From a virus (lineage: Duplodnaviria; Heunggongvirae; Uroviricota; Caudoviricetes), in IMG/VR virus record IMGVR_UViG_2737471821_000005: a stretch of 6,671 nucleotides of DNA; one strand, 5' to 3'. The notes under the pieces are model-generated. The model was not told the origin of the DNA. It saw nothing but the letters and a program-made list of their open reading frames with translations, and did not search any database. This document shows, piece after piece, positions 1 through 6,671 of this stretch. A program made the translations under genes and the position numbers. Positions within the stretch are counted from its first letter, which is position 1; every line of letters starts with the position of its first letter.

Positions 1-1053
1 TTACGGGGTAATGCCAACCGCTGCCGCCACTTTGTCGCCACTTGGCAGCGTTGCCAGAGGATTGAAACGGAGCGCCGTTTCCAGATGATCCGGTGCCAGA
101 TGAGCGTAACGCATAGTCATTTTTATATCGTGATGTCCGAGGATTTTTTGCAAAGCAAGGATATTTCCACCCGACATCATGAAATGCGCCGCAAACGTAT
201 GGCGCAGAACGTGTGTCAGTTGACCGCGAGGGAGCACGATTGACGTTTTTTCCATCACGGATAAAAATTGAAAATAGCAGTCTGTGAAGAAATTGAACCC
301 ATCAAGCGCCATGATCTCTTCATAAAGCTCTTTACTGATAGGGATGCTTCTGTTTTTCTTCCCCTTCGTTCTTACAAAGGTAATTCGGTATTTAGTCACC
401 TGTGATCGGGTAAGGTTTATTGCTTCTCGCCAGCGTGCGCCTGTGCTTAAGCATATCTTGACTACCAGTGCCAGAATTGGGTCCTGACGTTTGCAATCAG
501 CCAGCAGTTCAACAATCTGCTCATGGGTAAGCCATGCCATCTCTTTTTCTGCGATGGTGAATTTTCGCATGTTCTCCAGTGGGTTTGGATACGACCATTC
601 GCCCAGGCGGGATAGTTCGCTAAAAACACTACTTAGATAGCTTTGCTCCAGGTTAATGGTGACCGGGCTTGCTCCTTTCTTCCATTTCTCGCTGAAGTAG
701 ATCTCACCTGTCAGGCGTTTATCTCGATAGTGGGCAAACATTTTAGAGGTGAGATCGGTTGCAAGGGGATTGCCCAGAGCGTCAACCATCAACAGCAATT
801 TATCATAGACATGCTGCCCAGCGGTTAGAGATTTACCATGTAGTTTGAACCATAGCTCAACCACGTCTTTCAGTGTTCGACGATCCACTGATTCTCCCAG
901 CCAGGGCTTTGCTTCGGTTTCTTCCATCGTATGGCGCTCAAAAGCCAGAGCTTCGCCTTTGGTGGCGAATTGTTTACGCACACGACGCCCACTACGTCCG
1001 GCGGGGTAACATTCGCAAAGCCATTTTCCTGTGGTGAGTTTTCGTACTGCCAT
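1..1053 (-). CDS. int: Tyrosine-type site-specific integrase, P2/186 family
   Basis: 350-aa ORF from ATG at 1053-1051 to TAA at 3-1. A GGAGGG ribosome-binding site lies about 9 nt upstream on the minus strand. The translation has the C-terminal catalytic region typical of tyrosine recombinases (LSTGARWREA, HVLRHTFAAHFMMSGG, MRYAHLAPDHL with the terminal Tyr) and an N-terminus recalled as similar to P2/186 integrases. The track ORF begins 26 codons further upstream, but that extension has no ribosome-binding site. Confidence 0.9.
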   Translation of the reverse strand: MAVRKLTTGKWLCECYPAGRSGRRVRKQFATKGEALAFERHTMEETEAKPWLGESVDRRTLKDVVELWFKLHGKSLTAGQHVYDKLLLMVDALGNPLATDLTSKMFAHYRDKRLTGEIYFSEKWKKGASPVTINLEQSYLSSVFSELSRLGEWSYPNPLENMRKFTIAEKEMAWLTHEQIVELLADCKRQDPILALVVKICLSTGARWREAINLTRSQVTKYRITFVRTKGKKNRSIPISKELYEEIMALDGFNFFTDCYFQFLSVMEKTSIVLPRGQLTHVLRHTFAAHFMMSGGNILALQKILGHHDIKMTMRYAHLAPDHLETALRFNPLATLPSGDKVAAAVGITP

Positions 1054-1239
1054 AAAAAATGCCCTCCAATAGAGAGCATTTTTACTGTATATATAACCAG
1101 TGTCAATGTATGAAATCCTGCGACCATACATCTCACTGAAGCCATAATGAAGTTGGCTATTTTTTGCTATGTGAGTATGTGACTTTTGCGGTTAGCCTGC
1201 GGCTCATTGTTATATTAGGCGCAGATATAAAAGCAAAAT

Positions 1240-1431
1240 TTATCGCGAGTTTTTAGTACAGATTTTTTTTGATTTACTAATAGTTCCATCATTGCAAACG
1301 AACTTTCCATCGGAGGTACAGTGAGAGACACCTCCCTTTTTCCCAGAACAAGGATAATTTTTAGCATAGGTAGTTAGTGGGTTTAATAACAAAGAGCATG
1401 ATAAAACCACAAAAAATACCTTACCAAGCAT
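1240..1431 (-). CDS. Small secreted cysteine-rich cationic protein (hypothetical; 63-aa precursor)
   Basis: ATG at 1431-1429 preceded by GGAGG about 5 nt upstream; it starts 15 bp after the cI stop codon on the same strand. The N-terminus looks like a Sec signal peptide (MLGK + [12 protein letters not shown] + NPLTTYA) with a likely cleavage after TYA. The predicted mature ~40-aa peptide has 4 Cys and a net charge of about +7. No family recognised. Confidence 0.5.
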
Positions 1432-1446
1432 AGTTTCCTCCCGGTA

Positions 1447-2016
1447 TTACCTAACGTACTTAATTGTTAAACTTATAATTTTCCCAATTATTTCAACATC
1501 TTCTATCTTGCACTCGAAGGCTCTGCTTCCACCTTCAACGAAGATTCTTCCACCGGGTAAACGAGTAATATCGCGGATTGTTATTTCGCCATCAATACTT
1601 ATTACCCATTTACCGTCACGTATATCATCAAATTCTTTATCACAAATAAATTCAGAATTGTTATCTGTGATGACAAAAGGTTTTTTAAACGTAGAGGGTA
1701 GAAATCCCTTATCAAAAATATAAAAACCGTCTTCACGCAAGGCACCATCAGATAATACATATTTAGCAACTTCCATAGTATTTGTATTACCTGAAGTTTG
1801 CTTTGAACCATGTCCGGTTGTGAGCCAATTAAGCGAGGTGCCCGTTTCAAGGGCGCACTGGATTACCCATTCTGCTGGGAATGAGTCACGCATGTAGCGT
1901 GTGGCGAGTGTACTTTTAGAGATTCCTAAATGATCGCACAACGCCTGTCGAGTTTTGAATCCATAAGCTTCTACCATGCGCTCTATAGCGCCTCGTCCGC
2001 CTTTCTCCAAATTCAT
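1447..2016 (-). CDS. cI: 186-type CI immunity repressor
   Basis: The N-terminal segment AIERMVEAYGFKTRQALCDHLGISKSTLATRYMRDSFPAEWVIQCALETGTSLNWLTTG matches the phage-186 CI helix-turn-helix domain as recalled (EAYGF...CALETG...WLLTG). Length (~190 aa) and position between int and a divergent apl/cII operon fit. Start chosen at ATG 2016-2014 because GGAG sits 5 nt upstream; the track's GTG at 2022 lies too close to that GGAG. Confidence 0.85.
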   Translation of the reverse strand: MNLEKGGRGAIERMVEAYGFKTRQALCDHLGISKSTLATRYMRDSFPAEWVIQCALETGTSLNWLTTGHGSKQTSGNTNTMEVAKYVLSDGALREDGFYIFDKGFLPSTFKKPFVITDNNSEFICDKEFDDIRDGKWVISIDGEITIRDITRLPGGRIFVEGGSRAFECKIEDVEIIGKIISLTIKYVR

Positions 2017-2040
2017 GGTCACTCCAAGTGAACTTTTATC

Positions 2041-2069
2041 TTGACGATTTCACTGTGCGATCGTATGTT
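2041..2069 (+). promoter_or_regulatory. Candidate rightward sigma70 promoter (pR-like lytic promoter): -35 TTGACG, 17-bp spacer, -10 TATGTT
   Basis: TTGACG at 2041-2046 and TATGTT at 2064-2069 with exactly 17 bp between them, in the cI-apl intergenic region and oriented toward apl/cII. Predicted transcription start near 2076, about 66 nt before the apl ATG. Confidence 0.45.
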
Positions 2070-2096
2070 TATGGTGTTCACAAAATACAAACGATC
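2059..2096. promoter_or_regulatory. Imperfect inverted repeat GATCGTATGT / ACAAACGATC (9 of 10 complementary) bracketing the pR-like -10 and start site; candidate repressor operator
   Basis: Left arm 2059-2068 and right arm 2087-2096, separated by 18 bp. The left arm overlaps the -10 hexamer. Each arm contains a GATC site. Confidence 0.3.
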
Positions 2097-2141
2097 CGTA
2101 TTCGTCCTGATTAATCATCATTAAACGAGGAATGTTGCATC

Positions 2142-2363
2142 ATGAGACCTAACATTTCAATCACTCTTACCACGCCTCATGTGACTATTGAACGCTATAG
2201 CGAGCTGACAGGGCTGTCCATCGATACCATCAATGACATGTTGGCTGACGGACGCCTTATCCGTCACCGTCTGCGCAAAGATAAAAAACGTGAAAAAGTG
2301 ATGATCAACATAGCAGCCATGACCGTTGATGCGCTTTCAGAATGCAATCTAAACCTTAATTAG
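2142..2363 (+). CDS. Apl/Cox-like small DNA-binding regulator and excisionase (hypothetical by position and HTH-like segment)
   Basis: 73-aa ORF, first gene rightward of the switch and divergent from cI. Contains a helix-turn-helix-like segment ([23 protein letters not shown]) and a basic C-terminal stretch. A GAGGA motif lies about 11 nt upstream of the ATG. Confidence 0.6.
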
Positions 2364-2395
2364 TTCGATTCTGAAATACATCAGAGGCATTGACC

Positions 2396-2905
2396 ATGTT
2401 TGATTACCAAGTTTCCAAACATCCACATTTTGATGAAGCCTGTCGTGCATTCGCATTGCGCCACAACCTAGTGCAACTGGCAGAACGTGCAGGCATGAAT
2501 GTGCAGATTCTGCGGAACAAGCTGAACCCAGCTCAACCTCATTTATTAACCGCACCAGAAATCTGGTTGCTTACCGATCTGACTGAAGATTCAACGCTGG
2601 TAGATGGCTTTCTGGCACAGATTCACTGCCTGCCATGTGTACCGATTAATGAGGTGGCAAAAGAGAAACTGCCGCATTACGTCATGAGTGCAACTGCAGA
2701 GATAGGGCGTGTCGCGGCAGGTGCGGTTTCTGGCGATGTAAAAACCAGTGCAGGCCGTCGTGATGCGATCAGCAGCATTAACTCTGTTACACGACTGATG
2801 GCGCTGGCTGCTGTTTCATTGCAGGCCCGTTTACAGGCTAATCCTGCGATGGCGAGTGCAGTTGATACCGTGACTGGCCTCGGTGCTTCATTCGGTTTGC
2901 TGTGA
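2396..2905 (+). CDS. cII: CII-like lysogeny-establishment regulator (phage 186 CII family)
   Basis: The translation from ATG 2396 ([24 protein letters not shown]...[26 protein letters not shown]...GASFGLL) closely matches my recollection of 186 CII along its whole length. AGAGG lies 8 nt upstream. The track's TTG start at 2390 adds two codons and is less likely. Confidence 0.8.
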
Positions 2906-2912
2906 GGTGCTT

Positions 2913-3113
2913 ATGCTGACGAAAGAACCATCATTTGCATCGCTGCTGGTAAAACAAAGTCCGGCAATGCACTACGGTCACGGCTGGATCATGGGTGAGG
3001 ATGGTAAACGCTGGCATCCGTGCCGTTCACAAGATGAATTGCTGGCAGAACTATCTACGAAAAAACGGGGGAACAAATGGCTATTGAAGGCGCTGCGGCG
3101 ACTGTTCCATTAA
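2913..3113 (+). CDS. Hypothetical small basic early protein (66 aa)
   Basis: ATG at 2913 with GAGGTG just upstream, starting 8 nt after the cII stop. The track ORF begins at a GTG inside cII, which I regard as a spurious extension. No family recognised; occupies the slot that fil holds in 186. Confidence 0.45.
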   Translation: MLTKEPSFASLLVKQSPAMHYGHGWIMGEDGKRWHPCRSQDELLAELSTKKRGNKWLLKALRRLFH

Positions 3114-3418
3114 GACCCGGTGAACGCCTGAATGGACTTAATCATATTGCGGAGTTAAGGGCGAAAGTTTTTGGTTTGAATATTGAGTCAGAGCTTGAGC
3201 GGTTTATTAAAGATATGCGTGATCCTCGGGATATCAATAATGAACAAAATAAACGGGCACTGGCTGCCATATTCTTTATGGCAAAAATTCCAGCTGAACG
3301 TCATAGCATCAGCATTAATGAGCTGACCACTGACGAAAAGCGGGAGTTGATTAAAGCAATGAATCATTTTCGTGCAGTGGTGAGCTTATTTCCCAGACGG
3401 CTAACCATGCCGAATTAA
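3077..3418 (+). CDS. Hypothetical early protein (113 aa)
   Basis: ATG at 3077 preceded by CGGGGGA about 4 nt upstream. It overlaps the 3' end of the previous gene by 37 nt in another frame. No family recognised. Confidence 0.5.
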   Translation: MAIEGAAATVPLRPGERLNGLNHIAELRAKVFGLNIESELERFIKDMRDPRDINNEQNKRALAAIFFMAKIPAERHSISINELTTDEKRELIKAMNHFRAVVSLFPRRLTMPN

Positions 3419-3485
3419 CCAACTAATGAAATTAATGGCGTAAACCCGCCGGGCATCCCTTTATCTAAATTCAGGAGAATTGCTT

Positions 3486-3719
3486 ATGCGTAATATTGAA
3501 ACCCTCACGACCAAAACCGGACCGGATGATGCAGGTCTTAATCTTTTACTGACAGAGGCTCGTCTGGAAGAACGCCGGGCAAGGGCTGAAGCAATGGCTG
3601 CTCGCCTCGATAGCCTGGCGTGTCATATCACCTCCCGCCAGCTAAACCACGTCGAAGCGGCAGAACTGCTGCGTGTGACTGCTGAAGCAATCCAGAACGA
3701 AGCGCAGGAGATCCACTGA
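3486..3719 (+). CDS. Hypothetical small acidic, probably helical protein (77 aa)
   Basis: ATG at 3486 with AGGAGA 7 nt upstream. Its stop overlaps the next start (TGATG). No family recognised with confidence. Confidence 0.55.
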   Translation: MRNIETLTTKTGPDDAGLNLLLTEARLEERRARAEAMAARLDSLACHITSRQLNHVEAAELLRVTAEAIQNEAQEIH

Positions 3720-3946
3720 TGGCTGATGCAATGGATCTCGTACAGCAGCGCGTTGAAGAAGAACGCCAACGCCATATCCGTGCTGCCCGTGCCAAAACGC
3801 CGGGCGTGTCCCGCGTGCTTTGCGTTGAGTGTGAAGCGCCAATTCCGCCAGCACGCCGCCGTGCCATTCCGGGTGTGCAGCTTTGCATTACCTGTCAGGA
3901 AATCGCAGAGCTGAAAGGCAAACATTACAACGGAGGTGCTGTATGA
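3719..3946 (+). CDS. TraR/DksA-family C4-type zinc-finger protein
   Basis: 75-aa protein with two Cys pairs spaced as in TraR/DksA zinc fingers (CVECEAPIPPARRRAIPGVQLCITCQ). Start and stop overlap the neighbouring genes. Confidence 0.75.
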   Translation: MADAMDLVQQRVEEERQRHIRAARAKTPGVSRVLCVECEAPIPPARRRAIPGVQLCITCQEIAELKGKHYNGGAV

Positions 3947-4797
3947 GCACCATCCTGAAATGGGCAGGAAATAAAACCGCCATAATGTCCGAACTGAAAA
4001 AGCATCTTCCTGCTGGCCCGCGACTGGTTGAACCTTTCGCGGGTTCCTGTGCAGTGATGATGGAGACGGATTACCCCAGCTATCTTGTTGCGGATATTAA
4101 TCCTGATTTAATCAACCTCTATAAAAAGGTTGCTGCTGATTGTGAGTCGTTTATATCTCGTGCCAGAGCTTTATTTGAGGAAGCAAACAGGGAGGTGGCT
4201 TATTACAACATAAGGCAGGAGTTTAATTACTCCACTGAAATTACTGATTTCATGAAAGCGGTATATTTCCTGTATCTCAATCGTCACGGTTACCGTGGTT
4301 TATGTCGCTATAACAAGAGCGGGCATTTCAACATTCCCTACGGTAATTATAAAAATCCGTATTTCCCTGAAAAAGAAATTCGCGCATTTGCAGAGAAAGC
4401 CCAGCGGGCAACGTTTATCTGCGCCAGCTTTGATGAAACGCTGGCGATGTTGAAGGTGGGGGATGTGGTGTATTGCGATCCGCCTTATGACGGTACGTTT
4501 TCCGGCTATCACACTGATGGTTTCACTGAAGATGATCAGTATCACCTGGCATCTATTCTTGAACATCGGTCATCAGAAGGACATCCGGTCATTGTTTCTA
4601 ACAGTAACACGTCTTTGACCCGGTCCCTTTATCGTAATTTCACTCACCACTACATCAGGGCGAAACGCAGCATCGGCGTTGCAGCGGGGGAGGGAAAATT
4701 TGCAACAGAGATGATTGCCACTAAATCTGCTAATTGGTTTAGTGCCGATTTTAGTAGGGGACGTGACTCTACTGTTATTTTCGGGGTGCAAGTGTGA
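3943..4797 (+). CDS. dam: Dam-family DNA adenine-N6 methyltransferase (GATC-specific family)
   Basis: 284-aa protein from ATG 3943 with GGAGGTG upstream. It has the N-terminal AdoMet-binding motif (ILKWAGNK...[10 protein letters not shown]), the catalytic DPPY motif (VYCDPPYDG), and [16 protein letters not shown], all in the order I recall for E. coli Dam. The track ORF's 20-codon 5' extension lacks a ribosome-binding site. Confidence 0.9.
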
Positions 4798-5624
4798 AAG
4801 AAATGCACCACGGAATTCATCATTTCCATGGGACGCCTGTCTGGGGAAGTGCTGGCGACGTTCATCGTATTGCGGTGAGCGGAGCTGGCGCTTTCGTCTC
4901 CTATGTACGACCAGATCAGATTGCGGCGTCCATTCAGCACGCTCAGGTCGTCGGCATTGATAACGGCGCATTTTCTGCATGGGTGCGTGGGCTAAAAATT
5001 AACTGGAGTGATTTTTATAAATGGCTCCTGAACTATTACCACCATCCTAAGGTCGCTTTTTTTGTCATTCCTGATGTTGTGGACGGAGGTGAACGTGACA
5101 ATGATGCCCTGATAAACGAAGTTCCGAAAATGTTCTACGGGAAGGCAACTCCCGTCTGGCATCTGCACGAGTCAATCGAGCGGCTTATCGAGCTATGTCG
5201 TGAATGGCCTCGTGTCTGCTTTGGATCGTCTGGTGAATATGCGGCTATCAGAACTGCGCACTGGCATCGTCGTATGCAGGACGCTTTTGAAGCAATTTAT
5301 TGCCGACACAATTTCAAAACAGCTGTTCATGGTTTGCGCATGCTTGACGGTCGTGTGTTGGGAAATTACCCACTGGCGACTGCCGACAGTACAAATCTTG
5401 CCTGCAATGTCCCCAAATTTAATAGCAAATATCCTGAGCTGACGCGGGCTATTCAGGAGGCTGAGTATTCGCGCAATCTGACGGAAAAGGAGCTGAAAGC
5501 TGTCATTCTGAAAAACCGTTGCGCAATTTTAAAAGGTGCAATTGAAGCTGTTCGCCCACCTTCAGTTTCTGATTGGCTGTCGAATGGTTTGCAGCCTTCA
5601 CAGCTCGAACTGGAGATTGCGTAA
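4794..5624 (+). CDS. TGT-fold protein lacking the zinc subdomain; candidate DpdA-like DNA 7-deazaguanine transglycosylase
   Basis: 276-aa ORF whose GTG start overlaps the dam stop (GTGA), with GGGGTG 5 nt upstream. Motifs appear in TGT order: FHGTPVWG (cf. FMPVGTYG), [10 protein letters not shown] (cf. DSGGFQ, first catalytic Asp), [10 protein letters not shown] (cf. MIFDEC, substrate Asp), CFGSSGEY (cf. GGLAVGE), HGLRMLDG (cf. LMGVG), ATADSTNLA (cf. FDCV, nucleophile Asp). There is no CxCxxC...H zinc cluster. Being a real gene is high confidence; the function is moderate confidence. Confidence 0.55.
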
Positions 5625-5914
5625 TGAGCTACAGCTATTCCTGGAATGCTGAGAAAAAAGCAATCAATCCTTACGTAGAGACAGAAGAGCAATCTTCAGT
5701 TTCTGCGCTTTCAAACCTGATCGCTCTGTACGCTGCCGATAACGAGCAGGAACAGCTGCGCCGCGAGGCACTGAGTGATCAGGTCTGGGAGCGTTATTTC
5801 TTTAATGAATCCCGTGATCCTGTCCAGCGCGAAATGGAGCAGGATAAGCTCATTAGTCGGGCAAAGCTGGCGCATGAGCAGCAGCGTTTTAATCCAGATA
5901 TGGTCATTCTGGCG
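5624..5914 (+). pseudogene. 5' portion (97 codons) of a phage early gene interrupted by IS26; possibly the replication initiator by position
   Basis: ATG at 5624 overlaps the previous stop (TAATG). The reading frame runs straight into the IS26 terminal repeat at 5915, and the remaining 70 codons of the track ORF 5573..6076 are translated IS26 sequence. In P2/186-like phages the gene after the TraR-like region is the replication gene A. Confidence 0.5.
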
Positions 5915-5928
5915 GGCACTGTTGCAAA
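5915..5928. repeat. IS26 terminal inverted repeat (the end nearest the transposase stop codon)
   Basis: Exact GGCACTGTTGCAAA at the element boundary. Confidence 0.85.
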
Positions 5929-5966
5929 GTTAGCGATGAGGCAGCCTTTTGTCTTATTCAAAGGCC

Positions 5967-6671
5967 TTACATTTCAAAAACTCTGCTTACCAGGCGCATT
6001 TCGCCCAGGGGATCACCATAATAAAATGCTGAGGCCTGGCCTTTGCGTAGTGCACGCATCACCTCAATACCTTTGATGGTGGCGTAAGCCGTCTTCATGG
6101 ATTTAAATCCCAGCGTGGCGCCGATTATCCGTTTCAGTTTGCCATGATCGCATTCAATCACGTTGTTCCGGTACTTAATCTGTCGGTGTTCAACGTCAGA
6201 CGGGCACCGGCCTTCGCGTTTGAGCAGAGCAAGCGCGCGACCATAGGCGGGCGCTTTATCCGTGTTGATGAATCGCGGGATCTGCCACTTCTTCACGTTG
6301 TTGAGGATTTTACCCAGAAACCGGTATGCAGCTTTGCTGTTACGACGGGAGGAGAGATAAAAATCGACAGTGCGGCCCCGGCTGTCGACGGCCCGGTACA
6401 GATACGCCCAGCGGCCATTGACCTTCACGTAGGTTTCATCCATGTGCCACGGGCAAAGATCGGAAGGGTTACGCCAGTACCAGCGCAGCCGTTTTTCCAT
6501 TTCAGGCGCATAACGCTGAACCCAGCGGTAAATCGTGGAGTGATCGACATTCACTCCGCGTTCAGCCAGCATCTCCTGCAGCTCACGGTAACTGATGCCG
6601 TATTTGCAGTACCAGCGTACGGCCCACAGAATGATGTCACGCTGAAAATGCCGGCCTTTGAATGGGTTCAT
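5967..6671 (-). CDS. tnp26: IS26 transposase Tnp26 (DDE transposase, IS6 family)
   Basis: 234-aa translation ([39 protein letters not shown]...LVSRVFEM) matches Tnp26 as I recall it. Its ATG is the last three bases of the window (6671-6669). Confidence 0.95.

Follow-up and report, generated by a model that had tools for sequence, protein, structure and literature searches.

A YdcA-family gene for a small, probably exported cationic peptide lies directly downstream of the repressor gene in a 186-like Escherichia coli prophage

The stretch of DNA analysed here (6,671 nucleotides, hereafter the window) comes from E. coli and forms the left end of a prophage of the 186-like type (Peduoviridae). 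Its minus strand carries, in the direction of transcription, the gene of a 186-type CI repressor, a 63-aa open reading frame and the integrase gene (Table 1), and its plus strand carries apl/cox, cII, fil and more early genes, including one for a Dam methylase. Positions 1200–5900 are 99–100% identical to the rcdA-adjacent prophage of E. coli ATCC 8739, and a copy of IS26 at position 5915 breaks the replication gene A, from which we conclude that the prophage in the window is a defective one. The integrase gene, downstream on the strand of the peptide gene, is a separate recombination module, being 97% identical to int of Klebsiella phage 4LV2017 in a match that stops at position 1111. At a GC content of 0.35 the peptide gene is richer in A and T than int and the early genes (0.48), and GC is likewise low (0.37) across the whole spacer of about 190 bp between int and the reading frame (1054–1239).

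Table 1. Features of the int–cI region of the window
Feature	Position	Strand	Basis and remarks
P2/186-type tyrosine integrase gene (int)	1..1053	-	Pfam Int_N and Phage_integrase; PGAP coordinates
13-bp hairpin with A-tract and U-tract flanks	1054..1086	-	RNA folds with dG -17.5 kcal/mol, z -5.2; reaches up to the start codon of int
AT-rich spacer 3' of the peptide gene	1087..1239	-	homology with other int modules starts at about 1111
ydcA-like coding sequence, 63 codons and stop	1240..1431	-	ATG start; identical to RefSeq WP_001321204.1; NF007463
Predicted mature 40-aa cationic peptide	1243..1362	-	alignments; AF2 model; charge +7
Predicted Sec/SPase I signal peptide, residues 1–23	1363..1431	-	hydropathy, -3/-1 residues, family statistics
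Shine-Dalgarno GGGAGG	1437..1442	-	read from the sequence; 5 nt before the ATG
186-type CI repressor gene (cI)	1447..2022	-	Pfam Phage_CI_repr and Phage_CI_C; upstream gene, probably of the same transcription unit

The initial annotation, made from the sequence of the window, described a gene that starts 15 nt after cI with a strong ribosome-binding site of its own, and both points hold: the stop codon of cI ends at 1447, which leaves a gap of exactly 15 nt (1432–1446), and this gap contains the GGGAGG element. The Sec-type leader proposed at the same time was also recovered. It begins with M-L-G-K, continues through a 12-residue hydrophobic core (best 9-residue Kyte-Doolittle mean 2.72) into NPLTTYA and is followed by K24, so that it combines a basic start (K4) with Pro at -6, Thr at -3 and Ala at -1. 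The call rests on our own calculation of hydropathy and cleavage site and on family-wide statistics: the N terminus is hydrophobic (9-mer mean hydropathy of at least 1.8) in 184 of 188 members, and 183 of the 188 have a small -3/-1 site, mostly two to three residues before the PCSG motif. Across the family these N-terminal 20–25 residues vary in sequence and are constant in character, and the domain that follows is almost invariant. The leader also contains a fifth cysteine, C12, and a lipoprotein reading of the LSC at this point was rejected. With a lipobox defined as [LVI][ASTVI][GAS]C closing a leader some 15 residues long or longer, V-L-S-C12 is wrong at -2 and its cysteine stands only at residue 12; moreover, K4 falls within the required uncharged stretch and C12 is not conserved among the relatives.

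For the mature peptide, the early estimate of about 40 residues with a net charge of +7 and four cysteines agrees with the computed values, which are 40 aa (4264.8 Da, pI 9.6) with eight Lys and one Arg against two Asp (+7) and four Cys. The peptide carries the invariant motif P-C-S-G-x-K-G-G ... C ... F-x-C-x-D-G-x-x-S-x-S-K-x-x-C, and an alignment of 136 diverse domains shows the four cysteines to be invariant. Invariant cysteines in a protein predicted to be periplasmic point to disulfides, and we consider it very likely, from these features of the sequence, that the peptide is exported and disulfide-bonded.

A reading frame of 63 codons proves nothing by itself, since the window contains 67 frames of at least 30 aa. 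Lack of conservation of the frame in related prophages had been named as a ground for refutation, and the result was the opposite: the two main alleles among 84 related loci differ at 12 nucleotides, of which 11 are synonymous and one causes the conservative exchange K24R, corresponding to a dN/dS of about 0.02 in the peptide frame, and homologues are present in related prophages. At a greater distance, 437 cluster representatives from alpha-, beta- and gamma-proteobacteria share nine invariant and four nearly invariant domain positions. The gene has been kept even in defective prophages, namely that of BL21 and that of the window. Taken together, we regard it as virtually certain that this is a real gene of the YdcA family. 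The opposing reading, a spurious or decaying frame without function that is carried along with the immunity region, has next to no chance of being correct; the gene is indeed short and AT-rich, and PGAP still labels it "hypothetical" in many genomes, but the strong Shine-Dalgarno element, the low dN/dS, the conserved domain positions and the retention in defective prophages effectively refute it.

No characterised family had been recognised in the initial annotation, and in this respect it has to be corrected, as the family has a name. The protein matches the NCBIfam model NF007463 (PRK10040.1-2) with 116.1 bits against a cut-off of 93, residues 5–63 covering profile positions 1–58 of 58, and it matches PHROG 6000, which has no functional category. 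All columns typical of YdcA are present (P27, C28, S29, K32, G33, G34, C38, F44, C46, D48, G49, S52, S54, K55 and C58). For the identical RefSeq protein, newer PGAP annotations give the name "YdcA family protein" where earlier ones have "hypothetical protein", and exactly this protein is annotated in ATCC 8739, BL21 and Tig228. The Pfam family PF27300.1 is precomputed on a 97%-identical cluster representative (P0001) and on nearly all homologues; our own Pfam search returned only a GULLO2-like match for the peptide (E 0.068), not a real one, because PF27300 is newer than the release searched. A resemblance to DUF3761 (C-x-DG-x-x-S-x-S ... GGV) was considered and dropped, there being no Pfam match to it up to E = 1, and the UniRef cluster name "Conjugal transfer protein" was discarded, as no genomic context that we examined supports it. 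The gene and its family are thus already in the databases, with hundreds of genomes annotated, and as an object the gene is nothing new.

YdcA of E. coli K-12 (b1419, 57 aa) and the window protein share 78% identity in the mature domain, and the K-12 family (PRK10040, models NF007462–NF007464) shares with the window protein the Sec leader, the basic domain of 32–35 aa with four invariant cysteines and the motif PCSGxKGG...FVCNDG..S.SKK.C. The protein does not pass the K-12-type equivalog model NF007462, which requires 118 bits and gives it 68, and we therefore assign it to a separate, paralogous subfamily rather than to the orthologues of K-12 YdcA. The two genes also differ in their setting, as K-12 ydcA is chromosomal, lies between rydC/cybB and hokB and has a sigma-S promoter upstream (PMC5493296), whereas the copy in the window is prophage cargo coupled to cI. 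YdcA of K-12 has been described as a small protein with a signal sequence, predicted to be periplasmic (PMC11340327), and its gene is up-regulated on entering a persister-rich phase. The only reported phenotype of ydcA is the sensitivity of an E. coli W deletion mutant to 300 mM 3-hydroxypropionate, in a study which also cites induction by acid (PMC7642389). Other genes called ydcA are unrelated and share only the name, namely those of the gonococcal genetic island and of plasmids of the F-like and ColV kinds (a putative adenine methylase) and that of Bacillus subtilis (a rhomboid).

The switch architecture of the window (cI, apl, cII, fil) and its gene order resemble the lysogenic operon of phage 186 (pL/pE–cI–int). 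In phage 186, however, the stop codon of cI overlaps the start of int and the slot between them is empty, whereas the window has the 63-aa gene, the spacer and a hairpin in this place. The proposal that the gene had been inserted between cI and int is borne out by this comparison, and also by the different cargo found in the cI-adjacent slot elsewhere: a 349-aa reading frame in Klebsiella phage 4LV2017, and a KAP NTPase together with a second CI-like gene in EPEC E2348/69. A term search of a paper on P2-like regulatory regions (PMC3448106) found no mention of a gene in the cI–int slot.

It had further been suggested that the peptide is made from a cI/int transcript, and here the two halves of the claim fare differently. 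Between cI and the peptide gene no sigma-70-like promoter consensus and no terminator consensus was found; together with the 15-nt gap, and with the overlap of the homologue's ATG with the cI stop codon in Haemophilus phage HP2, this makes co-transcription with cI likely, as judged from the arrangement of the genes. Continuation into int is less certain. The hairpin in front of int, with the arms AAAAAUGCUCUCU/AUU/GGAGGGCAUUUUU, carries the GGAGG of int in its 3' arm, is overlapped by a promoter-like TTGACA-17-AAAAAT and belongs to the int module common to phage 4LV2017; an Rfam search of the window gave no match. From its sequence and position it is possible that the hairpin separates int from the peptide gene, either as a terminator or as a gate on translation. 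As a hairpin and U-run directly precede the int ATG, the transcript of cI and the peptide gene may end before int, and "cI–peptide transcript" is a safer term than "cI/int transcript" because read-through into int is not assured. By the strict description of a moron, the gene has no promoter consensus upstream, its GC content is deviant and the nearest terminator-like hairpin is that of the int module; it has the appearance of cargo carried within the transcript of cI.

The family is widely distributed. A profile search of cluster representatives (1.84 billion) gave the 437 mentioned above at E <=1e-3 and 267 at E <=1e-10; 441 viral contigs of IMG/VR encode a relative, and a collection with one genome per species contains 138 stretches with a relative, spread across gamma-, beta- and alpha-proteobacteria. 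Of 5426 complete E. coli genomes, 632 contain the peptide region and 648 the cI type of the window, which indicates that the two travel together in about 12% of strains. In BL21 the prophage is a deletion remnant that still holds int, the peptide gene and cI. Coupling to a repressor extends to Haemophilus phages HP2 and S2, where an unannotated 60-aa homologue starts with an ATG overlapping the stop codon of cI (TAATG) and is followed by another secreted reading frame and then by int; in the peptide domain, HP2 and the E. coli protein of the window agree at 78% of positions. In species-level loci a 186-type CI gene is the immediate upstream neighbour in 7 of 78 (Escherichia, Yersinia and Pasteurellaceae), and an integrase gene is the first neighbour downstream in 6 of 77. 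By tblastn, 186-type immunity or integration genes lie near the homologue in 12 of 80 loci, from Escherichia, Buttiauxella, Yersinia, Atlantibacter, Citrobacter and Haemophilus/Pasteurellaceae, with CI 31–39% and Int 41–53% identical to those of the window (32–34% and 49%, respectively, in related Haemophilus prophages). Set against these values, the 78% of the HP2 peptide domain counts as a further sign of selection on the peptide. The homologue is found among tail genes in phages of Moraxella and Acinetobacter, and 5 of 78 species loci have the chromosomal cybB–ydcA arrangement of Escherichia and Shigella. The gene is a mobile accessory cargo, whose coupling to 186-type repressors is, by gene neighbourhood, recurrent and not exclusive.

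Most relatives consist of a single domain, and some have two or three tandem copies. In the longer members the mature protein always begins with the domain, and a long low-complexity linker rich in Ser, Thr, Pro and Gly comes next. Several of these proteins continue into a nuclease: SNase (P0113 and the protein of locus L167), Endonuclease_NS (P0135 and the protein of locus L126), a PLD-type nuclease (P0199) and, as a weak match, HNH (P0201, E 0.009). In addition, one locus (L153) has an SNase gene directly downstream, and another (L128) has a downstream match to SNase that is weaker (E 2.6e-5), so that the secreted nucleases fused or adjacent to the domain represent three to four unrelated folds. 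These links are a minority, seen in about five of the best 150 cluster representatives and, among the 80 species loci, in four. Partners other than nucleases are a VasL (type VI secretion) domain (P0097), the small basic C-terminal module PBCV_basic_adap and long tails rich in Lys, Ala and Glu. The net charge of the domain across the family has a median of +4 and is at least +3 in 77%.

AlphaFold2 models contain a β-hairpin core, with a mean pLDDT of 80 for the mature 40-mer and values reaching 88–91 in the core of the full-length model. Among sequences in the PDB, the only near-significant match was Legionella Dis2 (Lpg0823, 7MUC chain AN), with E 3e-5 in phmmer, 9e-5 with the full-length profile and 0.014 with a profile of the domain only; matches to plant proteinase inhibitors and LDL-receptor repeats (E >=0.05) were rejected and are attributed to Cys/Gly composition. 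Dis2 was also the top hit of Foldseek for both models among 350,542 chains (probability 0.75 and 0.84), although the E-values of 0.33–0.56 are not significant; the alignment has a TM score of 0.61, normalised by query length, and 38% identity. A profile-profile comparison (hhalign) with Dis2-like sequences gave a probability of 80.6% and E 1.3e-5, and one Dis2-like protein carries PF27300. The profile and structure searches that had been recommended for the mature peptide have in this way settled its family, and in the structural part they yield Dis2 as the best relative in the PDB without a significant Foldseek score.

Dis2 resides in the periplasm close to the outer membrane and shows five visible disulfides (PMC8486379); it consists of two similar lobes and is dispensable for assembly and function of its secretion system (PMC8486379, PMC12716638). 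It binds the proteins DotC, DotD and DotK and makes no contact with the channel (PMC12716638). In both reports it is called Legionella-specific and without structural homologues (PMC8486379, PMC12716638). The likeness to the window peptide lies in the spacing of the cysteines, the motif GG...C...VCN[DN]G..S and the periplasmic, disulfide-rich character. [quoted passage not shown] We conclude that the YdcA domain is probably homologous to a lobe of Dis2.

These data suggest the following model. The gene would be an accessory (cargo) gene of the 186-like prophage, transcribed with cI from the lysogenic promoter, so that the peptide would be made continuously in lysogens. The product would be exported by Sec and cleaved after Ala23, and its four invariant cysteines would be oxidised in the periplasm, probably to two disulfides, with a 40-residue, strongly basic β-hairpin mini-domain as the outcome, the same module as one lobe of Dis2. 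As a free-standing domain this could serve to bind some anionic ligand of the cell envelope, and occupation of that ligand or site by the prophage copy would alter an envelope property of the lysogen, making the peptide a lysogenic-conversion factor. We infer, tentatively and with somewhat less than even confidence, that this periplasmic, disulfide-stapled cationic module binds a polyanion, probably DNA; nucleic acid is favoured as the ligand because the same domain forms the N terminus of secreted nucleases of several unrelated folds. The most attractive effect would be the exclusion of incoming DNA, whether of a superinfecting phage or in transformation or conjugation, and this we consider unlikely as it stands. 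More doubtful again is the widest form of the idea, that the YdcA/Dis2-lobe is a periplasmic nucleic-acid-binding or DNA-conduit-associated domain which P2/186/HP-type phages from Escherichia to Haemophilus couple to their repressor so that lysogens intercept DNA. Several observations argue against DNA as the ligand: Dis2 binds proteins and not DNA, the linker of the nuclease fusions would fit an anchor as well as an aid to DNA binding, and nuclease links are confined to a minority of relatives. Against the favoured reading also stands the fact that E. coli already has a chromosomal ydcA, and the PADLOC defence models matched neither the peptide nor the cargo genes that take its place in the slot elsewhere.

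An explanation that is plausible without being probable takes the domain as an envelope adaptor or anchor, which docks on proteins close to the outer membrane or on peptidoglycan and tethers the enzymes fused to it; the free prophage copy would then tune an envelope machine or improve tolerance to acid or organic acids, as chromosomal ydcA may do. Dis2 lies near the outer membrane, where its three contacts are lipoprotein or outer-membrane components, a domain placed first and followed by a flexible linker has the layout of an anchor, and the partners other than nucleases (the VasL domain and the K/A/E-rich tails) fit this function. The 3-hydroxypropionate sensitivity of the E. coli W ydcA mutant, the acid induction cited with it and the sigma-S promoter of K-12 ydcA add to its support, the sensitivity pointing to envelope or acid stress and not to DNA. 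The known binding partners, however, come from Legionella only, where Dis2 is dispensable; the recurrence of unrelated nuclease folds as partners is left unexplained by an anchor; and the conserved strong positive charge suggests a ligand that is anionic and not a protein.

It is improbable that the peptide is an exclusion factor of the kind known from Gram-positive hosts, which would block DNA injection by acting on tape-measure or ejection proteins and not on DNA. Sie2009 of lactococcal phages is an exported exclusion protein whose gene lies between those of integrase and repressor. Ltp of Streptococcus thermophilus phage TP-J34 is an exported lipoprotein with its gene in the same place (PMC3952083), and this layout is matched by the probably exported product and the repressor–integrase position of the window gene, in a slot that holds variable cargo. 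The resemblance is one of gene position and of an exported or surface product, with no relation in sequence (Pfam, PHROG and PADLOC) or fold, and Ltp is a lipoprotein whereas the window peptide has no lipobox. The conserved non-phage copies on chromosomes (cybB–ydcA) and the copies in phage tail regions also speak against this kind of factor, and the sequence is nearly invariant from host to host, which would not be expected of a protein co-evolving with diverse targets on phages.

A toxin- or bacteriocin-like function, which the initial annotation had entertained, finds an echo in a small +7 peptide with four cysteines and a defensin-like composition, and in weak resemblances to Cys-rich plant proteinase inhibitors (E 0.2–2, above any significance threshold); nevertheless, a secreted antimicrobial or toxin acting on competitors is highly improbable, as the leader is of the Sec and not the double-glycine type, no immunity, maturation or exporter gene is present between the flanking cI and int, there is no evident route across the outer membrane, and among the members of the family are a core gene of the E. 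coli chromosome and a protein that is a structural subunit in a secretion system.

With the gene and the family already on record, the additions made here are modest, and consist of the conserved coupling to a repressor, the unannotated copy in HP2 and S2, the probable kinship with Dis2 and the nuclease fusions. The gene is carried by roughly one complete E. coli genome in eight, the workhorse strains BL21 and ATCC 8739 among them, and its product is presumably made constitutively, and its position after the repressor is conserved from enterobacterial to Haemophilus prophages even though the repressors are only about 33% identical. The likely kinship with Dis2 provides a solved structure for the YdcA fold and would revise the view that Dis2 is specific to Legionella. 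The recurrent fusion to secreted nucleases leads to a testable hypothesis, namely that members of this family, to which a y-gene of E. coli K-12 belongs, bind DNA or another polyanion, and in this way the YdcA family becomes experimentally approachable. If the binding of DNA and its interception in lysogens were true, the peptide would represent a new and very small class of exclusion factor, and would offer a first functional handle on both YdcA of E. coli and Dis2 of Legionella.

The prophage and its closely matching counterpart in E. coli ATCC 8739 are not uniformly similar, with 94-98% identity across the int region (window 1-1113) and 99-100% from cI through gene A (window 1114-5914). The window is therefore mosaic relative to ATCC 8739, and its int module (up to ~1111) is also 97% identical to that of Klebsiella phages; these alignments point to recombination at the int/immunity boundary. 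Immediately before int lies a hairpin flanked by A- and U-tracts, in a block (window 1054-1106, minus strand) that Klebsiella phage 4LV2017 also has in its int module. The hairpin sequesters the GGAGG of int and ends exactly at the int ATG; its 5' arm is overlapped by a promoter-like TTGACA-17-AAAAAT. It may stop transcription from cI ahead of int, control the translation of int, or do both, and it is absent from the consensus-scan listing for the minus strand.

Hairpin and IS26 in the window
Feature	Position	Strand	Details
13-bp hairpin with A-tract and U-tract	within 1054-1106	-	dG -17.5, z -5.2
IS26 copy	5915-6671		inverted repeat GGCACTGTTGCAAA at 5915
IS26 transposase	5967-6671	-	continues past window end

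At the other end, IS26 breaks replication gene A (ORF start 5625) after ~97 codons, which leaves this copy of the prophage defective but with its int, peptide and cI genes intact.

In UniRef, the exact peptide (A0A1Q6AUT9_ECOLX and A0A0J2AJ46_ECOLX, in the cluster of window 1243-1431) is labelled "Conjugal transfer protein", a curious name in view of its similarity to Dis2 of the Legionella Dot/Icm T4SS. No conjugation genes were found near the gene. Many longer beta-proteobacterial YdcA-family proteins (cluster representatives P0096, P0133, P0140, P0056-P0062 and others) end in a second basic, Cys-rich module, with the consensus C-x-C-x5-C-T-G-P-R-G-G-x-Y-C-x4-G-x-K-S-Y, which barely exceeds the Pfam PBCV_basic_adap cut-off (21.5-22.6 bits versus 20.4).

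Related prophages carry other genes in the position that the peptide gene occupies. In EPEC E2348/69 (locus L169, 1-2441), cI is followed by a KAP-family P-loop NTPase and a second, longer CI-like gene, and in 4LV2017 (locus L006, 1851-3844) a 349-aa hypothetical protein adjoins the 313-aa CI; PADLOC returned no match for any of these genes. The slot downstream of cI behaves as a hotspot for accessory genes.

Follow-up and report, generated by a model that had tools for sequence, protein, structure and literature searches.

Genes for Dam and a singleton DpdA homologue, adjacent in a Fels-2/RE2010-like prophage's early lytic operon, are probably independent neighbours

The window, by which we mean the whole 6,671-nucleotide stretch of DNA that was analysed, belongs to a prophage of the P2 family, Fels-2/RE2010-like with a 186-type switch, and contains a gene for an adenine methyltransferase (dam) followed by a homologue of the phage DNA guanine transglycosylase genes (dpdA). 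These are probably two independent orphan DNA-modification genes that lie together in the early lytic operon by happenstance. The pair is a neighbourhood and not a dedicated two-enzyme machine, and its adjacency involves no new mechanism. Both genes are ordinary representatives of separately known DNA-marking types. By our best account, dam belongs to the core of the backbone and dpdA is a mobile accessory gene. The features on which the argument draws are collected in Table 1.

Table 1. Coordinates of the features discussed, numbered from the first letter of the window
Feature	Position	Strand	Basis or remark
Promoter-like site TTGACG-17-TATGTT upstream of the apl/cII early operon	2041..2069	+	sigma-70-like match
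TraR/DksA-type C4 zinc-finger gene (traR)	3719..3946	+	PF01258 4e-11, TIGR02419 67 bits, phrog_54
dam, orphan Dam-family (D12 class) N6-adenine DNA methyltransferase, 284 aa	3943..4797	+	PF02086, TIGR00571, PADLOC, motifs
Variable cassette: dam 3' tail, dpdA, first 75 nt of gene A	4719..5698	+	comparison with dpdA-less relatives
Shine-Dalgarno-like GGGGTG within the final codons of dam, 5 nt before the dpdA GTG	4783..4788	+	duplex with the 16S 3' end, -6.3 kcal/mol
GTGA, dpdA GTG start overlapping the dam TGA stop	4794..4797	+	sequence; NTGA overlap conserved in 5 lineages
dpdA-like gene, 'singleton' phage DpdA, TGT-superfamily 7-deazaguanine DNA transglycosylase homologue, 276 aa	4794..5624	+	alternative start ATG 4803
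Gene A 5' end, 97 codons, rolling-circle replication endonuclease, truncated by IS26	5624..5914	+	homology, sequence
IS26, partial, inserted in gene A	5915..6671	-	terminal repeat GGCACTGTTGCAAA at 5915

The distribution of the two genes argues for their independence. Among 5,426 complete E. coli genomes, the backbone is found in 1,237, and dam accompanies it almost always (1,230 genomes, about 99% of those with the backbone), while dpdA is found in 105, or about 8%, and is contiguous with dam in 102. The initial annotation had proposed a two-enzyme module and had suggested looking for co-occurrence in relatives; the genes instead occur independently there, with dam near-fixed and dpdA present without it in many lineages, so the module is not supported. 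SEN1, a P2-type E. coli prophage, Lelliottia, and the lambdoid phages HK106 and BTP1 all have dpdA and no dam, and the Lelliottia locus is a close sister backbone from which exactly the dam segment is missing. None of the distant homologues has a Dam-like gene within 6 kb, and on the DpdA tree the dpdA genes linked to dam are polyphyletic. The related loci in genome contigs were found with a 14-sequence alignment; a search with the single protein returned nothing, and no patterns came from an alignment of 61 sequences because of its diversity. The dam-dpdA arrangement was seen in prophages and IMG/VR contigs and in no sequenced phage isolate of the collection searched, where 70 records matched the region, none of them covering 80% of it, and the best-matching phages had dam followed directly by gene A.

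Recombination breakpoints point to the same separation. Against Salmonella phage RE2010, the window aligns by blastn at 95.6% identity up to position 4718 and again at 97.2% from 5699, and the cassette between these points stands in place of 196 nt in RE2010. E. coli prophages that have only dam likewise align just to dam nucleotide 776. RE2010 Dam is itself 90% identical to ours over the tblastn alignment, with the 95.6% nucleotide identity holding up to nucleotide 776, but the last 25 or so residues of the window's Dam belong to another lineage and arrived along with dpdA. Homologous recombination inside dam and inside gene A would move the segment made of the dam tail, dpdA and the head of gene A from one phage to another. 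dpdA has no compositional anomaly of note. In P2-like phages it is always located directly upstream of replication gene A, as it is in SEN1, and it therefore adjoins dam wherever the backbone has dam; in SEN1 the upstream neighbour is instead a DUF5405 gene, whereas here it is dam with a 4-nt overlap.

The coordinates and the GTGA stop/start overlap given by the initial annotation are confirmed by the sequence, with dam running from ATG 3943 to TGA 4795-4797 and dpdA from GTG 4794 to TAA 5622-5624. RefSeq/PGAP annotates a 273-aa 'hypothetical protein' from the in-frame ATG 4803, and with that start there would be no overlap, but GTG 4794 is better supported: the anti-Shine-Dalgarno match GGGGU lies 5 nt before it and 14 nt before ATG 4803, and homologues that lack an alternative Met have the same start position and the same length of 276 aa. 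An NTGA overlap with the dam stop also speaks for it, being present in diverged lineages (GTGA in Enterobacter-type loci and L083, TTGA in Atlantibacter, ATGA in L105), where the proteins are only about 70-83% identical. Other lineages have Shine-Dalgarno-like equivalents (GAGGTG/GAAGGTG), and in RE2010 such an element precedes gene A. Nevertheless, stop/start overlaps are generic in this operon and join almost every gene pair in it. For instance, traR and dam overlap by ATGA (3943-3946), dpdA and gene A by TAATG (5622-5626), and in RE2010, where there is no dpdA, an ATGA overlap joins dam to gene A. dpdA would be coupled translationally to whichever gene precedes it, which is dam here and traR or a DUF5405 gene elsewhere.

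The placement in an early lytic operon, also part of the initial annotation, held up. Between dam and dpdA there are no promoter or terminator signals above chance, and on the best reading both genes are transcribed from the early lytic operon. The promoter-like site in Table 1 is the only sigma-70-like site on the + strand between 1900 and 5960, in a region where the total number of such sites is not above chance, and its position makes it the likely source of a transcript reading through dam and dpdA. An internal promoter or terminator that would make dpdA an autonomous moron is not supported, the signal counts being at or below chance. One weak hairpin (4752-4774) lies within the dam tail.

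The overlaps and the tree have to be weighed again under another explanation, in which dam and dpdA are a selected, co-regulated two-enzyme cassette and the joint marking of A and G would bring an anti-restriction or self-marking gain that neither gene gives alone. Several observations suit it: the NTGA overlap is kept in E. coli, the Enterobacter-type phages, L083, Atlantibacter and L105 despite Dam identities of 68-74%; the E. coli phages and those of the Enterobacter type share a colinear traR-dam-dpdA-A block with a nucleotide identity of about 75%; the pairing came up or was kept at no fewer than three points of the DpdA tree, which, like the conserved overlap, could mean selection for the pair and not mere synteny; and both marks are present in the DNA of Pantoea phage MED16 (PMC8306585). 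However, dam is there regardless of dpdA, phages of the SEN1, P2 and lambdoid types commonly have dpdA without a phage dam, as does the sister backbone, and the overlaps are those of the operon at large. As for MED16, its methylase and DpdA genes are not adjacent, the methylase is of a different family, and its dADG gave no detectable protection, blocking none of the restriction enzymes tested (PMC8306585). We therefore consider the selected cassette distinctly unlikely. A version that we find improbable makes the pair a two-mark counter-defence cassette, in which DpdA would insert the QueC intermediate ADG directly, and not preQ0, at a small number of specific sites. It could be compatible with the conservation of the NTGA overlap, with the recurrence of the pair in several diverged lineages and with the ADG-binding protein Cap10 as the closest structure. 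If it were true, the marks would mimic the dADG of bacterial Dpd-type restriction-modification systems or hide sites that Dam methylation exposes, and the relative amounts of Dam and DpdA would be set through their coupled translation.

That the first gene encodes a Dam-family adenine methyltransferase with intact AdoMet-binding and DPPY motifs, as the initial annotation had it, is borne out by Pfam PF02086 (2e-76, 257 bits against a cut-off of 22), by TIGR00571 'dam' (318 bits, cut-off 114.85), and by the motifs KWAGNK at residues 6-11, FAGS at 32-35 (motif I, AdoMet-binding) and DPPY at 179-182 (catalytic motif IV). It is a member of the family and not the housekeeping E. coli Dam orthologue, scoring 288.7 bits against the E. 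coli Dam equivalog NF008152, under the cut-off of 441. The best PADLOC model is 'orphan methyltransferase' (5e-110), and the flanking genes, traR and dpdA, include no cognate restriction endonuclease. In this it resembles the orphan Dams of temperate phages such as P1 and Fels-2/RE2010, D12-class alpha enzymes that likewise have the FxGxG and DPPY motifs but lack a cognate endonuclease. Judging from its family, the most likely target of its methylation is GATC. The usual rationale for an orphan Dam in a phage is the full methylation of fast-replicating phage DNA. GATC is not depleted in the phage part of the window, with 23 sites observed against 27 expected.

The second gene had been read as TGT-like and possibly a DNA guanine transglycosylase, and we find that its product is indeed a homologue of DpdA. 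Its sole match in the protein-family libraries is PHROG 887 (9e-97), to which the DpdA of phage CAjan also belongs, and an hhalign comparison of the family profile with CAjan DpdA gave a probability of 98.8% (E 8e-17). By tblastn, it is 75.7% identical to SEN1 gp38, 54% to the MED16 protein and 34% to that of Salmonella phage 7-11. No match was found in Pfam, NCBIfam or PADLOC; the lack of a Pfam match says little, because the validated CAjan DpdA has none either. PDB searches with the single sequence and with a 61-sequence profile returned only chance coiled-coil matches, and the family profile against the single E. coli Tgt sequence reached a probability of 1.2% in hhalign. Given that there is no HMMER-level relation to TGT, the link to that superfamily rests on the fold and on the bridge through CAjan DpdA.

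The predicted model of the protein is confident and compact (pLDDT 93.2) and has a TGT-like (beta/alpha)8 barrel fold; of its 34 matches in BFVD, all those with a functional name are queuine tRNA-ribosyltransferases. Across 61 sequences with identities as low as 28%, residues D56, D94, H123, H179 and D198 do not vary, and their spacing matches that of D95/D130/H181/D256 in bacterial DpdA and of H226/D248 in Cap10. From this invariance and spacing, we propose them as a candidate set for catalysis and base recognition. The canonical TGT zinc motif CxCxxC...H is absent, the only cysteines downstream of the barrel being C204 and C243. A canonical tRNA-guanine transglycosylase (TGT, PF01702) was rejected, as there is no family-model match, PDB sequence match or zinc site.

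The closest known relatives are the phages that encode a DpdA only, 'group 3' of Hutinet et al. 2019, listed in their Supplementary Data 1 (SEN1, YP_009217891; HK106; BTP1; SPN3UB; 7-11), that is, Salmonella phages SEN1, 7-11, BTP1 and SPN3UB and Escherichia phage HK106, to which MED16 can be added (Simoliuniene et al. 2021). They share the family and length class with our protein, with identities of 34-42% for members other than SEN1 and MED16; they are catalogued without preQ0 synthesis genes, which are absent from the window too, and their hosts are likewise enterobacterial and preQ0-making. Modification is sparse where it has been reported, with dADG at 0.02% of G in 7-11 (PMC6884629) and at 0.13% of G, plus m6dA, in MED16 (PMC8306585), and the link from gene to dADG in these two phages is correlative. 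The validated preQ0 DNA transglycosylases of the Queuovirinae (DpdA1 of CAjan and 9g) have PHROG 887 in common with the window's protein and align with it over the DNGAFS, WHLHE, HG and DS(T/S) motifs, but identity is about 20%, CAjan has Ser at the position of the invariant D94 of the singleton clade and an Asp three residues later, and those phages carry a full preQ0 pathway beside dpdA and replace 25-32% of G.

Two more distant systems resemble the protein in structure. The DpdA of the bacterial Dpd system (Salmonella Montevideo, PDB 7UI4) has three invariant Asp and a His at similar spacing, and dADG is the final mark there too; however, it is 413 aa long, ours has no zinc site and no PADLOC match, and its neighbours are dam and gene A and not the DpdB ATPase or DpdC, so membership of that system was rejected. 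Cap10 of type IV CBASS (PDB 9NTN), which binds a 7-amido-7-deazaguanine moiety, is the best structural match, likewise lacks the zinc subdomain and has a His/Asp catalytic pair that may have its counterpart here, but identity is 11% and dpdA has a phage early-operon context. Cap10 was also rejected, neither a Cap9 (QueC-like) nor a CD-NTase gene being found in the window or in the intact E. coli D9 prophage.

These comparisons bear on whether the protein acts off DNA, as a remodelled transglycosylase on a protein or other molecule as Cap10 does, or on host tRNA, with the trace dADG of its relatives being incidental. The 2019 catalogue noted that singleton DpdAs may have diverged functionally (PMC6884629), and the very low levels in 7-11 and MED16 agree with such a view. 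Nevertheless, we judge it unlikely: the neighbouring genes offer no CBASS partner, the score of Cap10 (15.9) barely exceeds that of bacterial DpdA (15.2), homology is clear to CAjan DpdA, whose deletion removes dPreQ0 from DNA (PMC6884629), and all phages known to have 7-deazaguanine DNA encode a DpdA (Hutinet 2023).

It is also conceivable that dpdA is a decaying, inactive remnant, as might be suggested by its bare 'hypothetical protein' annotation, by the disabling of this prophage by IS26, by a Dam::DpdA deletion-fusion on one contig and by the loss of the dam stop at some loci. We think this very improbable, since more than 100 E. coli genomes carry the reading frame at full length with 99% conservation, none of the candidate catalytic residues changes among the 61 diverse homologues, confidence in the compact model is high, and clustering of the family at 50% identity leaves 555 representatives.

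Returning to two independent genes, we propose that dpdA is a mobile gene of the singleton clade whose product, a minimal transglycosylase of the TGT fold that lacks the zinc subdomain, most likely exchanges a few guanines of phage DNA for a 7-deazaguanine. It would have to draw on the host queuosine pathway, for preQ0 or its amide precursor ADG, because the window has no 7-deazaguanine synthesis genes and SEN1 and MED16 are catalogued without them. By the measurements in MED16 and 7-11, the expected product would be dADG, at well below 1% of G, and double marking of phage DNA by Dam and DpdA is plausible.

In this particular copy, expression in a productive lytic cycle is doubtful because gene A is cut by IS26. 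The remaining part of gene A is 99% identical to the N-terminus of a 790-aa 'replication endonuclease' of E. coli D9, and the insertion has a 234-aa transposase reading frame on the minus strand (5967-6671) with thousands of IS26 matches; the exact gene A::IS26 junction was not found in complete E. coli genomes. Intact dpdA genes of this prophage family are present in E. coli strains that are easy to handle, namely ATCC 8739, APEC O78, UMNK88 and D9. Singleton DpdAs are widespread in temperate enterobacterial phages, with a very sparse mark in the DNA of relatives, and their role is testable because natural dpdA-plus, dpdA-minus and dam-minus variants of one backbone exist.

The initial annotation proposed that the overlapping dam and TGT-like (dpdA) genes form a two-enzyme DNA-modification module, and comparative genomics speaks against this, as the two genes occur independently across relatives, an outcome that the annotation itself had named as refuting the idea. 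Of the 5,426 complete E. coli genomes searched, 1,237 carry the backbone, scored as DUF2732-traR, 1,230 carry window-type dam and 105 carry window-type dpdA, with a contiguous dam-dpdA-A arrangement in 102. Thus, dam is core to the backbone, with dpdA as an accessory gene in about 8% of backbones. None of the 70 matching phage-collection records reached 80% coverage of the region, and in the best-matching phages of this collection, gene A directly follows dam. Conversely, dpdA occurs without a phage dam in phage SEN1 (order traR-DUF5405-dpdA-A), in one P2-type E. coli prophage, in Lelliottia and IMG/VR loci (traR-dpdA-A), and in two lambdoid phages, HK106 and BTP1, where it lies in the ea region. 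Distant homologues at 48% identity or less, about 90 in all, had no Dam-like gene within 6 kb. The DpdA tree places dam-linked genes at no fewer than three distinct positions, mixed with dam-less ones.

Features of the left-arm region and the IS26 insertion
Feature	Coordinates	Strand	Remarks
Integrase	1-1131	minus	
Small ORF, 63 aa	1240-1431	minus	between int and cI
CI repressor	1447-2022	minus	
Early operon		rightward	gene order: apl-like, cII, fil, DUF5347, DUF2732, traR, dam, TGT-like, gene A start
DUF2732	3480-3719	rightward	early operon
TraR/DksA zinc-finger gene	3719-3946	rightward	early operon
dam	3943-4797	rightward	early operon
TGT-like gene (dpdA)	4794-5624	rightward	early operon
Replication gene A, first 97 codons	5624-5914	rightward	early operon
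IS26	5915-6671		terminal repeat begins at 5915; interrupts gene A after codon 97 (junction 5914/5915)

The window represents the left arm of a prophage of the P2 family whose lysis-lysogeny switch is of the 186 type; among sequenced phages, it is closest to Salmonella RE2010 and Klebsiella 4LV2017, both Felsduovirus types. With gene A interrupted by IS26, this copy of the prophage is replication-defective. None of the 5,426 complete E. coli genomes searched contains the exact gene A/IS26 junction, and E. coli D9 has the region intact, annotated as 'DNA adenine methylase', 'hypothetical protein' and 'replication endonuclease'. In P2-like phages, dpdA always lies directly upstream of gene A, and dam, if there, always lies right after traR, so that synteny explains their adjacency from position alone. 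We did not find this adjacency in the literature searched, although both components were already known, as orphan phage Dam enzymes and as singleton DpdA proteins catalogued in 2019 and 2021.

All three states are seen when related backbones are compared with the window. RE2010, which has dam and lacks dpdA, is 95.6% identical up to 4718 and 97.2% identical from 5699 on, and 4719-5698 of the window (dam tail, dpdA and A head) stands in place of 196 nt. A Lelliottia prophage lacks exactly the dam segment, and an Enterobacter-type phage is colinear over the entire block at 74.6%. The variable segment reaches 79 nt back into the 3′ end of dam and 75 nt into the start of gene A, and the C-terminal tail of Dam (about 25 aa) thus differs in ancestry from the remainder of the protein; most dam-only E. 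coli prophages align only up to dam nt 776. These breakpoints within dam and gene A indicate that homologous recombination exchanged the segment, the donor being one in which dam-dpdA-A was already present.

The 4-nt GTGA overlap described in the initial annotation does exist, with the GTG start of dpdA at 4794 and TGA as the dam stop. RefSeq/PGAP places the start at ATG 4803 (273 aa, 'hypothetical protein'), but three lines of evidence favour GTG 4794: an upstream GGGGU anti-Shine-Dalgarno match is spaced 5 nt from it, against 14 nt from the ATG; homologues without the internal Met share this start position and the length of 276 aa; and diverged lineages likewise have an NTGA overlap at the end of dam (GTGA, TTGA, ATGA). 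Thus, although real and conserved, the overlap is not peculiar to this pair, since traR/dam overlap by ATGA, dpdA/A by TAATG, and, in RE2010, dam and gene A by ATGA with a similar SD within the last Dam codons. In favour of the pairing, the pair recurs, and the overlap persists although Dam identity between the lineages is only 68-74%; we attribute this to dam being near-universal in the backbone and to the generic coupling design of the operon. A selected benefit from both marks together is quite improbable. No promoter or terminator signal above chance was found between dam and dpdA.

Both gene identities given in the initial annotation hold. Dam is intact (PF02086 at 2e-76; TIGR00571 at 318 bits, where the cut-off is 115), with FAGS at residues 32-35 and DPPY at 179-182. 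For the second gene, HMMER-level tools showed no TGT relationship in Pfam, NCBIfam, PADLOC or PDB sequence searches, and hhalign of its family against E. coli Tgt gave 1.2%. Its protein nevertheless matches PHROG 887, 'queuine tRNA-ribosyltransferase', at 9e-97; CAjan DpdA is assigned to the same group and matches the 61-sequence family profile with 98.8% probability, and deletion of CAjan dpdA abolishes dPreQ0, a 7-deazaguanine mark, in CAjan DNA (PMC6884629). Among phages, tblastn found SEN1 gp38 (75.7% identity), Pantoea phage MED16 DpdA (54%), and 7-11, HK106, BTP1 and SPN3UB (34-42%); all but MED16 are among the 'DpdA only' phages of Hutinet et al. 2019 (PMC6884629). Every BFVD match with a functional name is a queuine tRNA-ribosyltransferase. 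Homologues as distant as 28% identity all retain D56, D94, H123, H179, D198 and S199; in view of the conservation of the gene, a dead dpdA is unlikely. By spacing, these residues are candidate equivalents of Asp95/Asp130/His181/Asp256 in bacterial DpdA (PMC10164549) and of the His226/Asp248 pair of the type IV CBASS protein Cap10. The TGT zinc site is absent. It is possible that the product acts on a non-DNA substrate, given that Cap10, the top structural match, handles deazaguanine-modified protein, but the locus lacks Cap9 and CD-NTase as partners, and the protein is strongly linked by sequence to CAjan DpdA.

With regard to DpdA activity, no deazaguanine synthesis genes are encoded in the window, and E. 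coli makes preQ0 for queuosine. SEN1 and MED16, the closest phages with a dpdA-like gene, are also catalogued without such genes, and the hosts in which DpdA-only phages grow have genes for the Q pathway (Hutinet 2019, PMC6884629). In the two chemically analysed singleton-clade phages, dADG accounts for 0.02% of G in 7-11 (PMC6884629) and 0.13% of G in MED16, where m6dA is present too, so that one phage with both marks has already been measured; dADG did not block the restriction enzymes tried on MED16 (PMC8306585). Together, these points lead us to infer that the dpdA product would, at rare positions, replace G with dADG in phage DNA during lytic growth, probably in a site-specific manner. 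The arrangement is intact in standard E. coli strains such as ATCC 8739, which are therefore of practical value as a convenient system in which to ask what singleton DpdA does.

Several further observations concern these genes and their surroundings. Over 100 E. coli genomes leave the dpdA-like gene without a name, although its orthologue is 'queuine tRNA-ribosyltransferase' in phage RefSeq records. A terminator-like hairpin followed by TTATTTTCGG lies at 4752-4774 (+) in the dam tail, just 5′ of the dpdA SD; the regional count of such sites is not above chance. In three Enterobacter-type IMG/VR loci (L073, L074 and L076), GTTACG replaces GTGA at the junction near 6001 and the dam stop is lost; the Dam ORF extends 25 codons into dpdA, to 309 aa, so that dpdA must start there at a later TTG. 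One 36.6 kb Logan contig encodes a 421-aa protein (P0011) in which Dam 1-192 is fused in frame to DpdA 47-276, either a genuine deletion-fusion or an assembly artefact. The dam-like and dpdA functions are arranged differently in two non-P2 contexts (L011 and L099; Rosenbergiella and IMG/VR), where the dpdA homologue has a distant Dam-like gene (34-35% identity) on its downstream side, not upstream, at about 100 nt and 1.8 kb. The small ORF between int and cI, 'hypothetical' in E. coli D9, has a signal-peptide-like N-terminus and several cysteines; the gap that holds it is a typical lysogenic-conversion slot, occupied in SEN1 by a DUF2511 gene. In the D9 prophage (L001, 11134-14216), 3′ of gene A and dinI, the slot that follows the DinI-like gene holds a PIN-domain gene and two hypothetical genes, and it may be a hot spot for defence or moron genes in this prophage family.

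Follow-up and report, generated by a model that had tools for sequence, protein, structure and literature searches.

The question raised by this locus is whether a short protein encoded between a DNA methyltransferase gene and a replication gene of an Escherichia coli prophage is an enzyme of the DpdA family, which exchanges guanine in DNA for 7-deazaguanines. An earlier note had suggested this from motifs that resemble the core of tRNA-guanine transglycosylase (TGT). The analysis presented here indicates that the protein is a phage DpdA of the "DpdA-only" (singleton) clade found in phages of gamma-proteobacteria, and that it probably swaps a few guanines for a 7-deazaguanine supplied by the host.

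Organization of the prophage locus

The window, by which we mean the whole stretch of 6,671 nucleotides analysed, takes in the left end of an E. coli prophage of the 186-like kind (Peduoviridae, Eganvirus-type), with the following features.

Minus strand: integrase, a small ORF and the CI repressor
Plus strand, in this order: apl/cox, cII, fil, DUF5347, DUF2732, DksA/TraR zinc finger, dam, the dpdA-like gene and the start of gene A
2041..2069, plus strand: sigma-70-like site upstream of apl/cox, matching the consensus at 9 of 12 positions
3943..4797, plus strand: dam, for a Dam-family N6-adenine DNA methyltransferase (PF02086, E = 2e-76; TIGR00571, E = 5e-95), directly upstream of the dpdA-like gene
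4794..5624, plus strand: dpdA-like gene, which has a GTG start, encodes 276 aa and is present in the six-frame ORF list
5624..5915, plus strand: 5' remnant of gene A (replication endonuclease), about 97 codons, cut by IS26
5916..6671, minus strand: partial IS26, within which the window ends; its terminal inverted repeat GGCACTGTTGCAAA begins at 5916 and its transposase is on the minus strand

The early-operon setting of the 186 type that had been read from the DNA is thereby borne out, with int, cI, apl/cox, cII and fil at one end and dam, the dpdA-like gene and gene A at the other. The GTG at 4794 overlaps the stop codon of dam (GTGA); RefSeq places the start at the ATG at 4803, giving a "hypothetical protein" of 273 aa (WP_001420002.1). 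At the other end of the gene, the stop codon overlaps the start of gene A (TAATG), so that the gene is firmly built into the early operon and coupled to it in translation. The site at 2041..2069 is, solely by its position, a candidate early lytic promoter for the operon with dam and dpdA; promoter-like sites in the window were not enriched over shuffled sequences. An internal terminator between dam and dpdA was considered and rejected, as one weak hairpin (4752-4774) was found and terminator-like matches were below the chance expectation.

It had also been remarked that no genes for preQ0 synthesis were visible. This holds for the window and equally for 17.9 kb around an intact copy, both of which lack genes for FolE, QueD, QueE, QueC and an amidotransferase, so that the locus is of the "DpdA-only" type.

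Family assignment

The profile search that had been proposed as a check of the TGT relationship came out negative. No match to PF01702 was obtained even at E <= 1, the bacterial DpdA models of NCBIfam and PADLOC did not match either, and scans of Pfam, NCBIfam and PADLOC as a whole gave no relevant match. Searches of the PDB sequences with phmmer and with a profile of the family alignment, which comprised 65 sequences, the most distant at ~28% identity, brought up nothing but noise, GCN4 coiled coils for example, and no TGT or DpdA. Alignment of the family profile with E. coli Tgt by hhalign yielded a probability of 0.3% in a comparison with that one sequence and not with a TGT family profile.

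The assignment to DpdA is carried by similarity to phage proteins. PHROG 887, which is annotated as queuine tRNA-ribosyltransferase, matched residues 2-275 with E = 9e-97. The family profile was aligned by hhalign to CAjan DpdA, an experimentally validated phage enzyme, with 98.5% probability (E = 3e-15) over 157 columns covering residues 47-205, and D56, H123, H179 and D198-S199 were paired with identical residues.

A tblastn search yielded 105 phage records, the best of which were the Salmonella phages SEN1 (75.7% identity), SW9 and SI22 (75.5%), followed by MED16 (54%) and, further out, by 7-11 (34%, E = 1e-50), SPN3UB, SfI, BTP1 and many Vibrio phages. In a large protein collection there were 4,213 relatives at E <= 1e-5, and the 120 relatives among the matches listed were all "hypothetical" and without a Pfam domain. 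When representatives at 50% identity were searched exhaustively, 555 clusters emerged that have residues ~10-207 as their common core. The gene is under purifying selection: dN/dS was 0.076 for a close pair, while for distant pairs the synonymous sites were saturated (pS ~0.8) with pN at ~0.2.

Predicted fold and the missing zinc site

A structural model was built with AlphaFold2 from the 65-sequence alignment (pLDDT 94, pTM 0.90). In this model strand and helix alternate eight times from residue 9 onwards, giving a (beta/alpha)8 barrel. The nearest solved structures are TGT-family enzymes; at E <= 1e-3, Cap10 and ArcTGT were the only matches to the PDB in a Foldseek search. The corresponding search of BFVD gave 33 matches at E <= 1e-3, nt-1 DpdA2 among them, and those that bear a name are all queuine tRNA-ribosyltransferases of phages. 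The BFVD matches, PHROG 887 and the hhalign comparison with CAjan DpdA thus agree on a DpdA-like identity. Because the first barrel strand begins at residue 9 in the model, there appears to be no N-terminal lid, which is also absent from bDpdA (PMC10164549).

The lack of a C-terminal CxCxxC...H zinc cluster, noted earlier, was confirmed. The protein has five scattered cysteines, none of them in a conserved column, and in the family as a whole CxCxxC was found in 0 of 65 relatives, no cysteine column was conserved and the nucleophile is followed by just 30-99 residues. In E. coli Tgt the sequence CDCYTC occurs at residue 302, and the bacterial DpdA and TGTs retain the zinc motif (PMC10164549), whereas the DpdA proteins of CAjan, MED16, SfI and SI22 are likewise without CxCxxC, as is Cap10 (10.1101/2025.04.06.647259). 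Absence of the zinc site is normal for phage DpdA and no peculiarity of the protein in the window.

Conserved residues and putative active site

The three aspartate-containing motifs on which the suggestion had been based were all recovered, and two histidines can be added to them.

4953..4973, plus strand: motif GIDNGAF at residues 54-60, where strand beta3 ends on its C-terminal side; LDSGAFS is the sequence aligned to it in CAjan DpdA
5064..5087, plus strand: motif VIPDVVDG at residues 91-98, following strand beta4
5160..5162, plus strand: H123, within PVWHLHES, where strand beta5 ends, invariant and aligned to the His of CAjan PCFHFGED
5328..5330, plus strand: H179 (in VHGLRM), in strand beta7, invariant and aligned to the His of CAjan KLHAFG
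5379..5393, plus strand: motif TADST (residues 196-200), in strand beta8, with D198 and S199 invariant, aligned to CDSS of CAjan DpdA

Invariant in all 65 sequences were D56, A59, D94, H123, H179, D198 and S199, and the resemblance of the motifs is therefore not a matter of chance. A generic TIM-barrel enzyme, functionally unrelated to TGT and DpdA and with a coincidental likeness of motifs, is hardly credible, and that reading is effectively refuted already.

In the model, D56 is located at the end of beta3, D94 after beta4, H123 in beta5, H179 in beta7 and D198 at the end of beta8. The invariant residues are thus predicted to occupy the places of the catalytic residues of TGT and bDpdA, including the acid/base and nucleophile aspartates of the DpdA family, where the equivalences with 7UI4 are based on strand position and spacing, not on coordinates. 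The spacing of 75 residues between H123 and D198 is the same as between H181 and D256 of bDpdA. By analogy with the catalytic roles of the bDpdA residues (PMC10164549), D56 would be the general acid/base, the counterpart of Asp95 and of the Asp in LTDSGGF of Tgt, and D198 the putative nucleophile, the counterpart of Asp256 and of the Asp in MFDCV of Tgt. D94 may correspond to the base-recognition aspartate, Asp130 in bDpdA and the Asp of MIFDEC in Tgt, and H123 to the partner of this residue, His181. H179 would be the hydrogen-bond partner of the nucleophile, as in Cap10, where D248 is paired with H226 (10.1101/2025.04.06.647259).

Of the three aspartates that had been proposed to line up with the catalytic and substrate-binding ones, D56 and D198 both align to Asp in CAjan DpdA; opposite D94, CAjan DpdA has Ser. 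The CAjan Asp aligns three residues away, to position 97, which is variable in the family, whereas D94 is invariant and P93, I96 and G98 are at least 90% conserved. As judged from the alignment, the mismatch could be a shift by one helical turn or a real difference between the active sites.

Relationship to known systems

Contrary to the impression that no such enzyme had been described as part of P2/186-like early operons, close relatives are on record. Supplementary Data 1 of Hutinet 2019 includes SEN1 (then P2virus), with DpdA only, together with SfI, SPN3UB, BTP1 and 7-11 (PMC6884629). In the MED16 paper, SW9 gp39 and SEN1 gp38 are the sole viral members of the branch of MED16 DpdA, and in the RefSeq phage records the genes of SW9 and SEN1 are labelled as queuine tRNA-ribosyltransferase. 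A DpdA in P2/186-like phages is therefore not new, and the inference drawn from the letters was correct.

The DpdA-only phages SEN1, SW9 and SI22 (Eganvirus), MED16 and 7-11 have a protein of the same family and length, without accompanying genes for preQ0 synthesis and without the zinc motif. The E. coli allele in the window differs from these in that it is located behind dam rather than DUF5405, is called "hypothetical protein" in RefSeq and belongs to a prophage disrupted by IS26.

The DpdA1 of CAjan and 9g (Queuovirinae) shares the homologous, zinc-free core and inserts preQ0 into DNA after replication, and deletion of dpdA from CAjan abolished dPreQ0 in the phage DNA (PMC6884629). The identity between the CAjan enzyme and the protein in the window is only ~22%, and CAjan encodes its own FolE, QueD, QueE, QueC and putative preQ0 transporter and has ~32% of its G modified. 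The bacterial DpdA of S. Montevideo (PDB 7UI4) is 413 aa in size, contains the large four-helix insertion Ins8, pinned by a CxCx2Cx22H zinc site, and needs DpdB and ATP, after which DpdC makes ADG (PMC10164549). All of these are absent from the dpdA-like locus, and with no match to the models of the bacterial enzyme the gene does not belong to a dpdA-K cluster. Compared with Tgt and ArcTGT (PF01702), the protein is ~100 aa shorter and is missing both the tRNA-binding lid and the zinc subdomain. With Cap10 of type IV CBASS (PDB 9NTN), which acts together with the QueC-like Cap9 on the N-terminus of a CD-NTase (10.1101/2025.04.06.647259), it has only the fold in common, at 11% sequence identity.

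Proposed activity

The account below is inferred as regards DNA as the substrate, the base that goes in, how densely and in what sequence context it is placed, and what the phage gains from it. A minimal TGT-fold enzyme, a (beta/alpha)8 barrel without N-terminal lid or zinc subdomain, would be produced by the early lytic operon of the 186 type alongside dam and the replication protein, and would exchange a small fraction of the guanines in double-stranded phage DNA after replication, at low density. The incoming base would be preQ0 or a close derivative from the queuosine pathway of the host, resulting in dPreQ0 and/or dADG. [quoted passage not shown] The phage could benefit through protection from some nuclease-based defences or from a sparse epigenetic mark.

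The reliance on the host for preQ0 that the earlier note had envisaged is the same as was proposed for the DpdA-only phages (PMC6884629). A sufficient supply in E. coli is plausible, since dpdA of 9g expressed alone in this host put dPreQ0 into plasmid DNA (PMC6884629).

In the Flyfo siphovirus Tbat1_6, a homologue of 61% identity is located directly after the gene for a Vut_1 (PF02592) transporter that is homologous to the putative preQ0 transporter of CAjan (27% identity, E = 7e-7). YhhQ, the preQ0 transporter of E. coli, is a member of the same Pfam family. The adjacency in Tbat1_6 provides independent genomic support for a 7-deazaguanine substrate.

None of the papers found assays a DpdA-only enzyme directly, a search of the literature from 2024 onwards yielded no such assay for a P2/186-like phage either, and the modified bases in the DNA of relatives are correlative and very sparse as support for an activity of dpdA. 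MED16 DNA contains dADG on 0.13% of G and a trace of dPreQ0, and none of the restriction enzymes tested was affected (MED16 paper), and 7-11 contains dADG on ~0.02% of G (PMC6884629). The inserted base is uncertain because MED16 and 7-11 are both without a known enzyme for conversion of preQ0 to ADG (DpdC). The dADG in these two phages, together with the discrepancy between D94 and the Ser of CAjan, leaves room for another base specificity. The zinc-free DpdA-only clade, with its invariant IPD(94) instead of the Asp position of the CAjan type, might directly insert ADG, an intermediate of the QueC reaction, or another host 7-deazaguanine at a few specific sites in the genome rather than preQ0 in bulk, which would explain the dADG found in the absence of DpdC. 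We consider such site-specific insertion doubtful; if true, the modification would be a sparse epigenetic signal, for instance at replication or packaging sites or for evading one particular defence, and not a general camouflage against restriction.

The low modification levels in relatives would also fit a TGT/DpdA-fold enzyme that has diverged to another substrate or reaction, such as guanine exchange in tRNA, a Cap10-like transfer of 7-deazaguanine that involves a protein, or excision of a base without re-insertion. In line with this, the DpdA-only proteins form separate clusters with possible functional divergence (Hutinet 2019, PMC6884629), the DpdA-only mycobacteriophage Orion has no modification at all (PMC6884629), and the top structural match is Cap10, which has no zinc site either. 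The lead of Cap10 over DpdA is only 0.8 Z units, though, and no genes for Cap9 or a CD-NTase were found in the window or in homologous loci, nor any match in PADLOC, for which reasons deazaguanylation of a protein in the manner of Cap10 was rejected as the main reading. Divergence of this kind is unlikely on balance, and exchange of guanine in phage DNA by a DpdA-only enzyme is the reading that we retain.

Disruption of gene A by IS26

The replication gene downstream of dpdA is broken in the window. An intact homologue of gene A in E. coli D9 encodes 790 aa, and the identity to intact prophages ended at 5915 in megablast searches; the sequence GGCACTGTTGCAAA that begins at the next position is the inverted repeat of IS26. 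The transposase matched PF13610 (DDE_Tnp_IS240, E = 2e-48) as well as "IS6-like element IS26 family transposase". The junction of IS26 with gene A was absent from all 5,426 complete E. coli genomes searched, from which the insertion looks recent and local.

Since gene A is truncated, the prophage in the window is probably defective and unable to replicate, with dpdA itself intact, and in this host the enzyme may never meet phage DNA that is being replicated. It could be argued that dpdA is an inactive passenger in a dead prophage of this genome, in which gene A has been destroyed by an insertion, seen in 0 of 5,426 genomes, that left ~97 codons, and in which the early operon is repressed by CI. 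Against this, the dpdA reading frame is intact and 99.9% identical to the copies in ~100 genomes where gene A is intact, and we regard an inactive passenger as very unlikely. The argument bears in any case on the activity in one host and not on the identity of the protein as a phage DpdA.

Distribution and gene neighbourhood

The dpdA-like gene was identified in 107 of the 5,426 complete E. coli genomes, nearly all of the copies being at least 99% identical and placed between dam and gene A. The segment from 1 to 5915 of the window was at least 99.8% identical to prophages adjoining rcdA/ybjJ in 78 complete E. coli genomes. Recognition of the protein as a DpdA corrects the label "hypothetical" in ~100 complete E. 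coli genomes and flags ~2% of the strains as carriers of a prophage by which 7-deazaguanines may be introduced into DNA. No new kind of system is revealed, and the main value of the finding lies in this correction of the annotation and in an experimentally accessible model in E. coli: in a queuosine-proficient host, a 186-like coliphage that is temperate and has one dpdA gene would be convenient for questions about the function of DpdA-only enzymes and could serve to examine how sensitive it is to defences directed at deazaguanine DNA.

The slot directly upstream of gene A is common to the window, phage SI22 and the Salmonella and Klebsiella prophages. The gene next to it varies, with dam being present at the homologous locus of a Klebsiella prophage, while Salmonella prophages and SI22 have DUF5405 in place of dam. 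The earlier identification of the neighbour as a Dam methyltransferase was confirmed by the match to TIGR00571, but its adjacency is no hallmark of DpdA, as the Salmonella homologues demonstrate; dam is a facultative neighbour of the gene and not an obligate partner. An obligatory functional pair of Dam and DpdA was rejected on the same grounds, and because the other contexts differ as well.

DNA methyltransferases nevertheless recur near dpdA homologues. One homologue of 61% identity, for example, is located between rdgC and a gene for an 808-aa fusion of a C5 and a Dam methyltransferase.

Homologues of the DpdA-like gene in other phages

The lambdoid phages SfI, BTP1 and SPN3UB and an Stx1a phage carry shorter DpdA homologues (~250 aa), with ~39-43% identity across residues 10-206. 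The SfI copy immediately follows exo/bet in the early-left region, with a DksA-like zinc-finger gene a few genes further on. The DpdA-only gene is therefore an early-region accessory gene that moves among temperate phage types. Two further homologues, each with 61% identity to the DpdA-like protein, are located next to a transporter gene in one case and a methyltransferase gene in the other.

SfI (L005), 3995-4747: DpdA homologue in the early-left region
Flyfo siphovirus Tbat1_6 (NC_071143; L012), 3525-4783: Vut_1/YhhQ-like transporter gene and DpdA homologue
Metagenome contig ERR2586124_127936 (L011), 4096-8251: DpdA homologue flanked by rdgC and a methyltransferase fusion gene

In Flyfo Tbat1_6, the dpdA homologue is situated directly downstream of the transporter gene, the product of which shares homology with CAjan's "putative preQ0 transporter". 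This pair represents a putative two-gene "import plus insert" module, and it is without synthesis genes. The methyltransferase of ERR2586124_127936 is an 808-aa protein in which C5-cytosine and Dam-type domains are fused, and this contig is a further example, outside the P2-like phages, of DpdA adjoining DNA methyltransferases.

One Logan contig (P0011) encodes a 421-aa protein in which Dam residues 1-192 are joined in frame to DpdA residues 48-276, with 99% identity to dam and dpdA of the window. The DpdA part of this fusion is without the first two barrel strands, and the fusion either arose by deletion or is an artefact of assembly.

The aspartate of the second motif

Window 5064-5087: residues 91-98 of the DpdA-like protein, containing IPD with D94

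D94 is invariant across the family and pairs with a serine of CAjan DpdA in the alignment, and the aspartate of CAjan DpdA pairs with the variable D97. The mismatch could reflect an alignment shift by one turn or a true active-site difference between DpdA-only proteins and the pathway-linked DpdA1.

Other features of the prophage segment

Window 4752-4774 (+): weak hairpin followed by a T-run, within the dam 3' end, 20 nt upstream of the dpdA start
Window 5624-5915: remnant of gene A (replication endonuclease), interrupted by IS26 after ~97 codons
Window 5916-6671: IS26, inserted in gene A
Window 1240-1431 (-): 63-aa ORF between int and cI

In the region of the hairpin, terminator-like sites were not above chance (3 observed, 4.3 expected).

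The ORF at 5573-6076 in the mechanical ORF list is a chimera that reads through into IS26. The IS26 insertion is a strain-specific event, because the junction with gene A was absent from all 5,426 complete E. coli genomes, and the insertion has probably inactivated the prophage.

The 63-aa ORF is located in a stretch of low GC content (~35-37%). Its product matched PHROG 6000, of unknown function (E = 5e-34), and yielded no match in Pfam. This product has four cysteines and an N-terminus similar to a signal peptide. It resembles a secreted protein encoded by a moron, and the gene could be expressed in the lysogen.

Follow-up and report, generated by a model that had tools for sequence, protein, structure and literature searches.

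The replication gene A of a phage-186/P2-type prophage was very probably inactivated by IS26, which interrupted the gene between codons 97 and 98 in the window (the whole 6671-nt stretch of DNA that was analysed), so that no functional initiator would be supplied from this locus and replication would be lost. Gene A codes for an HUH-type rolling-circle initiator that nicks the phage origin, and in P2/186-type phages this origin is itself part of the coding sequence of A. What is left of A in the window lacks the catalytic domain and is cut off from the origin, and after derepression the element should be unable to replicate. Gene A can be called dead with high confidence. The inability of the element to replicate follows by analogy from the known role of A in P2 and 186, and it is held with somewhat lower confidence. 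The features on which this reading is based are collected in Table 1, in which the coordinates of the phage genes were the RefSeq gene calls of the E. coli D9 prophage (L001) mapped onto the window and the families were taken from Pfam and PHROG.

Table 1. Features of the window, with positions counted from its first base.
Feature	Position	Strand	Basis or remark
int	1-1053	-	
63-aa gene	1240-1431	-	
cI	1447-2016	-	Phage_CI_repr + Phage_CI_C
apl/cox-like	2142-2363		divergent from cI
cII	2396-2905		CP76
fil	2913-3113		
DUF5347	3077-3418		
DUF2732	3486-3719		
TraR/DksA-type zinc-finger gene	3719-3946		
dam, D12-class Dam methylase	3943-4797		
273-aa "TGT-like" protein, intact	4803-5624	+	PHROG 887
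5' fragment of prophage replication gene A, codons 1-97 of 790	5624-5914	+	identity to residues 1-97 of intact A in L006, L011 and L012
Hybrid read-through ORF, 150 aa (97 aa of A + 53 aa of IS26 antisense)	5624-6076	+	
Candidate target-site duplication TTCTGGCG	5907-5914		single copy at the empty site
IS26, 757 of 820 bp	5915-6671	-	100% identity to IS26
14-bp terminal inverted repeat of IS26 (IRR), on the side downstream of tnp26	5915-5928		GGCACTGTTGCAAA
tnp26, complete 234-aa transposase	5967-6671	-	NCBIfam NF033587 + Pfam PF13610

A reading frame starting at 5624, intact for 97 codons and running into an IS26 terminal repeat at 5915, had been described from the letters of the window, and this description was correct in every detail. 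The ATG was followed by 97 sense codons, after which the perfect 14-bp repeat GGCACTGTTGCAAA began, and the eight bases abutting the IS26 end were TTCTGGCG. There was no stop codon at the boundary. The frame continued for 53 codons into IS26 and stopped at 6074-6076, and the resulting hybrid of 150 residues is probably a meaningless by-product. At the two outer ends, the first base of the window was that of the integrase stop codon and the last base that of the tnp26 start codon, both exactly. The window was probably cut at gene boundaries out of a longer sequence, and the source DNA therefore very likely goes on past IS26.

The visible part of the element did not differ from IS26 at any position, be it in the 757 bp, the 14-bp inverted repeat or the 234-aa Tnp26. 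IS26 copies from over 5000 plasmid records agreed with it at every base (757/757), which is no chance resemblance. One end of the element lay inside the window, while the remaining 63 bp and the other inverted repeat lay outside it. The transposase was assigned to the IS6 family by NCBIfam NF033587 (2.3e-82) and to DDE_Tnp_IS240 by Pfam PF13610 (2.4e-48), and its residue 184 was glycine. The complete IS26 has 820 bp, carries 14-bp inverted repeats and produces 8-bp target duplications; it moves by forming cointegrates, in which two direct copies of IS26 surround the incoming DNA, and a lone IS26 with an 8-bp duplication arises only after such a cointegrate has been resolved by homologous recombination (PMC4196232). 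The insertion in gene A would accordingly be expected to have taken place by copy-in cointegrate formation with an 8-bp duplication, followed or not by resolution through homologous recombination.

The nature of the break also bears on whether the junction could be an assembly artefact, that is, a phage contig falsely joined to a collapsed IS26 repeat while A is intact in the organism. IS26 is a multicopy repeat that breaks and confuses assemblies, the junction was present in no other record searched, and the complete record of E. coli ERP001 shows a duplicated, frameshift-ridden copy of this prophage region that resembles an assembly error. However, the break coincided to the base with the start of the IS26 inverted repeat, a signature of transposition that a false join would not be expected to produce, and the 757 bp of IS26 were free of errors. 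Moreover, for even a mis-scaffolded contig to have such an end, the reads must contain a genuine junction of phage and IS26. An artefact is hence considered very unlikely.

The interruption was seen by comparison with intact prophages. Bases 1-5914 of the window were 100.000% identical to the prophages L006 (GCA_005400265.1, BIDU01000013.1) and L011 (GCA_016314925.1, AAYEYU010000006.1), both of which had an uninterrupted 790-aa A directly after the 273-aa gene. The prophage of E. coli D9 (NZ_CP010152.1), with its gene A at 8831-11203, aligned to bases 1-5915 without gaps and with 8 substitutions (99.87%). The match to the intact relatives ended at the IS26 end; the alignment reached 5915 since the empty site also has G at this position. 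In L006 and L011, the empty site read ATGGTCATTCTGGCG up to the break position and GACGTCAATGCC directly after it, with one TTCTGGCG, and the encoded protein continued from ILA into DVNAQPSHISKPL. The break corresponded to nucleotides 291/292 of the 2373-nt gene A, and the 3' part of the gene, absent from the window after codon 97, starts with GACGTCAATGCCCAGCC. Because there were zero substitutions in the 5914 bp relative to the intact prophages, the insertion is recent, and the element is no old, decaying cryptic prophage.

The empty site was also decisive for the possibility that the ORF of 97 codons represents a small phage gene in full, with its natural end at the IS boundary, in which case nothing essential would have been lost. 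The 97 residues alone gave no match against Pfam, PHROGs or NCBIfam, and nothing else spoke in favour of this reading. Against it, the identical prophages had 790 codons without a stop, the ORF of the window ran into IS26 rather than ending at the boundary, and the database proteins that matched the ORF were N-terminal pieces of replication endonucleases. The reading was rejected as almost certainly wrong, since the empty site reads straight on through the break into the 790-aa A. When the exact 273-aa protein was looked up, the gene directly after it encoded a Phage_GPA protein of 780 or 790 aa in 10/10 of the chromosomal contexts recovered, all of them intact prophages; these contexts (at least ten) came from the 24 longest contigs out of the 359 blocks of the collection with this widespread protein, and IS26 contexts are possible in the rest.

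The interrupted gene had been taken for the replication initiator from its position alone, an identification described as weak, and it can now be made directly. In L006, L011 and L012, an intact replication endonuclease of the Phage_GPA family, 790 aa long, opens with exactly the 97 residues of the window, and 96/97 residues were identical to WP_021537010.1, a 790-aa "replication endonuclease" of E. coli D9. The family scans of the 97 residues being empty, the identity of the gene was established through their contiguity with the 790-aa A of the intact relatives. The intact A matched the Pfam family Phage_GPA (PF05840) at residues 174-496 with 1.2e-127 and PHROG 91, "nicking at origin of replication", with 3.5e-287. 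It contained the HUH motif EPHHDGTVHWH, with HWH at 430-432, and the paired active-site tyrosines Y484 and Y488 in YIAKY at 484-488, and both motifs aligned with their counterparts in P2 A and 186 A. The whole-protein identity of P2 A and 186 A to the intact relative was 31-33%, and the likeness extended to a full-length Phage_GPA match, the patterns EPHHDGT.HWH and Y(I/V)AKYISKNIDG and a P2-like nick sequence within the gene. In the window, by contrast, codons 1-97 alone remained. The part derived from A ended at residue 97, without the Phage_GPA domain, the HUH motif and the active-site tyrosines, and the product is a fragment of a Phage_GPA family member rather than a functional member.

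An alignment of the 97 residues with the replication proteins of P2/186-like phages had been suggested as a check. Against P2 A and 186 A the similarity was weak, with 9 identities in 33 aligned columns. This weakness is explained by about 57 extra residues near the N-terminus of A in the lineage of the window compared with P2 A and 186 A, so that SWNA..KAI, close to the start, is the only motif common to them. The IS26 break lay about 20 codons past the end of this extension.

The position of the break relative to the origin was considered as well. According to the P2 reference record, A is essential and makes the site-specific nick at the origin, and the nick lies inside A at nucleotide 1859 of the gene. 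In the 186 reference record, A is the rolling-circle replicase and the origin nick lies inside A at nucleotide 1833. The role of A and the internal origin were taken from these annotated records, as a literature search gave nothing usable. The intact relatives had a P2-like nick sequence, GCGCCCCTTGGACTCGTGGCAATAA, at about nucleotide 1982 of A, which is 1691 nt past the IS26 break and outside the window. The nick motif of this lineage, assigned together with the position of the origin by similarity to P2 alone, was GGACTCGTGGCAATAA. The nick region encoded APWTRGNNC in the intact relatives versus APRSPVNNC in P2.

With the catalytic domain, the motifs and the origin all downstream of the break, it may be asked whether the prophage could still replicate. 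Should the 3' part of A adjoin IS26, a shortened A, for example from Met111, might be expressed from an IS26-borne or hybrid outward promoter; it would retain the complete Phage_GPA domain along with the origin and could act in cis. The segment that would be lost is mostly the lineage-specific extension, which is absent from P2 A and 186 A. However, the conserved N-terminal motif SWNA..KAI, which both proteins do share, would be lost too, and expression would no longer be tied to the early operon or translationally coupled to the gene upstream. The chance of such a rescue is judged to be very slim.

What lies to the right of the window concerns the structure around the insertion. Three arrangements are possible. 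A lone IS26 may be followed by TTCTGGCG and then by the remainder of A; an insert bounded by IS26 may have the duplication at its distal end; or the DNA may have been deleted or inverted, in which case no duplication would be adjacent. It is quite possible that the IS26 end in the window marks the edge of an IS26-mediated rearrangement, either a deletion or inversion to the right or an IS26-bounded segment, such as an integrated plasmid or a resistance region, that splits A. Deletions, inversions and fusions of replicons are documented outcomes of replicative transposition by IS26, with intramolecular events giving deletions or inversions (PMC4471558), and the cointegrates leave two direct copies around the incoming DNA (PMC4196232). 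A search for the observed phage/IS26 junction gave no match in 5426 complete E. coli genomes, PLSDB, INPHARED, the GTDB representative genomes and the JGI metagenomes, and the junction that a simple insertion duplicating TTCTGGCG should produce was not found in the genome and metagenome collections. Neither junction was thus seen in any collection searched, which leaves the simple form without positive support. However, the same absence of matches applies to the rearranged forms, a single IS26 with flanking 8-bp duplications is also common, and the left arm was free of decay. In the case of a deletion, the window would represent a 5.9-kb prophage remnant and not a complete but crippled prophage. 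Interruption of A by IS26 remains the reading under each of these structures, since A is dead whatever the right side looks like, and the rearrangement concerns only what lies beyond IS26. At the protein level, exact look-ups of hybrid ORFs of 150 aa and 167 aa found nothing, and a homology search with the hybrid ORF among 5.8 billion proteins gave no identical or full-length homologue, so the same insertion was not found there.

The DNA to the left of the break has the features of the early region of a phage-186/P2-type (Peduoviridae) prophage, as judged from gene content and order. The order of the early genes agreed with the phage 186 record and with the annotated D9 prophage, and A held the same place as in P2 and 186, closing the early operon behind the DUF2732 and TraR/DksA-type genes. 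The sequence-only reading had held that the immunity region and the modification genes were intact, and this was borne out, as all 11 upstream genes (11/11) were full length, with 0-1 amino acid differences from D9 and none from L006 and L011. The stop codon of the 273-aa gene overlapped the start of A in the sequence TAATG at 5622-5626. According to the phage 186 record, orf84 apparently has to be translated to its end for A to be translated, and this orf84/A arrangement resembles the overlap in the window. The 273-aa protein matched PHROG 887, "queuine tRNA-ribosyltransferase" (2.9e-96), and gave no match against Pfam, NCBIfam or the PDB sequences. It is annotated as hypothetical in RefSeq and, with the Dam methylase, occupies the place of orf84 in phage 186. 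Prophages were not mentioned in the 7-deazaguanine/DpdA papers checked. Between int and cI, the 63-aa ORF had several cysteines, and its N-terminus was hydrophobic and resembled a signal peptide; the ORF matched PHROG 6000 (unknown function), and its relatives had a precomputed match to Pfam PF27300 YdcA. This ORF is possibly a lysogenic-conversion gene.

The sibling prophages, which lie next to rcdA/ybjK in E. coli, had the same gene order from int to A as the window. In the siblings, the uninterrupted A was followed by a DinI-like (Tum-type) gene, then by variable cargo and the genes for portal and terminase, whereas in the window IS26 followed codon 97. Between the A/DinI-like gene and the portal (about 13200-17500 in L004-L013), otherwise near-identical siblings differed in their cargo, which was a reverse transcriptase alone, a reverse transcriptase with an SMC/AAA ATPase, AAA_21 with RloB, or SieB. 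This region looks like a hotspot of variable cargo, and in the prophage of the window its place would be beyond IS26.

Two further copies with a disturbed early region were found. In L014, another E. coli assembly (GCA_049978645.1, JAAPIZ010000036.1, 10321-10397), a different multicopy repeat, of which an E. coli genome can have as many as 26 copies, broke the same A gene at codon 107, and the contig ended inside this repeat. There has thus been at least one further, independent hit of gene A by a mobile element. The second case was E. coli ERP001 (NZ_CP063214.1, 1-10074), where a second copy of the early region stood at the start of the record with most of its genes frameshifted. This frameshift-ridden duplicate was rejected as a parallel case; it is probably an assembly error, arising from an unresolved assembly overlap or uncorrected long-read errors, and not biology.

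The prophage would thus be a defective one that retains CI immunity and the Int/Apl-type excision functions. In this respect it is similar to the cryptic prophages made by IS insertion, in which an essential lytic function is likewise lost while the immunity and integration genes are kept. Old cryptic prophages, by contrast, show wider decay, and no such decay was visible in the 5.9 kb examined here. In P2, the A protein works preferentially in cis, and the late genes require replication for their expression. The cis action of A in P2 genetics is said to go back to the work of Lindahl in 1970. If both properties apply, a co-resident relative would therefore not rescue the prophage. It is exceedingly unlikely that the N-terminal piece of A, together with the 53 residues encoded by IS26, interferes with the initiator of incoming related phages and thereby makes the prophage a locked-in, immune and replication-interfering element.

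Prophage genes knocked out by an IS are a textbook matter, and both components of the junction are known sequences. The specific junction is apparently unrecorded, yet it is no new kind of thing. For annotation, the segment 5624-5914 should be treated as a truncated replication endonuclease pseudogene and not as a small hypothetical protein. The IS26 copy flags a possible IS26-driven rearrangement in the source chromosome; its chromosomal location suggests, without showing, resistance-associated IS26 activity and possibly an IS26-bounded insert adjoining the locus. Beyond the strain itself the finding matters little: a very recent IS26 insertion should have immobilised a P2/186-type prophage in which the repressor, the integrase and the excision-control genes are intact.
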